A DNA stretch of 64,000 nucleotides from Armatimonadota bacterium (lineage in GTDB: Bacteria; Armatimonadota; HRBIN16). The DNA lies in contig OY781964.1 in NCBI GenBank assembly GCA_963677485.1, positions 4,832,001 to 4,896,000 of the forward strand, in the 5' to 3' direction. Below are positions 1 to 64,000 of this stretch, piece by piece (position 1 is the first letter of the stretch; each line of letters begins with the position of its first letter). Position numbers and translations under genes: made by a program. The notes beneath the pieces were generated by a model, which had not been told where the DNA came from, did no database searches, and saw only the letters and a program-made list of their open reading frames with translations.

Positions 1-1
1 G

Positions 2-1873
2 ATGAAGCCAATCGTGGATAAAACGACAGTAATTGCAATAGCAATAAACACTCTTTCTACAGATATGAAGAACGAATATGCGCAGGCAGGTGCTAATCAA
101 CAGCTTATCCTGTCAGATCGCGTCTACCAGATTTCGGCTGGAGATCAAAAAGGCTGGTTAGGCGGCACGGTCGTGATGGAGCTGCCAATACCGGCGGAGT
201 TGGCCTCTCAAATCACCGGCACCAATGTGGGCGCACTCGGCCTGTTGCCTGGCGGCTCGATATATGCGCGAGGTGTGCTCATACGCAATCGCAATGTGGT
301 GCAGGTGGCTACTAACCACTTCAGCAACTGGTGTTTTGGCCTGTTTGGCGGGAAAAGCGAGTTGCAGCAATACATCGAAGATGAAGCCGCCCGCAGAGTC
401 GGCATGCGTCGAACTGGCTTCGACCAGCGGTTCATCGATCTGGGCGCCCGTTATATCGAAGCTCTTGGCGGCATCAGCGATGAATCCAAAGCCAAAATCA
501 TGAAGCAACTCCTCTCACACCGTGAGGAAATCAACACCATTGCCATCTCTGCTGGCTCAGAAAATAACGGCATGATGGCCAAAGGCTGTGGTGATTTGAT
601 CGGTAAGCTCATCATCGACAACCTAGACGAAAGTGCTATCTCGACCGTGCTCAAGGGAGTGGTGGGGAACCTCGATCTGTTAAAGGTAACAGTCAATGAG
701 CTTAATGCTGCTCAGCAAGAGGAGACCTACGACGTTGCGATTAGTAAAATCGGCGAAGCATTTCTGCGAAATGAGCCGGTAGCAAAACTGACGCAGATGG
801 CCATTGACACGGCCAGCCTTGGTTGCGAGGCCCTTCACGATGCGGCATGGCGTGAGGCCTACCTGGCCTACCGTGATGGAGCGTCGCGCATCTTGTGGAT
901 CGGTGGTGGGAAGGTTGATGCTGGCGACTGGCAGGTAATACGTGAGCGTTACAGCAGACCTATGGTGGCCTACCTGCGTCAAAAGCAGCCCAGCCTTACC
1001 GAAGAAGAGGCCCTCACAATGGCTAAGAAGATGATGGACGATCGCAAAGCACAGGAAGGGGCCATCGCAAAGGAAGAGGACAAGCTGCGGGTGCTGCATG
1101 AAACTTTCGTGAGTTATAGCCAGCGTTCGGAGCTAAATCAGCAGACGGGGCTGAAGGGCGATATGCCTCAGTTCATTGATTACTCAAACCGTGTCCGCCG
1201 AATCGAAGCTGATTTGGCTGCATATGGGATTACAGGCGCGGTGTTCAGCATAAATGGCCTGCGCTCTGACGCAATGAAGCTGATGCACGGCTTTGCTTTG
1301 GGCGGTGAGGCCGGATACCGTAAGGCGCTGAATGAAATCCGAGCTGCTGTGTCGAAAAAGCTGCGTCTGCCGGGAGGCGAAGAGAAAGACCTGGCGAAAC
1401 TAAAATGGACTGTAGACGACTGGTATGACGCGCAGAAAACTCAACCTAAGAGCCGTGTGGCACAGACTACCAACTTGTCCTTCCTGGAAAAGTTCGCTAA
1501 AGACGGCTCCTTGGAGCGACGTTATATCGACACGCGTAAAGGCGATCTTATTCAGTACTCGTACTGGTTCTATCCCAACGGTGTTTTGCGCGCCAGCTCT
1601 CAATCAAGCAGCAGTAAAGGTGTATTCGGTACAGAGACTGGATTCTACGAGAACGGCAGGCTGAAGTATATCTACACATACCACACGTTCAAAAAGCAAT
1701 CTACTGGGTATGACTACCGTGATGACGGCAGCCTGATGTGCGAGAAGACACTTGACATCAATGGAAATGGCAAAGCCAAATGGTACACACCCGACGGGCG
1801 TGTTTACCAGTCTGACACCATTGCCAAATACACATCAACCCCCACAGAGTTGATCAAGTACGAGGACCGCTAA
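2..1873 (+). CDS. Large hypothetical protein, probably 5'-truncated by the window edge; ZU5-like N-terminal segment, helical middle, C-terminal MORN-variant (YwqK-like) repeats
   Basis: 623-aa ORF open from the window start; VATNHFSNW motif; C-terminal repeats FYPNG, FYENG, YRDDG, YTPDG. Confidence 0.6.
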   Translation: MKPIVDKTTVIAIAINTLSTDMKNEYAQAGANQQLILSDRVYQISAGDQKGWLGGTVVMELPIPAELASQITGTNVGALGLLPGGSIYARGVLIRNRNVVQVATNHFSNWCFGLFGGKSELQQYIEDEAARRVGMRRTGFDQRFIDLGARYIEALGGISDESKAKIMKQLLSHREEINTIAISAGSENNGMMAKGCGDLIGKLIIDNLDESAISTVLKGVVGNLDLLKVTVNELNAAQQEETYDVAISKIGEAFLRNEPVAKLTQMAIDTASLGCEALHDAAWREAYLAYRDGASRILWIGGGKVDAGDWQVIRERYSRPMVAYLRQKQPSLTEEEALTMAKKMMDDRKAQEGAIAKEEDKLRVLHETFVSYSQRSELNQQTGLKGDMPQFIDYSNRVRRIEADLAAYGITGAVFSINGLRSDAMKLMHGFALGGEAGYRKALNEIRAAVSKKLRLPGGEEKDLAKLKWTVDDWYDAQKTQPKSRVAQTTNLSFLEKFAKDGSLERRYIDTRKGDLIQYSYWFYPNGVLRASSQSSSSKGVFGTETGFYENGRLKYIYTYHTFKKQSTGYDYRDDGSLMCEKTLDINGNGKAKWYTPDGRVYQSDTIAKYTSTPTELIKYEDR

Positions 1874-1948
1874 CCGCTCGTAAAGTCGTGCTATGCGAGG
1901 CATGGTCCGGTCACATGCTTCGTATAGCAGCACCTCTCAACGGAATCT

Positions 1949-1987
1949 TGGTACAATGAGTTGCTACATATTATCAATTCGTGTTAC
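1949..1987 (+). promoter_or_regulatory. Extended -10 promoter followed by a NikR-type operator
   Basis: TGgTACAAT at 1949-1957, then TTGCTAC-N13-GTGTTAC at 1961-1987 with an AT-rich 13-nt spacer, directly upstream of nikM. Confidence 0.6.
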
Positions 1988-2012
1988 CAATCCCGTCAAA
2001 AGGACAGATGAG

Positions 2013-2720
2013 TTGCATATACCCGATGGTTACCTTAGTCCTCAAACATATGCAGTTGCCACTGCGGCAGTGCTTCCCTTTTGGGCGATCGCATCCAAAC
2101 AGCTAAACAAGAGCCTGCGAAGTCGGCAGGTGCCCTTATTGGCTCTCAGTTCGGCGTTCTGCTTTGTCATCATGATGTTCAATGTGCCCATACCCGGCGG
2201 AACTACTGGTCACGCTGTTGGGGCGGTGCTGGTGTCGATCCTGCTCGGTCCCTGGGCAGCGTGTATCGCGGTCTCCATCGCGCTTATTGTGCAAGCCGTG
2301 CTATTTGGTGATGGCGGGATTACCTGCATCGGAGCCAATTGCTTGAATATGGCGGTCATCATGCCGTTTGTCGGTTACGGAATATATACTCTCATCGCTG
2401 GAACATCACTAGCCACATCGTGGCGGCGCTGGCTGGGAGCAGGTATCGGCGGGTATGTTGGCTTGAATGCCGCGGCGTTGAGCACAGGCTTCATGTTCGG
2501 TATCCAGCCGCTGATCGCGCATGATGCAGCGGGTAAGGCTCTATATGCCCCTTACCCGCTGAGTGTCGCTGTGCCTATCATGGCGGTAGAGCATCTGCTG
2601 GTGTTTGGATTCGTCGAAGCGGTGGTCACAGCACTTGTCGTGATCTATCTGCAGAAATCTGACCCAGGACTTCTGTACAAGGCCCCGCAGACGCCGGTCG
2701 TGGAGGGTGAGTCATCGTGA
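2013..2720 (+). CDS. nikM: ECF Ni/Co transporter substrate-binding component NikM/CbiM
   Basis: TTG start at 2013 with AGGA RBS gives the N-terminus MHIPDGYLSP; IPGGTTGH and LFGDGGIT motifs; multiple TM helices. Confidence 0.9.
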   Translation: MHIPDGYLSPQTYAVATAAVLPFWAIASKQLNKSLRSRQVPLLALSSAFCFVIMMFNVPIPGGTTGHAVGAVLVSILLGPWAACIAVSIALIVQAVLFGDGGITCIGANCLNMAVIMPFVGYGIYTLIAGTSLATSWRRWLGAGIGGYVGLNAAALSTGFMFGIQPLIAHDAAGKALYAPYPLSVAVPIMAVEHLLVFGFVEAVVTALVVIYLQKSDPGLLYKAPQTPVVEGESS

Positions 2721-3064
2721 AGGGACACACGAAACTATGGATCGGTCTTGGGATATTGATTCTGCTCTCACCCTTAGGCTTGATCCTCCCTGCGAAATTT
2801 GGAGCGGGTACTGCCTGGGGGGAATGGAGCACAGAGGAGATGCACAAATTGATCGGTTATGTGCCTGCTGGATTGGCCAAGGGCAGCGACCGGTGGAAGG
2901 CACCCATGCCGGATTATGCCACCAAGGGGAAGCAAGAGCCATCATTAAAAAAGCAGAGCTCGGAATACATCCTGTCTGCTGTTCTCGGCGTGTCTGTAGT
3001 GGCCGGAGTTGCTGTATTGCTAGGAAAGGCGTTGGCGAAACGTGAGAACTCAACCCCTTCCTGA
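2717..3064 (+). CDS. NikN-like (PDGLE-domain) ECF auxiliary membrane protein
   Basis: Two TM helices; AWGEW and APMPDY motifs; GTGA overlap with nikM. Confidence 0.8.
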   Translation: MKGHTKLWIGLGILILLSPLGLILPAKFGAGTAWGEWSTEEMHKLIGYVPAGLAKGSDRWKAPMPDYATKGKQEPSLKKQSSEYILSAVLGVSVVAGVAVLLGKALAKRENSTPS

Positions 3065-3986
3065 GTGGTTTACTGAGGACATCGGCATCAGCCATGAACA
3101 TAGTCGGTCGCGTCAGCGTGTGGGGTATGTTCGAAGAGGTCTTTCAAGCCTGGTTGAGGTCATTGCCCGCGAGCTCACCAAACCGGTCTGTGCAGAATCC
3201 TGGCTTGGGAACATCGAACCTCGCGCCAAGCTGGCAGGCGTATTCGGGCTGATTATCATCAGCACTTTCATACATTCGCCAAGCACGCTCGCGGCCATGA
3301 TGGCCATGGTATTAGTGACCACCCTATCTATACGGCTGCCAGCAGCAAGTCTGGGACGGGTGTGGGTAGGTGTTCCGCTGTTTAGCCTTGCGCTCATCTT
3401 GCCAGCAGTCACCAACCTGGTGACACCAGGAAATGACTTACTGATCCTGGCCCACCTGAAGCATGCTATGCATATTGGTGCATGGGTGTCACCAAACCCC
3501 GTCTCGATCACCGATGCTGGTTTGATCGTGGCAGGTAGGTTCCTGTTGCGCACGCTGATCTGCGTGACGCTGTGCTACCTGCTGATCGCCACCACCGAAT
3601 CATCAGTATTGCTGAATGGGCTGCGCCGACTCGGCATGCCGAAGGCGTTTGGGATGGTGTTGACCATGTCCCAACGATATCTCACGGTCATCATCAAAGC
3701 CGCGGAGGAAATCCACCTGGCCAAACTGAGCCGCACGATTTCCACCGGTTCGGTGAAAGGCGAGCAGCGTTGGGTCGCCGCTGGCATGGGCATGCTGTTC
3801 CGCCGGACTCACAGGCTGGCCCAGGAGGTTCAGAACTCCATGCTCTCGCGTGGCTATGACGGTGATCTGCAAGTGCGGCGACAATCTGTAATTCGAACCT
3901 GCGACATCGAATGGATGGTGGTTGTATTCATGGTTGGGTTAGCACTATTAGTTGTCGACAAGATGGGATTGGGTGGTTTGTCATGA
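3042..3986 (+). CDS. nikQ: ECF transporter T component NikQ/CbiQ
   Basis: IEPRAKL, LRRLGMP and MLSRGYDG motifs; position in the operon. Confidence 0.88.
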   Translation: MRTQPLPEWFTEDIGISHEHSRSRQRVGYVRRGLSSLVEVIARELTKPVCAESWLGNIEPRAKLAGVFGLIIISTFIHSPSTLAAMMAMVLVTTLSIRLPAASLGRVWVGVPLFSLALILPAVTNLVTPGNDLLILAHLKHAMHIGAWVSPNPVSITDAGLIVAGRFLLRTLICVTLCYLLIATTESSVLLNGLRRLGMPKAFGMVLTMSQRYLTVIIKAAEEIHLAKLSRTISTGSVKGEQRWVAAGMGMLFRRTHRLAQEVQNSMLSRGYDGDLQVRRQSVIRTCDIEWMVVVFMVGLALLVVDKMGLGGLS

Positions 3987-4777
3987 GCAAGAACATTTAT
4001 GATGTGTCCAATATCACCTACAGTTACCCCAGATGTCAGCCAGTGCTGAGTAACATCACATTCCAAGTCAGCCAAGGCGAAAGCCTGGCGATTCTGGGTG
4101 CCAATGCTTGCGGAAAGTCGACACTGATGCACCTTCTAGACGGGTTGTATTTCCCGCAATCAGGCTCAGTGAAAGCATATGACACAATATTGACCGAAGA
4201 GAACGTGGAGACGGCTCCATTTTCAAGGCAGTTTCGACAGCAAGTCGGGTTCTTATTTCAGAACTCTGACGCGGTGTTGTTTTGCAACACTGTGGAAGAG
4301 GAGCTGGCCTTTGGCCCGCTGCAGCTTCGGCTGCCGCCGGAGCAGATCGACACGCGTGTTGAAGATGTGATCAAGATGTTCGGCATCGAACACCTCAGGC
4401 ACCGATCCCCTCAAACGCTAAGCGGTGGTGAGAAGAAGAAGGTCGCCCTGGCCGCCATTGTGTGCTGCGGCAGTCAAGTGATTTTGCTTGATGAACCATC
4501 TGCCAGCCTGGATCCCAGGATGCAGCAGTGGCTTTCGGACTTTCTAAACCAGCTGCACGAGGCTGGTGTGACGCTCATCATGTCAAGCCATGACCTGCAT
4601 TTTGTGTCCGAGGTGTCAGACCGTGCATTAATACTGTCGGAAGAACACCGTCTGGTCTACGATGGCCCAGTAACCGACGCGCTTGCCGACCTGGATATGC
4701 TGCGCTCCGTGAACCTAATACACGCCCATGCGCATAAGCAAGACGGCCGCATCCATGAGCATGTCATCGGCGAATAG
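3983..4777 (+). CDS. nikO: ECF transporter ATPase NikO/CbiO
   Basis: Walker A GANACGKST, LSGGEKKK signature, LLDEP, His-rich C-terminus; ATGA overlap with nikQ. Confidence 0.9.
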   Translation: MSKNIYDVSNITYSYPRCQPVLSNITFQVSQGESLAILGANACGKSTLMHLLDGLYFPQSGSVKAYDTILTEENVETAPFSRQFRQQVGFLFQNSDAVLFCNTVEEELAFGPLQLRLPPEQIDTRVEDVIKMFGIEHLRHRSPQTLSGGEKKKVALAAIVCCGSQVILLDEPSASLDPRMQQWLSDFLNQLHEAGVTLIMSSHDLHFVSEVSDRALILSEEHRLVYDGPVTDALADLDMLRSVNLIHAHAHKQDGRIHEHVIGE

Positions 4778-4807
4778 CGTCCTCTACCATGAGACCGATC
4801 TATCGAC

Positions 4808-5587
4808 TCAGCCAATCTGCACGGACAGCATCGACATAGAGCCGCCATCATACCCATCCACAGGGAAGCTCATAGGCTCGTTCTCGCGCCTTAATGCTGC
4901 GATGTAGAGCAGCGGCAGATAGTGGTCGGGTGTCGGTATCGACATTTTGGCGTCGTCGCCGAGTGACAAATAGTCGATAAGGCTTTCATCATCCCCGTTG
5001 ATCAGCAGTTCGCGTACCAAACTATCGAAACGTAATGCCCAGCCATATGGTTCAACAGCGTCTCCGTCCCAGTTGTAAGCACGCAGGTTGTGTACCACAT
5101 TGCCGCTGCCCGCAATCAGCACCCCCTCATCCCGCAGTGGCGAAAGCCGCTTACCAAGCTCGTAATGGAAAGACGCCGGTCTGGAGCTGTCGATGCTGAG
5201 CTGTATCACTGGAATGTCCGCCTGTGGATATACCTTGCGGAGAACCGACCAAGTGCCATGATCAAGTCCCCATTCGTGATCAAGCTGAACGTCTAGGGGG
5301 TCCAGCATATCTTTAACCCTCAGAGCCAAATCTGGATCACCAGGTGCAGGATACTGCACCTGGAAGAGTTCCCTGGGGAACCCGCCGAAATCATGGATGG
5401 TTTCGGGCTGAGCCATGGCCGTCACCGCGGTCTTTGGCAGGTACCAGTGTGCCGATATGCAGAGTATCGCCTTGGGATGCGGAATCCCCTCTCCAATGGC
5501 AGCCCAGCCTTGCGTGAAGCTATTGTTGGCCAGAGAGTTCATTGGGTTACCGTGTCCGAAAAAGACCGCAGGCATCGTGTTACTCAT
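4808..5587 (-). CDS. ygiD: 4,5-DOPA extradiol dioxygenase family protein (YgiD/LigB)
   Basis: FFGHGNPMN, ISAHW, TIHDFGGFP, GLDHGTW, SGNVVHNL and PTPDHYLPLLY motifs. Confidence 0.9.
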   Translation of the reverse strand: MSNTMPAVFFGHGNPMNSLANNSFTQGWAAIGEGIPHPKAILCISAHWYLPKTAVTAMAQPETIHDFGGFPRELFQVQYPAPGDPDLALRVKDMLDPLDVQLDHEWGLDHGTWSVLRKVYPQADIPVIQLSIDSSRPASFHYELGKRLSPLRDEGVLIAGSGNVVHNLRAYNWDGDAVEPYGWALRFDSLVRELLINGDDESLIDYLSLGDDAKMSIPTPDHYLPLLYIAALRRENEPMSFPVDGYDGGSMSMLSVQIG

Positions 5588-5640
5588 TTGGCACCCCTCA
5601 TTTCTGACTCACTGGCCCAATATCTTCGCATACTGCGAGT

Positions 5641-6402
5641 TTAGTATCCCCGCTTGTTGTATTCAGCCAGGCTCTTTTGATACATCGCCCAGCCTCCTTC
5701 GCGGTTCACGCTGTTAAACACAGTCGGCGCATCTCCAACCGCGGCCATCTTCTCCATCACACGTCCCCAGATCATCCAGCCAATGGCGATCATGGACACA
5801 CCAGACACGGGCAGCAAATCTTTCTCATAGCCCTCGATATGCACTGCAGCGTCACCGTATGGAGCGCAGTTGTCAATCACCACGTCGGCCACGTCGCACA
5901 GCTTCTTGCCGGAGGGATGAAGTGAGGTGACCTGAGCGGTATACCCCAAGGAGGTCATACCGACTACGCTCACACCCATCTCATGGCAGGCGATGGCCAA
6001 CTGCACTGGGTTGATGTTCTTGCCGGACACGGAACCCATGAACATCACATCACCTGCCCGGACGTTACTGGCCTTCAGCGCGTAACTGATATTCTCCAGT
6101 TCGGCACTAAACTCCTCTGTCCGCGGACGGTTGTTGTATGCTTCCGGCACAGGTGCGTTGGTGGATATGCTGTAACTGAAGTGTTTCACCGACGCCAGTC
6201 CGCCAGCGCGGTTGATGAAGTCCTGTTCGTTGCTGTGGCCGATCGCACTGCACCAGATCACTCCACCGTTTTTCAAGGAGGCAATGACCATGTCGACCGC
6301 CTTCTCAACATTATCAAGCTGAGTGTTCTGCAGTTGGTCCAGAATCCCTCTCACGGCATCTAGATACTTTACGGAAGCTGATTCGTTATTTTGGTTTGGC
6401 AT
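5641..6402 (-). CDS. SIS-domain (sugar isomerase) protein
   Basis: GHS...RAGGL, SVSGKN, HPSGKKLCDVADVVIDNCAPYGDA and PTVFNSVN motifs. Confidence 0.8.
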   Translation of the reverse strand: MPNQNNESASVKYLDAVRGILDQLQNTQLDNVEKAVDMVIASLKNGGVIWCSAIGHSNEQDFINRAGGLASVKHFSYSISTNAPVPEAYNNRPRTEEFSAELENISYALKASNVRAGDVMFMGSVSGKNINPVQLAIACHEMGVSVVGMTSLGYTAQVTSLHPSGKKLCDVADVVIDNCAPYGDAAVHIEGYEKDLLPVSGVSMIAIGWMIWGRVMEKMAAVGDAPTVFNSVNREGGWAMYQKSLAEYNKRGY

Positions 6403-6469
6403 TGAATATCCCTCTAGATCATATATGCGGTTATCATGATTGCTTTTGTTCTTGCTAAGCTAGTTTATA

Positions 6470-7837
6470 CTATCCTAAAATCTCGTCGACGGCCTCTTCG
6501 AATGCCAGGATCGACTCACGAAGCGCCTCCTCACTGATGGTCAAAGGGGGTGCGATTTTCAAACACTCACCGCCGATGCCCACTGGAGCGAACATCAGCA
6601 GACCCTTGTGAACGCATTTCAGGTTAATGGCCGTGGCGGTCTGGTTGTCAGGCTCTTTTGTTCCGGGCTTCACCACTTGAATACCAGCCACCAGCCCTTT
6701 TCCATGCATGCAACCCAGCCGGTCAGGGTATTTTTGCTGTATGCGTTGAAGCTCTGGCAGAAGGATTTCGCCCAGCATGGCGGCTCGATCCACTAGATGC
6801 TCCTGTTGGATCACTTTGAGGCTGGCTAGCCCGGCTGCCACCGGTAATGGCGATGCGGAGTGCGTTGATGTGATCGATCCTGGCGGATAGACATCCATGA
6901 TATCAGCACGCCCGATCACTGCCGACAGCGGCAGCGAGGACGATATACCCTTACCGCAGGCGATGAGGTCAGGAGTGACGCCGTAGTGCTCATAACAGAA
7001 CATTTTTCCGGTTCGTCCGAAACCAGCCTAGACTTCATCGAAAATCATCACAATGTCATTCTGCCGACAGAACGCCTGCAACTTTTGAGCATACTCCACG
7101 GGAAGGAAGTCTGGGCCCACTCCCTGGTAGCTTTCGGTCATCACACCAGCGATTTCCGCTCCGGTGATCCCCATCTGCTCAAGACTGTGCAAAAACAGCT
7201 CAAAGGAGGTATCGGTGTTCTTGTAGCCATCAGGGAATGGCACCTGAACAAAAGTCTTGTCGCGGTCAATCATCCAAGTTTTTTGCTTATCCATACCGCC
7301 GGCAAGCTGCGCGCCCATCGTCCGTCCATGAAAGCCGTTCTTGAAGGAGACAAAGTATTTCTTATGTTCGCCGTGTTTCTGAAGTGCGTAGGTCTTCGCC
7401 AGCTTGATGCAGTTTTCGGTAGCCTCTGAACCGGTGCTCAGAAGGAATACACGGTAGTCATTCGGCGTGGGAGCCAGCTGCTGCAGCTCGTGGCATAACA
7501 AGGCCCTTTGCTCATGGATGAAGATGTAGCTGGCTAGCAGCCCCTGGTCTATGATGTCACGCAGAGCTTGTTTGACCTCGGGCCGACCATGACCGGCGTT
7601 AGCCACCAGCACGCAACTCGACCAGTCGATCCACTTATTACCCCAGGCATCTTCGACGCAGAAGTCTTCTGCTTTGTGCCAGATGACGGGCGGTTGGCCC
7701 ATCATGGACTGTGGCTCGCTCTCTTTCAACATTTCGAATATCGGCAAGGATTCGGGGACCGGTATCTTGGTGTGTATCCTGCGGTATTTGGTCTCCACTT
7801 TGGGAACATCCACAGGTGTCAGATCGTATTTAGCCAC
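6470..7837 (-). pseudogene. Class III PLP aminotransferase (GabT/ArgD-like) interrupted by an in-frame TAG at 7028-7030
   Basis: The two ORFs are in the same frame and read IFDEV*AGFGRTGKMF across the stop; also TGSEATE, FHGRT and the PLP lysine in ACGKGISS. Confidence 0.8.
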
Positions 7838-8913
7838 TACTTTGACCTCAGTTTAATGATATTACCGGTTTCCAGGCTTTCATGAATAGCGACTGCTATT
7901 CGAGTCACTTCCAGCCCATCTTCACCCGATGCCCAGCACCCGCGGAGATCAGATACCAACCCGCCATCCTTCAGATGCGCCACATTGTAGGCAAAATCTT
8001 CAATGCTCTCGATACCGTAGCCCCGTGACAACCGGCGTCCCAATTTGTCTACCCCGTCGCGTCGGAAGTTGTTGTATGTGCTCATGCCCTCGGATGAGAG
8101 GCACGATCTCATGCCCCGATACTGGCTGTCGCATTCGATGACACCCTTGGTACCCACAATCCGAACCTCCTGGTTCACAATCGCCTCGAAACTTTTCGGA
8201 AGTATCCAACTGGTGTCGAACACGAATGACACCCCGTTTTCAAACTCCACTTTAGCATTGATGCAGTCGTAGGTATCAATCCCGTAGTCATTCAAAAGCG
8301 TCTTCTTGCGGCCTGTGGCATACACCTGTGTCACCTCACTCTTCACGATCCAACGCACCAGGTCGTAAAAGTGAACACCCAGAAACCATGCAGGGGACGA
8401 GTTCGGTGCCCAGTGCGGGAACCATTCGGAAGGCACCTCGATGCGGTCCTCCATATAGACAGATCCGTACAGTATCTCCCCAAGCTCCCCTGCTCCCACC
8501 CTTCTGGCGATCGCCATGTGGTCTGGGTCATACCGCTTGTGGAAGTCTACCTGCAGCAGCACTCCGCTTTTCTTTGCGGCTTCGATGATCTCCTCGCAAC
8601 CTTCCACAGTGGTGTCAAGCGGCTTTTCAACCAGCACGTGCAGGCCAGCTCGAGCAGCGTCGACGGCGATCTGTCTGTGTAAGTGGTCAGGCGTGGCGAC
8701 ACTCACTCCATCAAGATTCGCATTGGCGATCATCTCCTGATGGCTTGCGTAAACCGGGCAGCTCAGCGTCTGACGAAGCTCCGCAGCCCGGACCGGGTTC
8801 GCCTCAGCGACCGCAGCTAATTCGGCAACGCCGATGTAACCCAACTGCGTGTATGCATCAAGATGCATCTGGCCGAACTTCCCTGCGCCAACCACACCAA
8901 TTCTAACAGTCAT
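7837..8913 (-). CDS. Gfo/Idh/MocA family NAD(P)-dependent oxidoreductase
   Basis: GVVGAGKFG, VATPDHLH, VLVEKP and HKRYDP motifs. Confidence 0.9.
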   Translation of the reverse strand: MTVRIGVVGAGKFGQMHLDAYTQLGYIGVAELAAVAEANPVRAAELRQTLSCPVYASHQEMIANANLDGVSVATPDHLHRQIAVDAARAGLHVLVEKPLDTTVEGCEEIIEAAKKSGVLLQVDFHKRYDPDHMAIARRVGAGELGEILYGSVYMEDRIEVPSEWFPHWAPNSSPAWFLGVHFYDLVRWIVKSEVTQVYATGRKKTLLNDYGIDTYDCINAKVEFENGVSFVFDTSWILPKSFEAIVNQEVRIVGTKGVIECDSQYRGMRSCLSSEGMSTYNNFRRDGVDKLGRRLSRGYGIESIEDFAYNVAHLKDGGLVSDLRGCWASGEDGLEVTRIAVAIHESLETGNIIKLRSK

Positions 8914-8933
8914 CAGTATCTCCTATACGGTCT

Positions 8934-10178
8934 TTAGTTGGTTCCACACCAGTTAATGACAAACCGAGTCAGTACCTCGGCGGCCTGAAGGATGTCGTTG
9001 GTCTTGATCTGCTCCTTCAATGAGTGCGCGACTCCCAGTTCACCGGCACCAAATGTGATGGTCGGCATCTTACCTCTGCGTGCGAATAGACGCGCATCAC
9101 AGGATGCGATCCATCCCACGACTGGCTGCTCACCCAGCACGTGATGCACGGCCTCACCGAAGCACTGAACTGACGGATGATCTGCAGGAGTCTCGAACGC
9201 CTCGTTGTGAAGTCGACCAAATTCAAAGCTGTAGTGATCGCGCAAATACTCAGAGGCGTTTTGCTCTATCATCTCGACAAGCCCTTTGTGTATAGTGGGG
9301 ATATCCTTGTTCGGCAGGAAGGCTATTCCACCTTCAATGCTGCAATCGGCGGGAACAGTGGCTGGCCAGTCGCCTCCAGTTATCTGCCCGACGTTCACAT
9401 TGACCGGGTTGGGGTCATGCGGGAACAGGGCGAGACCAGTCGACTCCGATCGCAGCTTGGCTTCATACTTCTTGAGAATCGCGATGAGTTCAACCATCTG
9501 GTCGATGGCACTCACGCCCTGCCAGTACTTACCCATATGAACTGACTGCCCCTTCACGCTCAACCGGTACCAGACTGCCCCTCTATTCGCAGGATGCATT
9601 TGCAGGCTGGTGGGTTCCAGAACCACGGCGCAGTCGGCTTTCATGCCATTCAGCACCGCGGCTAACGCACCATTACCACCCGCTTCTTCTTCAATCACCA
9701 GTTGCGCCTGTAAGTCACCGTTCAGCCGGATGCCCATCTCCTTAAGGGCCTGCAACACCAGCAGAATGGTGACGACCTGCCCCTTGGCATCGCAAGCACC
9801 ACGACCATACACAACGCCTTGTTCCACCCGCGCTTGAAACATACCGCCCGGCGCAGGTACCACATCGCAGTGAGAGTTGAGAATGAGGCTTCGTCCCCCA
9901 CCTTGGCCTTTCAGATTGACGAAAAGGTTCGGCCGTCCTTCATAAGTTGTATGGGTGGGAACCACGGTGTAATCCACATCTGATGCTATAGCATCGGGCA
10001 CGGCGGATTCCTCAACGCTCCACCCAAACTCTCTGAGGTAACTAGCGAGATGGGCTTGTACCTCATGCTCCCGACCGACTGTGCTTTTGTAAGCGATCAG
10101 GCGACTAAGCAGGCTCTCAGCAGTTTCACGCTGGGTCTTGAAGTAGGCTTGCAGGTCGTCATTCTGGACTGTATTCAT
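8934..10178 (-). CDS. M20 family deacylase (ArgE/DapE-like)
   Basis: LNSHCDVVP, GRGACDAKG, IEEEAGGNG, VLEPT and AHSLKE motifs; ATG at 10178 with GAGGA RBS. Confidence 0.88.
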   Translation of the reverse strand: MNTVQNDDLQAYFKTQRETAESLLSRLIAYKSTVGREHEVQAHLASYLREFGWSVEESAVPDAIASDVDYTVVPTHTTYEGRPNLFVNLKGQGGGRSLILNSHCDVVPAPGGMFQARVEQGVVYGRGACDAKGQVVTILLVLQALKEMGIRLNGDLQAQLVIEEEAGGNGALAAVLNGMKADCAVVLEPTSLQMHPANRGAVWYRLSVKGQSVHMGKYWQGVSAIDQMVELIAILKKYEAKLRSESTGLALFPHDPNPVNVNVGQITGGDWPATVPADCSIEGGIAFLPNKDIPTIHKGLVEMIEQNASEYLRDHYSFEFGRLHNEAFETPADHPSVQCFGEAVHHVLGEQPVVGWIASCDARLFARRGKMPTITFGAGELGVAHSLKEQIKTNDILQAAEVLTRFVINWCGTN

Positions 10179-10266
10179 TCCATCCTCATTGAAGTTTATA
10201 TCACTGGTATGTTCTGACAAGCAACCGCACGTGCTGGCACGGCAGCCTATACTGTAACGGATACGG

Positions 10267-10351
10267 TCGTAGGGGCGCCCCTTGTGGGCGCCCTAATCGT
10301 TGTTCATTCCATAGTTCTTGTTTAGGGCGCCCACAAGGGACGCCCCTACGA
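10267..10351. repeat. REP doublet (REPIN-like): 30-bp inverted repeat with a 25-nt spacer
   Basis: tcgtaggggcgccccttgtgggcgccctaa (10267-10296) and ttagggcgcccacaagggacgcccctacga (10322-10351) match 29/30; each arm has a GTAG start and an internal palindrome. Confidence 0.8.
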
Positions 10352-10437
10352 CGATGAGCTTTGGTAACTCATGTGCGGTCGTAAACGTTGATAACTGACG
10401 TCTTTTCCGTGCAAGTGTAGCAGCACTGTGCGCTTTT

Positions 10438-10466
10438 ATAGTGTCATAAATAAGGCCTTGCGTCAA
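10438..10466 (-). promoter_or_regulatory. Possible sigma70 promoter for the deacylase operon
   Basis: TTGACG-N17-CACTAT on the minus strand. Confidence 0.35.
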
Positions 10467-10510
10467 CACGATGTACGATGTCGTTATCACTAGATCATCA
10501 AACAGATCGC

Positions 10511-10551
10511 AAAAGAACACTCCCGATCCACACATACGGGATCGGGAGTTC
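10511..10551 (-). terminator. Rho-independent terminator of the Spy/CpxP-like gene
   Basis: 11-bp stem actcccgatcc/ggatcgggagt followed on the minus strand by gttctttt. Confidence 0.7.
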
Positions 10552-10609
10552 GCATTATCTGATGCTGGCTGCTGTGAAGCTAACGGTAGCAGCTTATGGA
10601 CAGTGGTAA

Positions 10610-11239
10610 CTAGAAGGCAGGCGGACCGTTGCCATCTGGAGGAGGTCCTTGGGGAGGGCCTTGCTGAGCTTGATCTTGATTTTGGTTGTTGTTTTGCTGT
10701 TGATTTTGATTCTGGTTTTGGTTGTTTTGGCCCGGCTTTCGATTCTGTTGGGCCATCATGACTTTCAGTGCAGCGATCTGGTCGACGTTCAATATAGACC
10801 GAATCTTGGTCCACACATCGATACTTGCGGTGATCACGGCTGTTTCAGCCTTCTGAGCCGGAGCCACCAGCTCTTTCACTTTAGCATCATCATAATCGGC
10901 GGCAAGTAGAGCTGCCTGAAGTGCCTGAGCCAGCTTTACGGATTTGGTGGATAGTGCCTTAATGGTCGTGTTTCCGGCTGTGATGACTACTTTCAACTGG
11001 GTGATTTGGGAAGTGGTCAGCTCCAGTTGGTCAGCAAGCCGGTCTACCATCACGGTCGTTGGTGGGGTGACCACAGTCATGACACTGACCTGCATCATTC
11101 CACCCTGTCCATTAGGCCCTCCCGGACCTCCCTGGCCACCTGATCCGCTGCCCTGGCCTCCGTTTCCCTGCTGCGCAAAGCAGCCTGTCGCAAAGAGGCC
11201 AAGCACTGCTGCGGTAACTGCGATTGTTGATGTCTTCAT
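10610..11239 (-). CDS. Secreted Spy/CpxP (LTXXQ)-like periplasmic protein with G/P-rich and Q/N-rich low-complexity ends
   Basis: Signal peptide; LELTTSQ and ILNVDQ motifs; QN-rich tail; GAGGAG RBS. Confidence 0.7.
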   Translation of the reverse strand: MKTSTIAVTAAVLGLFATGCFAQQGNGGQGSGSGGQGGPGGPNGQGGMMQVSVMTVVTPPTTVMVDRLADQLELTTSQITQLKVVITAGNTTIKALSTKSVKLAQALQAALLAADYDDAKVKELVAPAQKAETAVITASIDVWTKIRSILNVDQIAALKVMMAQQNRKPGQNNQNQNQNQQQNNNQNQDQAQQGPPQGPPPDGNGPPAF

Positions 11240-11442
11240 TTCGATCAACTCCTCGGTGTGATTGTATCTTGATCGCCTATCCCTTAAGGTTGGCTATCAT
11301 ATCATGAGACGGAGTTGAACGGCTTTAGTATGCCAGCCAAAATCACATAAGGGTCGCAGTATGATCCTATCTTGATCACATTGTCATAGATGATATTTAA
11401 GCATTAAATCAAGGGTTAAAAAGAGGGTGTCCGAGCAGTAGA

Positions 11443-11482
11443 AGCAGGCACATTGACCCATGAGGGAGCCTCTGTGCCTGCT
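11443..11482 (-). terminator. Stem-loop after the acs operon
   Basis: 10-bp inverted repeat agcaggcaca/tgtgcctgct just downstream of the last gene; weak U-tract. Confidence 0.45.
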
Positions 11483-11500
11483 GATGGTTAGTGTTACAGG

Positions 11501-12385
11501 TTAGCTTTTCGCGGCTGCGGCCATGGCGGCGATATGTGCCGGTGTGGTTCCGCAGCAACCACCGATGATATTGGCACCGGCGTCGATCAACTCCTTAACG
11601 CGGGCGGCCATGTCACTCGGTGTCTCTTTGAACACCGCTTTGCCGTTCTCAAGAACTGGCATACCGGCGTTGGCATGGATCAGGATCGGCGTGTTAGGAG
11701 CAGCCGCTCGCAACTGACGCGTGATCTCTATCATGTTAGCAATGCCGTTACCGCAGTTAGCCCCAACCACGTCAGCACCCGCTTCGATCGCTTCGGTGGC
11801 GGCACGCTCAGGGGTGATACCCATCATCGTGCGGAAACCGCGTGCTCCGGGTTCGAATGTGAAGGTGCAGATAATCGGCAACGTGGTATTGTCTTTGGCA
11901 GCCTTGATGGCTTGCACAGCCTCAGTGACAGATGACATGGTCTCAATGCACAGTGCATCGGCTCCGCCTTCAGCCAGTGCGATCACTTGAGCCTTAAAGG
12001 ACTCATACAGCTGCTCTTCGGTCACATCCCCGCCTTCGTCTTCCACGATCTGGCCGGTGGGACCAACAGAGGCTGCCACATAGCCTTTACCGTCAATGGC
12101 ATCTTTGGCGATGGTCACTGACGCTTTGTTGAACTCGTGGACGCTGTCCACCAGCCCAAACTCCTTCAGCTTGAATGAAGTTCCACCAAACGAGTCGGTC
12201 TCTACGATGTCCGAACCGGCATTGATGTATGCCTCAGCGATGCTCTTCACTTCGTTCGGATGGGAAACACACCAGGACTCCGGGCATTCACCTGGTTTCA
12301 AGCCCATGGCTTGAAGGAACGTGCCCATGGCACCATCGGAAATCAGGATTTCACCTTGAGCGAGACGCTCTAATAGACCCTTCAT
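11501..12385 (-). CDS. Stand-alone homocysteine S-methyltransferase (MetH Hcy-binding domain)
   Basis: SDGAMGT, AGSDIVET, SVGPTG, IETMS, GANCG, ANAGMP and IIGGCCGTTPAHI motifs (Zn ligands intact). Confidence 0.9.
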   Translation of the reverse strand: MKGLLERLAQGEILISDGAMGTFLQAMGLKPGECPESWCVSHPNEVKSIAEAYINAGSDIVETDSFGGTSFKLKEFGLVDSVHEFNKASVTIAKDAIDGKGYVAASVGPTGQIVEDEGGDVTEEQLYESFKAQVIALAEGGADALCIETMSSVTEAVQAIKAAKDNTTLPIICTFTFEPGARGFRTMMGITPERAATEAIEAGADVVGANCGNGIANMIEITRQLRAAAPNTPILIHANAGMPVLENGKAVFKETPSDMAARVKELIDAGANIIGGCCGTTPAHIAAMAAAAKS

Positions 12386-12416
12386 GAATTGTCCTCCATA
12401 TTAGTTGTCCGGAATA

Positions 12417-14342
12417 TCATCCGGTGACGGATTCCTGCTCTGATTTCGCTTGTGCCAACCTGTTGGCTACAGTCGGAAATTGAGCAAGGTCGGTGTGGGG
12501 CAAGAACATAGCCCCCAAATAGCTATCCATATAACGTGTGTCGCTGCTCAGATCGATATATGTCATACCGGCTGCGAGCTCTGATAGCTTCTGCCGGTGT
12601 TTACGAGAAAGCAATGCGATGTAGGCACCAGTCAGCGATGAGTTGCCGATATATTTGAACGTGTCGTAGGGAAGGTCAGGCAGCAACCCGATCAAAATCG
12701 CATCGTCGATCTCAATATACCGTCCAAATCCTCCCGCTATGTAGACGCAGGAAAGACTATCCCATCCGATACCCACGCTGGAGATCAACAAAGAGCACGC
12801 CGCATAGATGGCGGCCTTCGTGCGCAGCAGATTGGCGATATCCGGTTCAGTAATGACTAAATCCTGCCCATTGACCGTGTTGGTGCCAAACTCTATGATG
12901 TAACCAGCAATATCGGAATCCGTGCTCCAGCGTCCTGTCGACATCTCTGTGTTGAAGCGGCCAGCCTGGTCGATGACCCCACGCAGCAGCATCTCACCAA
13001 GCAGCGAGATGAGCCCCGATCCACAAATGCCGCTCGGTTTGCCACCGCCCACCACATCGTACTGAAGCTCCGAGCCGTCACTACCGATTGTTACATATTC
13101 GATGGCCCCTTCCATGGCCCGCATACCGCACTTGATGCCTGAGCCCTCAAATGCCGGACCCACGGAACAAGCGCAGGTGACCATCCAACTGGCGTTACCC
13201 AGCACGATTTCGCCATTAGTGCCGATGTCCAAGAACATGAATACATCTTCACTGTTGATGTAGATATCGGTGCAGAGAAGTCCCGATGTGATATCACCGC
13301 CCACATAACTCCCGACGCCCGGGGAGAATTCCACACCAGCCGCAGGATTGATTGATAAACCAACATCGTGTGCCGTGAGCGATGGTATCGAGTTCACAGT
13401 CGGAACGTAAGGTGTCTCCCGTATATGACGAGGCGGTAGAGCCAGCAACAGGTGCATCATCGTGGTATTCCCCGCAATGAAAGCCGCATTGATGCTATCA
13501 GTTGGGATGTTGACACTGGCGGCCATTTCCACAATGAGCGTACTGATCGTGTTGACGATCATATCGCGCAGTTCCGCCAGCCGTTCAGGGCTGCGGGCAT
13601 AGTCGATGCGGCTGATGATGTCGGCACCGCGGCTGATCTGCGCATTGTATGATGATCGGTTGGCCATCACAGTACCATCATGCAGGTTGACAAGTTGAAC
13701 CGCCACAGTGGTCGTACCTACATCAACCGCTAACCCGATGGATACGCCGGTTTGATGCCCGGGATGCACCTCCAAGACACGGCCCGTACCATTGAATTCC
13801 TGAACATCGACGGTAATACGTCCATCATCGCAGCGAAGAGTCTCGGCTAATTTCTGTAGTACACCGGCTCCTGTGGTCAGTGAGACCGAGCCATATGCAC
13901 TCGTCCATTCCCTGACCACCCTTTGCCAGTCAGAATAATGCTCTTCGATAGATGCAGGAGGCACAATGATTGTCTGCGAGCTATATAACGGCGTCAACGC
14001 ATTGGGGTCAGGCAAATAGTCGTCATTGACCAGAAAGTGACTATCGCCCACCACCTGCATTGCCGTTTGGCGCTTTTGAAGAAGCTTAACCGTTAAGTCA
14101 CCCACCACTTTTGTGCGGCAGGCGAGTACCAGCTTTTTATCAGTCTGAACTGAGCCTGCTGTGATGTCATCAGAACCGACGTTTCCTTGGATCACTTCCA
14201 CCAGACAGCGTCCGCAGGTGCCCTTACCTCCGCATGGAAGGTGCAGCTCCTCGATACCGCCTTTGATAGCGGCATCATGGATCAGCGATCCTGGCGCCAC
14301 TTCCACTACAACATCAGACGGCAAGAAACGGACACTTGGCAT
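12417..14342 (-). CDS. acsV: ASKHA-family reductive activator of corrinoid proteins (RACo/AcsV) with N-terminal 2Fe-2S domain
   Basis: CGGKGTCGRC and LAC 2Fe-2S motifs; AVDVGTTT, GADIISRI, FLDIGTNGE, GPAFEG, GICGSG and IAGGFG. Confidence 0.9.
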   Translation of the reverse strand: MPSVRFLPSDVVVEVAPGSLIHDAAIKGGIEELHLPCGGKGTCGRCLVEVIQGNVGSDDITAGSVQTDKKLVLACRTKVVGDLTVKLLQKRQTAMQVVGDSHFLVNDDYLPDPNALTPLYSSQTIIVPPASIEEHYSDWQRVVREWTSAYGSVSLTTGAGVLQKLAETLRCDDGRITVDVQEFNGTGRVLEVHPGHQTGVSIGLAVDVGTTTVAVQLVNLHDGTVMANRSSYNAQISRGADIISRIDYARSPERLAELRDMIVNTISTLIVEMAASVNIPTDSINAAFIAGNTTMMHLLLALPPRHIRETPYVPTVNSIPSLTAHDVGLSINPAAGVEFSPGVGSYVGGDITSGLLCTDIYINSEDVFMFLDIGTNGEIVLGNASWMVTCACSVGPAFEGSGIKCGMRAMEGAIEYVTIGSDGSELQYDVVGGGKPSGICGSGLISLLGEMLLRGVIDQAGRFNTEMSTGRWSTDSDIAGYIIEFGTNTVNGQDLVITEPDIANLLRTKAAIYAACSLLISSVGIGWDSLSCVYIAGGFGRYIEIDDAILIGLLPDLPYDTFKYIGNSSLTGAYIALLSRKHRQKLSELAAGMTYIDLSSDTRYMDSYLGAMFLPHTDLAQFPTVANRLAQAKSEQESVTG

Positions 14343-14449
14343 TTATACGACCTTCCAGAAATCATATTGCGTTACTTCAGATTATAACCAATCGGTATCT
14401 GAGCCCAATGTGGCACTCAGATACCGATTGATGGCAGGTAGTTGTCGGC

Positions 14450-15793
14450 TTACCCCGTCGCGAAGACCTTCATGAACGAGCCGATGTCAGACGCCTCTTG
14501 TGGGCCAACGACCACTTCCCAGCCCGGCAGGCAGTCTTCGAGCTCACCACTGATCTGTGATACATAGCCAGGAATGACCAGCTTCCTGGTTTTGACTTGG
14601 TCAGCCAACCCAGATGACTTAATGAAGGTGGCGATCTTTTCGCCAGAGAACTTCCCAGCCGCCCAAGCGGTGAGCACGCTCATACCTTCGCACTCTACGA
14701 CCGCCAGATGGGCCGGCACTCCCGAGTTCTCTATCTCTCCTGAGACCATGAAGTAGGTCAGGGAGAAGTTCGTGGTGACCATCACAGGCGAGTTTTCGTC
14801 GGCTTCACCGATTGGATACACTTTGGGTTCCACTTGAATCGGCTTCTGCGGGTCTGTGAAGATGTTCTGGCGAAGCATCATCAATGGCAGTAGTGCTTCA
14901 TAGGCCATCGTATCGATCACCATGATCGAAGCATACTTACACATCAATGTAGACGCATCCGCAACCATTGATGGGATATCCTGACCCGTGATGAAGTTCA
15001 GAATTGGGAACCCCAACGGTTCGAACGGCACTTTCAATGCAGCCTTTCGGATGATGGTGTTGTTCTGCATTATAGCGGCCGGATTGCTTCCAGGGATGTC
15101 CAAGACGATATCCAGCACACCCAATGCCAGCAGCTTCTTGGTCAAACCGGCCAGTTCATCAAGATTGGCAGCTTTGGCCACGACAGGAGCTTTGTATTTC
15201 AACGCAAGTGCCGCCACTGCGTCTACATTCTCCATGGTGGCCGCGTGAATCAATGGCCGCTGGCCTTCGATCGCAGCAAGAGCTGCCTCCAGGGCAGCCA
15301 CATTGTCACTGCGTAGAATGACACCGCAGCCAGTACCGCCAGATACCGCCTTCACGGCAGCCACGAATGGCTCTACCGCACCCGTCACGTTGTCCACAAG
15401 AGCGAGGTCAAGCCGAAGTTGCTCACCTACCCTCTCTAGGCAGTATTCGCGCACTTCCGCTGTCTTATGAGCCAGATCGGAACCCGACTGGTCATCCGAG
15501 AACGAGATGCAGATGGCGGTCGGATGCACGAATGTCTTTTCATGCCGGAACATCACCGTTTCGTTGCCTACGGCCGTTTCACGCTCCGCAGGGCCGATTT
15601 TCACCAGCCGGATGGGCGGCTTACTGGCCGCCCCGATCTTGGTAATCGCCTCTTCAGATGCATACGGGCAGGCTGCCAGCTCCGCATTTTTTGAAGCCAG
15701 CTTCATAGCGAAGGCCATGCAGGTAGGTACGCCGCACTCACCGCAGTTGGTCTTCGGTAGAAGCTTAAAGATATCCAGTCCAGATAATGCCAT
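14450..15793 (-). CDS. acsC: Corrinoid iron-sulfur protein large subunit
   Basis: LPKTNCGECGVPTCMAFA...CP, FRHEKTF, NIFTDPQKP, TTNFSLTY and SVLTAWAAGKF motifs. Confidence 0.95.
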   Translation of the reverse strand: MALSGLDIFKLLPKTNCGECGVPTCMAFAMKLASKNAELAACPYASEEAITKIGAASKPPIRLVKIGPAERETAVGNETVMFRHEKTFVHPTAICISFSDDQSGSDLAHKTAEVREYCLERVGEQLRLDLALVDNVTGAVEPFVAAVKAVSGGTGCGVILRSDNVAALEAALAAIEGQRPLIHAATMENVDAVAALALKYKAPVVAKAANLDELAGLTKKLLALGVLDIVLDIPGSNPAAIMQNNTIIRKAALKVPFEPLGFPILNFITGQDIPSMVADASTLMCKYASIMVIDTMAYEALLPLMMLRQNIFTDPQKPIQVEPKVYPIGEADENSPVMVTTNFSLTYFMVSGEIENSGVPAHLAVVECEGMSVLTAWAAGKFSGEKIATFIKSSGLADQVKTRKLVIPGYVSQISGELEDCLPGWEVVVGPQEASDIGSFMKVFATG

Positions 15794-15805
15794 GATTTAG
15801 CTCCT

Positions 15806-18800
15806 TTAGCCCGCGACCCGGGTCATCTCAGCGATCTTGCGTCCAACAGTCTGTGCGGCTGATGGATGATACATGACCAGCATGTCAGCACCAGCATTCA
15901 ACAGGCTCATTGCGGTGGCTATCTCCAGTAATGCACCACGGTCTTGTTCTGGCCCCCATAGAGGGAACGAACTCATAGGTGCTTTGCTTTCCTTAGTTTT
16001 CGCCACTTCGTAGCCTGGTGTCGCCAGAATGGGCATGGCCAGCATGGTGTCGCCTGTGAAGGCCGAAGCGCGGATACGCTCCATGACAGAGTAGGTGTAT
16101 TCCAACCCATATCCAAGCGCACCTGTCAGAGAGTCGATGACGATCTTCTCAGGGGCGAGTCCCATGTTGGTGCAGAGAATGTTGAGCTGCTTGGCCATAT
16201 TGACATCAATCGGTGTCTGAGTGACCACACAATGATCATAGGCCATTGCCGCTGCGGCGATGGTCTTGTAGTTGTCCGTCTCCACCCAGTTCAGCAACAG
16301 GTTTTCGCCCGCATACTTGCTGGCGACTTCTTTCATCACTGCGTTGCACTTTTCGTAGTGGCTTGGGCCGGTCACGATGATCGGCACACCCACTGCCTTC
16401 AGAATACTGCCCACGAACTCAGCGCAAGCTTCAGGAGCCTTGTCACCGTGATCGGGATGGGCGGCATCTAAACGCACACTGATGACCGCAGCGCCCAGCT
16501 TGTCAACACAGTGTTTGGCCATAGCTGCCGGGTCGTCCAACAGTGCTCCGTAGGCGGTGCGCAGACTCTCAGGATAGTTCTTGGGTAGTTTATCAAACAC
16601 TTCCATCGCGATGACGGGTGTCTGACCGATGCTTCCTTCAAAATGTCGGAAGGGCAGCACCGATGCGCCACCAAGAACCACTGAAGAGGTTCGTTTGCCA
16701 CTTCCACCCAAAGTCACCAAGCGGACAGAGACTGATGAACTCTCCGGAGGTATGGAGAAGGTCGTAGGAACCAGGATTGAGGCCGATTCGACTACCCGCG
16801 GTGCGGTCTCCACCTTGACTGGCTCTGCAATAACCTCAACGGCTGGAGCTGCAGGGGCAGTAACTGGAGCCGCAACACTGACCGCCTGCGCGGGGGCAGG
16901 CATGGGGCCGAAAGCTCCGCTGTACATCAGCAGCATGTTGGCACCGGCGGTCAGCAGGTTCAATGCGGTCGATGCCTGTAAGGCCGCCATCTGTTGTTCC
17001 ATGGTTGATTCGGCAGTGGCTACGGGCATGCCCTGCGCTCGCATCTTGTCCAGCACCTGCATCACATAACCAAGACCATCATTCGGCATGGCTGTGACGG
17101 CTGGTGCGGTCGGAGCACTGGCTGCGACAACAGCGACAGGGGCGACAACCTCAGCGACAGGAACCGGAGCTGGTGCCGCTTCTGCAGGCTTCGCATCGAC
17201 TACCGGAGAAGCTTCCACCTTTGGAGCAGGTGCTGCAGCCGGAGCTGGCGTCTCCACGATAAGACCTCGAGCCGCATCGGCTTCTGCCGCCTCAGGCGAA
17301 GCTTGCGTGATGTCCCACATGGTCAGTGCAGGGTGTCCAACCTTCTCCATGTAAGCGGAAATCGCCGCGGTATCCGTGCCCGCGGCGGTCTCATCAGCGA
17401 TCATATCAATGTAGTTTTCGATACCGATTTGCTCACCGATGTGGTTTAGTTCTTCGCGGAGTGTCTCTTTGAGCTCCTTGGGCATCCATACGATACGCTT
17501 ATGACCACCTTCAGAATAGATGAACTTCCGGCTGGAGATATAAGCCTTGCCAACCCCGATGAAACCAGGGGTCTGCTGGCCACCGCCGGTCACACCGGCG
17601 AGCGTAGAGAACTTCATGCCCATCGGTGTTTCGCCAGGATACTCGCGGTTGACAATCGCCACACCGTTGCATTCAGGCAGCATAGCCACGATGGCTTCGA
17701 AACAACCGCAACTGGTCATGGGGTCCTTCAGCATTGAATATGCGTTGAAGGAGCTGATGGTCTGCTTGGAGTTCACATAAACATAGTCGTTGATGTTCTT
17801 CCACTGACCGCGGATGGGGTCGATACACTCACCCTTGACGAGTGGCTGGTTGGGTCCAGTGGGGTCAATTTCAAAGGCGGCCTTGCCATCTAGCCAGTTA
17901 TAGGCACCACATAGGCCCAGTCGTTCGGGAGTGATCACACACACGTGGTTAGGCGCGAAGCTCTGGCAGAGCAGGCACGAGTAGAAGGTATCTACACTCT
18001 CGTCGGTCAGCGATTCGACGCGCAGGTTACGCTCGCGATAGACGCGGCGTGCTTCAGCCAGGCGAGGCTCTACATCATCTTTGCCGGTATACAGGGTGAC
18101 TTGCACCTTGTCGACAATGGCTGGATACTCGCTGAGCAGTTTGGCCCGTACGATTTCGCCCAGGTGCTTGATTTTGAAGCCCTTGGCCTGAGCTCCCTTG
18201 CTGATGCGTACCCAGATGATATCACGCTGGCCCATATGCCAGATGCCTTCGCCGCCGTTGATCAGGTGGTGGATTTGGCGCTCCAAAATCGGCTCAAAGT
18301 CCGACTGCATCTTGCGGCCGGCAACCTCGACCCAGATAGCCAGGGGAAGGGCTGTGCCCTCTGCGACATCGTCTATCTCAGGTCCGACTACGACTATCTT
18401 GCCGTCTTCGACCTCAGATATTTCGCGTGTGGCAACATACTCAAAGGCATGGGTCTTGTTACCGCCGAATTCCACATAGGTTTGCTCTTTGCGGATTCGT
18501 TCGCCTTCAAATGCCGGGCCATATGAAACAGGGATCGGCACTTTGGTGATTTTGATCTTGCAGCCACGGACCTCAAGGGCCTTCTCGACAATCTTGTCTA
18601 GAGGCACATTGGAGACCACGTGCTCATAAGTGCAGATACCCGTGGGCAGGATTTCCGGAATGTCCGTGTCCGCGATGGTTGGGAAGCCGTAGGAGATGGC
18701 CCCCGCAGCCGCTGCATACTTCCCTTCGTCTACCTCGCCAAGTGCGATGACAAATGCGAAAATACGGTTCTTGTTGTATTTCAAGTTTCGCTCGTAGTCA

Positions 18801-19486
18801 CCTGGCTTCACTCCACCAAAAGACAGAGCGGCTCTGTTCGCGAAGCCTAATGCATAGATGGCGGCTGAGATGTCTCTGCCGAACGGAACCAGTCGAGTAT
18901 CCCAGCCCAGCTCTACACCAGCCTCTTCAAGCTGCTCAGAGAAGGTGACACCGTTGGTCTCACCGGCCATGAACACATACAGGTTCTTCTCCTGCAGTTC
19001 ACGGGCGATTTTGACAGCCGTCTCCTTGTCAGGAGCGGCACCCACCACGGCGGCGAAACCTGGTGCAGAGCCGTCCACAAACTCTATACCGCGCTCGCGG
19101 ATGATCACATCACCCGCAGCGCCCAGCCAGATACCATCCACAGGATTGGGCCCGTCCAGATACTTGCAGGCCTCGATCAGCTCAAAAGCGAACAGTGTGG
19201 CCATGCCTCCGTCGAGTGTGGCACCCAGATAAGGCAGCCAGACGTGCTCACCGGGGATGGGCATCAACAGGCTGCGGCATTCATCCAGCACTTCCTGCAT
19301 GTCGCCCAGTTTTTCTACACGAATACCCAAAAGTGAGTTAATCACAGGCAAGGCGTAGGTCGTATCTGGAAAACCGACCTCGCAGTCCACACCGTGAAGT
19401 TCGATGGCCTTAGCCACCATGGCCTCGGTATCCGCGACGATCTTGTGAGCTCCCTTGATCGCAGATGAGGCGATTATCTTACTCAT
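15806..19486 (-). CDS. acsB: Acetyl-CoA synthase (AcsB) fused via an Ala/Pro-rich linker to the CoFeSP small subunit (AcsD)
   Basis: A-cluster ligands CLLCQSFAPNHVC...LCGAY and TSCGCFE; the AcsB part ends at HPALTM (~17320); the AcsD part has PIDVNMAKQLN, LGYGLEYTYSVMERIR and AGADMLVMYHP; one uninterrupted 1226-aa ORF. Confidence 0.93.
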   Translation of the reverse strand: MSKIIASSAIKGAHKIVADTEAMVAKAIELHGVDCEVGFPDTTYALPVINSLLGIRVEKLGDMQEVLDECRSLLMPIPGEHVWLPYLGATLDGGMATLFAFELIEACKYLDGPNPVDGIWLGAAGDVIIRERGIEFVDGSAPGFAAVVGAAPDKETAVKIARELQEKNLYVFMAGETNGVTFSEQLEEAGVELGWDTRLVPFGRDISAAIYALGFANRAALSFGGVKPGDYERNLKYNKNRIFAFVIALGEVDEGKYAAAAGAISYGFPTIADTDIPEILPTGICTYEHVVSNVPLDKIVEKALEVRGCKIKITKVPIPVSYGPAFEGERIRKEQTYVEFGGNKTHAFEYVATREISEVEDGKIVVVGPEIDDVAEGTALPLAIWVEVAGRKMQSDFEPILERQIHHLINGGEGIWHMGQRDIIWVRISKGAQAKGFKIKHLGEIVRAKLLSEYPAIVDKVQVTLYTGKDDVEPRLAEARRVYRERNLRVESLTDESVDTFYSCLLCQSFAPNHVCVITPERLGLCGAYNWLDGKAAFEIDPTGPNQPLVKGECIDPIRGQWKNINDYVYVNSKQTISSFNAYSMLKDPMTSCGCFEAIVAMLPECNGVAIVNREYPGETPMGMKFSTLAGVTGGGQQTPGFIGVGKAYISSRKFIYSEGGHKRIVWMPKELKETLREELNHIGEQIGIENYIDMIADETAAGTDTAAISAYMEKVGHPALTMWDITQASPEAAEADAARGLIVETPAPAAAPAPKVEASPVVDAKPAEAAPAPVPVAEVVAPVAVVAASAPTAPAVTAMPNDGLGYVMQVLDKMRAQGMPVATAESTMEQQMAALQASTALNLLTAGANMLLMYSGAFGPMPAPAQAVSVAAPVTAPAAPAVEVIAEPVKVETAPRVVESASILVPTTFSIPPESSSVSVRLVTLGGSGKRTSSVVLGGASVLPFRHFEGSIGQTPVIAMEVFDKLPKNYPESLRTAYGALLDDPAAMAKHCVDKLGAAVISVRLDAAHPDHGDKAPEACAEFVGSILKAVGVPIIVTGPSHYEKCNAVMKEVASKYAGENLLLNWVETDNYKTIAAAAMAYDHCVVTQTPIDVNMAKQLNILCTNMGLAPEKIVIDSLTGALGYGLEYTYSVMERIRASAFTGDTMLAMPILATPGYEVAKTKESKAPMSSFPLWGPEQDRGALLEIATAMSLLNAGADMLVMYHPSAAQTVGRKIAEMTRVAG

Positions 19487-21441
19487 ACCAGTTCCCTCCG
19501 CTCCTTCATATCATAAAGTTTGCGTTCCTTCTTGGCGTTAATCCCAAGGGCGTCGCGCTTACCCTCTATGTGATCAATGATCTTCTGTGCGGCGATGTCG
19601 GGATCTGGCTCCCACTCGAATTTACCGCCGGTGATGTCTGCCATATCTTCGCACAGCAGCTTGGTGACGTTGGCGCTGCCCTCTACATATAGCGGATGGC
19701 CAAGAACGACGTACAGCCCGCTGGCTACGAAGTAACTACCAATCGCAACGGCCTTCTCACTCATCCACTCAGGTGCTGCACCCGCGACTGGCAGGTCGGA
19801 AAGGTCTTCGCCTAAACCACCCTCAAGCAGCACATTGGTGGCAGCCATCAGGATGCGGCTATTGTCAACGCATGAGCCCATATGCAGCACGGGAGGTATA
19901 CCCACCGCCTCGCAGACTTCACGCAGTGAATCGCCCGCATACTGCAGCGCAGCTTCAGGAACCAGAAGTCCCTCTTTGGCGCAGGCGATGGCGGAACAAC
20001 CGGTCTGAAGCACCAGGATGTTCGCCTTGATGAGTGCCTTGGTCATGCGGATATGCGAATCATCTGAGCGCACCTTGGGGTTGCTGCAGCCCACAATGCC
20101 GACCACTCCACGGATACGCCCGTCAATGATCGCGTCATTGAGGGGACGGAAGGTGCTTCGGAAGCGCCCGCCAAGCATCTGGAAGATCGTCTCATTGGAA
20201 AAGCCTGCTACCAGGTCCATCGATTCGGTTGGGATATTGACCCGGGTGGCATCTCGGTTCTCGTAGTTGTCGATGGCCATACGGATCAGCCGGCAGGCGT
20301 GCGCATAGCCTTCTTGAACATCAAACGTGATCTGTTCCGCGTTGAAGGTGTGGGCTATCTCCGATGTGCTGATCAGTTTCGTATGGAAGCACTTAGTGAC
20401 TTCAGGAAGTGAAGGCATGACGCACTGAACATCCACGATCATCATCTCAACGGCACCGGTGACGATGGCCAGCTCTTGCTGCAGGAAGTTACCAGCTATC
20501 GGCAAACCATGGCGCATCAGAACTTCGTTCGCCGTGCAGCAGATACCGGAGATGTTGATGCCGGCGGCACCCTTGCTTTTGGCGTAAGCCAGCAGCTCTT
20601 CATCGATGGACGCGGTGGCGAGCATCTCAGACAGCGTCGGCTCGTGGCCATGCACGATGATATTTACTTTATCATCGGACAGAACACCAAGGTTCACGCG
20701 GCTGCGAATGGGCTTAGGTGTGCCAAACAAGATATCTGACACAGCAGTGGCGATCATCGAGCCCACCCAGCCATCGGCCAGGCTGCACTTCAGGCCACCC
20801 ATGATGAGGTGGTGATAGTCATGATCAACACCCATGTGCGTTCGGTGCATCAGCTCTACCACGGCGGAGTCCACACCATTAGGTGCAATCTCCAGCTTCT
20901 CCCAAAGAGCTTGACGTTTCTCTGGAGCCATCTTAAGAATTTCGTTGGGCTTTTCAGACCAAGCAAACTGAGCCATGAAGAAGTCCGCCAGTTCGCCGGC
21001 GATCTGAAGGTCATCGCGGCCTTCTATCTCCATCTCAAAAAACTGAGCGATCTCGTGCAGTCTGCGGGAATCGGTGATCTTATAGGAGCCACCTTTACCA
21101 GCCACCACACTCTTGAGTGTTCGGACCAGCATACGGCCATGGTCAGAGTGTGCTGCAGTTCCTGCGGCGATTTCACGCAGCAAGTTCCGCGCCGTGATCG
21201 TATCAGCATCGGCTCCGCAAATTCCCTTTGGGGCTTTCGCGGTGATCCGGCATGGTCCCATATGGCACAACCGGCAGCAAACCCCTGTCATGCCGAACTT
21301 GCACTGTGGCTGCTGTGTTTTATATCGATCCCAAACAGTCGATATGCCTCCAACCTGTGCGATGTCGATCATGCGGTTAGTTGCTGAGTCGTGTGAATAT
21401 AAGTTATTGCCTTTTGGTTCGTTCACTTCGGGCATCTTCAA
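19483..21441 (-). CDS. acsA: Anaerobic Ni,Fe carbon monoxide dehydrogenase catalytic subunit
   Basis: PQCKFG..CCRLCHMGPC, HGHEP, GICCTANE, DVQC, VGCSNP, TGCSA, MGSCVDNSR and WMSEKA motifs (all cluster ligands present). Confidence 0.95.
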   Translation of the reverse strand: MKMPEVNEPKGNNLYSHDSATNRMIDIAQVGGISTVWDRYKTQQPQCKFGMTGVCCRLCHMGPCRITAKAPKGICGADADTITARNLLREIAAGTAAHSDHGRMLVRTLKSVVAGKGGSYKITDSRRLHEIAQFFEMEIEGRDDLQIAGELADFFMAQFAWSEKPNEILKMAPEKRQALWEKLEIAPNGVDSAVVELMHRTHMGVDHDYHHLIMGGLKCSLADGWVGSMIATAVSDILFGTPKPIRSRVNLGVLSDDKVNIIVHGHEPTLSEMLATASIDEELLAYAKSKGAAGINISGICCTANEVLMRHGLPIAGNFLQQELAIVTGAVEMMIVDVQCVMPSLPEVTKCFHTKLISTSEIAHTFNAEQITFDVQEGYAHACRLIRMAIDNYENRDATRVNIPTESMDLVAGFSNETIFQMLGGRFRSTFRPLNDAIIDGRIRGVVGIVGCSNPKVRSDDSHIRMTKALIKANILVLQTGCSAIACAKEGLLVPEAALQYAGDSLREVCEAVGIPPVLHMGSCVDNSRILMAATNVLLEGGLGEDLSDLPVAGAAPEWMSEKAVAIGSYFVASGLYVVLGHPLYVEGSANVTKLLCEDMADITGGKFEWEPDPDIAAQKIIDHIEGKRDALGINAKKERKLYDMKERRELV

Positions 21442-21584
21442 TCGGCTCCTTGTCTTGGCATCTAGTAGTGACCAGGAATGATAGCTTATGCTATTAAGTA
21501 TTCCCTTACGATATTAGGTATCCGTATGCGACCTTCATCACCACGCGATCATATGTGATGATGATTTCAGAAATGATTCTGTGA

Positions 21585-22343
21585 TTATTCGGTCAAGTAT
21601 TGGGAAAGCATTGCTCCGACGGCTTGCCTGGCAGGGGATTCCAAGGGGATATCCACCACTGCCATTCCACCGGCATCCTGGTCGGCAACATTTTGATCAA
21701 CGGGTATGATTGCGATGATGGGCAGGCCAGTCAGCTCTGCCTCTTTTTGCACCATGGGAGGTAGTATACCGTCCGGAACACGGTTGATGATCAGTCCCCT
21801 GTGCTTCACTGGTGTGCCCATCTCGTCGGTCAGTTTTGCGATTGTTCCCGCAGTACGCACCCCACGGACGCTGCAGTCTGTGACGATGCATAACAGGTCA
21901 ACGGTCAGTAGCGTGCGTCGCGCCAGGTGCTCTAAACCGGCTTCGTTGTCTACCACCACATGGCGGTAGTTCTCAGACAGTTTACGTATGACATCACGTA
22001 GCACGTTGTTCGCGAAGCAGTAACAGCCGGGGCCTTCAGGGCGGCCCATGACGATCAAGTCGTAACCGTCCTGCTCTACCATGGCTTCCTGAACGCGTAC
22101 ATCCATGAACTCTTGTTTGGATATACCCGAAAGCTCTTTTGCTTTATGCAGAGCATCTTCGCGGATTCCGCCCACTGTGGCATCGTATGAGACACCGAGA
22201 GCTTCGTGCAGGTTCGCATTGGAATCAGCATCGACTGCCAGCACCGGGGTTTCTCCACGTGCGACCAGCCATTTGATGATCAGGGATGAGAGGGTCGTTT
22301 TACCGACCCCTCCCTTCCCGGTGATGGCGATGGTTAGTTTCAT
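21585..22343 (-). CDS. cooC: CooC/AcsF nickel-insertion ATPase
   Basis: GKGGVGKTT, VDAD, GPGCYC and DNEAGLEH motifs. Confidence 0.92.
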   Translation of the reverse strand: MKLTIAITGKGGVGKTTLSSLIIKWLVARGETPVLAVDADSNANLHEALGVSYDATVGGIREDALHKAKELSGISKQEFMDVRVQEAMVEQDGYDLIVMGRPEGPGCYCFANNVLRDVIRKLSENYRHVVVDNEAGLEHLARRTLLTVDLLCIVTDCSVRGVRTAGTIAKLTDEMGTPVKHRGLIINRVPDGILPPMVQKEAELTGLPIIAIIPVDQNVADQDAGGMAVVDIPLESPARQAVGAMLSQYLTE

Positions 22344-22358
22344 TCAGCCTTCCGTATT

Positions 22359-23411
22359 CTACGCAAGCCGTGCCTGGAGTGCAGCACTGGTCTTACCGAG
22401 AAGATCGAATACCAGCTCTGCATCAGCTACAGGCAAGGAGCCAGTGCCGCAAGACGGGGTGATCATTGCCTGATTCAGGATCAGCTCACGGGATATGCCC
22501 GCTGCTTTTGCTAGGTTATCTACACCTTCGTCAAACTTCGCCACGAGGCTCTCAACTGTCTGGGCTTGTATCTTGGCACTGTTGGTAGGAACCACGCCCC
22601 ACGCCAACACCTTACCGGCTTCCAGGTGGACCTTTACAGCTTGTGGGTATAACGCGATGGTGTCAGCAAACTCAAATGCATCGAAGTTCACCACATCCAC
22701 ACCGGCATCCATGAGGATAGACCATTCCGTGTTTCCGCAGCAGTGAACACCGGCAAGCGCACCCTCGGCGTGAACGGCATCCACTACCTCGGCCAGTTTT
22801 TCCACTACGTCTTCACGGCTCACGCTCACATATGTGGATGATCCGAATGCAGATAGAATGGGCTCATCAATGAAGCAGATGATCTTTTCGGCAAACTGTT
22901 TGAACTTGCGGATCTGCCAGCGGCACTTCATGGCGAGCGCTTTGACCACCACATCGATGAACTCAGCGTTGTAATAGATCGCTCGTTTGTTCTCATCGAC
23001 GATGGTCAGGCCGAAGCTGATGGGCCCTGTGGTCTGCACTTTCATAATCGGGCGCACTCCACCCTCAGCCTGCAGAGCAGCTTCCATGGCGAAAATGCCT
23101 TTGGAAAATTCCGGGGTAATCTGGAAATAGTCGTAGTTCTCCATGAGATAGTTCTCATAGAAATTCGCCAGATCCATCGAGTAGTCTCCCGTCGTATCAA
23201 AATACATGCGTCCTTTGACGCGGTCAATGACCACGCGGGGCATTCCTTCGGAATACTGCATCTCCATCTGTTCGTTCATGCCATTTGCGGGCAACTGTGG
23301 CCAGATAGGAGCGACAGGAATGCTATTCAATATCACTTTCACAGCATCAGCAGCATTGGCATGCGGCAGACTTCCTATTGCTGTGGCAATACATTTGGGT
23401 GAGAAGCTCAT
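22359..23411 (-). CDS. mesB: Core (folate-independent, methylcorrinoid-dependent) methionine synthase, MesB-like
   Basis: ATAIGSLPH, WPQLP, EQMEMQYSEGMP, TGPISF, FIDEP, GVHCCG and ITPSCG motifs; single-barrel length ~350 aa; GGAGGA RBS. Confidence 0.75.
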   Translation of the reverse strand: MSFSPKCIATAIGSLPHANAADAVKVILNSIPVAPIWPQLPANGMNEQMEMQYSEGMPRVVIDRVKGRMYFDTTGDYSMDLANFYENYLMENYDYFQITPEFSKGIFAMEAALQAEGGVRPIMKVQTTGPISFGLTIVDENKRAIYYNAEFIDVVVKALAMKCRWQIRKFKQFAEKIICFIDEPILSAFGSSTYVSVSREDVVEKLAEVVDAVHAEGALAGVHCCGNTEWSILMDAGVDVVNFDAFEFADTIALYPQAVKVHLEAGKVLAWGVVPTNSAKIQAQTVESLVAKFDEGVDNLAKAAGISRELILNQAMITPSCGTGSLPVADAELVFDLLGKTSAALQARLA

Positions 23412-23438
23412 GATGTATCCTCCGTCGGTATTCAATGT

Positions 23439-24248
23439 TTATAATTTCAGGGCGTCTGGCCGCTCATAGTTGCTTATGATAGCCTGTTTGATATTCCGAA
23501 ATGGTTCTAGTAGTTCGGGTTCGTGCAGGTCGGCTAGTGCTAACGCAGTCCTGTCAGCCATACCGATGCGGGCATCATATGGGATGACACCTAGAACAGC
23601 ACCTTCACCAAACTCATTCACGACCCACGCGCGGTCCGACACGGGGTCAGTCGCTTTGTTGATCACTATGGCAAATTGTTTAATTCCGATACCGGCAGCC
23701 AGATCACGCACGCGAAGGGCTGTCTCTACACTACGCTTCCCGGGCTCTACAACCGCCAGCATAAGGTCCACTCCCATGGCGGTACCTCGCCCAAGGTGCT
23801 CTATGCCAGCCTCCATGTCGAGAATGACCACCTCATTGCGTTTTAACACAATCTCTCGGACGAGTGACTTCAGCAGCACGCTCTCAGGGCAGTTGCATCC
23901 TCCACCAGCACTAGGAATGCCACCAAGCACGAGTAAGTCAACACCTGCGTGATGCACGGCGTACTGCTCAGCTATTCCTGACACATCGGGGTTGATAGAG
24001 AATATCTGTCCAAACTGATTGACTTTAGCACCTGTGCGCTCTTCAACCAGTTGGCGTTCCTGAGAAATGGTGTGGATCCGCTGTAGAAGATCAGAGGGCA
24101 TACCGAGTGCCGATGCCAGATTTGCATCCGGGTCAGCATCGATAGCCAGAACCTTGCGCCCGTCTACTGCGAACAGTCTTGCGAGGGTGCCTGACAGCGT
24201 CGATTTCCCGACCCCGCCTTTTCCGGATATGGCCAGTTTAAGAGACAT
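23439..24248 (-). CDS. cooC: Second CooC-type nickel-insertion ATPase
   Basis: SGKGGVGKST, IDADPDANL, GGGCNC and LDMEAGIEHLGRGT motifs. Confidence 0.92.
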   Translation of the reverse strand: MSLKLAISGKGGVGKSTLSGTLARLFAVDGRKVLAIDADPDANLASALGMPSDLLQRIHTISQERQLVEERTGAKVNQFGQIFSINPDVSGIAEQYAVHHAGVDLLVLGGIPSAGGGCNCPESVLLKSLVREIVLKRNEVVILDMEAGIEHLGRGTAMGVDLMLAVVEPGKRSVETALRVRDLAAGIGIKQFAIVINKATDPVSDRAWVVNEFGEGAVLGVIPYDARIGMADRTALALADLHEPELLEPFRNIKQAIISNYERPDALKL

Positions 24249-24455
24249 GAATCATCCTTTGTGGCGAATATGGTACAAGTGCGAGCTGCATACAGCGGAT
24301 GGCCATATGCCGGAGGCACTACTATACGTTCTAGCATCTATAGATACTGAATGAAAGAAGAATGGTGTTGAGTTCTGGTAGATTAAGACCATCGTATGGG
24401 CAGTTTGCATAATAGTATTATAAGGTAAGTTGCAAGCATCCTTAGCCACTGTGAA

Positions 24456-24695
24456 CTAGTCGGTTTCTTTCATCTGGCCCAGTTGAGCCAGACACTCTTC
24501 CGCGTGCTTGCACCAGGCAGCACAAGCCATATTGTTCCGCGGATTCACCACACAGTGACTGCAGTGAGGACAGCTACGCCGCAGGTCATCCTTATAGAAC
24601 TCAATGGGCTGACCACAGTGAACACACGGCAACTCGTAGATGTCTTCATGTGTCCAGTAGCGCAAATCTTGACCGGGGCAGTTCGCAGGTGCCAT
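24456..24695 (-). CDS. Small Cys-rich zinc-ribbon-like protein
   Basis: ATG at 24695 with AGGAG RBS; CPGQD, CVHC, IEFYKDD, CPHC and CAAWC..AEEC motifs. Confidence 0.7.
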   Translation of the reverse strand: MAPANCPGQDLRYWTHEDIYELPCVHCGQPIEFYKDDLRRSCPHCSHCVVNPRNNMACAAWCKHAEECLAQLGQMKETD

Positions 24696-25050
24696 GGCAC
24701 TCTCCTGACAATAGCGATTCAGAGAGGAAATACGCCGCGGCGCTTCTCTTAATGTACATATTACCTTAGTAGATTTGGATGTGTATTTCAAATACAGCAT
24801 ACTTTAAGTGCTCATTATGGTAATATCGTGCTCCTAACAGCATTTATCGCTAAATGGCCGTTGTTGGTCGGCCCCCTACTCACTCGGCTGCTTCGTTGCA
24901 GCTATCCGTGCCACTAGTTCATTTCGCAGAAGCATGAAGTCGGTTGGTTTCCAGTCCATGTCCACATGGGGGCATTTCTTCACGTACGATGCGGCCCGCC
25001 GACTCATGAGGTGCGCTCAAGATCATAACTGAGAGTGGATCCTACCGAAT

Positions 25051-27060
25051 TCAACTACCGTCGCTGAATTCCTTCGCCTTCGCACGGCAGGAATTGATGG
25101 TGTTTCCATACCGATTCAGATAGCCTCTGAACGAGCCGGCATCTTTGCAATCATTGAGCCATAGGCGCGAAAACTCCGTTTTGAGTTCTTCGTATGCAGT
25201 CACCACAGCAAGCAGTTCATCAACAAGCTGCGCCTTGGGCACCAGTTTGTTCAGCACGTGTTCCCGCATCACGAACTTCCGCCCCATCGCTTCGTAGTTT
25301 TTCGCGGCGAAGAGAAGTTGTTCGATGACATCCTTGTTACGTTTGACCTTAGTCTGTGCTTTTTCCAGCAGTGTGACGGCTTGTTCGGCGGAGGCCAGGA
25401 TGGCTCTACCCAGGTTGCCAGGTTCAACGAGCGCCAGGATGGTAGGATCGGTGAAAGGGTCACCAAAGAACTCGTAATAGAACCGTCCGAAGCGGCTGTT
25501 GCCAACATATGCTGGCTCATCAATCTCGCCTGCCGCATTGCGTAGCCTGAGCTTCTTTCCGTTGATATTACCAGCCAGGTTGATCGCCCGTGCTACCGTG
25601 TCATCTTTGATGCCGAATATCAGCTTCCCAATCGTCTTGTTGAAGTAGGCGATGTCTAGCTTCGCACCCGCCCACGCACACACGCCATGATACAGAATTG
25701 GATACCATGTCATACCCGGCAGGTGATAGTGTCCGTCATCACCCCAGTCGGTGGTGACGCTGCCAGTTGCTCCACACTGCACGGCCCGACTGACGGTGAC
25801 ATCGGAAAACTGCTTCGCATGACCAACATACGGCATGATGTGACCGTGCGAATCGATCCAGGGTTGTGCGAAGAAATCCAATCCCAGTTTATGAAGTCTG
25901 GGGAAGTCTTTTTCCCAACTGCCGTAGAAGTCAGCCGTATAATAGCTGGCGATCAGCATGTCCTTAGGCAGCCTTTCGACAACTGATCCCAGTCCCGCAA
26001 GAGTGCCTTCATCCGCGAGCGGACCTTGCGCCACAATGAGACGCATACCCCTCTTAGCCAATTCATCACGCATTTTGGTCGCGTATTTCAAAGTCAGCTC
26101 AGTCAGTTCATGCTGTGTGGTACCGCTCTCTTTAAAGGCTGTGTCGTTGATCTCGGTGATATCAACCGTGATGAACTTGCCGGGAAAAGCATCGCATATC
26201 TCATTGATCAGATCAAGCACGAAAGCCACGGATTCGGGTTTTCGTATATCAACCGTTCCGCCATCGGGAACCATGAACTTTCTGTAAGGTGGCTTCAAGC
26301 CTATGATGTAAAAATGCCCAAAGGTCTGCATCATGGGATGAACTTCCATGTGGTAGCGATCGGCCATGTCGAACAGTTTACGGGCGTCCTGGGCCGTGAT
26401 GGCCTCAGGGGGCGCGATATCGGGGTAACGCGTCCATTTGAACTGGTCCTCTATGTAGAGTTCATACATATTCATCTTGGCTTCAGCCGTGATACTGGCA
26501 AGTCTTTGAAGGGCTTCGATTTTGGGCATCTGCCCTCGGCTCACATCGTATTGGAACCCGCGGTAACGCAGCGAAGGCCAGTCGCGAATCACAATGCCGG
26601 GTATCGATGTGCGGTCAGTCGCCATCTGCGCGATGGTGCGGGTGGCGTAATAGATGCCGGTCTCCGTCAACGCGGCGACGGTGATGCCCTCTGCGTCCAC
26701 TCGCAGGTAATAACCCTCTTCACCAAGAGCTTTCACATCGGCCGTGGTGACAGATGTGATTCCCTTAGGAATTCTGCCCTTCTGGCAAAGAACCAAGCTG
26801 ATGCATCGTGCTTCACGCGTATTCGGTATCACATTGAGTTTGATACCACAGCTTGTTTTTAACAGACCTGGAAAGTCGACACTAAGCCGTGTGTCGCGGC
26901 AACCCACAAGCCTGATGCCCAGGCACTTTCTCAAATCAAAACGGCCACTAACCATCGCCACAGCTTTTGGTTGGGGAAGAATCCAGACATCGGCGTTGCC
27001 AAGGATTTTGGCGACTTTCACGAAGTCCGTTTCGAAAGTTGAATGTGTCTGCACCACCAT
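25051..27060 (-). CDS. GH20-family (beta-N-acetylhexosaminidase-like) protein
   Basis: EEGYYL, IRDWPSLRYRGFQYDVSRG, KMNMYELYIE, QTFGH and TDWGDDGH motifs; AGGAG RBS. Confidence 0.8.
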   Translation of the reverse strand: MVVQTHSTFETDFVKVAKILGNADVWILPQPKAVAMVSGRFDLRKCLGIRLVGCRDTRLSVDFPGLLKTSCGIKLNVIPNTREARCISLVLCQKGRIPKGITSVTTADVKALGEEGYYLRVDAEGITVAALTETGIYYATRTIAQMATDRTSIPGIVIRDWPSLRYRGFQYDVSRGQMPKIEALQRLASITAEAKMNMYELYIEDQFKWTRYPDIAPPEAITAQDARKLFDMADRYHMEVHPMMQTFGHFYIIGLKPPYRKFMVPDGGTVDIRKPESVAFVLDLINEICDAFPGKFITVDITEINDTAFKESGTTQHELTELTLKYATKMRDELAKRGMRLIVAQGPLADEGTLAGLGSVVERLPKDMLIASYYTADFYGSWEKDFPRLHKLGLDFFAQPWIDSHGHIMPYVGHAKQFSDVTVSRAVQCGATGSVTTDWGDDGHYHLPGMTWYPILYHGVCAWAGAKLDIAYFNKTIGKLIFGIKDDTVARAINLAGNINGKKLRLRNAAGEIDEPAYVGNSRFGRFYYEFFGDPFTDPTILALVEPGNLGRAILASAEQAVTLLEKAQTKVKRNKDVIEQLLFAAKNYEAMGRKFVMREHVLNKLVPKAQLVDELLAVVTAYEELKTEFSRLWLNDCKDAGSFRGYLNRYGNTINSCRAKAKEFSDGS

Positions 27061-27287
27061 ATCTCCTATACGTCTTGATCGCGTCATATACCCGTCAGTA
27101 CCACACTTTGATGGGCACAACGCAGGATGCGAAGCTCACTTCAGAGCGTAGTTTAGGTGCAGTATATCAAGACTCGTGCCTCGATTCGTCGAATTCCCGC
27201 CGGATCCGCGAAATACGTCTCATTGACATCTATCTACCCCCATGGAATCATATAAATGATGTGCAACTTTTTGCAGGAGGAAGTTCG

Positions 27288-28292
27288 GTGTCACCAGAAC
27301 ATATAGCTGATCCACTTATCAAAGGTACATGGCTTACCTATCGACCCGAAATCAAGGTGCTCGACTGCACCATACGTGATGGAGGTTTGATAAACAGCCA
27401 CAACTTTGAGGATGAATTCGTCAAAGCCGTCTATGATACCTGCGTCGCTGCTGGTATTGACGCCATGGAATTCGGATATAAGGCTGACAAAAAGATATTT
27501 GCTCCTGCGATGTATGGCGACTGGAAATTCAGCACTGAAGATGCATTACGCCGCATAGTTGATGATAATCCGACAAAGCTTAAACTGGCTGTGATGGCTG
27601 ATGCGGAACGCACCAATTACCACACCGATATCCTTCAGAAATCGGACAGCGTCATTGACATCGTCCGAGTGGCCACTTACGTCCACCAGATTCCTGCCGC
27701 GCTCGATATGATCAAAGATGCGGCTGATAAGGGATATAGCGTCACGGCCAACCTGATGGCAATTTCGGCGATTCAAGAAAATGAGCTGCGTGAAGCCATT
27801 GAAGTGCTTTCTAACAGTCCGATTTGCGGACTGTATATAGTGGACAGCTTTGGTACTTATTATTCGACGCAGATCAGAGACCTGACCCTTATGTTCTTGA
27901 AAGCCTGCGAAGGTAAGGACATCGAAGTGGGTGTACACGCTCACAATAACCAGATGCTGGCATACGCCAATACCGTAGAAGCATGCATCGTGGGCGCGAA
28001 CCGCCTGGATGCCACGATCAACGGTATGGGACGTGGAGCCGGCAACTGTCCATTAGAATTGCTGCTTGGTTTCCTCAAAAATCCGAAGTTCCATCAGCGT
28101 CCAGTGATCGAGTGCATCGAAAAGCAGTTTGTGCCGTTGGCAAAAAGCGGCGAAATGGAATGGGGTTACAAGATCCCTTACATGATCACAGGGCAGTTGA
28201 ACCAACATCCCCGCGCCGCCATCAAGATGCGCGAAAGTGATCGACCTGACGACTACACCGCGTTCTACGATCAGATGATCGAACTCGAATAG
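27288..28292 (+). CDS. DRE-TIM metallolyase, 4-hydroxy-2-oxovalerate aldolase-like catalytic domain
   Basis: VLDCTIRDGG, IVDSFG, GVHAHNN and GMGRGAGNCPLE motifs; GTG start with AGGAGG RBS. Confidence 0.82.
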   Translation: MSPEHIADPLIKGTWLTYRPEIKVLDCTIRDGGLINSHNFEDEFVKAVYDTCVAAGIDAMEFGYKADKKIFAPAMYGDWKFSTEDALRRIVDDNPTKLKLAVMADAERTNYHTDILQKSDSVIDIVRVATYVHQIPAALDMIKDAADKGYSVTANLMAISAIQENELREAIEVLSNSPICGLYIVDSFGTYYSTQIRDLTLMFLKACEGKDIEVGVHAHNNQMLAYANTVEACIVGANRLDATINGMGRGAGNCPLELLLGFLKNPKFHQRPVIECIEKQFVPLAKSGEMEWGYKIPYMITGQLNQHPRAAIKMRESDRPDDYTAFYDQMIELE

Positions 28293-28502
28293 TCTCACCG
28301 CCAGCTTCCACAATGCCTGCCGAAATCCCAAGTGATACGGCAGGCAGTTCTGTTTTCTGAGCTTCTGCCACCATAATATCATTTGGTGATAAAGACGGGC
28401 GACACAGATGCTACCATAGTTATACGTCATCAGGTCATACAAGCTGTTTCATCACACCAATTCAAGGTATCATAAAGAAAAAGCCGATGGAGGTCATCTG
28501 CA

Positions 28503-29261
28503 ATGGCGAAAGTGAAACGACAGGTCATTCATATCGACGAAGAGCTATGCGACGGATGCGGGCAGTGTGTGCCTTCCTGTGAAGAAGGTGCAATCCAAGT
28601 GATCGACGGCAAGGCACGGCTGGTGTCTGACAAATATTGTGACGGTCTGGGTGCCTGCCTGGGTGAGTGTCCTACCGGTGCGCTCAGTTTCGAGGAGCGT
28701 GAAGCCGAGGAGTTCGACGTGGAGTCAGTCGCTTCCCATCTGGCCGATATAGGCCGGGATCCAGCACCCCAAGCTCATGCACCATTTAGTATCAACATGG
28801 GGTCTAGCCATACCGGATGCCCTTCGGCGAAAACACAGCAACTTCAACCAAAGGCATCAAACACCCAGTTTACCGCAGGAGTTAAACCCGTGAGCGAGCT
28901 CAGGCAGTGGCCTGTGAAGCTCTATCTGGTCAACCCTTCCGCCCCCTATTTCGCAAACGCTGACGTCCTGCTGGCCGCGGACTGTTCCGGGTTTGCCTAT
29001 GGCTCAGTTCACCAAGACTTTGTCAAAGATAAGGTCGTGATCATCGGCTGCCCGAAATTCGACGACTACCAGCACCATGTGAACAAGTTGAGCGCAATCA
29101 TCTCCCAAAACAACATCAAGAGCATCACAGTGCTGCGAATGACGGTGCCATGCTGCTCGGGTTTATCAAGTATCGCACGTCAAGCCATGGTCAACGCCGG
29201 TAAGGACATTGCGATTACCGAGCGAATCGTGTCACTGCAAGGCGAGGTAGACCCAGTGTAG
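28503..29261 (+). CDS. 4Fe-4S dicluster protein with a Cys-rich C-terminal domain
   Basis: CDGCGQCVPSC, CDGLGACLGECP, GCPS, LRQWPVKL, ADC, GCPK and VPCC motifs. Confidence 0.82.
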   Translation: MAKVKRQVIHIDEELCDGCGQCVPSCEEGAIQVIDGKARLVSDKYCDGLGACLGECPTGALSFEEREAEEFDVESVASHLADIGRDPAPQAHAPFSINMGSSHTGCPSAKTQQLQPKASNTQFTAGVKPVSELRQWPVKLYLVNPSAPYFANADVLLAADCSGFAYGSVHQDFVKDKVVIIGCPKFDDYQHHVNKLSAIISQNNIKSITVLRMTVPCCSGLSSIARQAMVNAGKDIAITERIVSLQGEVDPV

Positions 29262-29291
29262 CTTCACCGTCTACCAGTTATGGAGAATCCA

Positions 29292-29879
29292 ATGAAGATA
29301 CGAAATCCGCTACTCTGGCTAATGTTAGCGGTCACCACCGTAGCGGTTGTTGTCGCACCGACAATAGCCGCACCAAAGAAAGTGGCCCCGGCACTCAACT
29401 TCACGATGAAAGACATTGATGGCAAGGCTGTCAAACTCAGCAAATTCCAAGGCAAAGTGATTCTCATTGTGAATGTCGCCTCGAAATGCGGCAACACACC
29501 TCAATACACCAGTCTTCAAAAGCTGTATGAACAATACAAGAAAAAAGGGCTGGTCGTTCTGGCTTTCCCAGCCAACGAATTTGGACAGCAGGAGCCAGGA
29601 ACAAACGGCGAGATCAAGGCGTTTTGCAGTGCCAACTACCACGTCACATTCCCTGTGTTTTCCAAGATCGTGGTGAAGGGTGATGGGCAGCACCCGTTGT
29701 ATCAGTTCCTGACCAGCAAAGAGACAGACCCCAACTTTAGTGGAGACATCGAGTGGAACTTCGCCAAGTTCCTGCTCAACCGCAAGGGTGAAGTGGTAGC
29801 CCGTTTTGCACCCAAGCTCGATCCGGGTAAGCCCGAAGTTGTTGATGCCATCAAACGAGAGCTGGTCAAGAAGAAGTAG
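29292..29879 (+). CDS. Exported glutathione peroxidase-family protein (Cys type)
   Basis: Signal peptide; NVASKCG (TGC codon), FPANEFGQQEPG and WNFAKFL motifs. Confidence 0.9.
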   Translation: MKIRNPLLWLMLAVTTVAVVVAPTIAAPKKVAPALNFTMKDIDGKAVKLSKFQGKVILIVNVASKCGNTPQYTSLQKLYEQYKKKGLVVLAFPANEFGQQEPGTNGEIKAFCSANYHVTFPVFSKIVVKGDGQHPLYQFLTSKETDPNFSGDIEWNFAKFLLNRKGEVVARFAPKLDPGKPEVVDAIKRELVKKK

Positions 29880-29895
29880 CGTGGTGACGGATACG

Positions 29896-29937
29896 AAAAA
29901 GCCCCCCGCCAAGCAAACCTGGCCGGAGGCTGCTTTG
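29896..29937. terminator. Imperfect bidirectional terminator between convergent genes
   Basis: A-tract, 9/11 stem gccccccgcca/tggccggaggc, then a T-rich tail. Confidence 0.4.
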
Positions 29938-29945
29938 TATCTGTG

Positions 29946-32900
29946 CTACTTCAGGTTCTTATTGTCTGTGCTTGATGAATCAACCTGGTAGTCAGAACCG
30001 TAACCCCTCGTATTCGGATTAGTCGTATGCTGCAGGCTGAAGGCGTCGACAGCAACCGACGGAGCGGGCCCGACACCCGTCCAGCGCAGCTCAATTTGAT
30101 GCATGCCTTTGGTGAGTTTCGCACTCCAGCCTGGATACCAAGATAACTGCCTCGATGAATACGGAAGCCGAGTGGCCGCTAAGCTCATATCCGTATATGG
30201 ATAGGACTCTAATTCCGCTTTGATGCCATCCACTGTGAGCTCATACTTCCTGAGTTGGGCCCCAGAATCACATGCCGCACGGAGCAGGTAATAGCCATCT
30301 GCAGGCAGCTCTGCGGTGAATTGCATAGCATGCTTACCAGCCCCACCGAGTTTCAGCAGCTCCGTACTATAGGTATCGGAGCCGGCACCGGGGGCTATAG
30401 ATGGATCGAGTTCACCGGCGGTCAGCACCACCGCATTGATCGGCCGCACCGGCGGCACAGGGTAGACAGAGGTAACGAAGGCTTCAATCTCCTCAGCCGT
30501 CAGGCCATAGCTGTTTTCTGAGATCACCTTGCCGTCGCTATCCTTCACTGTCAGGTAGGCATGGAAACCGCCAGGAATGCGGTATATATCACCGATCTCC
30601 TTGCGGCTGATGATCTGGGTTGTAGAATCGGAAGGTAGATCAAAGCGCTTGGATACCTGGGTAATCTGCTTCCCGGTTCGGTCTGTCACCCGCAGCTTGA
30701 GTGTGCAGTTCGTCCAGCTTCTGTACCAATATTCGTTGACCACCCGCACATCCGAGGCTCCCTCGAAATCGAAGAAGAGAATCGGTAGCACCTGTTGGCA
30801 AGCCTGCTTAACTGAATAATAGGCCTTCCGCGGTTTGCCGTTGAAGTTCACCACCCCAAGAAATGCCGTGGGCAGCGGGTCGTCAAACCGGCAATGAATC
30901 GCAGCCGTGGTGGGGCAGAAACGCATCGCCCGGAAATGCTCATACATGAACTTCATGAACTGCTGCAACCACCGTTCGCTGGGCGCGACCTTGTCCATCA
31001 CATACTTGCGTATCTTCTCCGTCGACCAATCACTGGCCGAAGGCGAATCCCAGAAAACCGGCCCATCGTTATATCGGTAGGAGTTTAAGGTCTCCCAATA
31101 ATAGTCGGCGGAGTCAAACGGGAACAGCTCCTTACCGACGATATCTTGCATCTCACCCAGCGATGAGAGGCCGTAAGCCCCTACCTCGCTGACAAACCCC
31201 ACGCTGATGCCGCTCCAGAAGAAGCTCCTTCTGGCCATCTGCGAGGGGATGATGTTGGGATAGATATGGATGTCAAAATCCCCATACCCGGAGGCATTGG
31301 TCATCGGCCGCGATCCATCTAGCTGCACGATGCTCTGTGTGATGCGTTCGCTGAAACCGGGTTGCCCACCCTCGTTCCAGGCTGACCAGCCAATCACCGA
31401 GGCGTGAGGTCTGCACTGTTTGACTGTGTCGCTCACGATCTCCATGATATCATCGCGTATGGGCTCTGTGGTCGAATATCCCCACTGGAGCGGCATCTCC
31501 TGCCAGATCATCATGCCCATTTCATCGCAGAGTTCATACATATCTGGCGAGGACTGGTGCCCCACCATCCGGATAAGGTTCAAATTCGCATCCTTCTGAA
31601 GCTGAATGCGTTGCCGGTAGCCTGTGCGGTCCATCATCGACATCCAGTGAATATCATCGTTGAGCATCCCTTTGATGAAGATGCGGTGATGGTTCACGTA
31701 GATGCACTTCTCCTCACGGACCAAATCCACCTCGCGCAAGCCCACGCGCGAAACATGCCGGTCAAGCAACTCGGTGCCTCGACGAACCTCCACAACCATA
31801 TTGTGCATATTGGGTGCGCCCTGTTCCCAGGGGAACCACAGCAGCGGGTCGTCGATCGGCAACTTCAACTCAACAGGGGTTGTTCCCTTCATATCGAGCT
31901 GTTGTTCAGACGTGAACACCCGGGACTTACGACCTTTGACTGCAGGCTCTGTGAGGATACATTTCACTGTCACCAGCTCATCGGAACTGGCCGAAGGTTG
32001 TAACTCCAGTTTGATATCAACATCGGCATGTTTCAGGTCTTTACTGACCGTGCTGCTATTCCATACGTTCTGTATGCCTACATCACCATGTCCGACCAGC
32101 GTGACCGATCGGAATATTCCGCCGGTACAGCCTTCCTCGTTGTAGGGCATGCAGATATCATCCTGGCTGTTACCCTTGATGATGGTCTTCTGGGGTGAGT
32201 ATCCAGGATCTACCGGACTATCGACCCGAACCACAATCAGGTTCTTCTCTCCCTTGCGGATCGCCTCCGTGGCGTCCAGTTTGAAGCTGGAAAAGGCACC
32301 GACATGTCTGCCCAGATACTCGCCGTTTACCCATACACGAGCATCGTAGTCCACACCGCCGAAGTTCAGTTCTAGAGTGCTTCCCGGGAACGAAGCAGGG
32401 ACATCGAACTGCCGGCTGAACCACACCACTCCGTGGTAATCTACGCCATGCACATACCATTGCGATGGTACCGGCATCGTCTTCCAACTCGATTCATCGA
32501 AGCCAGGCCTAAAATAGGCGTGCCGGATGCCCAGATTTCCGGGATCGGTGGTGTATTTCCAATCACCATCCAGCGACAGCAGCTTGCTTTTATCCTGCAT
32601 CTGGGCGACCAAAGATGGTTTGGCCTTCGGTGTATTCTTTGGATACGACGAGGTAACCTTGCCCTTGTAGACCAGGGCATTCATGCGCGGTCCGGATTGC
32701 CTGATCGTCAGTCCTGCGAGAACCAGTGAGGCGGTCGGATTGGTACACCGGAACGTGAGGGAATCAATCGGGGTATCTAGCCGCTTGGGTGTGTAGCTGA
32801 ACATCATCAACTGCCGACGGGGATGAACCTCAAGCATTTCGTCCAAATGGTAGTATTTTGAGCCTTCAGGGTCGGTATTGAGTGCCTCAGCATCCCTGAA

Positions 32901-33851
32901 GCCAAACGCGAATTCGACTTCTGGCACGAAGTGGCCGTACCGACTACTCGCGATGTTTATCCCCGCGACTAATGGAACGACCTCTTCAAGGCCGTCGGTG
33001 TATCGCAGTACATACTCACCCACCGCTGTTTCGACCTCGGGTGTGGTATCGAAACCCTCGCCGACATGACCCAGGAAGATTATCTCTTGAGCTGGTGTTC
33101 CTTTGAGCGGGATCGACACCTCTGAGGGAAACGACAGACCAGACAGCCCTTCTCCCGTAGCCTGGAGTTCGTAGATCACTGGGCCGTTCTGACCTTCCAT
33201 GGTGGTGGTCACATCAATGTAGATACCTTTGGCCTTAATATCGCCAACGGGGAACTCGAACCACCCTCCCATCCGCTTTTCGTCTTTGACCGCTGCGATC
33301 TCTTTTTGGGTTCCGTCGGGCAGTATCAGTCCGACCGAATAGTCCTTCGGGGCGTGCCGTGGTGTGGCCCAGCCCAGAAAGCGAATTCCATTCACCCTGC
33401 AGATACCCTTGAAGTTGATCCACAGCTTGCCGTTCGGCCGGTTCTCACCTGAAAACCAGTAAGTCCCATCATCTCCATCATTGGCGTTGGCAATGGCACC
33501 ATTGCCAGGCTGCTGGTGATCAGCTCCTGCCACGGCGCCTGCCCATGCCGAGGAAATCGACGTGGCGACTTTGGACTTCCACTGGGCCCCTGCCACCCGG
33601 ATATTGCCAGTATCCTGGGGATACCAGAATGGCACACCATGTCTCTTCCATATATCCATACTGAACCCGGCATAGGCAAAGTAGCCGATCTCATACAGAT
33701 TATACGTGTTGTCGTTCTTGCTGGACTTTATGTCTACACACCGGAATTCACCGATTTTCCGCAATCCGTTTGCATCCATATCTGCACCACAGCATGTGGT
33801 CATCATCATCACGGCCAACGCTGTGATGCCCAGAACCCAACCCTTATTCAT
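29946..33851 (-). CDS. Secreted GH2 glycoside hydrolase (beta-mannosidase-like) with a discoidin/CBM32-like domain
   Basis: Signal peptide; ANDGDDGTYW; LNFGGVDYDARVWVNG; NLIRMVGH; CDEMGMMIWQE; acid/base WNEG; nucleophile FVSEVG. Confidence 0.85.
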   Translation of the reverse strand: MNKGWVLGITALAVMMMTTCCGADMDANGLRKIGEFRCVDIKSSKNDNTYNLYEIGYFAYAGFSMDIWKRHGVPFWYPQDTGNIRVAGAQWKSKVATSISSAWAGAVAGADHQQPGNGAIANANDGDDGTYWFSGENRPNGKLWINFKGICRVNGIRFLGWATPRHAPKDYSVGLILPDGTQKEIAAVKDEKRMGGWFEFPVGDIKAKGIYIDVTTTMEGQNGPVIYELQATGEGLSGLSFPSEVSIPLKGTPAQEIIFLGHVGEGFDTTPEVETAVGEYVLRYTDGLEEVVPLVAGINIASSRYGHFVPEVEFAFGFRDAEALNTDPEGSKYYHLDEMLEVHPRRQLMMFSYTPKRLDTPIDSLTFRCTNPTASLVLAGLTIRQSGPRMNALVYKGKVTSSYPKNTPKAKPSLVAQMQDKSKLLSLDGDWKYTTDPGNLGIRHAYFRPGFDESSWKTMPVPSQWYVHGVDYHGVVWFSRQFDVPASFPGSTLELNFGGVDYDARVWVNGEYLGRHVGAFSSFKLDATEAIRKGEKNLIVVRVDSPVDPGYSPQKTIIKGNSQDDICMPYNEEGCTGGIFRSVTLVGHGDVGIQNVWNSSTVSKDLKHADVDIKLELQPSASSDELVTVKCILTEPAVKGRKSRVFTSEQQLDMKGTTPVELKLPIDDPLLWFPWEQGAPNMHNMVVEVRRGTELLDRHVSRVGLREVDLVREEKCIYVNHHRIFIKGMLNDDIHWMSMMDRTGYRQRIQLQKDANLNLIRMVGHQSSPDMYELCDEMGMMIWQEMPLQWGYSTTEPIRDDIMEIVSDTVKQCRPHASVIGWSAWNEGGQPGFSERITQSIVQLDGSRPMTNASGYGDFDIHIYPNIIPSQMARRSFFWSGISVGFVSEVGAYGLSSLGEMQDIVGKELFPFDSADYYWETLNSYRYNDGPVFWDSPSASDWSTEKIRKYVMDKVAPSERWLQQFMKFMYEHFRAMRFCPTTAAIHCRFDDPLPTAFLGVVNFNGKPRKAYYSVKQACQQVLPILFFDFEGASDVRVVNEYWYRSWTNCTLKLRVTDRTGKQITQVSKRFDLPSDSTTQIISRKEIGDIYRIPGGFHAYLTVKDSDGKVISENSYGLTAEEIEAFVTSVYPVPPVRPINAVVLTAGELDPSIAPGAGSDTYSTELLKLGGAGKHAMQFTAELPADGYYLLRAACDSGAQLRKYELTVDGIKAELESYPYTDMSLAATRLPYSSRQLSWYPGWSAKLTKGMHQIELRWTGVGPAPSVAVDAFSLQHTTNPNTRGYGSDYQVDSSSTDNKNLK

Positions 33852-33982
33852 GCTGTTCCCTTTCCGAATCGTATGGTGGTTTTGTGATCAGGCTGAGGAA
33901 GGAGAATGCTGCGTCCCCCCTTAAGCATAGTGCTTGAGGTTATTCTACATCATAAGATATGCAACAAGATACCCATCCGTGT

Positions 33983-35302
33983 CTAGCGTGTCACATCCCA
34001 GCCGGCTCGGTACACCTTGTCACCATAAACTGAGCGGATATCCGTCCACGTCAACATCCCACCACGATGCATCGCGACCGAATCTTCGGTGTCAGGGATG
34101 GTGAGGTTGCCATACTCATCCGTCATGAAATAATGCTGAGCATACACACCACTGCCACTGCTAAGTCCCAGATACTTGTCACTTAGGCCGCATCCGTTAA
34201 GGTAACGGTCGAAGTATTTGATACTCGATAGGCCACCCTTGCCCGTCAGACTCATATTCTGCGAGTATTGTATCATCAGATCACCGTGCAGCGTGTCTTC
34301 GCCATTATTCCGGTAACCGTTGTAAAGTGCCACCCACCGGTCTATCCCATATGCTTTGGCCACCCTGATCAGTGTGCCGGTCTGCTTGATGGCCTCAGAG
34401 ACCTTCACCGGAACGGACCACGCCTTCTCACGAGTGAAGTCACTGCTGGTGCTCAGATAGAGATAAGTCAATCCATGTGTATCGACGTCCGTGTAGAAAT
34501 AATGATACTTGCCGTTGTAGTAGCAGATGGAGCCGATGAGACCTTGTGTGTCTGGCTTCTTCGCTGCTCTCACACTGCGGATCAAGTTGCCATTGACGTC
34601 ACCTACGGGCCGAGGCCTTCGCCACTCGTCCGGCACATCTAAACCGAACGGCTTCCAGCATGGGGTACCCTTGATCGTTGTCCTCAGCTCCCAGTTGATC
34701 ATGTCCAGTGATCTGGCCATACATAGATAGTGGCGGTAGTCTGCATCATCGGTGTCACGGTCGCGATTGTCATCCGTCACTGCCATAAAGAACACGTAGA
34801 AGTATTTATCGCCTTTGGGTCCTTTGACCAACATCGGGTTACCCGTGCCCGACCAGGCGTCCAGGCCATGCCCATCCGCACTATACAAGATGGACTCTTT
34901 GTCTGTGGGGTGACCATACAGCCTGAAGCCGATATTACCGGGCATGGTATAGTTGAACGGACCAGAGTAAGTTCCCGACTTTATCGAATCGCCAGGGCAG
35001 CGCAACCCAACTGGTTTGTTGGGTTCGCTGTGGAACATCGTGAAGTAGTTTTGATGTCCTGACCGCATGATCTGCACATTGTACGCCGCCTCGTTTTCCG
35101 GTGTGTTGTAGTAGACACCTTCATCAGCGGCGTCGTGCGACACAGTCAATCCGTTGGTCGTGTAGCTTCGCAAGTCAGCAGCTGAGCTGGGTACGCAGAT
35201 GACGAATGCTAAAGCTACAATCACGAAGGAAGTAATGCAGGCATACATGATGATGTGACTCCTGGTGATGGAATACTTGTATATGATGGGAGTGAGCTCC
35301 AT
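33983..35302 (-). CDS. Secreted hypothetical protein, probable beta-propeller glycoside hydrolase (GH32/43-like)
   Basis: N-terminal hydrophobic signal; GNPMLV, YFYVFF, ARSLDMINW and GKYHYFYT propeller-like segments; start codon uncertain. Confidence 0.55.
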   Translation of the reverse strand: MELTPIIYKYSITRSHIIMYACITSFVIVALAFVICVPSSAADLRSYTTNGLTVSHDAADEGVYYNTPENEAAYNVQIMRSGHQNYFTMFHSEPNKPVGLRCPGDSIKSGTYSGPFNYTMPGNIGFRLYGHPTDKESILYSADGHGLDAWSGTGNPMLVKGPKGDKYFYVFFMAVTDDNRDRDTDDADYRHYLCMARSLDMINWELRTTIKGTPCWKPFGLDVPDEWRRPRPVGDVNGNLIRSVRAAKKPDTQGLIGSICYYNGKYHYFYTDVDTHGLTYLYLSTSSDFTREKAWSVPVKVSEAIKQTGTLIRVAKAYGIDRWVALYNGYRNNGEDTLHGDLMIQYSQNMSLTGKGGLSSIKYFDRYLNGCGLSDKYLGLSSGSGVYAQHYFMTDEYGNLTIPDTEDSVAMHRGGMLTWTDIRSVYGDKVYRAGWDVTR

Positions 35303-35337
35303 CCTCGAACGAATGGAGCCCCATCAGTCTGCCATAT

Positions 35338-37233
35338 CTAGTGCAGGCGCGGATCCGTCGCGAGATTCTTTGCGAAACCCTCATACGACTCGATACAGAA
35401 CCACCAGTAGTCTGTGCCGAAAGGCGGCATGTCGATCTCCGCCTTCAGCACATCATAGTGGGTTTCCGTAAAGAACGCGGCAAACTCTTTGCGGTAAGCG
35501 TCACTTTTCGCTTTGTCGCCTGTCACAGTAACTGTGTACGCCTTTTTGAGTAAGATGCAGTAGAGACCATGGACTTTCACCACTTCAAGCCGATGTTTTA
35601 CAGGCTCAGACAACGCTGAAGCATTGATGGAGCCCAAAGACGCCACCAGCTTTTCTATCTGAGCCACGTTCTTAGCGCAATCCAGTGGAGTCAGCTCATG
35701 CATCAACTCAGTCATGCGTCGCATATAATCACCGATCTGCCTGCCGATGTCGCCGAAGTATGCGGAGTAGAAGCGGTCTTCCAGCTTCCTTAGGTTCAAC
35801 CTGGTATCCGACCAGACCTTCAACCAGGACCACAACATCAGCGGAGTCGGCACACACAGGTTGAAGTAAAGCACCCAGTCGCCTACGCCTGTGATGCCGC
35901 GCTTCAGGTAATACCGGCTGTCTTTCTGCATCACATCCACCGGCCAAAGGAAGGCATGTGTTCGCGGACCCATACCCGGCATTTCACACAGGTTATAGTA
36001 ATCCATGATCATGGTTCTGCCGCGAAAACCGACAGATTTGAGATAACCCAGCCAGTTATCCATCATGCCGATGATCTTGCGGTTACACTCTGGCTCACCG
36101 TCAAGCGGGATGTAGAGGTCACGGTCATATCCTATACAGAGGTTCATCAGCATGTTCCGGCCGTTTGAGGGCAGCTCCACCTTCCAGGTCGGTGGTGTGC
36201 GTAGAGAGTGGTAGGCGATGAACTCGAACACCGTGCCAGGTGCTTCCTCCTCGACTATCTTCGCAGCCTTGCTGACGAGCATGATATACCAGTTGGAGTT
36301 CGGCTCTTTGACACATTCCGGGCAGCCGCAATAGTGCGGGTCGGGGATATCCTCTGGCCAGAAGGTGATGATGTCCCAGGCTCCCCTCTTCTTGCGTACA
36401 AACTCGCGCCAGTTGTTCATGAATATCTCAACTGCTTTGGGGTTCGAGAAGCAGGCCGTGCGGTTGTTTACAGTGCGCTTGCCGCCCACTACGGGGAAAT
36501 ATTCGGGATGGGTATCAAACAGCTTAGGATCGAGGATGAAGGACGACCAGTTATGCAGCGGGCCCCTGATCAGCAGACCTCGTTTGCGGATTTCCGCAGC
36601 ATATGGCGGTAACACCGGTTCACCAGCGCCGAGGTCTGCGAAGCCTGTGATGAGGTTGATGCGGTTCTTGGCCAGAAAATCTATAGTGACAGGCTCATCC
36701 GGCTTCATATAGTAGTCACGGATGTCCATATCTGAACCGTATTTGGTGTTCATCGCCGCTGAGAGCGTGATGCGCCTAACCGGTGGGATGCACTCATGCG
36801 ATTCGCCCGGACCATAGAACTCGATCTTGGCATATTGCTGAAGGAAATCATAGACACAATACAGCGCAGAACGGTCGTTCTCGCCTACCAGATACACCGT
36901 GCCGTTTTGAGACAACGCCCCCGCTCGGTCGAAGCACCTGGCCTTGAATGACACTCTTACTTGGGAGGAGTTCGCGTTCGTAATATAGAAGGCGCCTGCT
37001 TCCGGCTGCCCTTCCTTGACGATAAGTTCCGAACCGGTGGCTTTCGCCAGATACCGGCTCAACTCCGAGGCCGCGAATTTGATGATGGCAGAGGATGCAG
37101 GCGGGTAGATCACCGCATTGAGCGGGGTACCAGCCAGAGTGATGCTTTTGGCTGACGTTTGATTATCCCTTGCCGAGGCCGAACGGAGCATGACCAATGT
37201 CATCAAGATACAAAACAGAAATGATACAAGCAT
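35338..37233 (-). CDS. Secreted DUF4838-type protein (GH-like TIM barrel)
   Basis: FAASELSRYL, LYCVYDFLQ, THPEYFP, ACFSNP, CGCPEC and FIAYH motifs; ATG at 37233 with GGAGG RBS. Confidence 0.72.
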   Translation of the reverse strand: MLVSFLFCILMTLVMLRSASARDNQTSAKSITLAGTPLNAVIYPPASSAIIKFAASELSRYLAKATGSELIVKEGQPEAGAFYITNANSSQVRVSFKARCFDRAGALSQNGTVYLVGENDRSALYCVYDFLQQYAKIEFYGPGESHECIPPVRRITLSAAMNTKYGSDMDIRDYYMKPDEPVTIDFLAKNRINLITGFADLGAGEPVLPPYAAEIRKRGLLIRGPLHNWSSFILDPKLFDTHPEYFPVVGGKRTVNNRTACFSNPKAVEIFMNNWREFVRKKRGAWDIITFWPEDIPDPHYCGCPECVKEPNSNWYIMLVSKAAKIVEEEAPGTVFEFIAYHSLRTPPTWKVELPSNGRNMLMNLCIGYDRDLYIPLDGEPECNRKIIGMMDNWLGYLKSVGFRGRTMIMDYYNLCEMPGMGPRTHAFLWPVDVMQKDSRYYLKRGITGVGDWVLYFNLCVPTPLMLWSWLKVWSDTRLNLRKLEDRFYSAYFGDIGRQIGDYMRRMTELMHELTPLDCAKNVAQIEKLVASLGSINASALSEPVKHRLEVVKVHGLYCILLKKAYTVTVTGDKAKSDAYRKEFAAFFTETHYDVLKAEIDMPPFGTDYWWFCIESYEGFAKNLATDPRLH

Positions 37234-37689
37234 GAGTTGCCCTCCAGGAGCGTTTCGCATTATACGCCATTGCTGTCGCAGCACTAGAGTAGGCATCGGA
37301 CGGCGTCGGCTATTGTCATTATAACGGGGGAACAAGGTAGATATGACACGGTGAGTGCGGAGAATGACAGATATTGTGTTACAGCACCTTGGAATAGGGG
37401 AACTAATCAGCCATATGCGACGGGTTCCATCAACCTGCTAAAGCAGGCCTCGTCACCCGTCACTAATCAGTTGGCTGTCCGCTGAAGCGGACGCATCGCG
37501 GACGACCACTGCGTCCTCTTTCGGGCTGCGAATAATCAGCCACGCGGTGACTATACCCATACCAACGAGCCTGCGAAATGAGTGTGCTACCTATCGAGAC
37601 GCGACATGTTCGGCTATCTGTCAGACCGCTCCTGACAGCACCATCTGTGATTGTGTAGCAGCAAATGCGGTGTCACTATCGGTGATAGC

Positions 37690-38328
37690 TTAGTCCCATG
37701 TCCCTGACGTAATACGCTGCGCAAGGGTGTCAAAAATACGAGCGCAGTGTGGTGCCCGTGCTTTGACTTTTAGTGGGTCGATTGTCATCAAGATAGCTGG
37801 CAGATGGTTATACTTATGGTAACGGCCCTTCTTCGTGTCTTTTGTCGCTGCATCCAAATTGCTGATCTGTGTCTTCTTTGGGATATCTTCTACATTCGAT
37901 GTGACACTCAACGTCTTAACATGAAACCCATCGCCGTAATACTCACTCAAGCTCACAGGGTCAGCGAAGAGCCATGCTTCGATGGCTTGGCACATTAACT
38001 GACACTGATCGTCATTCACACCGGATGGCCGATCCCAGTTGTCATCAGGACGGCCCTTAAGATGCTGCCAGCACAACCCATAACTTCGCACGGGGTCTTC
38101 TGAATCCACTAGCAGTACATGGTAGACATCATCGCTATGTGCAATTGCATGGCAGAACTTGGTATACGATTGCCCGCGGCTGCCGTGCAAGATAAACCTG
38201 ACCCCAAGGTGTTTGCTCTTCCCCAACTGGTAGAGTTCGTTAAAGAAAAGATGGAACGCGCGGCGCATCTCCACATCTTGAGACTTATTACGTCCACCTT
38301 CGATATGGAAATGCAAATCTGTTACCAC
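37690..38328 (-). CDS. DUF4276 family (TOPRIM-like) protein
   Basis: HIEGG, LLVDSE, QAIEAWLFAD and YHK motifs; translationally coupled to the ATPase. Confidence 0.75.
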   Translation of the reverse strand: MVTDLHFHIEGGRNKSQDVEMRRAFHLFFNELYQLGKSKHLGVRFILHGSRGQSYTKFCHAIAHSDDVYHVLLVDSEDPVRSYGLCWQHLKGRPDDNWDRPSGVNDDQCQLMCQAIEAWLFADPVSLSEYYGDGFHVKTLSVTSNVEDIPKKTQISNLDAATKDTKKGRYHKYNHLPAILMTIDPLKVKARAPHCARIFDTLAQRITSGTWD

Positions 38329-39548
38329 CTCGTCCCACCGAATCCTCCCTTGAGCCAGATGTCACCTAAAGATACATCATCATCCCAATCTGCAACATCA
38401 GCATCGGTGAGCCGTCGCACGGTCGTGCCAGAATCGGACCAGTCACACACCAGTATGGCTTCAGGTATCTCTTTCAGCTTGGAGACTAATAAGTCAGAAT
38501 GCGTGGTCACTATTAACTGGGTTCGTTCTGATGCCTCTATCAGCATCTCGGCTATGACAGGAATAATATCGGGATGCATCCCAAGTTCCGGCTCCTCAAT
38601 ACAGATCACTGCAGGGGGTGCCGGATCATAGAGCATCGCTAGAAGGGCGAGAAACCTCAACGTTCCATCTGACAGTCTGGAAGCAGGTATGACGATGTCG
38701 CCAGTTTCTCTTATGGCAAGCTGGACTTGATTCGCGTAGATATCGAACACGATGTCTTCGGTTCTATCGTAAAAGCTCTTCAAGCGGTTCAGAATTTTAC
38801 TTCGGACCTCTCCGCGCATAAGGAAGTTATTCAACACTAGGGCGAGATTGCTGGCATCATCAAGCAAGTGCGACTTCGGGTCGTCTGTTTTGGATGGTGT
38901 GCGGATGGGCGATGAAGGCCCTGTGTCCCACAGTCGATAAATCGCAATACTGCCGAGTTGTTTCGCAAGGTAGTGGATTTCCGGGTAGAATGCCGGGTCA
39001 TTCTTTTGGGACAGAATCGACTGGTCAAGTGAGATCTCTTCACGTTTTAGTTTGAGCTCTCGCCTAGAAGGTATGCCTGATTCTTGATGCGCAGGTGATA
39101 CTCCGTTATCACTAACGACATTCAGGATGGGGTGACCATCATTATATCGGTAGAAGAAATCTATGTCTCCATCACTAGAAGACTCATTTTGCAGCGATTC
39201 ATTCAACAACTGGGTTCTACCGGCGACCTCAGACAGCTCGACGTGATAGACCAAGCCCTTACCGTTGCCTGATTGGGCCAACACCGCATCTATTGCCAGA
39301 CTGGTGTCTATCGTGGTCTTACCTGGCTCTTTCCATATCCAATCCGCAATGCCAGTGCTTCTGAACGGCGTCGTTAAATCCTTAGCCGCAGCCCGCAACA
39401 CACCGATGGCTTCAATCAGATTGGATTTCCCTGCAGCATTAGGTCCTATCAGTACATTGAGAGGCCGCAGTTCGATGGCATTGGCACCATGACCATACGA
39501 TAGGAAATCATGCAGTGTGATTTGTTTGATGAATGGTTGGATGTTCAC
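38322..39548 (-). CDS. AAA_21/ABC-type ATPase (OLD/SMC-like)
   Basis: GPNAAGKSN, LSDGTLRF, ICIEEPELGMHP and IVTTHS motifs. Confidence 0.88.
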   Translation of the reverse strand: MNIQPFIKQITLHDFLSYGHGANAIELRPLNVLIGPNAAGKSNLIEAIGVLRAAAKDLTTPFRSTGIADWIWKEPGKTTIDTSLAIDAVLAQSGNGKGLVYHVELSEVAGRTQLLNESLQNESSSDGDIDFFYRYNDGHPILNVVSDNGVSPAHQESGIPSRRELKLKREEISLDQSILSQKNDPAFYPEIHYLAKQLGSIAIYRLWDTGPSSPIRTPSKTDDPKSHLLDDASNLALVLNNFLMRGEVRSKILNRLKSFYDRTEDIVFDIYANQVQLAIRETGDIVIPASRLSDGTLRFLALLAMLYDPAPPAVICIEEPELGMHPDIIPVIAEMLIEASERTQLIVTTHSDLLVSKLKEIPEAILVCDWSDSGTTVRRLTDADVADWDDDVSLGDIWLKGGFGGTRW

Positions 39549-39616
39549 AGTGTACCTCTAGATGGCTGCCTACGGGCTGCTCATTTCTACTGTACTTTAT
39601 ATTCGTCATTTCCGCA

Positions 39617-41276
39617 TTAGTATCTTACCAACCATATTTTGAACACGGTGTATAGAATATTCTGATATTACGCACCACACAAAGCGTTAGGCACAACGAT
39701 CTGGCGAATAGCAAGTGCTGCCATGATGATACGCTTGCCAAGTGCAGTGAGGTAGTATTTGTAGCGTTTACCGCATTTTTTAACGAGCCGGAATACTCGG
39801 CATCGCTTGATGAAGTATGATATCTGAGAGCTGGACATCTGCGGTAAGGCTTTTTGAAGCATACGGTTTGTGATCCCGCTGATGCATCCCTCTCCGCGAG
39901 CAAGTGCAATGAGACATTCCAAATCCTTCTTGAGGAAAAGGTTGAATCCTCGATACGAGCGATGATCACGGGTGGTCGAGGTCGCGATTTTGATGATCTG
40001 ATGTTCACCATCGCTGTTGTCATCAAGGGCGGAAAGAAAGTCAAGATATCTGTTGTTTGCAGATAATAACAGTTCCCTCAATGGAGGAAGGCTGTAGATG
40101 GTCTTTTGCATAGGGGCGTATTTAATCTCAGTCGTCCCATCATGATGTTCTACCTCACGGTAGTGTTTAAATTCAGAGACGTCATTCACAGTCGTCTCGA
40201 TACGCAAGATTATCCCTTGCTTGTCATACATTTTGATAGAAGCCCATCCCATGTAGTGTTTGATGCGCGTGCCTTGTATGCGGCGATCGAACTTGTAGTC
40301 AGTGCCGATCTCAGCGAGTGTTCGCCCATCAAGTTTCTTACCAAGAAACATCGCGATAGACTCTGGCGTTACCGTATGTATCGCTGTTTTGACTAGATTA
40401 TCGTAGATGGCTTTGAGGTCTTCGGCGCGTTTGAACACGATGTCTGTAGCATATTCCACCTGCATTAGCGACCAATGATATGAATTGTCAGCAAGCCGTA
40501 TCACGGGGCAATACATTCTGGCAAATGCATCCAGCGCATGGTGCAGCTTATCAGCAGGAAAAGCGTCTGCCAGCCTCTGAGCACAGCTAAAGTCGTCGAT
40601 TTTTACAAAGGCGTTGTCCAGTGGAGTGAAAACTACTCCCTCGGATTGAAGGCAATGCGCGAGATAATTGTGTCCATTACAATAGAATTGCAGACGGAAG
40701 GGCACCCAGGTCGGAACTCGTAGATAGCACAGTCCAAACTCTGCATCGATGAAATAGAAGTAGTAATGAAGACACTTGGTCTCCTTGATATTCAGCCGGG
40801 TTTTGTGGGTAATCTTGTCGTGCCACGGGGTGTATGCAGGACATTTTTCCAACACTGAGAATATGTGGACGAGACCGGGGTGACACCCTCGACTACTAAT
40901 GATCTCTTTGATGCGGTCTTCTTTTCGAAATGAAGAGGCACGGCGTATATACTCAATTTCAATGCTGTTGGTAACGGCAAGGCGTTCCGCATTGGCTTTG
41001 ATCTCATCTCGTAGAGGTTCGGCAAATTCCTTAGGAAAGTCAAATAGCCTGATGTTGCGTTGATGAAGATAGATGCCCATTCCGTCGCTATGACACCAGC
41101 CTGGGATTGTACCGGTGATAACTATGCGGTCGAAGCATGAATATACCCCAGCTATCTGCTTTGCATAGCGTTCTTGAAGTGATGTCATTCTGGGCAACCT
41201 CACGAAAGGGTGTTTGAATGTATATTACGTGGCGAATGCAATCATTCCTTTTTTGGTTGCGGCTAAGCCGCCTTAG
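39617..41276 (-). mobile_element. Putative IS-like element without terminal inverted repeats, bounded by a repeated CTAA core and a terminal palindrome
   Basis: One large ORF; similar flanks ccgcattagtatcttac (39612-39628) and ccgccttaggtatcatac (41268-41285); palindrome gcggct-a-agccgc at 41259-41271. Confidence 0.55.
39668..41188 (-). CDS. Putative transposase/Rep_trans-like protein with a C-terminal winged helix
   Basis: SCFDRIVITG, CLHYYFYFID, FYCNGH, QVEYATDIVF, IKMYDK...LRIETTVND and KYYLTALG motifs; GAGG RBS before ATG 41188. Confidence 0.7.
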   Translation of the reverse strand: MTSLQERYAKQIAGVYSCFDRIVITGTIPGWCHSDGMGIYLHQRNIRLFDFPKEFAEPLRDEIKANAERLAVTNSIEIEYIRRASSFRKEDRIKEIISSRGCHPGLVHIFSVLEKCPAYTPWHDKITHKTRLNIKETKCLHYYFYFIDAEFGLCYLRVPTWVPFRLQFYCNGHNYLAHCLQSEGVVFTPLDNAFVKIDDFSCAQRLADAFPADKLHHALDAFARMYCPVIRLADNSYHWSLMQVEYATDIVFKRAEDLKAIYDNLVKTAIHTVTPESIAMFLGKKLDGRTLAEIGTDYKFDRRIQGTRIKHYMGWASIKMYDKQGIILRIETTVNDVSEFKHYREVEHHDGTTEIKYAPMQKTIYSLPPLRELLLSANNRYLDFLSALDDNSDGEHQIIKIATSTTRDHRSYRGFNLFLKKDLECLIALARGEGCISGITNRMLQKALPQMSSSQISYFIKRCRVFRLVKKCGKRYKYYLTALGKRIIMAALAIRQIVVPNALCGA

Positions 41277-41324
41277 GTATCATACGGACAAGGACACCAA
41301 TTCATCAGGTATTATCTACCGACT

Positions 41325-41370
41325 ATAAAACCAACCAGCCGGCAGGCACCATTGCAGCACCTGCCGGTTA
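41325..41370 (-). terminator. Terminator of the ABC transporter operon
   Basis: 8-bp stem ccggcagg/cctgccgg followed on the minus strand by tggttggtttt. Confidence 0.5.
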
Positions 41371-41385
41371 AGGAACCGCCCCGCC

Positions 41386-42165
41386 CTAGTTGGCGACGAT
41401 GATCTTGGTGAGCTCCTCGATGCTGGTTTCGTCGCGGCGCATCTCGCCGATGTTCCGGCCATGGCTGAGAATGACGAACCGATCGCAGGTCTGGTAGCCG
41501 TGGTACATGTTGTGGGTGACCAGCACGCTGGATATCCCCTCAGTCTTCAACTGCAGGATGTATTCCAGCGTCTTCTCGGTCTCTCGCACAGACAGCGCGC
41601 TGGTGGGCTCATCCAGCAGCAGTATCTTGTTCTTGAAGTGCACGGCCCGGGCCAACGCAACCGCCTGCTTTTGACCGCCTGAAAGGCCCTTCACGATCTG
41701 ACTGGGGGAGGTGATACCGGAGATGCCGACCGTGTGCTCCAGAACCTGCATCGCCTTCTCCCTCATGCTCTTGATCTTCATGAATCCCAGAAATCCCGTC
41801 TCCTCGCGACCCAGGAATATGTTGCGCATGATGTCCATCTGGTCGACCAGTGCGATGTCTTGGTAGATGGTCTCGATGCCAATCTGGTAGGAGTCCCGGC
41901 GTGAGCGGATCCGCACCTCTTTACCCTCGTGCAGGAACTTGCCCTCGGTGGGCTCCACCACGCCGGAGAGTATCTTGATGAGCGTGGACTTCCCTGCACC
42001 ATTGTCTCCAAGCAACCCGACCACTTCGCCTTCAGCGATGTGGAAGTCGATATTCTCCAGCGCCGTAACCGCACCGTAACGCTTGGTTAACCCCTTCAGC
42101 TCCACAAGCGGGGTCTTGCTGCCCTTGGCATCCTGCGCTTGAGATGCGCCTTGCTTATTTTCCAT
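41386..42165 (-). CDS. Monosaccharide ABC transporter ATP-binding protein
   Basis: GDNGAGKST, LSGGQKQ and LLDEPTSAL motifs. Confidence 0.92.
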   Translation of the reverse strand: MENKQGASQAQDAKGSKTPLVELKGLTKRYGAVTALENIDFHIAEGEVVGLLGDNGAGKSTLIKILSGVVEPTEGKFLHEGKEVRIRSRRDSYQIGIETIYQDIALVDQMDIMRNIFLGREETGFLGFMKIKSMREKAMQVLEHTVGISGITSPSQIVKGLSGGQKQAVALARAVHFKNKILLLDEPTSALSVRETEKTLEYILQLKTEGISSVLVTHNMYHGYQTCDRFVILSHGRNIGEMRRDETSIEELTKIIVAN

Positions 42166-42169
42166 CTCG

Positions 42170-43144
42170 CTAACCCCTATCCTTCTTGGAGGACCTGTTA
42201 AAAATGACCGCGACAATGATGAGGATGCCCATGAACAGGTCCAGATAGGTTCCTGGAGCCCGCAGGAGCAGTAGCACATCCTGGATGGTGTAGAGAAGCG
42301 CGGCTCCCAAGAATATCCCCAGGATGCTGCCCTCCCCGCCCAGCAGGCTGACGCCGCCAATGACACACGCTGCGATGGCTTGCAGTTCCAGTCCCTTGCC
42401 TTGGTCTGGAGAGACGGAATAGACACGCGCGGTGCTGATCACACCTGCGAAGGCGGCCAGCAGACCCACGATGACAAAGCAGATCATCTTCACGGCATCT
42501 GGATACACGCCGATCGCTTTAGCGGATTCTTTGTTGCCGCCCACACCGAAGATGTGGTTGCCGATCTTGTGACGTTCGAGCAGCAGATAACCCAGCACGG
42601 CAATCAAAATCGCCCAGAGCATTTGGGCCTGCATGGGTCCCATTGAGCCCGCGAAAATCGCCTCAAACGACCCGCCAGGGTTCATAGAGGCCGACTCGTT
42701 GCCCGAGAGTATCTGCAGCATCCCCCGCCAAAACATCATCGCTCCGAGCGTCGCGATGAAGGACGGAATCTTTGTTTTGAGCGTAATCACACCGTTAATG
42801 AAGCCGATGAACGCACCCACCGCCAGCGCGATCAACATCGCCGGCCACACCGATAGCCCACAGGCGTAGGCGAATGCCATGATATAGGCCGTAAATGCGA
42901 AGTTGCTGCCCACAGACAAATCAAACTCGCCTGCGATCATCAGTATCCCCACGCCCACCGAAAGGATTGCCAGCGGGGGGATACTCTTAAGCTGAGTCTG
43001 GATATTGGTCAAGCTGGTGTATGCAAACCGGTCGCCGAAGATCAGCGAGGCGATGATGCACACAGCCTGAACCACCAGAAACACGATCAGGATGTTACCG
43101 GTCTTGCCAGTAAACAGCCGGTGCAAGGCAGACTTCATATTCAC
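42170..43144 (-). CDS. Monosaccharide ABC transporter permease (RbsC-like)
   Basis: GEFDLSVGS, IPSFIATLG and ELQAIAACVIGG motifs. Confidence 0.92.
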   Translation of the reverse strand: MNMKSALHRLFTGKTGNILIVFLVVQAVCIIASLIFGDRFAYTSLTNIQTQLKSIPPLAILSVGVGILMIAGEFDLSVGSNFAFTAYIMAFAYACGLSVWPAMLIALAVGAFIGFINGVITLKTKIPSFIATLGAMMFWRGMLQILSGNESASMNPGGSFEAIFAGSMGPMQAQMLWAILIAVLGYLLLERHKIGNHIFGVGGNKESAKAIGVYPDAVKMICFVIVGLLAAFAGVISTARVYSVSPDQGKGLELQAIAACVIGGVSLLGGEGSILGIFLGAALLYTIQDVLLLLRAPGTYLDLFMGILIIVAVIFNRSSKKDRG

Positions 43145-43149
43145 TGCGC

Positions 43150-44160
43150 CTATCGCACGCTGTCCGCGAGTTCCATCACCCGCTGCACGTTACTCTTGTC
43201 GACCATCGCGCCACCGGTGTTAATGTCGCATGGCAGGAGCCCGTATTTACGGCAGTAATAGAGCTGAGTGACCGTAAGATAGCCCTGGTAAAAAGGCTGC
43301 TGGTCAACGGTAGCGATGGACTTGCCGTCTTTGATGTTCTGGGCGATACGACGGGTGATGTCAAATCCCGCATTCGGGATATTTAACCCGACATCTTTGA
43401 TAGCCTGAGGGGCCATCTCCATCGGCATTCCGCCCATCGCCATGACCGCTGCGGTTTCTTTACGCCCCAGAAGATACTGTGTCAGCTTGGTCAGCGTGTC
43501 TTCAAGCGAAATCCCGCCGGTGTTGAGCACTTCGGACTTCACGCCAACCTCATCGAGTGCCTTCTTTACGCCGTTATAGCGCTGCTTGGCGTAGATGGCT
43601 TCGGGATGCTCCACAGGGCACACCACCATGTCGCCGGCTTTCAGCTTGCCATCGGTGATCAGCCGCTTAGTGATAAGGTAGCCTGCGGTGGTCATGTCCT
43701 GGCCGATGTAAGCGTAGCGCGCGTTGCCGGCCTTCCCCTTGGAGTCGTCGATGTTAAACGCGATCACCGGAATGCCAGCATCGATCGCCTTCTTTACCGA
43801 CTGATCATATGCATCATCGAGATTAATGACCACACCCAAGCCGTCCACTTTGTTAGAGACAGCAGTCTCAATGATGTCATTCTCGCGAGCGGAGTCATTG
43901 TTGGCGAACTGAATATCTACGCTGCTGCCAAGCTGTGCCGCTGCCTCATTAGCGCCGGCCACCACTTTGGTAAAGAATGGGTTTCCGGCTGTGCCGAAGA
44001 TCACCATCGTGAACTTGTAGCCAGAGGCTTTGGACGCGCTCGGTGCTCCAGTTTGGGTGCCTGTTCCGATCCCACCAGCTCTTTCGCGGGCGTGTCGGTC
44101 ACACCCGCTGGCACAACAGGTGGCGATGATCAATGCAGCAACTAACAGTCGGTTCTTCAT
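43150..44160 (-). CDS. Sugar ABC transporter substrate-binding lipoprotein (RbsB-like)
   Basis: Lipobox ASGC; NPFF, GIPVIAFN, YIGQD and VDQQPFYQGY motifs. Confidence 0.9.
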   Translation of the reverse strand: MKNRLLVAALIIATCCASGCDRHARERAGGIGTGTQTGAPSASKASGYKFTMVIFGTAGNPFFTKVVAGANEAAAQLGSSVDIQFANNDSARENDIIETAVSNKVDGLGVVINLDDAYDQSVKKAIDAGIPVIAFNIDDSKGKAGNARYAYIGQDMTTAGYLITKRLITDGKLKAGDMVVCPVEHPEAIYAKQRYNGVKKALDEVGVKSEVLNTGGISLEDTLTKLTQYLLGRKETAAVMAMGGMPMEMAPQAIKDVGLNIPNAGFDITRRIAQNIKDGKSIATVDQQPFYQGYLTVTQLYYCRKYGLLPCDINTGGAMVDKSNVQRVMELADSVR

Positions 44161-44177
44161 TTTGATGCGTCTCCCAA

Positions 44178-45413
44178 TCACTTTCCGTATTTGTCGATGA
44201 GCTGGTTCAGTCGGGTGCGATAGTACAGGAAGTCTTCCCACTTCACATCTGGCGGGATAAAGTGGTCGCCGAAGGGCACATATCCGCCCGTCTTCAGCAC
44301 CTTCTCCACTGGCTCCAGGATCGTATCGATGGCCTGCTTACCCTTGGCGATTTCAGATTTCGGAATTCCGCCGAAAATCTGAAGCTCAGGGTATTGTTCA
44401 CGAACCTTCACGATGTCCATCCCGCAATGAGCTTCAAAGGGATACATACCGGTCACGCCAGCTTCAATATAGAGCGGGATCAAAGAGTTGCAGTCCCCGT
44501 CCGTGTCCAGCAGTATGATCTTCACACCGCGGCCCTTGAGGAATTCGGTAATGCGCTTGTAATACGGCAGCATGAACTCGCGCACCATTTTCGGTGAGAC
44601 CATGGGGCCTTTCCCAAAAGAGATATCTTCCCAGAAGTGGATGTGGTCTACGTCTACTTCAGCTAATACCTCTTCGAACACGGCCAGCCAAAGCTCGGTG
44701 AATGTGCTTTGGATGTCGTGAATCAGCTCGGGATCATCAAAATAGGTGTTGAAGAGTTTCTCGTAGCCCATCACGTGGCTGGGAGTACCGAACAGTCCAA
44801 ATGGGTAGCCACCTAAGGCCAGTGGATAGTCGCGGTTGTTATATTGCTTCACCAGATCCGCCCAGTTCGCAGGGAACCGGTCTTTGAGATTCCTCAGGTT
44901 CAATCGTTCGGATTTAATCTTTTCCCACGAATCTCGATCGTAAATCGGCCAATCCATGCCGGCAGGGATGGTGGCCTGCTGCTTAAGGAACTTACGAGTC
45001 ACTCCATCGATATCTGTGTAAGTGAGGGAGCTCTCATCCTCTGCGTCGACCCGGGGCTCGAACATGGGACAGAACAACAGATTAACATCCACCATCTGCT
45101 GGGTCTGATCCATTTTAAAGTAATCGCGCACATCGGTATCCAGCGGAAAGCCCTGCGTGGGCCAGTAAAGCCCCCCACCCATCACGCCGATGCCGTTTGG
45201 CAGCACGGTCTTGCTCTGGCAAGTCCAAGCTGGAATATACAGTGATGAGGTGGGTGTTGAGACTGTCTGCGGAAGAGCAGGATAGTTATGACACGGGAGG
45301 CCAGCCTCGTAGAAGTTTTTGATTGTTTCGCCCCAATAACCAAACTCCCACTTCACCGTGCGGACGCCAGTGTTAAAACTCATGACCTCTATGAAACGTT
45401 CCCTAGTATTCAT
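44178..45413 (-). CDS. Uroporphyrinogen decarboxylase/MtaA-superfamily protein of unknown function
   Basis: MNTRERF, MGYEKL...DDPELI, FWEDI...GPMVSP, LDTDGD, GGIPK and GGYVPFGDHFIPPDV motifs. Confidence 0.8.
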   Translation of the reverse strand: MNTRERFIEVMSFNTGVRTVKWEFGYWGETIKNFYEAGLPCHNYPALPQTVSTPTSSLYIPAWTCQSKTVLPNGIGVMGGGLYWPTQGFPLDTDVRDYFKMDQTQQMVDVNLLFCPMFEPRVDAEDESSLTYTDIDGVTRKFLKQQATIPAGMDWPIYDRDSWEKIKSERLNLRNLKDRFPANWADLVKQYNNRDYPLALGGYPFGLFGTPSHVMGYEKLFNTYFDDPELIHDIQSTFTELWLAVFEEVLAEVDVDHIHFWEDISFGKGPMVSPKMVREFMLPYYKRITEFLKGRGVKIILLDTDGDCNSLIPLYIEAGVTGMYPFEAHCGMDIVKVREQYPELQIFGGIPKSEIAKGKQAIDTILEPVEKVLKTGGYVPFGDHFIPPDVKWEDFLYYRTRLNQLIDKYGK

Positions 45414-45444
45414 TTCAGAGTCTCCGTAACTGCATAGATGCTCA

Positions 45445-45473
45445 ATGTTACCCCAACTCCCCGCGATTGTCAA
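45445..45473 (-). promoter_or_regulatory. Sigma70 promoter of the UroD-ABC operon
   Basis: TTGACA-N17-TAACAT on the minus strand, about 30 nt upstream of the start. Confidence 0.65.
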
Positions 45474-45494
45474 GCAGTCGTTTTCGCACAACTC

Positions 45495-47573
45495 TCATGG
45501 ATGAGCCACGATAGAGGCATCTGATCCCTTGCCGAGCTTAAGCGTCAATCGGCCTGGCAGTTTGAAGTTAACTTTCAGTATCTGTGTGGCCGGGTTGTAT
45601 TCCGCTTCACCGCCCTCGCAGCTCTCGAAGCTATCTGTGAACGCCACCAGCTCCGCATCACCTTTTAGCGATGGGTGGAAAGTAAGATCGAAACTTCGGT
45701 CGGAATAGAACACAGGAGCGGGAGCCATGTTTTTTGCGCTCTTGATCAAGTCGAGTGTGAACAGATGACGTCGAGACTTGATGTCCCTACCGCAGTAAAG
45801 AAGGTTGGCTTTATATTCATCATCGGCGTTGCACCATCTTTGAATCCCGCAGCGATCCGCCACGGCACGTAGCTCCGGCATCATTGTATCTACAAACCGT
45901 ACCCCCTTCGAATCTTTGATCTCTGTATCCGCAGGTGTCAGGTATAGGATGACACGGCCTTTGCCCATTGTCTCTTCAATCTTGTCAACCGCACCGCGCT
46001 TCGCTGCTTCGAGTTTAGCTACAGGAACCATGCCAGCAAAACCCGGTGTAGGCGTGAGGGACCGATCTGCCTCGACCGTATATGCCAGACAGCCTTCGCC
46101 AAAGCCCAGTAACGTACCACCAGCTTTGACCCATAGTTGTATGGCCTTAACCGCCTTGCGGGAGGTGACTGTCACAGAGGAGTTCGCAATGACCAGCAGC
46201 TTCCGGCCTTTCAGACCGCCGTCCTCCACCATAGCGTCGTCCACCACATCGGGTGATCCCAGCGCGCGGCCCCAGGACGGGTAGCCGCTTTCGGTGGTCC
46301 AGAGCGTGTTCGTGGTGTCATACAGATTAACCGAATCGCCGTTAGCATGATTCGGCCGGTACCAGGAGGTCATATAGGAATGGAACATCGCCACATCGCT
46401 CTTGCGGCCTTTGGTCTGGTAGCGCAAAACCAGGGGTGCCAGATTCGTCCAGGTCTGAGAGAACCAGTGCTTCTCGTCGAACAACTCGCCAAGGTGGGCC
46501 AAATGAATGTAGTCGGCACCGGTTGCAAACGCATTCAACACGTCGACATACTGGTGAAACAGGGTCAGGAACGGCGGGCCGATATGCTCCTGCATACGCT
46601 TGACATCATATTGCATACAGGCAGATTGGGCGTAACGCATCGCGAACAGGGTTTCACCATCGGTTCCGTTGAAGAACGCAGGCTTAACTTTACCCAGCAT
46701 CCGTATCACCGGCCCGTAGTTGCCCAATGCCTGCCCCTGGTTGAAGCCGACGCCTGGTCCACCGATCATCGCACCGATCGGCTTGTCTGTCTCCGCTCGG
46801 ACGGTCTCCAGACTGCGTCGTGTGACCTCGTCAAGCCACCAGTTATACCAATGTATGAAATCCGACCATTCCTGGCGCCCATCTATTCCACTCGTCCCGG
46901 CTACAGGTCCTTCCTGTGGCATGATCTCATCCCATGAAATAACAGGCCTGCCCCACGCTTTGGAGAGCGCGGCCAAGTCATCGTGATAGGTGCGTGCCAG
47001 CCAATGCCGGTAGTTGACCTTGGCAGCACGTCCAAAGACGGCATACCCCCCAGCCGTAGACGCAGGGTAATGGACCTCGCCATACATGCTGATGGGTGAC
47101 GAAACCAGAACGGACGTGATCCATGGACTGTTGACGACCGGCCGGACTTTCTTCCGAAGATACTCCGCGAAGCGGTCAGGTACGGTCTCATGGAACACGG
47201 CACTCTCAATGCCCTCGCCGGTTCGGTTGCCTTTGGAGTCCTGGTCCATGTCTTCGGCAGTTAATCCTAGACCGGCTATCAGTTCGGCACCCGATGGCCG
47301 GTTGGGGCAGAGCACCGTCACCATACCCGCTCTAAACAGGTTCTCGCCGACCACCGGATCCAGGTCGTATGACGATGTGAAACCCACGCCGAGTTTGAGC
47401 AGTTTCGCGAGCTGCTCCTGGTCTTTGCCTGGCCATATCCAGTTGCCGAGTCTGGGCATCTCCGGTGTCTTTGGTTTGGGTGTTGCCGCATACGCCATTC
47501 CTGACGATGCAAGCAGAATGCAGATTGCCATGATGATAATGACTGCGTGCAAAGACCGATCCCCCAAGCTCAT
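45495..47573 (-). CDS. Secreted GH42/beta-galactosidase-like protein with a class I GATase-like trimerisation domain
   Basis: YRHWLARTYHDDLAALSKAWG and WSDFIHWY motifs; WVKAGGTLL and GKGRVI in the C-terminal domain; signal peptide; AGGAGA RBS. Confidence 0.65.
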   Translation of the reverse strand: MSLGDRSLHAVIIIMAICILLASSGMAYAATPKPKTPEMPRLGNWIWPGKDQEQLAKLLKLGVGFTSSYDLDPVVGENLFRAGMVTVLCPNRPSGAELIAGLGLTAEDMDQDSKGNRTGEGIESAVFHETVPDRFAEYLRKKVRPVVNSPWITSVLVSSPISMYGEVHYPASTAGGYAVFGRAAKVNYRHWLARTYHDDLAALSKAWGRPVISWDEIMPQEGPVAGTSGIDGRQEWSDFIHWYNWWLDEVTRRSLETVRAETDKPIGAMIGGPGVGFNQGQALGNYGPVIRMLGKVKPAFFNGTDGETLFAMRYAQSACMQYDVKRMQEHIGPPFLTLFHQYVDVLNAFATGADYIHLAHLGELFDEKHWFSQTWTNLAPLVLRYQTKGRKSDVAMFHSYMTSWYRPNHANGDSVNLYDTTNTLWTTESGYPSWGRALGSPDVVDDAMVEDGGLKGRKLLVIANSSVTVTSRKAVKAIQLWVKAGGTLLGFGEGCLAYTVEADRSLTPTPGFAGMVPVAKLEAAKRGAVDKIEETMGKGRVILYLTPADTEIKDSKGVRFVDTMMPELRAVADRCGIQRWCNADDEYKANLLYCGRDIKSRRHLFTLDLIKSAKNMAPAPVFYSDRSFDLTFHPSLKGDAELVAFTDSFESCEGGEAEYNPATQILKVNFKLPGRLTLKLGKGSDASIVAHP

Positions 47574-47604
47574 TGTGGTGTCTCCTGAAGTGTGCTGATG
47601 ATCA

Positions 47605-47633
47605 ATGCTACAAAAACCCATGACGTTTGTCAA
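47605..47633 (-). promoter_or_regulatory. Sigma70 promoter of the GH42-like gene
   Basis: TTGACA-N17-TAGCAT on the minus strand. Confidence 0.65.
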
Positions 47634-47758
47634 CGCACATTGGTACAAAAGCACGATATGCAGTGTGACTACTCCATATAAGAATGCTGCTATTAACTTG
47701 TTAACAATACGAACGGGGATGTCGTCCCTACGGACAAGCTTACGTTCGGTCATATACC

Positions 47759-47782
47759 CTTCGCGCCTTCGCGTCTTCGCGT
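47759..47782. repeat. Three tandem copies of an 8-bp unit (CTTCGCGY)
   Basis: cttcgcgc cttcgcgt cttcgcgt in intergenic DNA. Confidence 0.75.
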
Positions 47783-48121
47783 GACAATGAATCATTTGTG
47801 TCGATGCGTGGTTACCGGCCTTATACCCAATCCGGTCATGACTGTTCTGCGTCATCTGTGGATGAAAACCTCACCTCGCGTATTAATAGCCCCACTGAAA
47901 CCTCTCCATATACCCGTTATGTTAAAATGGAACTACTATGGCACGGATAAAACAAACCCCATCACAAGAAGACCGCAAGCGCACCCGCTACGGGTGGAAA
48001 CTTTTCGTCGTGATTCTGCTCTTCATCGGCATCTGGTGGGCTGCATGGGGCCAGTTCCAAGGCAAATCGGTGCCAGCCATACAATACCACTACACGGACC
48101 AGGAGCATACGAAGTAATAAT

Positions 48122-49192
48122 ATGAATGTCGGCATTATCGGGCTAGCGCAGTCTGGCAAAACTACCCTTTTCCAGGCTCTACTCAGGGGTGCACCATCGG
48201 GCAATATGCCGGGTGTTCCTGGAGCTATCCAAGGTGCCGTCATCGTTCCTGATCCCAGGTTTGATTTCATGGTGGATGTCTACCATCCCAAAAAGATATC
48301 GCCAGCATCCGTGCAGTTTGTAGACGGAGCCGCTCGCATCAGCACGGAAAGCCGAGGCAGCGGGTTTGGTTCCGACTTCTTCAGCGGCATCCGCCAGACC
48401 GATGCCCTTCTTCACGTCATTGATGCCTTTAGCGGCACCATCGATGCGGTAACAGCTGCCCGAAAAGTGGACGAAGAACTTCTTCTTGCTGACCTGACCT
48501 TGATTGAAACTCGCCTGGAACGGCTGGAAAAGTCACTCAAGATTCGAAAGAACAATCCGGTAGATCAGGCGGAATGCGATGCGCTCACCGCGTTCAAGCA
48601 GATTTTGGAGCAGGAGATACCGCTTCGCAACGCCGAGATCGACCCTGAACACGACAAGATCACTAAGGGCTTCACTTTCCTGACTCTCAAACCCATGATC
48701 GTAGTTGCCAATGTGGATGAAGAGCATGTCACCCAAAGCAACGAACAACTTGATGCACTCAAAGCTTACTGCACCGAACGAAACCAGGAGCTTCTATGCC
48801 TCTGTGCCTCCCTTGAGCACGACATTTCCGAGGTGGCCCCTGAGGAAGAGCAAGACTACCTCGCTGCAATGGGCTTGGTAGAACCAGCTCGTGCCTTGCT
48901 GATCCGCGCAGCGTATAAGGCATTAGGATATATGACCTTCTTCACCTGCGGCGAAAGCGAGGTCCACGCCTGGACCATCCGCCGAGACAGCACCGCGGTG
49001 GAGTGCGCCGGACGCATCCATAGCGACCTAGCCCGCGGGTTCATCAGGCTGGAGGTCGTCACCTTTGACAGGCTCAAGGAGCTTGGAAGCTGGGAGCTCG
49101 CGAAATCTGCCAGTGCCATACGTCTTGAAGTGAAAGACTATGTCGTTCAGGATGGCGACGTCGTCTATGTGCGGTTCAAGGTCTCGAACTAG
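48122..49192 (+). CDS. ychF: YchF/Obg-like ATPase (divergent) with a C-terminal TGS-like domain
   Basis: GLAQSGKTTLF, VPDPR, LTLKPMIVVANVDE, TFFTCG, AGRIHSDLARGFIR and KDYVVQDGDV motifs. Confidence 0.8.
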   Translation: MNVGIIGLAQSGKTTLFQALLRGAPSGNMPGVPGAIQGAVIVPDPRFDFMVDVYHPKKISPASVQFVDGAARISTESRGSGFGSDFFSGIRQTDALLHVIDAFSGTIDAVTAARKVDEELLLADLTLIETRLERLEKSLKIRKNNPVDQAECDALTAFKQILEQEIPLRNAEIDPEHDKITKGFTFLTLKPMIVVANVDEEHVTQSNEQLDALKAYCTERNQELLCLCASLEHDISEVAPEEEQDYLAAMGLVEPARALLIRAAYKALGYMTFFTCGESEVHAWTIRRDSTAVECAGRIHSDLARGFIRLEVVTFDRLKELGSWELAKSASAIRLEVKDYVVQDGDVVYVRFKVSN

Positions 49193-49210
49193 TTAACAAC
49201 TCTTGTAGTG

Positions 49211-49233
49211 AGCCCGCATTCGCTGCGGGCTTA
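49211..49233 (+). terminator. Stem-loop after ychF
   Basis: agcccgca-ttcgc-tgcgggct, 8-bp stem. Confidence 0.6.
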
Positions 49234-49373
49234 ACCCCCTTTGTAATAGTCGGCTTGAATTTATACCGGCCCTCATGTACCCTTAATTGATGCAGCTCTG
49301 TTTCTTTGAGACGGCAACCAGAAAACCCCTCACAGGCTGCCTGGCCAACACACAATGGAGGATATCAACCATA

Positions 49374-50576
49374 ATGCACTCTCGTAGAATAAATGGGACT
49401 CTCGCATTGCTATTCTTGGTTCAAGGAACCTTGTCGGCGGCCGATTGGCCTCAGTTTAGAGGGCCAAATGCAGACGGGATTTCTGTCGAAAAAGGCATCA
49501 ACAAAACATGGAACCAAAAACCGCCGGTGCAGTTATGGAAGACGGCTATGAGCGATGAAGGGTTTGCGGGCGTATCGGTTGTTAAAGGCGTCGCATATGT
49601 CATCGACCACGCACCTGGGCAGGATGTGGTAAGGGCAATCAATGTGACGACGGGCAAGGATGTCTGGTCCTACCCATATGCCGATACTCAAAAATCCAAC
49701 TTCGGGTATTCCAGAGCCACACCCACCGTCAACGCAAACCGTGTGTATGTACTGGGACGAATGGGCCTGCTGACATGTCTGGACATCAAAAACGGCAAGC
49801 CAATTTGGTCACGCAATATCATGACAGATTTCAACGGCAAGAAGCCAAACTGGAACTATGCCATGTCACCCGTGGTTGATGGGAATAAACTGATCGTTCT
49901 TCCTGGTGGACCAGGTTCTCTCGTGGCAGCACTAGACAAAACAACAGGTAAGACCATATGGCAAGGTGGCGGCACACGTGAGCCAGGTTATGCCACGCCC
50001 ATCATAGCGACCTTCAACGGTAAAAAGCAGTATTTAGTGTTCGCAGCTACTGAGATTGTCGGGGTTGATGCCAGCAATGGTGCAGAGCTATGGGCTCTCC
50101 CATGGGGAAAGCCTTCCGCACACATCCCTGACTTTGTGTTGATCGGTAACTCCTTCTATGTAACCAACAGCTATGGCGAAGGCTGCGCATTGGTAGATGT
50201 CACCGCATCTGGTGCTAAATATCGATGGACAAACAAAGAGATGCAATCGCATATGGCGACACCCATTCTTGTGGGCGGCCTACTGTATGGCACCACCGAT
50301 CCAGGTGACCTGATCTGCATTGACCCGCAGACCGGTGTCACAAAGTGGCGACAAAACGGCTTCGAAAAAGGGCCGCAGATGATGGTGGACGGCGTGCTGC
50401 TGGTATTCAACGGCCACAATGGTGACCTGGTGATGGTCGATCCCAAACCCGATGCCTACCACGAACTCGGTCGGTTCAAGCCACTCGGCGGGCAAAGCTG
50501 GACAATGCCAGTTGTGTCTGACGGTAAGCTGTTTGTACGAAACACCACCGCTCTGGCGTGTTTTAAGCTGAAGTAG
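49374..50576 (+). CDS. Secreted PQQ-binding-like (BamB-like) beta-propeller protein
   Basis: Signal peptide; ADWPQFRGP; repeated TGKxxW blades; GGAGG RBS. Confidence 0.85.
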   Translation: MHSRRINGTLALLFLVQGTLSAADWPQFRGPNADGISVEKGINKTWNQKPPVQLWKTAMSDEGFAGVSVVKGVAYVIDHAPGQDVVRAINVTTGKDVWSYPYADTQKSNFGYSRATPTVNANRVYVLGRMGLLTCLDIKNGKPIWSRNIMTDFNGKKPNWNYAMSPVVDGNKLIVLPGGPGSLVAALDKTTGKTIWQGGGTREPGYATPIIATFNGKKQYLVFAATEIVGVDASNGAELWALPWGKPSAHIPDFVLIGNSFYVTNSYGEGCALVDVTASGAKYRWTNKEMQSHMATPILVGGLLYGTTDPGDLICIDPQTGVTKWRQNGFEKGPQMMVDGVLLVFNGHNGDLVMVDPKPDAYHELGRFKPLGGQSWTMPVVSDGKLFVRNTTALACFKLK

Positions 50577-50594
50577 TTCGACTTAAGCTACAGT

Positions 50595-50628
50595 CTGCCC
50601 TGATCGTCTGTTCATGAGATCAGGGCAG
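50595..50628 (+). terminator. Intergenic stem-loop between the tandem propeller genes
   Basis: 11-bp inverted repeat ctgccctgatc/gatcagggcag. Confidence 0.5.
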
Positions 50629-50659
50629 TGTGATTCTATTTCGAAAGGTGGATTAGCCA

Positions 50660-51862
50660 ATGCGTCTTATCAAATGGTTCGCGCTGATTCTGGCGATACT
50701 CATGCCTGTTGTCGTGCACGCGTCAGATTGGCCCCAGTTCCTTGGCCCTACCGGTAACAGCATATCAACAGAGAAAATCGCCAATAGGAACTGGAATAGA
50801 ACTCCACCTAAGAAGCTCTGGAGTGCAGCCATGAGCGATGATGGTTATGCAGGACCATCTGTGGTTGCAGGAAAAGTGTATATCGTCGACCATATCGGAT
50901 CGGACAATGTGGTACGGGCCATTAACCTTAAAACAGGCAAAGATGACTGGACATATCGATTCCCAGATGCCGAGAAAGCGAACTACGGCTACGTTCGAGC
51001 CACTCCGATAGTCAACACAAGGCGAGTCTACATTCTTGGCCGGTTTGGTGAGATCATCTGTTTGAATTCCGCCAATGGTAAGAAGATATGGGCACGCAAC
51101 TACGCTTCAGAATTCAAAGGTAAGAAACCCACATGGAACTACTCAATGTCGCCTCTCATCGATGGTAACAAAGTGATTCTGTGTGCTGGCGGCGACAACG
51201 CAGCTATGGTCGCACTTGACAAGATGACCGGCAAGGCAATATGGCAAGGTGGAGGCAGTGATCAGGCCAGTTACGCCACCCCTACCGCCGCAGTCATTGG
51301 GGGCGTCCGTCAATATGTCGTGTTCACTGCAGTGAGCATCATCGGAGTAGACGCCGCGAAAGGCAACCTGCTTTGGCGTGTTCCTTGGAAAACCAGTTAC
51401 GACATCAATGGCGCTGCCGCTCAGATAACGGGAAACCGCGTATTTCTCACGAGCGGGTACAACCATGGTAGTATCCTACTGGAAATCAACGGACACACCG
51501 CGAGAACCGTCTGGGAATCCAAAGACATGCAATCGCGGTTCAACTCACCAGTGTTGTTAAGTGGCCACGCTTACGGCATTGGCGAGCCCGGAGAGCTTTC
51601 CTGCATCAACCTTCAGACGGGTAAAGCGACATGGAAACGTGCTGGATTCGAATTCGGAGGGCTGATCGCAGTCGATGGTTTAATACTGGCCATGAACGGC
51701 GGAAGCGGTGAGCTGGTCATGGTGAAGGCATCACCAAACAGCTACCAGGAGCTCGGTAAGTTCACTCCTCTGGGCGGTCAGAGCTGGACGGCTCCGATAC
51801 TGACGAACGACAACCTCATCGTTCGGAACAAAACCACTCTGGCCTGCTTCTCACTGAAGTAG
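50660..51862 (+). CDS. Secreted PQQ-binding-like beta-propeller protein, tandem paralog of the preceding gene
   Basis: SDWPQFLGP; shares AMSDxG, FxGKKPxWNYxMSP and PLGGQSWT with 49374-50576. Confidence 0.85.
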   Translation: MRLIKWFALILAILMPVVVHASDWPQFLGPTGNSISTEKIANRNWNRTPPKKLWSAAMSDDGYAGPSVVAGKVYIVDHIGSDNVVRAINLKTGKDDWTYRFPDAEKANYGYVRATPIVNTRRVYILGRFGEIICLNSANGKKIWARNYASEFKGKKPTWNYSMSPLIDGNKVILCAGGDNAAMVALDKMTGKAIWQGGGSDQASYATPTAAVIGGVRQYVVFTAVSIIGVDAAKGNLLWRVPWKTSYDINGAAAQITGNRVFLTSGYNHGSILLEINGHTARTVWESKDMQSRFNSPVLLSGHAYGIGEPGELSCINLQTGKATWKRAGFEFGGLIAVDGLILAMNGGSGELVMVKASPNSYQELGKFTPLGGQSWTAPILTNDNLIVRNKTTLACFSLK

Positions 51863-53131
51863 CTCTGAGTAGGCTTGAATAGTCTCTGCCGCCATTTTGG
51901 CGGCAGAGAAGTGTTCCCTGATCCCGGCTGCGCCTGAACTACCCATGGCATCGGCACGCTCGGGATTTTCAATAAGCTGGCCGATCGCCGACGCCAGTGA
52001 ACTTACGTCGCCCTGATGATACATCACTCCGCCACCTGTCAGGCCCAACATCTCCGGGAATATCCCCGATTGGGGCACCACTACGGGCACACCCATAGAT
52101 ATAGCCTCCATCACGGCCATTCCGCGTGACTCTGATATTCGGGTGGGCACCGCAAACAGGCTGCACCCTTTGAGAAATTCCAATTTACCGGAAAGACTCA
52201 CCTCACCCAAATGCTGAAATCTTGACGACAAACCCTCTAAGGCCAAACGGCTGGTTAACGCCTTATAGAATTGATGGTCAAGAACCTTGCCTGCCACCCG
52301 CAAGGTGACATCACGGTGTTGTTCTTTCGCGAGCTTTATGAAAGCCTCAGCAAGGATATCCAGACCCTTTGCTCGGTTGATCACAGACAGATAACCGACC
52401 ACTACAGGGTTCTTCGGCCTTTCGATCGTGTTGCGATACGTGCTGGTGTTGATACCCGCATGTATCACCTTGATTTTGCTCCGGTCCACATTCAAGAACT
52501 CACTCATGCTGACGGCATAGTCTCCACCTGGGGCAATGAACAGGTCGATCGATTTCGCATTGGCTTGCATCAGCTCCCTGGCCTTCGACCGATATGGTTC
52601 GGGCATCATGTTCACAAACCCGTCTTCGCCCTGCAATGTGCAGACCACCGGCACCCCAAGCTGCTGTTTAATCTGCACGGCGATGCCTGACAGCATCGAG
52701 TTCGTGATGTTCACCACACCATGCTCTGGGTTCTGCTTCAAGTGATCGATCAACCTCGACAGCTCTTTCCTCTGCTGCCCGTTCTGACCCTCCAGCACAG
52801 ATAAGGTCATTGGTCCCAAATCCTCAGGGCGTGTCTTGATGGAGAATCTGGACGCCCACTTCAGCAGCCGCCGGTTGTCAAACAGACGGTCGAAAGCTCG
52901 CGGGGTGTTCCGAAAGATCGGGGAAAGCTGTTGAAGGAAGACATTGATTCCGCCGTAATAGATAGGAGCGGTGCCCAGCACTGATTCTTCATCGGAATGG
53001 AAAGGGGTGTAGAGCGTGGTCACGCTGACATCGTGCCCAAGTGAGGTCAGCTCGTGGATGAGCGCGACATCACGCGCGCATGCTCCACAATACATATCCC
53101 CTGCCCCCGCCACGATGTATGTGATGCGCAT
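51851..53131 (-). CDS. Glycosyltransferase family 4 (GT-B) with an N-terminal CxxC
   Basis: MYCGACARD, AKGLDIL, ESRGMAVMEA and GVPVV motifs. Confidence 0.88.
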   Translation of the reverse strand: MRITYIVAGAGDMYCGACARDVALIHELTSLGHDVSVTTLYTPFHSDEESVLGTAPIYYGGINVFLQQLSPIFRNTPRAFDRLFDNRRLLKWASRFSIKTRPEDLGPMTLSVLEGQNGQQRKELSRLIDHLKQNPEHGVVNITNSMLSGIAVQIKQQLGVPVVCTLQGEDGFVNMMPEPYRSKARELMQANAKSIDLFIAPGGDYAVSMSEFLNVDRSKIKVIHAGINTSTYRNTIERPKNPVVVGYLSVINRAKGLDILAEAFIKLAKEQHRDVTLRVAGKVLDHQFYKALTSRLALEGLSSRFQHLGEVSLSGKLEFLKGCSLFAVPTRISESRGMAVMEAISMGVPVVVPQSGIFPEMLGLTGGGVMYHQGDVSSLASAIGQLIENPERADAMGSSGAAGIREHFSAAKMAAETIQAYSELLQ

Positions 53132-53153
53132 GGGTCACCTCGTCATGGTTAGA

Positions 53154-54080
53154 CTAGAATTCCGCAGACAGAGCATGCAGCCGCAAGAGTGAGAGCGACC
53201 CCAGACCGTAATAAGTGTACTCGATGTCGGCTTCGCCATCGCTAGCTGAAGCTCGGAATCCGCCATCCGATGTCAGCAGGCTGCTGATGAAGCGGGCTGT
53301 CTGCGGCAGGTCAAGACGCTCAAGGTCATCCAGACCAGACAAGCAGACCATGCCAGTAAATGTTGACAGTAGATCCGCTTCGTCGATCAAGGGTATAGCC
53401 CGCAACCCTCCGCCTGGTGACTGCATGTTGGCCAGAAATGCGGCGGTCTGTGCAGATTCATCTGCATTGATTGCCCCTAGCAGTGTCAGACAAGCGACAG
53501 CAGCAGCCGTGGCATTTGTCTGACTACATGGCTCACCAGCCGTCTCACAATAACCGCCATCAGACCGTCTGAGCCCATTGAGAGCCCGTATGATGCCGTC
53601 TTTATCGGGTATATCGACATCAAGTATTTCATAACACAGCATAGCGAGAAATGTGTGATAGGCACTGACAACCGTGTCATTCGGCCGGGAGTACCCACCC
53701 CCTGGGAGATGCTGTCCACTTAACACAAGCATGATCTGGTCCAGGTTCAGAGTATATTTCGCTTCATCGGATCCCATCATACGCCAAATATTCAGCACAC
53801 TGAAACACTCAAGGACATCGTTTGGCTGATGGTGCCCAGCGGCAACGAACGGCATGGCCTTAGTTGGTGGAACAGGGTGGTTGTGAACAAGGCGAAGTGT
53901 TCGTAACCCAAAGTCGGTGTAATAGAGGTCGGACCTTCCCTGTCGGCCACAGAACCCGCCATCTGGTGATTGACAAACAGAAACATACTGTGTGATGTGG
54001 TTTCTGAGGGCTTGGCCCAACGATCTGGCACCCGTTTTGAGGGCTCCATCCAGGGCGGCGAGGAACCCTATTGGCATCAC
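53154..54080 (-). CDS. Prenyltransferase/squalene-oxidase-repeat protein (protein-geranylgeranyltransferase beta-like single barrel)
   Basis: QSPDGGF, SDLYYT, RRSDGGY, QSPGGG, ADLLSTF, DGGF and ADIEYTYYGL motifs. Confidence 0.8.
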   Translation of the reverse strand: MMPIGFLAALDGALKTGARSLGQALRNHITQYVSVCQSPDGGFCGRQGRSDLYYTDFGLRTLRLVHNHPVPPTKAMPFVAAGHHQPNDVLECFSVLNIWRMMGSDEAKYTLNLDQIMLVLSGQHLPGGGYSRPNDTVVSAYHTFLAMLCYEILDVDIPDKDGIIRALNGLRRSDGGYCETAGEPCSQTNATAAAVACLTLLGAINADESAQTAAFLANMQSPGGGLRAIPLIDEADLLSTFTGMVCLSGLDDLERLDLPQTARFISSLLTSDGGFRASASDGEADIEYTYYGLGSLSLLRLHALSAEF

Positions 54081-55786
54081 GAAATACGGCCTGGTAATAC
54101 CAGGCTGATAATAAACCGCATGAGTTCCTGCATCGGTAACGGATCAAAACTGGAAACCAGCTCTTCAGCTTTCGATCGCAGTTTTTGCACCAACCGTTGG
54201 GTTTTATCAAAGACCCCCAGCTCGGTGTAGAGGTTTCGAAGCCGCTCCACCTCCGCAACAGAATCGGAGGCCGCTTCCAGCAGATGCCTCTCCGATTCGG
54301 AACACGCTTGCAGGGCAAAGGCATGCAAGATCGTTGGCCTTTGAGCCAGCACATCTCCGCCTGCCAGCTTACGGTTGGCATTGTCCAGCTGCCAGTCTTC
54401 CAGGTCATTGAGCGCTTGATACCCCTCACCGAGGTAGGTGCAAAACAGCCGGAGCTTCTGATGGTCGATCTCAACCTTTGCGGCACGTAAACCGGCGTAT
54501 AGTGCTACCTCGAGCGCAGGGGCCGTCTTCAGCGAATAGATCGATAGCACATCCATCGGGCTTAGTATCTGCCCGCTCCGGCCTTTCCACATGAGCTCCG
54601 CACCCTGTCCACGGCACAAATCCAAATGGGCGCTGGAAAGACAGCGCAGGATGTCCGCCGTGCACTCTGCACCAAGAGCCGATGCCTCACCAGCCACCAG
54701 GTTGTAACCTAGACCGACCAGGTAGTCACCCACATTGATAGCCGGTGCCACGCCATGCTTTCGATGGATGGTCATCTGACCGTAGCGATAGATGTCATTG
54801 TCCTCGATGTCATCATGCACAAGTGAGGCCTTATGCATCGCCTCGATAGCCATCGCGAGCCGTCGGATTGACATGGGTATGAGCGTGTAGGGATCAATAT
54901 CTGCTTCCAGAGCGTGGCTCCCATGGATGGCGACCGCATACGAAGCCACCGTCAAAAACGGCCTCAGCCGTTTACCACCATGAGTGAACCAGTCCAGTGC
55001 GATCTTCTCGGTCGCATCACGAGGTTCTATTTCTGATCCATCGGGCAAGAACTGTGCAATACTAGACGGCAGCGCTTCTCTTAACCCCGCCATATCAAAA
55101 ATACCCATCGTCTCACGCAACAAATGCACATAGGTGCGCGGAGGCGACACCGTTTGCTTGGATGACATGCGGAGTATCGAGCGCAACTCGCCTAGTTCGG
55201 TGGTCGTGTTGACGCATCCATCTTGCAGCAGCGGGACGGCCATGTAGGGGATACCAATATCGGATATTCGTGAATACGACTTCTCCAGCGAATCCAGGCA
55301 GGCCACTCCAAGCAAGGCATCCGTGCCACCCTCGAGAACCTTCATGATGACCGCCGTGGTGCCCTCTGAGATGATGACCTCATAACCGAGCCGTTCGGCT
55401 TCTGACTTCAATCCGCCGATATCACACGCATCGCATTGCCTGCACATCAGATTGGAGGCGTCGAGTTCGGCCGTGCATTCCGCATGGTTGCTCATGCAGT
55501 GTGGCAGCAGCAGCAACCTGCGGTGGAATGGCACCGTCTCGAAATACCTGCGCCAATATATGTTGCTTATGGCCACCATCGTATATCCCAGGTAGACTTC
55601 AGACAGCGAAAGCTTTTTTAACAATGATGCAGCCATTGATTTTAGCTCTTCTTGAGACGGGTAACGATCAGTCACGAACTCCGCGGCCTGATCCTCAGCT
55701 AAGCTGCGAATCGAAGCCCTGACCGATTTATCCTGGGGTACCTGTTTGATATCACTGGTTAGGTGTTCACGCGCTGCTGACATCAT
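54077..55786 (-). CDS. DUF116-domain / trans-polyprenyl diphosphate synthase fusion
   Basis: RRLLLLPHC..C..C.QC..C, GVAC and PLLQDGCVNT (DUF116); GGKRLRP, HKASLVHDDIED, GQG, LKTAP and YQALNDLED (synthase). Confidence 0.85.
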   Translation of the reverse strand: MMSAAREHLTSDIKQVPQDKSVRASIRSLAEDQAAEFVTDRYPSQEELKSMAASLLKKLSLSEVYLGYTMVAISNIYWRRYFETVPFHRRLLLLPHCMSNHAECTAELDASNLMCRQCDACDIGGLKSEAERLGYEVIISEGTTAVIMKVLEGGTDALLGVACLDSLEKSYSRISDIGIPYMAVPLLQDGCVNTTTELGELRSILRMSSKQTVSPPRTYVHLLRETMGIFDMAGLREALPSSIAQFLPDGSEIEPRDATEKIALDWFTHGGKRLRPFLTVASYAVAIHGSHALEADIDPYTLIPMSIRRLAMAIEAMHKASLVHDDIEDNDIYRYGQMTIHRKHGVAPAINVGDYLVGLGYNLVAGEASALGAECTADILRCLSSAHLDLCRGQGAELMWKGRSGQILSPMDVLSIYSLKTAPALEVALYAGLRAAKVEIDHQKLRLFCTYLGEGYQALNDLEDWQLDNANRKLAGGDVLAQRPTILHAFALQACSESERHLLEAASDSVAEVERLRNLYTELGVFDKTQRLVQKLRSKAEELVSSFDPLPMQELMRFIISLVLPGRIS

Positions 55787-57536
55787 CACCAATCCTGCTA
55801 ATGGGGTTCTGGAGAGCACTAAGCGAGCCTAACGCTTCTACCGTCCAGATGACCGGATACAGACGTTCAGAATACCAGAGACTGGAAAAATACAACCCGA
55901 TAGGCGAAGCTTCGGTCCAACTGCCATCTTCAACCCGTGTGATCAGATGTTCGCCGCCAGATTTGATGACCTCACTCACACCGGGCCGTGAGGAAAACTG
56001 GCATAAAGCTGATAGCACAGTCGCCGTCTCCTCGACAGAAGAGCGTATGCCGGGAGCCCCACCCCATCCACCGTCAGAATTTTGGGCAGCCACCAAGTAT
56101 TTTACACCTTTACCCGACTCCATATGACTGGTATGCGACCCCGCATAGGCTAGAAGCGTCCTGGCGGTGCCATATACGGGGTTGTGACCGGTTTCAGTAG
56201 CTTGGTTACCAAACCACAATGGGATCCAGGAACCATCCTCGTTCTGCGTCCGATGCAGATACGCATATCCATTTGCAATGGCCGCCTTCAATGGCTGATC
56301 TGTTGAATGCTGCCCAAAAGCGTGAAGCGCACGCAGCGTATGTGATGTGATATCAGGCGAGCTCTTGTCGAATGGCAACTGCCCCCAGCCCCGACAGAAA
56401 GCCGGCCAGCCGCCGTCTGAGTTCTGCAGGCCGCGCAGCCAGCTCACTCCCTTGGCAGCCGCATCAGATTGGTTCAGCCCCAATAGGGCCAAAACCGCGC
56501 CTGATGTATCATCGGCATCAGGCACACCACCCGGATGATGCGTCCAAGGAAATCCCCCAGGACTTGCACCGGTGAAGGGGTGCTTTGCCTGTTGTTGCTG
56601 GTGGCCTATCCATTGGGCTGTATGCGAGACATCAAGCCGGCTCAAACTCTCCGCCCGGTCAAGAGCAGCCACAGCGCCTGTGGTCAGCCACACCGATAGG
56701 TCGGTATCGATCGGCCAACTGCCATCATCGCGTTGGGATGCACTGATGAACTCCAGGCATTTACTCACCGCGGGGTGCCGGGCACCACGAACTGAACCCA
56801 AACTCATCGCCACGAAGCCTGTCAACGGTGTCGCCTCTAGAAATCCGCCGTTCACGGGCTGGATTTTCGCTAGTATAGCTAGAGCGGCGGGCATCACCGC
56901 CTGACGGATATATCTGCTCATCGCCGACTTTGGTGGGTTTCGGTGAAACAAAGTGATACCGATGGCTATCAAGGCAGGTAAAGCGTAACTGACCACATGA
57001 AGCCGTAGAAATCGAAATAGGCTCTGAGGGAACACCGCCAACTCAAACGGCAGCGAAGGCACACTGCTCCATGGCACCATTCCCGCCAACGCGCAGTTCA
57101 TCAAGATTGGCACCGCAAAAGTGCGGTCCTCACCGTAGATATTTGTGACGGCTTTCACAATTTCATCCGGTGTGGACCCCGCGTGTGCTTCGATGTAGGT
57201 GTTCGCATTCGCAGATGCAGCAAGATGGTCTTGTTTGGATAGTTTGAGTGCGGCGATGACCAGCAATGTGGTCGAAAGATTGCTGGGGCTGGTTGAGGTG
57301 TCACCCCAGCCGCCATCGGAGTTTTGGGTCTGAGCGAGCCACTCCACACCCGTAGCTATACGGTTCGCGTGGGCTTCTAGCTCAGATACCGCCATCGCAC
57401 TGACCGCAATGGCCGTGGAGAGTGCCGAGGAGGAGAGCTCACCCTTCCAGTAGCCTTCAGGCTGCATCTCGTTTAGAAGATACTCTACGGCCTGGTGTGT
57501 GGCTTGGGCCAGCCTCTCGTGATTGATATCGCTCAA
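55767..57536 (-). CDS. Squalene-hopene-cyclase-like class II terpene cyclase
   Basis: GYWKGELSSSALST; QW repeats QNSDGGW, QRDDGSW, QNEDGSW; catalytic PDADDT (DxDD); probable TTG start overlapping the radical SAM stop. Confidence 0.85.
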   Translation of the reverse strand: MSDINHERLAQATHQAVEYLLNEMQPEGYWKGELSSSALSTAIAVSAMAVSELEAHANRIATGVEWLAQTQNSDGGWGDTSTSPSNLSTTLLVIAALKLSKQDHLAASANANTYIEAHAGSTPDEIVKAVTNIYGEDRTFAVPILMNCALAGMVPWSSVPSLPFELAVFPQSLFRFLRLHVVSYALPALIAIGITLFHRNPPKSAMSRYIRQAVMPAALAILAKIQPVNGGFLEATPLTGFVAMSLGSVRGARHPAVSKCLEFISASQRDDGSWPIDTDLSVWLTTGAVAALDRAESLSRLDVSHTAQWIGHQQQQAKHPFTGASPGGFPWTHHPGGVPDADDTSGAVLALLGLNQSDAAAKGVSWLRGLQNSDGGWPAFCRGWGQLPFDKSSPDITSHTLRALHAFGQHSTDQPLKAAIANGYAYLHRTQNEDGSWIPLWFGNQATETGHNPVYGTARTLLAYAGSHTSHMESGKGVKYLVAAQNSDGGWGGAPGIRSSVEETATVLSALCQFSSRPGVSEVIKSGGEHLITRVEDGSWTEASPIGLYFSSLWYSERLYPVIWTVEALGSLSALQNPISRIGDDVSSA

Positions 57537-59044
57537 CTTTTGGCCCGAAACCCATGCAGTGCGAAAAGTGTATTCCACTGCAGAACCTGTCCGCGGCCGA
57601 GAACCTGCAGCAGAGCTCTACGTCCTGCAGGAACACCCGCCGCCTTCTGGTTATCCCAATACATTTTGGGTATCCACCGGAAGTTCAGCTTGTAGGATTC
57701 TTTGACCAGTTGCCAGTGCAGCCGGCTCATATCCTTCACCTTTAAGCCATTGGTGCCGTCAATGGGAGCATACAGCACAGGGAACACAGTGATGCGCAGA
57801 TTCGACATGGATTGGACCCAATCTACAGTCTTCTGAACGTCCTTTGGGCTCTCCCCAGGCAGGCCCACCACAAGGCTGACCATCGGCATAAATCCGGCTT
57901 TGCACAGTCTGCGGAGCTGCTCTGCGGCGAACTCGCCCCAGTGTTCTGCCGGAGCACGCCCCATTTTCACAGAACCGCCATTCGCCTTGAGCAACTCGCC
58001 AGAGATCGTCTCAACCCCGACGTTCACCCAAGGATACTCACAGCCTGTGTCACCGACCAGCAGACCATGTATGGTGCTCAACTGTTCATCCGAAAACTGC
58101 GAGATGCTCAACACATTGGCATGATCGGTCTGTATCAGCCGCAGCCCTTCGATCTGCCGCAGTTTCTTCAGAAGAGAGATCACCGCGTCAGGGTTGGCCG
58201 TGGTGCCGGTGGATCCATACCGGAAAAAGTCCTCGCTGAGGATCGCGATGCTGCTCATGCCCGCTTTGATGTTGGTGAGCACATCCGCCACTACGGTGGC
58301 TTCGGGCAGATGGATCATCGGTACACGGGCGATCGTGCAAAACGCGCACCCCAATCCACAGCCACGGCTGATCTCCACCACGCCCATGGAACTCGCGCCG
58401 CGTATGCATGGAACCGCGTCCGCGGACACAGGTTCTCCAGATAGACTGGGGGCCGTCTCGCCACCATCGATGATGCGGTGGAACAGCTCCGCCACGTTGC
58501 CCTCTGCGTAACCGCTAATGACATGATCAATCCCCAGCTTCTGCATCTGGCGTGGATCAGCTGCTATTTGCCAAGCCCCTGGTCCGCCCATCACGAGCTT
58601 CGCTTTGGACTGGGATATCTTTAGAGTCTCTTTCACTCTGTTCATGAGGCGTTCGAACATCACCAGTGGGAATATCTGTCCACCTGCGATTTCTGTCATG
58701 GTGGAGCTGTTCATACCGTGTCCAGCCGGCTCACCAGAGCTCACCGCGATAATCGCAGTGTCGGCGCCTACGGCCTGATGCAGGTTGCGCTCATCGACGA
58801 CGATCACCTCATCGGAAGTAAACCCGCCTGCGAGCAATGCCGCCTCGATGCGGCGAAGTCCTAAGGGAGCTGTCAAGGCTCGGATGTCAGTACCCCGGTT
58901 CCAGGGCATCAGCAGGTCCGAGGTCACCCACGGCGGGATACTGGATGTCTGGCTGGCCGCCAGCATTCCATCAAACAACAGTTTATAGTTGGCCATCAGC
59001 GTACGATCGGCCGTGAGCACCACTTTGTAGCCTGTTTGTATCAC
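57533..59044 (-). CDS. B12-binding-type radical SAM protein resembling the archaeal GrsA/GrsB family
   Basis: VVLTADRTLM, APLGLRRIEAAL, GGPGAWQ, VEISRGCGLGCAFC (CxxxCxxC), GVETIS and VGLPGE motifs; GTG at 59044. Confidence 0.85.
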   Translation of the reverse strand: MIQTGYKVVLTADRTLMANYKLLFDGMLAASQTSSIPPWVTSDLLMPWNRGTDIRALTAPLGLRRIEAALLAGGFTSDEVIVVDERNLHQAVGADTAIIAVSSGEPAGHGMNSSTMTEIAGGQIFPLVMFERLMNRVKETLKISQSKAKLVMGGPGAWQIAADPRQMQKLGIDHVISGYAEGNVAELFHRIIDGGETAPSLSGEPVSADAVPCIRGASSMGVVEISRGCGLGCAFCTIARVPMIHLPEATVVADVLTNIKAGMSSIAILSEDFFRYGSTGTTANPDAVISLLKKLRQIEGLRLIQTDHANVLSISQFSDEQLSTIHGLLVGDTGCEYPWVNVGVETISGELLKANGGSVKMGRAPAEHWGEFAAEQLRRLCKAGFMPMVSLVVGLPGESPKDVQKTVDWVQSMSNLRITVFPVLYAPIDGTNGLKVKDMSRLHWQLVKESYKLNFRWIPKMYWDNQKAAGVPAGRRALLQVLGRGQVLQWNTLFALHGFRAKS

Positions 59045-59048
59045 TAAT

Positions 59049-59915
59049 CTATAATCGCTTCTGGGCAAGCTTTTCGAGGTCATCCACCAGGCTATCCAGG
59101 TCATCAAGTGCACCTTGTGGCGGGAGAGGTACTGGCTTTTGAACAGATAACATCGGGCGTCCGCACTGCTTACATAGTTCCGCAGCCGGGTCAAACTTGG
59201 TCATGAGCATCAAGGTTGGTTTTTGCCCACACAAGCTACAAACCGCACCTCCAGTGCTGACTTGTGGCTTCCTGGGATTACTGCTCATAGTCACAAACAA
59301 TCCCGGCGCGCCTGCGATGGACTCATCTTTGCTGTACAGCGGAAAACTGATGGCACTGTTCGGGCAGACCCGGCTGCAAGCGGGACAACCCGGCTTACAG
59401 TTCTCTGGGTTGGTGGCAGTGACGCGGTGCTCAGCATCATACTCATACACATTGAAGATGCAGAACTGCAGGCAGTTTCCGCAGTTGGTGCATCGTGAGC
59501 CGTCCATCACCGGATACCACCTGTCGGTGACCTCCTCTGTGATTTCACTGAGCGATCCCACTGTAGCACCAAGCTCGTTGTGCGCATATAAAGCCCAGAC
59601 GGCTTCATAACACTCATCTTCAGACTGATACGCTGCCATGTTGAACACGTGCGATGCATCAATGCCGCATCCGTGTTTTTGAAGCAAGGCAGCGGCCGGC
59701 CGAGTGTGTATCCAGCTTAAAAATACGAACTCCGTCGAAACCACCGGTAATGAATCCCATACAGGTGAAGTTTCAGACAAGTGGTAACTATGGGGTATGA
59801 GCAGCACGTCGAAATGACCCGAAACCCTGCACTTTTCGGCAAGAGCGTCTTCGAACGAGTGGTGCATAAGATCACCAGTATTATCCCTGGAAATGACAAC
59901 GTGTATGCTATTCAT
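59049..59915 (-). CDS. Ferredoxin-domain protein (2x4Fe-4S plus C-terminal Cys pairs)
   Basis: RWYPVMD..RCTNCGNCLQFCIF, NCKPGCPACSRVCP, CSLC and CKQC motifs; acidic C-terminus DDLDSLVDDL. Confidence 0.8.
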   Translation of the reverse strand: MNSIHVVISRDNTGDLMHHSFEDALAEKCRVSGHFDVLLIPHSYHLSETSPVWDSLPVVSTEFVFLSWIHTRPAAALLQKHGCGIDASHVFNMAAYQSEDECYEAVWALYAHNELGATVGSLSEITEEVTDRWYPVMDGSRCTNCGNCLQFCIFNVYEYDAEHRVTATNPENCKPGCPACSRVCPNSAISFPLYSKDESIAGAPGLFVTMSSNPRKPQVSTGGAVCSLCGQKPTLMLMTKFDPAAELCKQCGRPMLSVQKPVPLPPQGALDDLDSLVDDLEKLAQKRL

Positions 59916-59990
59916 GATCTCATCCTGCGGGCTTTCTTTGGTCATGTGTGTGAAGAAGCTCGTGTTGTTTGTTGGGATTTCCTGGTGTTC

Positions 59991-60023
59991 TTGACATGGG
60001 TATTCGTCCAGTCTATTATAACA
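59991..60023. promoter_or_regulatory. Overlapping divergent sigma70 promoters
   Basis: Plus strand TTGACA(59991)-N17-TATTAT(60014-60019); minus strand extended -10 TGtTATAAT over 60015-60023. Confidence 0.6.
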
Positions 60024-60117
60024 TCGGGGGAGCATTATTGTACAGAGTATCAACACACGCAGCTAGTAAACGTATTACCCTCATTTCCCTTCAACGCGAA
60101 AGGCATGATTCCCGCAA

Positions 60118-61593
60118 ATGAAAACGGCACCGCTAGTCAAGGCCCTCCCGGCTATCGCCGCTGCTTTGTGCATCTACATGCTGGCTTACTGGTATACAAG
60201 CAACCAGCATTCAGTTCATGTCGTCAAGCGTATACCTGGTCAAGATTTGCAAGCAGCACAACCAGGTTCCAATGGGGCTGAGCAGGCGGTTCAACCAAAT
60301 GGTAATGCTGCCAGTCCAACAGCATCTGAAGGGACGGCCAATCCGGCAAAAACGGCCCCCAGCCAAGCTGCCTCGTCAGTCGCCGCGAATACTGTGGTTC
60401 CGGTGCTACCCGGCGAATGGCCGCGCTTCAGAGGGGCCCAGGATGACAACATCAACTCGGAAAAAGTAGCCTTGGGCACCAAATGGTCTACTGGGGCCCC
60501 TCCCCTGCTCTGGAACCTCGATGTGGGCGAAGGTCATGCCGCGGCAGCCATCAAGAACAGCCGTGTCTACATTTTGGACTACGACCGTACGGCTCAAGCG
60601 GATGTGCTGAAGTGCCTTGCCCTTTCCGACGGTAAAGAGCTGTGGAAATACTCCTATCCAGTGGCGCTTAAGCGAAACCACGGTATGTCCCGCACCATTC
60701 CTGCAGTGACAGATAAGTATGTGGTGACCATTGGGCCGAAGTGCAATGTGGTGTGCGCCGATCCGATGACCGGGCACGTGTTCTGGACACTGGACCTGGT
60801 GAAGGAATACAAAACGGAGGTTCCTCCATGGTATGCAGGCCAATGCCCGCTCATAGATGGCGACCGTGCCATCATCGCCCCTGGCGGGAGTTCTTTGATG
60901 GTGGGTATTGACTGTGCCACCGGTAAAGTCGCCTGGAAAACTCCAAATCCCAGGGCATGGAGCATGACACACTCGTCTATCACGCCAATGGTGTTCAAAG
61001 GCCAAAAGATATATGTCTATTGCGGAAGCGGTGGAGTAGTCGGTGTCTCTGCGAAAGACGGCTCGATCCTCTGGCAAACCACAGACTGGACGGTCAAGAT
61101 CGCCAACGTGCCATCGCCTGTGGTGGTGGGTAATGACCGCCTGTTCCTCAGCGGTGGATACAACGCAGGCTGTGCCATGCTGCAGCTTCAGTCCACAGGA
61201 AACAAGATCACCACTCATATACTTTACAAACTGCCTCCCACGGTCTTTGGATCAGACCAGCAAACACCTATTCTTTACAACGGCTATATCTATGGGGTCA
61301 TCCCAGGCGGCCAGTTGGCCTGCCTAGACCTTGATGGCAAAATCAAATGGACAAGCGGTGCCGCCTATCGGTTTGGTATCGGGCCTTATCTCATCGCCGA
61401 TGGCAAGATACTGGCATTGGATGATCTCGGGCTGCTCACCATCGCGGAATCATCACCTAAAGCTTTTCGGCCGCTGGCACAGGCCCGGCTTCTCGGCGGA
61501 CACGATTGCTGGGGGCCCATGGCGCTCGCTGGCGGACGCTTGATCGCCCGCGACCTCACTAAGATGGTCTGCGTGGATATCGCGAAACACTGA
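60118..61593 (+). CDS. Membrane-anchored PQQ-binding-like beta-propeller protein
   Basis: N-terminal TM helix; A/P-rich linker; GEWPRFRG, RNHGMSRTIP, PPWYAGQCP and WGPMAL motifs. Confidence 0.85.
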   Translation: MKTAPLVKALPAIAAALCIYMLAYWYTSNQHSVHVVKRIPGQDLQAAQPGSNGAEQAVQPNGNAASPTASEGTANPAKTAPSQAASSVAANTVVPVLPGEWPRFRGAQDDNINSEKVALGTKWSTGAPPLLWNLDVGEGHAAAAIKNSRVYILDYDRTAQADVLKCLALSDGKELWKYSYPVALKRNHGMSRTIPAVTDKYVVTIGPKCNVVCADPMTGHVFWTLDLVKEYKTEVPPWYAGQCPLIDGDRAIIAPGGSSLMVGIDCATGKVAWKTPNPRAWSMTHSSITPMVFKGQKIYVYCGSGGVVGVSAKDGSILWQTTDWTVKIANVPSPVVVGNDRLFLSGGYNAGCAMLQLQSTGNKITTHILYKLPPTVFGSDQQTPILYNGYIYGVIPGGQLACLDLDGKIKWTSGAAYRFGIGPYLIADGKILALDDLGLLTIAESSPKAFRPLAQARLLGGHDCWGPMALAGGRLIARDLTKMVCVDIAKH

Positions 61594-61628
61594 GCTATCT
61601 GTCATCACCACCGAGGGAGAATATAGAC

Positions 61629-62657
61629 GTGAACGAGCCACTTTTTCCTAACGGACCGAAATGGAATGGATCGACTGTGCTGAAGTTGGCAATCGTCATA
61701 TACATCATCATTGTTGGCACCGTAGTTATATGGTTGACATATAACCATGCGTCCAAACGCAGTGCAACTTCACCCTCAGGGTCAGCGTATGATGACCAGA
61801 TACGATTGCTGGGAAAAACAAACCCTAGCCAGGTAGGCTACACCGAATTAAAACAAATCCCCACTGGCTTGGCAGAGCCTCGCAACATCGCGTTGGATAA
61901 CAAAGGCAATCTGTATGTAGCAGGCGACTATTCCATTAAGGTGTTTGCACCTCAAGGCAATCCGCTGCGCGATATAGCCACCTCTGGCCAGCCGTATTGC
62001 CTGAGTGTAGACCAGAATGGCGATATCTACGTTGGCATGAAGGCGCATGTCGAAGTGCTGTCGTCCAAAGGTGAGAACATATCGGTCTGGCCCTCTCCCT
62101 CACCAAAATCGCACTTTACGGCACTTGCCGTCACGGATAAGGACGTGTGGGTGGCTGATGCGGTAAACAAGCAGATACTCCGATACAATAAAAATGGGGC
62201 CGTCACGGCCATTTTCGCACGTAAAGAGCCTGAAAAGAAGATTGAGGGATTGCTTGTGCCCAGCCCGTATTTGGATATAGCACCAGCAGAACAAGGTGCG
62301 ATATGGGTGGCGAATCCAGGTAAACACGAACTGGAGCTATACTCAGCCGATGGCAGCCTGAAGAAGCACTGGGGTAAGTTTGCTTTTTCCACTGAAGGGT
62401 TTTGCGGATGCTGCAACCCCACAAACATCGCTGTCACACCAGATGGGCGTTTCGTCACGAGCGAAAAAGGGATACCCCGGGTCAAGATATATCACGCAGA
62501 CGGGTCATTCCAATGCGTGGTTGCAGGATCGGAGTCATTCAAGCCTGATACCGCAGGGCTGGATTTGGCTGTAGCTTCAGACGGACGGATATATGTGCTC
62601 GACCCAGCCAATAAAACTGTTAGGATTTTCATAGAAAAGAACAAGGCCAGTCAATGA
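61629..62657 (+). CDS. Membrane-anchored NHL-repeat protein with a GCCNP motif
   Basis: TM helix; PRNIALDNKGNLYVA, VWVAD, GFCGCCNP and TSEKGIPRVK motifs. Confidence 0.8.
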   Translation: MNEPLFPNGPKWNGSTVLKLAIVIYIIIVGTVVIWLTYNHASKRSATSPSGSAYDDQIRLLGKTNPSQVGYTELKQIPTGLAEPRNIALDNKGNLYVAGDYSIKVFAPQGNPLRDIATSGQPYCLSVDQNGDIYVGMKAHVEVLSSKGENISVWPSPSPKSHFTALAVTDKDVWVADAVNKQILRYNKNGAVTAIFARKEPEKKIEGLLVPSPYLDIAPAEQGAIWVANPGKHELELYSADGSLKKHWGKFAFSTEGFCGCCNPTNIAVTPDGRFVTSEKGIPRVKIYHADGSFQCVVAGSESFKPDTAGLDLAVASDGRIYVLDPANKTVRIFIEKNKASQ

Positions 62658-62875
62658 AACAAAGTCAGACCATTAGCCGAAGTGAGTTCCTGAAAGACAT
62701 AGGCAGGGTGATTGTGGTAGGGGCATTTACCGCTGGGGTCGCCGCGTTGGTGAACAGACCTTCGCGTCCGCACGATACGTGTGTTAGTAATGGCATTTGC
62801 AGCCGGTGCAGTGGATTGCATGCCTGCGCCTTACCACAAGCAATGTCAGCAAGGCAAGGTCTATCAAGTAAGTAG
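62654..62875 (+). CDS. Small protein with a Tat-like leader/TM helix and a four-Cys cluster
   Basis: SRSEFLK, hydrophobic helix, CVSNGICSRCSGLHAC; ATGA overlap with the NHL gene. Confidence 0.6.
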   Translation: MKQSQTISRSEFLKDIGRVIVVGAFTAGVAALVNRPSRPHDTCVSNGICSRCSGLHACALPQAMSARQGLSSK

Positions 62876-62890
62876 CTTGAGCATTTAGTA

Positions 62891-63442
62891 ATGAAAATCA
62901 ACCGACGTGATCTCATCAAAAACAGTGTCTGGTATACTGGCCTGCTTGGTATAGCCGGGGGTCTGGGAGTCGCCTCAGGTAAAAGTGAATCGGCGACCGT
63001 CTGGCAGATCGATCCCAACAAGTGCATCAGTTGCGACAAGTGTTCTACCGCCTGCGTGCTCACTCCTTCCGCGGCCAAGTGCGTCCATGCCTACTCAATG
63101 TGTGGCTACTGTAAACTCTGCACAGGCTTCTTTGAACCAGACCCTAATGCGTTGAATACCGGAGCCGAAAACCAGCTTTGTCCTACTGGAGCCATCAAAC
63201 GCAGCTTCATCGAAGACCCATATTATGAATACGTCATCGATGAATCGCTGTGTATCGGATGTGCGATCTGCGTGAAAGGCTGCAACGCCTTTGGGAATGG
63301 GTCGCTGTTCATGCAGGTTCGCCATAACCGTTGCGTGAACTGTAACGAATGCGCCATTGCCAAGGTTTGTCCTGCCGATGCATTTTCCCGTGTCCCAATA
63401 GATCAGCCCTATTTACTCAAGACTAAAGAACAACAGAAATAA
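62891..63442 (+). CDS. Polyferredoxin with a twin-arginine-like leader
   Basis: NRRDLIK; CISCDKCSTAC, CGYCKLC, CIGCAICVKGC and CVNCNEC...CP motifs. Confidence 0.85.
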   Translation: MKINRRDLIKNSVWYTGLLGIAGGLGVASGKSESATVWQIDPNKCISCDKCSTACVLTPSAAKCVHAYSMCGYCKLCTGFFEPDPNALNTGAENQLCPTGAIKRSFIEDPYYEYVIDESLCIGCAICVKGCNAFGNGSLFMQVRHNRCVNCNECAIAKVCPADAFSRVPIDQPYLLKTKEQQK

Positions 63443-64000
63443 TGCGAAAATTCTGGCTCTGGATCGGCGCACTACTTAGCTGCACCATCACTACCTACGC
63501 TATTGAACGGTTCCCGCCGCCCGATTTTACTTCGGGATACAAAATTCATGTACCCACTACGCCTCCGGCCAGAGCTGATATCTATGGGTTCATCGACATC
63601 GCTGTGTTGGTTCTCGCACTGATGCTGGCGTCCTACTTCGTGATTTGGCGACGTTCACGCCGTGGTGTGGTGCTGCTGTCGGTGTTTTCGCTGATCTACT
63701 TTGGTTTCTACCGGCATGGCTGCATCTGTCCGATTGGCTCGATACAGAATGTGGCGTTGTCGCTAGGTGACGCCGGATATAAGTTACCGTTGCTTGCGGC
63801 GGTTTTTTTCTTTACTCCCCTTCTCTTTGCCTTTTTCGTGGGCCGGGTTTTCTGCGCAGCTGTCTGCCCTCTGGGGGCCATTCAAGATCTCTTTCTCAGA
63901 AAGCCGGTGAAGGTTCCTGAGTGGCTGGCCCAGCCGTTGTCGCTCCTCCCTTGGATATACCTGGGCGCCGCGGTTTTATTCGCCGCCACGAACACCGCAT
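63442..64000 (+). CDS. 4Fe-4S-binding polytopic membrane protein (NapH/NosR-like), truncated at the window end
   Basis: Not in the ORF track; manual translation gives MRKFWLW...ERFPPPDF...YFGFYRHGCICPIGSIQN...GRVFCAAVCPLGAIQD; TAATG overlap with the ferredoxin. Confidence 0.82.
   Translation, partial: MRKFWLWIGALLSCTITTYAIERFPPPDFTSGYKIHVPTTPPARADIYGFIDIAVLVLALMLASYFVIWRRSRRGVVLLSVFSLIYFGFYRHGCICPIGSIQNVALSLGDAGYKLPLLAAVFFFTPLLFAFFVGRVFCAAVCPLGAIQDLFLRKPVKVPEWLAQPLSLLPWIYLGAAVLFAATNTA

Follow-up and report, generated by a model that had tools for sequence, protein, structure and literature searches.

A fused acsB~acsD gene in an Armatimonadota bacterium and its relatives: acetyl-CoA synthase likely tethered to the small subunit of CoFeSP

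An Armatimonadota bacterium (GenBank assembly GCA_963677485.1) encodes acetyl-CoA synthase (ACS, AcsB) and the small subunit of CoFeSP (AcsD) in one gene. The window analysed here is a stretch of 64,000 nucleotides of contig OY781964.1 (positions 4,832,001 to 4,896,000 of the forward strand), and all positions below refer to it. The fused acsB~acsD open reading frame (ORF; 15806..19486, minus strand, stop codon included) had an ATG start and zero internal stops, and encoded 1226 amino acids with a calculated mass of 131.0 kDa. Taken as a whole, the most likely explanation is a genuine and stable AcsB-AcsD fusion in a fused-type operon, with a linker module derived from AcsD in the lineage of the window (class A), holding CoFeSP on ACS as a tether.

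Gene structure and domain content

The AcsB part (residues 1-726; 17309..19486, minus strand) comprised the A1, A2 and A3 domains, as judged from Pfam, NCBIfam, PDB alignments and cysteine motifs. The AcsD part (residues 908-1226; 15809..16765, minus strand) was a complete TIM-barrel CoFeSP small subunit according to Pfam, NCBIfam and structure superposition. Pfam matches were CODH_A_N (22-110), CdhC (318-472), ACS_CODH_B_C (483-724) and CdhD (930-1159). The CODH-binding A1 domain was present, with PF18537 at residues 22-110 and alignments to PDB ACS chains starting at residue 10. The ACS alpha/beta equivalog model NF040764 (CODH_ACS_al_bet) covered residues 10-726 with profile positions 1-704 of 705 (1066 bits, cut-off 800), and the delta subunit model NF003376 covered residues 913-1222 with profile positions 6-312 of 313 (358.7 bits, cut-off 280). 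The AcsD part scored below the cut-off of the acetogen AcsD model WLP_AcsD (NF040759; 256.9 versus 430 bits).

An AF2 model of residues 725-1226 superposed on residues 1-322 of the Moorella thermoacetica CFeSP small subunit (4djd_D) with a Z score of 43.1 and an rmsd of 2.1, aligning 315 of 323 residues (model residues 183-502, protein residues 907-1226). Both halves are regarded as complete because the NCBIfam and PDB matches span the full AcsB and the superposition spans the full AcsD. The first-pass annotation, which had described a single 1226-aa ORF with both complete proteins, is thus confirmed. The A-cluster cysteine motifs were C504, C507, C516 and C526, and C593-G-C595; these columns were nearly invariant (at least 90% conserved) among 70 class A sequences. 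We take the ligand assignment (CxxC...C...C and CGC) to be that of the M. thermoacetica structure.

The complete 5.22-Mb genome contained two CdhD-family matches, AcsC and the fusion, so the fused ORF was its sole AcsD. No in-frame start preceded by a Shine-Dalgarno sequence was found ahead of the AcsD domain. AGGAG-type sites preceded the fusion start, acsA and acsC, and a GGAGG-type site preceded the methyltransferase-like gene.

The linker and its two-helix module

The linker between the complete AcsB and AcsD had been placed at about 16750-17315 and described as Ala/Pro/Val-rich. The position held, with bounds of 16766..17308 (minus strand; residues 727-907, 181 aa), as did the overall composition (54% Ala+Pro+Val), although this was unevenly spread. 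Arm 1 (residues 745-800; 17087..17254, minus strand) and arm 2 (residues 861-905; 16772..16906, minus strand) consisted of 77% and 64% Ala+Pro+Val, respectively, and were predicted to be disordered, with pLDDT below 50 in the Ala/Pro-rich stretches. The 60-residue segment between them (residues 801-860; 16907..17086, minus strand) had only 25% Ala+Pro+Val and was recognized, by profile comparison and predicted helices, as a conserved two-helix module. Its helices (helix 1: residues 804-818, 17033-17077; helix 2: residues 829-855, 16922-17002; both minus strand) were predicted both in context and alone with pLDDT of about 80. Modelled alone, the module reached a pTM of 0.30, i.e., no confident tertiary arrangement. 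Pfam searches with the linkers of four fusions gave no match at E ≤ 0.01, and no counterpart of the 181-aa linker was found among solved structures.

The module had 12 invariant positions across 71 class A sequences and was as conserved as the catalytic domains. Given such strong selection, docking on some partner or self-association is its probable role. In hhalign it matched the AcsD domain (Prob 95.6, E 1.1e-8, score 55.0), whereas 100 column shuffles reached a maximum score of 21.5 and the reversed module scored 27.7. By this profile comparison, the class A module arose as a partial, since degenerated copy of the AcsD C-terminal helices alpha6 and alpha7-beta8. AcsC was ruled out as its source (score 15.2, E 0.17). 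In another group of fusions (class B), the module position was occupied by a long amphipathic helix of another kind; this helix was ruled out as an AcsD duplicate (E 0.21-0.61), and hhalign detected no relationship between it and the class A module (E 0.094).

The module is not essential to the fusion, since fusions without it exist: two genomes of the same phylum and one database protein had module-less linkers of ~95-110 aa, and a Syntrophales locus had one of ~79-87 aa. The arms varied freely in length and sequence between fusions. A module profile search of 1.84 billion representatives returned 22 matches at E ≤ 1e-3. The seven inspected were five pieces of fusion ORFs, either fragmentary or frameshifted, one AcsD C-terminus and one spurious 2879-aa repeat protein; full-length fusions were absent among the representatives, so that family size is not derivable from these matches.

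The fused-type operon

The fused gene lay in an operon on the minus strand with the order cooC, MetE-like gene, cooC, acsA, acsB~D, acsC, RACo and homocysteine-methyltransferase-like gene. Upstream of the fusion were a second cooC-like ATPase gene (23439..24248), the MetE-like gene ("methionine synthase family", 22359..23435), the gene for a cooC-like Ni-insertion ATPase (21585..22343) and acsA (Ni-CODH, Prismane family; 19483..21441), whose stop codon overlapped the fusion start codon (ATGA). Downstream followed acsC (14450..15793), starting 12 nt past the fusion stop, the gene for RACo, the reductive activator of CoFeSP (12417..14342), and a homocysteine S-methyltransferase-like gene (PF02574; 11501..12385). 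These genes were assigned with Pfam, supported by locus comparison for the last one; the MetE-like gene (358 aa) had no Pfam match and was assigned by NCBIfam and locus comparison. The acsC product contained the FeS and CdhD domains of the CoFeSP large subunit (PF04060 and PF03599, full profile covered), which means that a large-subunit partner gene for AcsD is present.

Among the loci compared, the MetE-like and PF02574 genes were seen only in fused-type operons, and a pterin-binding methyltransferase gene was absent from the operon described here. This is a distinct fused-type CODH/ACS operon defined by the acsB~acsD fusion.

Distribution and origin of the fusion

Species-representative genomes from more than 12 phyla contained 105 distinct fused ORFs. 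The listed database clusters all combined ACS and CdhD domains (120/120), and 104 of the 120 had all four domains. Uninterrupted fused ORFs were found at 36 of 78 loci in a first scan and at 70 of 80 loci in a second one (68 by a stricter motif count); both scans were seeded from fused queries and each covered the best 80 of about 590 relatives. In the same phylum, 60 of 301 genomes carried AcsD, 17 of these 60 with an uninterrupted fused ORF. Short AcsD-like proteins of ~310-325 aa with 72% identity also occurred in the protein collection, where they are known from protein sequence alone.

In an unrooted AcsB tree, the split between fused and unfused sequences had a support of 99/98 (UFBoot/SH-aLRT) and appeared in 98% of 200 bootstrap trees. 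In an unrooted AcsD tree (SH-aLRT 98), one change between fused and unfused sufficed, and the AcsD part of the fusion belonged to a separate AcsD group. A single origin of the fusion with later transfer across phyla would fit these data. In the unfused relatives examined, acsD was located upstream of acsA (order acsD-acsA-acsB) or downstream of RACo-cooC.

The first-pass annotation had allowed that the architecture might already be common and described. Common it is, but full-text searches of the searchable literature found no description of an AcsB-AcsD fusion, and the "fused" or "fusion" passages in the accessible parts of related papers did not concern one. The fused gene is common, yet apparently undescribed before.

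Evidence for a genuine coding sequence

A single ORF could also result from an assembly or sequencing error, or from acsB and acsD having been neighbouring genes that recently lost the stop codon separating them. Nothing was found in favour of this, apart from one relative, a Hydrogenedentota locus, that carried a frameshift in the linker; two loci from long-read MAGs were interrupted as well. Logan contigs from four DNA-type runs of two studies, which may include the source data, matched 15700-19600 without a single difference or gap, and hence showed neither a stop nor a frameshift in the linker. Compared with a genome of the same genus (G156), changes at the third, first and second codon positions numbered 23/5/1, 20/3/2 and 24/4/5 for arm 1, the module and arm 2, respectively, with synonymous to nonsynonymous counts of 21:7, 18:4 and 20:8 in the same order. 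All four linker indel positions involved whole codons. Because this codon-position pattern is that of coding sequence in every linker part, the linker is evidently translated. There were 105 distinct fused ORFs, fused sequences formed one well-supported group in the trees, and the unfused relatives examined kept acsD away from the 3' end of acsB. An artefact therefore has next to no probability and is refuted as far as sequence data reach, in line with the earlier view, based on the length and coherence of the linker, that no stop codon had been lost.

Comparison with known systems

The solved bacterial CODH/ACS systems with separate CoFeSP (M. thermoacetica, Carboxydothermus hydrogenoformans, Clostridium autoethanogenum; PDB 1oao, 1ru3, 6ytt, 9fzy, 4djd, 2h9a) share with the fusion the AcsB domains A1-A3 (aligned over residues 10-726 with E values of about 1e-219 to 1e-202) and AcsD (aligned over 920-1221; E 9e-80 for 4djd_D), with AcsA, AcsC, RACo and CooC encoded alongside. 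In these systems, stand-alone ACS chains end at the equivalent of residue ~726 (fusion residues ~724-727) and AcsD is a separate chain of ~310-323 aa, whereas here both are one chain. The operon described here also differs in having MetE-like and homocysteine-methyltransferase-like genes and no pterin-binding methyltransferase gene.

The accessible text on archaeal ACDS (CdhABCDE) describes a CdhD N-terminal coiled-coil scaffold with disordered tethers (Zimmer et al. 2026, 10.64898/2026.07.07.736967) and makes no mention of an AcsB-AcsD fusion. According to this text, disordered regions keep ACS and CoFeSP together. The archaeal CdhD barrel, like the AcsD barrel here, is preceded on its N-terminal side by a helix and then an Ala/Pro-rich stretch. 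In contrast to archaeal two-domain CdhC, which is without A1, the fusion keeps the A1 domain, and its link would be covalent. An hhalign comparison with the N-terminal coiled-coil region of 11 Methanosarcinales CdhD detected no homology to the class A module (E 0.59), and the class B helix gave an E of 0.35 against the same region. The fusion scored 248.5 bits with the model of long Methanosarcina-type CdhD (NF003375), below the cut-off of 488; the alignment, from residue 808, was not taken as evidence of homology because the hhalign comparisons were negative. Of the convergence on archaeal ACDS proposed at first pass, only an analogy is left.

In 2-oxo acid dehydrogenase E2 chains, Ala/Pro-rich flexible swinging-arm linkers join a carrier domain to the catalytic core. 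The linkers of the fusion are likewise Ala/Pro-rich, extended and flexible, a likeness of description that implies no sequence relationship. They differ in tethering a whole TIM-barrel subunit and in having an extra conserved helical module.

Proposed role

The most likely role of the fusion is that of a covalent tether holding the docking subunit of CoFeSP on ACS. The accessible text of a cryo-EM preprint reports that CoFeSP docks on ACS through its small subunit, at domains A1 and A3 (10.1101/2024.08.05.606187), and the tether fits because this docking part is the one that is fused. The fusion would join the ACS-docking subunit to ACS at the C-terminal end of domain A3, and AcsC would bind AcsD non-covalently, giving a working unit of (AcsA)2(AcsB~D)2(AcsC)2. 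The permanent CODH-ACS-CoFeSP complex proposed at first pass is a hypothesis at the protein level. CoFeSP would in this unit stay locally concentrated and in 1:1 stoichiometry, and about 100 disordered linker residues could let it swing between the methyl donor, RACo and the A-cluster.

Long disordered Ala/Pro-rich stretches are typical protease-accessible regions and can be cleaved. The single chain might then be cut in the linker so that AcsB and AcsD act separately, with equal synthesis as the sole gain; the low pLDDT and the freely varying arms are compatible with this. A near-invariant module is, however, hard to explain inside a segment meant for removal, the arms are under in-frame purifying selection, and translational coupling (the ATGA overlap and the 12-nt gap) already links the neighbouring genes, which makes a fusion unneeded for equal synthesis. 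We consider cleavage quite improbable.

A somewhat better, though still unlikely, candidate is a module that self-associates or docks on a subunit and thereby brings several CODH/ACS-CoFeSP units together in a larger assembly, as a bacterial counterpart of ACDS. The catalytic-level conservation of the module speaks for it, as do the different helix at the same site in class B and the archaeal-like position of the module; in the accessible text of 10.64898/2026.07.07.736967, the oligomerisation helix is also N-terminal to the barrel with an Ala/Pro-rich stretch after it. A hydrophobic face of helices alpha6 and alpha7 would become exposed if they lay outside the TIM barrel. Against it stand the undetected homology to the archaeal region, the low pTM of the module alone and the existence of module-less fusions. 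Speculatively, and with comparably low probability, the fused-type operon may encode a self-organising acetyl-CoA machine with the class A module and the class B helix as hub, an independent answer to the ACDS scaffold, in which the co-inherited MetE-like and homocysteine-methyltransferase-like genes may link the CoFeSP methyl group directly to thiol methylation (methionine synthesis). The tether remains our preferred reading.

Implications

Structural biology has found the encounter of ACS and CoFeSP, a transient step in the Wood-Ljungdahl pathway, hard to trap. A natural, covalently tethered ACS-CoFeSP would be a ready object for cryo-EM and kinetics, and the fusion is a template for engineering gas-fermenting strains. 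The origin of the module is a small but clear example of a linker made out of part of an adjacent domain. The fused gene is currently annotated just as "subunit alpha/beta", and pathway-completeness tools that expect a separate acsD may therefore score such genomes as lacking it. The fusion marks an unnamed operon type that extends from soil Acidobacteriota and Armatimonadota through to termite-gut Treponema.

Fused gene and operon context

A single minus-strand open reading frame at 15806..19486 (1226 aa, ATG start, no internal stops) joined acetyl-CoA synthase (ACS, AcsB) to the CoFeSP small subunit (AcsD). Pfam placed CODH_A_N at residues 22–110, CdhC at 318–472, ACS_CODH_B_C at 483–724 and CdhD at 930–1159. 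The NCBIfam ACS equivalog NF040764 matched residues 10–726 (1066 bits, cut-off 800) and the delta subunit model NF003376 residues 913–1222 (358.7 bits, cut-off 280). The C-terminus of every solved stand-alone ACS chain corresponded to fusion residue ~724–727. An AlphaFold2 model of residues 725–1226 superposed on residues 1–322 of the structural reference for the AcsD part, 4djd_D, the complete CFeSP small subunit of M. thermoacetica (Z 43.1, rmsd 2.1, 315 aligned). Both halves are therefore complete, as the first-pass annotation had claimed for this 1226-aa frame. The AcsB part contained the A-cluster cysteine motifs, and the calculated mass was 131.0 kDa. The linker between the ACS end and the AcsD start comprised residues 727–907 (nt 16766–17308, minus strand), in agreement with its earlier placement.

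The minus-strand operon consisted of cooC, a 358-aa gene, cooC, acsA, the fusion, acsC (CoFeSP large subunit), RACo (reductive activator of CoFeSP) and a homocysteine-methyltransferase-like gene (PF02574). The acsA stop and the fusion ATG overlapped as ATGA, and acsC started 12 nt past the fusion stop. Shine-Dalgarno sites were of the AGGAG type at the fusion start, acsA and acsC, and of the GGAGG type at the methyltransferase-like gene; no clear site was found ahead of any in-frame ATG, GTG or TTG preceding the AcsD domain. The complete 5.22-Mb genome contained two CdhD-family matches only, AcsC and the fusion, and no free-standing acsD.

The 358-aa gene (22359-23435, minus strand), located between the two cooC genes, had no Pfam match at E ≤ 0.01 and a weak NCBIfam match to methionine synthase PRK00957 (30.8 bits). 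Its ESM-Atlas neighbours (score 0.97) bore the name 'methionine synthase family', with PF01717 assigned to 26% of one cluster. The homocysteine S-methyltransferase-like gene (PF02574; 11501-12385, minus strand) occupied the operon end, a position in which one might expect a methyltransferase of the acsE type. These are hints that this gene and the MetE-like 358-aa gene may link the CoFeSP methyl group to thiol methylation. The only two PF00809 (pterin-binding) matches in the genome (G000:C1:2465347-2466066 and 1177048-1177749, in frames of 287 and 873 aa) were both distant from the acs operon, so that no enzyme stood out as the methyl donor to CoFeSP here.

Integrity of the reading frame

An artefactual fusion was refuted by assembled reads, by the codon-position pattern and by the wide occurrence of the architecture. 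Across 15700–19600, Logan contigs from four runs (two studies) showed neither differences nor gaps (0 of each), and so revealed no stop or frameshift across the linker; two of them spanned the region in one piece. Since these contigs may include the source data of the window, their support is weak taken alone. Comparison with the same-genus genome G156, whose protein (P0002) was 91% identical, supports a real fusion more strongly. Substitutions at codon positions 3/1/2 numbered 23/5/1 in the first flanking arm of the linker, 20/3/2 in the central module and 24/4/5 in the second arm; the corresponding synonymous:nonsynonymous counts were 21:7, 18:4 and 20:8. Indels occurred at four linker positions, all as whole codons. 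By this codon pattern, the linker is evidently translated in the fusion frame and under purifying selection.

In one Hydrogenedentota MAG (L020, 8001-11992), a fused-type operon, i.e., one of the acsB~acsD type, contained 840-aa and 551-aa ORFs in different frames that overlapped inside the linker. The cause of this frameshift is an assembly error or, alternatively, a natural re-split.

Linker architecture and origin of the module

The linker was the sole poorly conserved part across all fusions, yet it was structured. The earlier description of it as Ala/Pro/Val-rich held for the arms at residues 745–800 (77% Ala, Pro or Val) and 861–905 (64%), both predicted to be disordered (pLDDT below 50), and failed for the two-helix module between them (801–860), with helices predicted at residues 804–818 and 829–855 (pLDDT 79–89 in context). 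Folded alone, the module gave helices at pLDDT ~80 with a pTM of 0.30.

Most of the sorted full-length sequences (112 of 139) had class A linkers, which carry the two-helix module and include those of the window, Armatimonadota and Acidobacteriota; their length was 162–318 aa (median ~206, first 102 sorted). The module had 12 invariant positions in 71 class A sequences, and its conservation equalled that of the catalytic domains. Class B linkers (23/139; 124–154 aa in the first 18 sorted) contained a long amphipathic helix, different from the class A module, and occurred in Verrucomicrobiota, Lentisphaerota, Planctomycetota, Treponema, Oscillospiraceae and others. A few linkers were other variants or helix-free (L041, P0109, G075 and G049, the last two from the window's phylum). 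The fused ORFs of G075 (L230, 1133 aa) and G049 (L232, 1129 aa) had linkers of ~95–110 aa without a helical module. The 309-aa protein P0169 (NCBI 'subunit delta') matched the AcsD part of L230, where the annotation may have placed the AcsD start at a Met internal to the open frame. By eye, the L019 linker (Chitinispirillaceae) resembled the class A module in a diverged form, and the L021 linker (Hydrogenedentota) a class B helix of much greater length.

Helix 2 of the module resembled the penultimate helix and last strand of AcsD (BLASTP E 2e-7, 17/36 identical). At the profile level, both module helices matched alpha6 and then alpha7-beta8 of AcsD, in order (hhalign Prob 95.6, E 1.1e-8, score 55.0, 58 columns), ~27–35 intervening AcsD residues being absent from the module. 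Control scores were at most 21.5 for 100 column-order shuffles and 27.7 for the reversed module. By the ordered match and the controls, the module is thus a partial, degenerate duplicate of the C-terminal region of AcsD, and it is now under strong constraint of its own. An origin from AcsC was rejected, scoring only 15.2 against a 64-sequence AcsC alignment. Among the hits inspected from a module-profile search of 1.84 billion representatives, only pieces of fusion ORFs were found. A match in 19 stretches of P0242 (2879 aa; E 3e-26) was unrelated by inspection; P0242 is a tandem-repeat surface-type protein, and summed weak repeat matches call for caution.

Distribution and origin of the fusion

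In the domain-architecture search of the protein collection, ACS and CdhD domains occurred together within one protein in 120/120 clusters among the matches listed, and all four domains in 104 of these, with lengths of ~1150–1340 aa. Two scans of genomes, each limited to the best 80 of ~590 relatives and seeded from fused queries, gave a fused ORF of ≥1000 aa without interruption in 36/78 best loci (first scan, species representatives) and a fused ORF in 70/80 (second scan, started from a Treponema fusion; 68 with a stricter motif, seven loci running off contigs). Further loci from the window's phylum were fused in 16/16 cases, two duplicating earlier loci. AcsD was present in 60 of 301 sampled genomes of this phylum, and in 17 of the 60, the window's own included, it lay within an open frame of 1129–1351 aa. 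The phylum is probably Armatimonadota, since G300, another of its genomes, has a linker identical to that of P0006, an Armatimonadota protein by its NCBI name. By record title, fused loci belonged to Armatimonadota, Acidobacteriota, Verrucomicrobiota, Lentisphaerota, Kiritimatiellia, Planctomycetota, Spirochaetota (termite-gut Treponema), Bacillota (Oscillospiraceae), Synergistaceae, Bacteroidota, Fibrobacterota, Hydrogenedentota, KSB1, Aminicenantes and others, almost throughout as MAGs. The first-pass annotation had raised the possibility that the architecture is already common and described. It is common, with 105 distinct fused ORFs from both best-80 scans and the same-phylum loci; no description was found in the openly searchable full-text literature. 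Source annotations named the fused proteins 'acetyl-CoA synthase' or 'subunit alpha/beta'.

In the AcsB tree (53 rows, i.e., 74 minus 21 near-duplicate and contig-end-truncated rows), all 33 fused-type rows lay on one side of a branch with 99/98 support (UFBoot/SH-aLRT), a split recovered in 98% of 200 bootstrap trees, at 98 by FastTree with all 74 rows and at 97 in a quick IQ-TREE search. The AcsD tree was congruent (98 SH-aLRT, one change). Both trees are unrooted and drawn from the same query-seeded samples; they fit a single origin of the fusion. Phyla were intermixed inside the fused group, and transfer is therefore implied.

The operon layout of the window was common to fused-type loci. 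By counts from the locus table, the 358-aa gene was present in 30/42 fused-type and 0/36 unfused-type loci, and the PF02574 gene in 24/42 and 0/36, respectively. Unfused gene orders (L013-L018, L045, L055, L056, L059, L060, L065, L071, L075) were acsD-acsA-acsB-acsC in Actinomycetota and Deltaproteobacteria-type MAGs and acsA-acsB-acsC-RACo-cooC-acsD in Planctomycetota. In these unfused relatives, acsD never adjoined the 3' end of acsB, and simple stop-codon loss therefore does not explain the fusion. The earlier argument against a lost stop codon is borne out by this placement, by the codon pattern and by the wide spread.

Archaeal analogy and possible function

In the archaeal ACDS complex, which has a coiled-coil scaffold at the CdhD N-terminus, disordered termini tether CODH and ACS, according to a preprint (10.64898/2026.07.07.736967). 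The layout of the fusion (helix, Ala/Pro stretch, barrel) resembles archaeal CdhD in position only. Because of this layout, 11 Methanosarcinales CdhD genes were fetched and their profiles compared; neither the class A module (E 0.59) nor the class B helix (E 0.35) gave a signal against them. In contrast to archaeal ACDS (CdhABCDE), the fusion protein kept the bacterial A1 domain; it does not belong to the archaeal type. The proposed convergence on ACDS is thus reduced to an analogy.

As judged from sequence, the fusion was shown to be stable and translated, carrying the genome's only AcsD with acsC directly after it. According to a preprint (10.1101/2024.08.05.606187), the CODH/ACS-CoFeSP structure from C. 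autoethanogenum has the small subunit docked onto ACS domains A1 and A3. Fusing the docking subunit AcsD to the A3 end would keep CoFeSP at 1:1 and at high local concentration, and ~100 disordered linker residues would leave it free to reach the methyl donor and RACo. This tether reading is plausible; self-association, docking or mimicry of the AcsD surface are candidate roles for the module. The fusion is a variant of a known system, widespread yet undescribed in the literature searched, and the internal origin of its linker module was unexpected.
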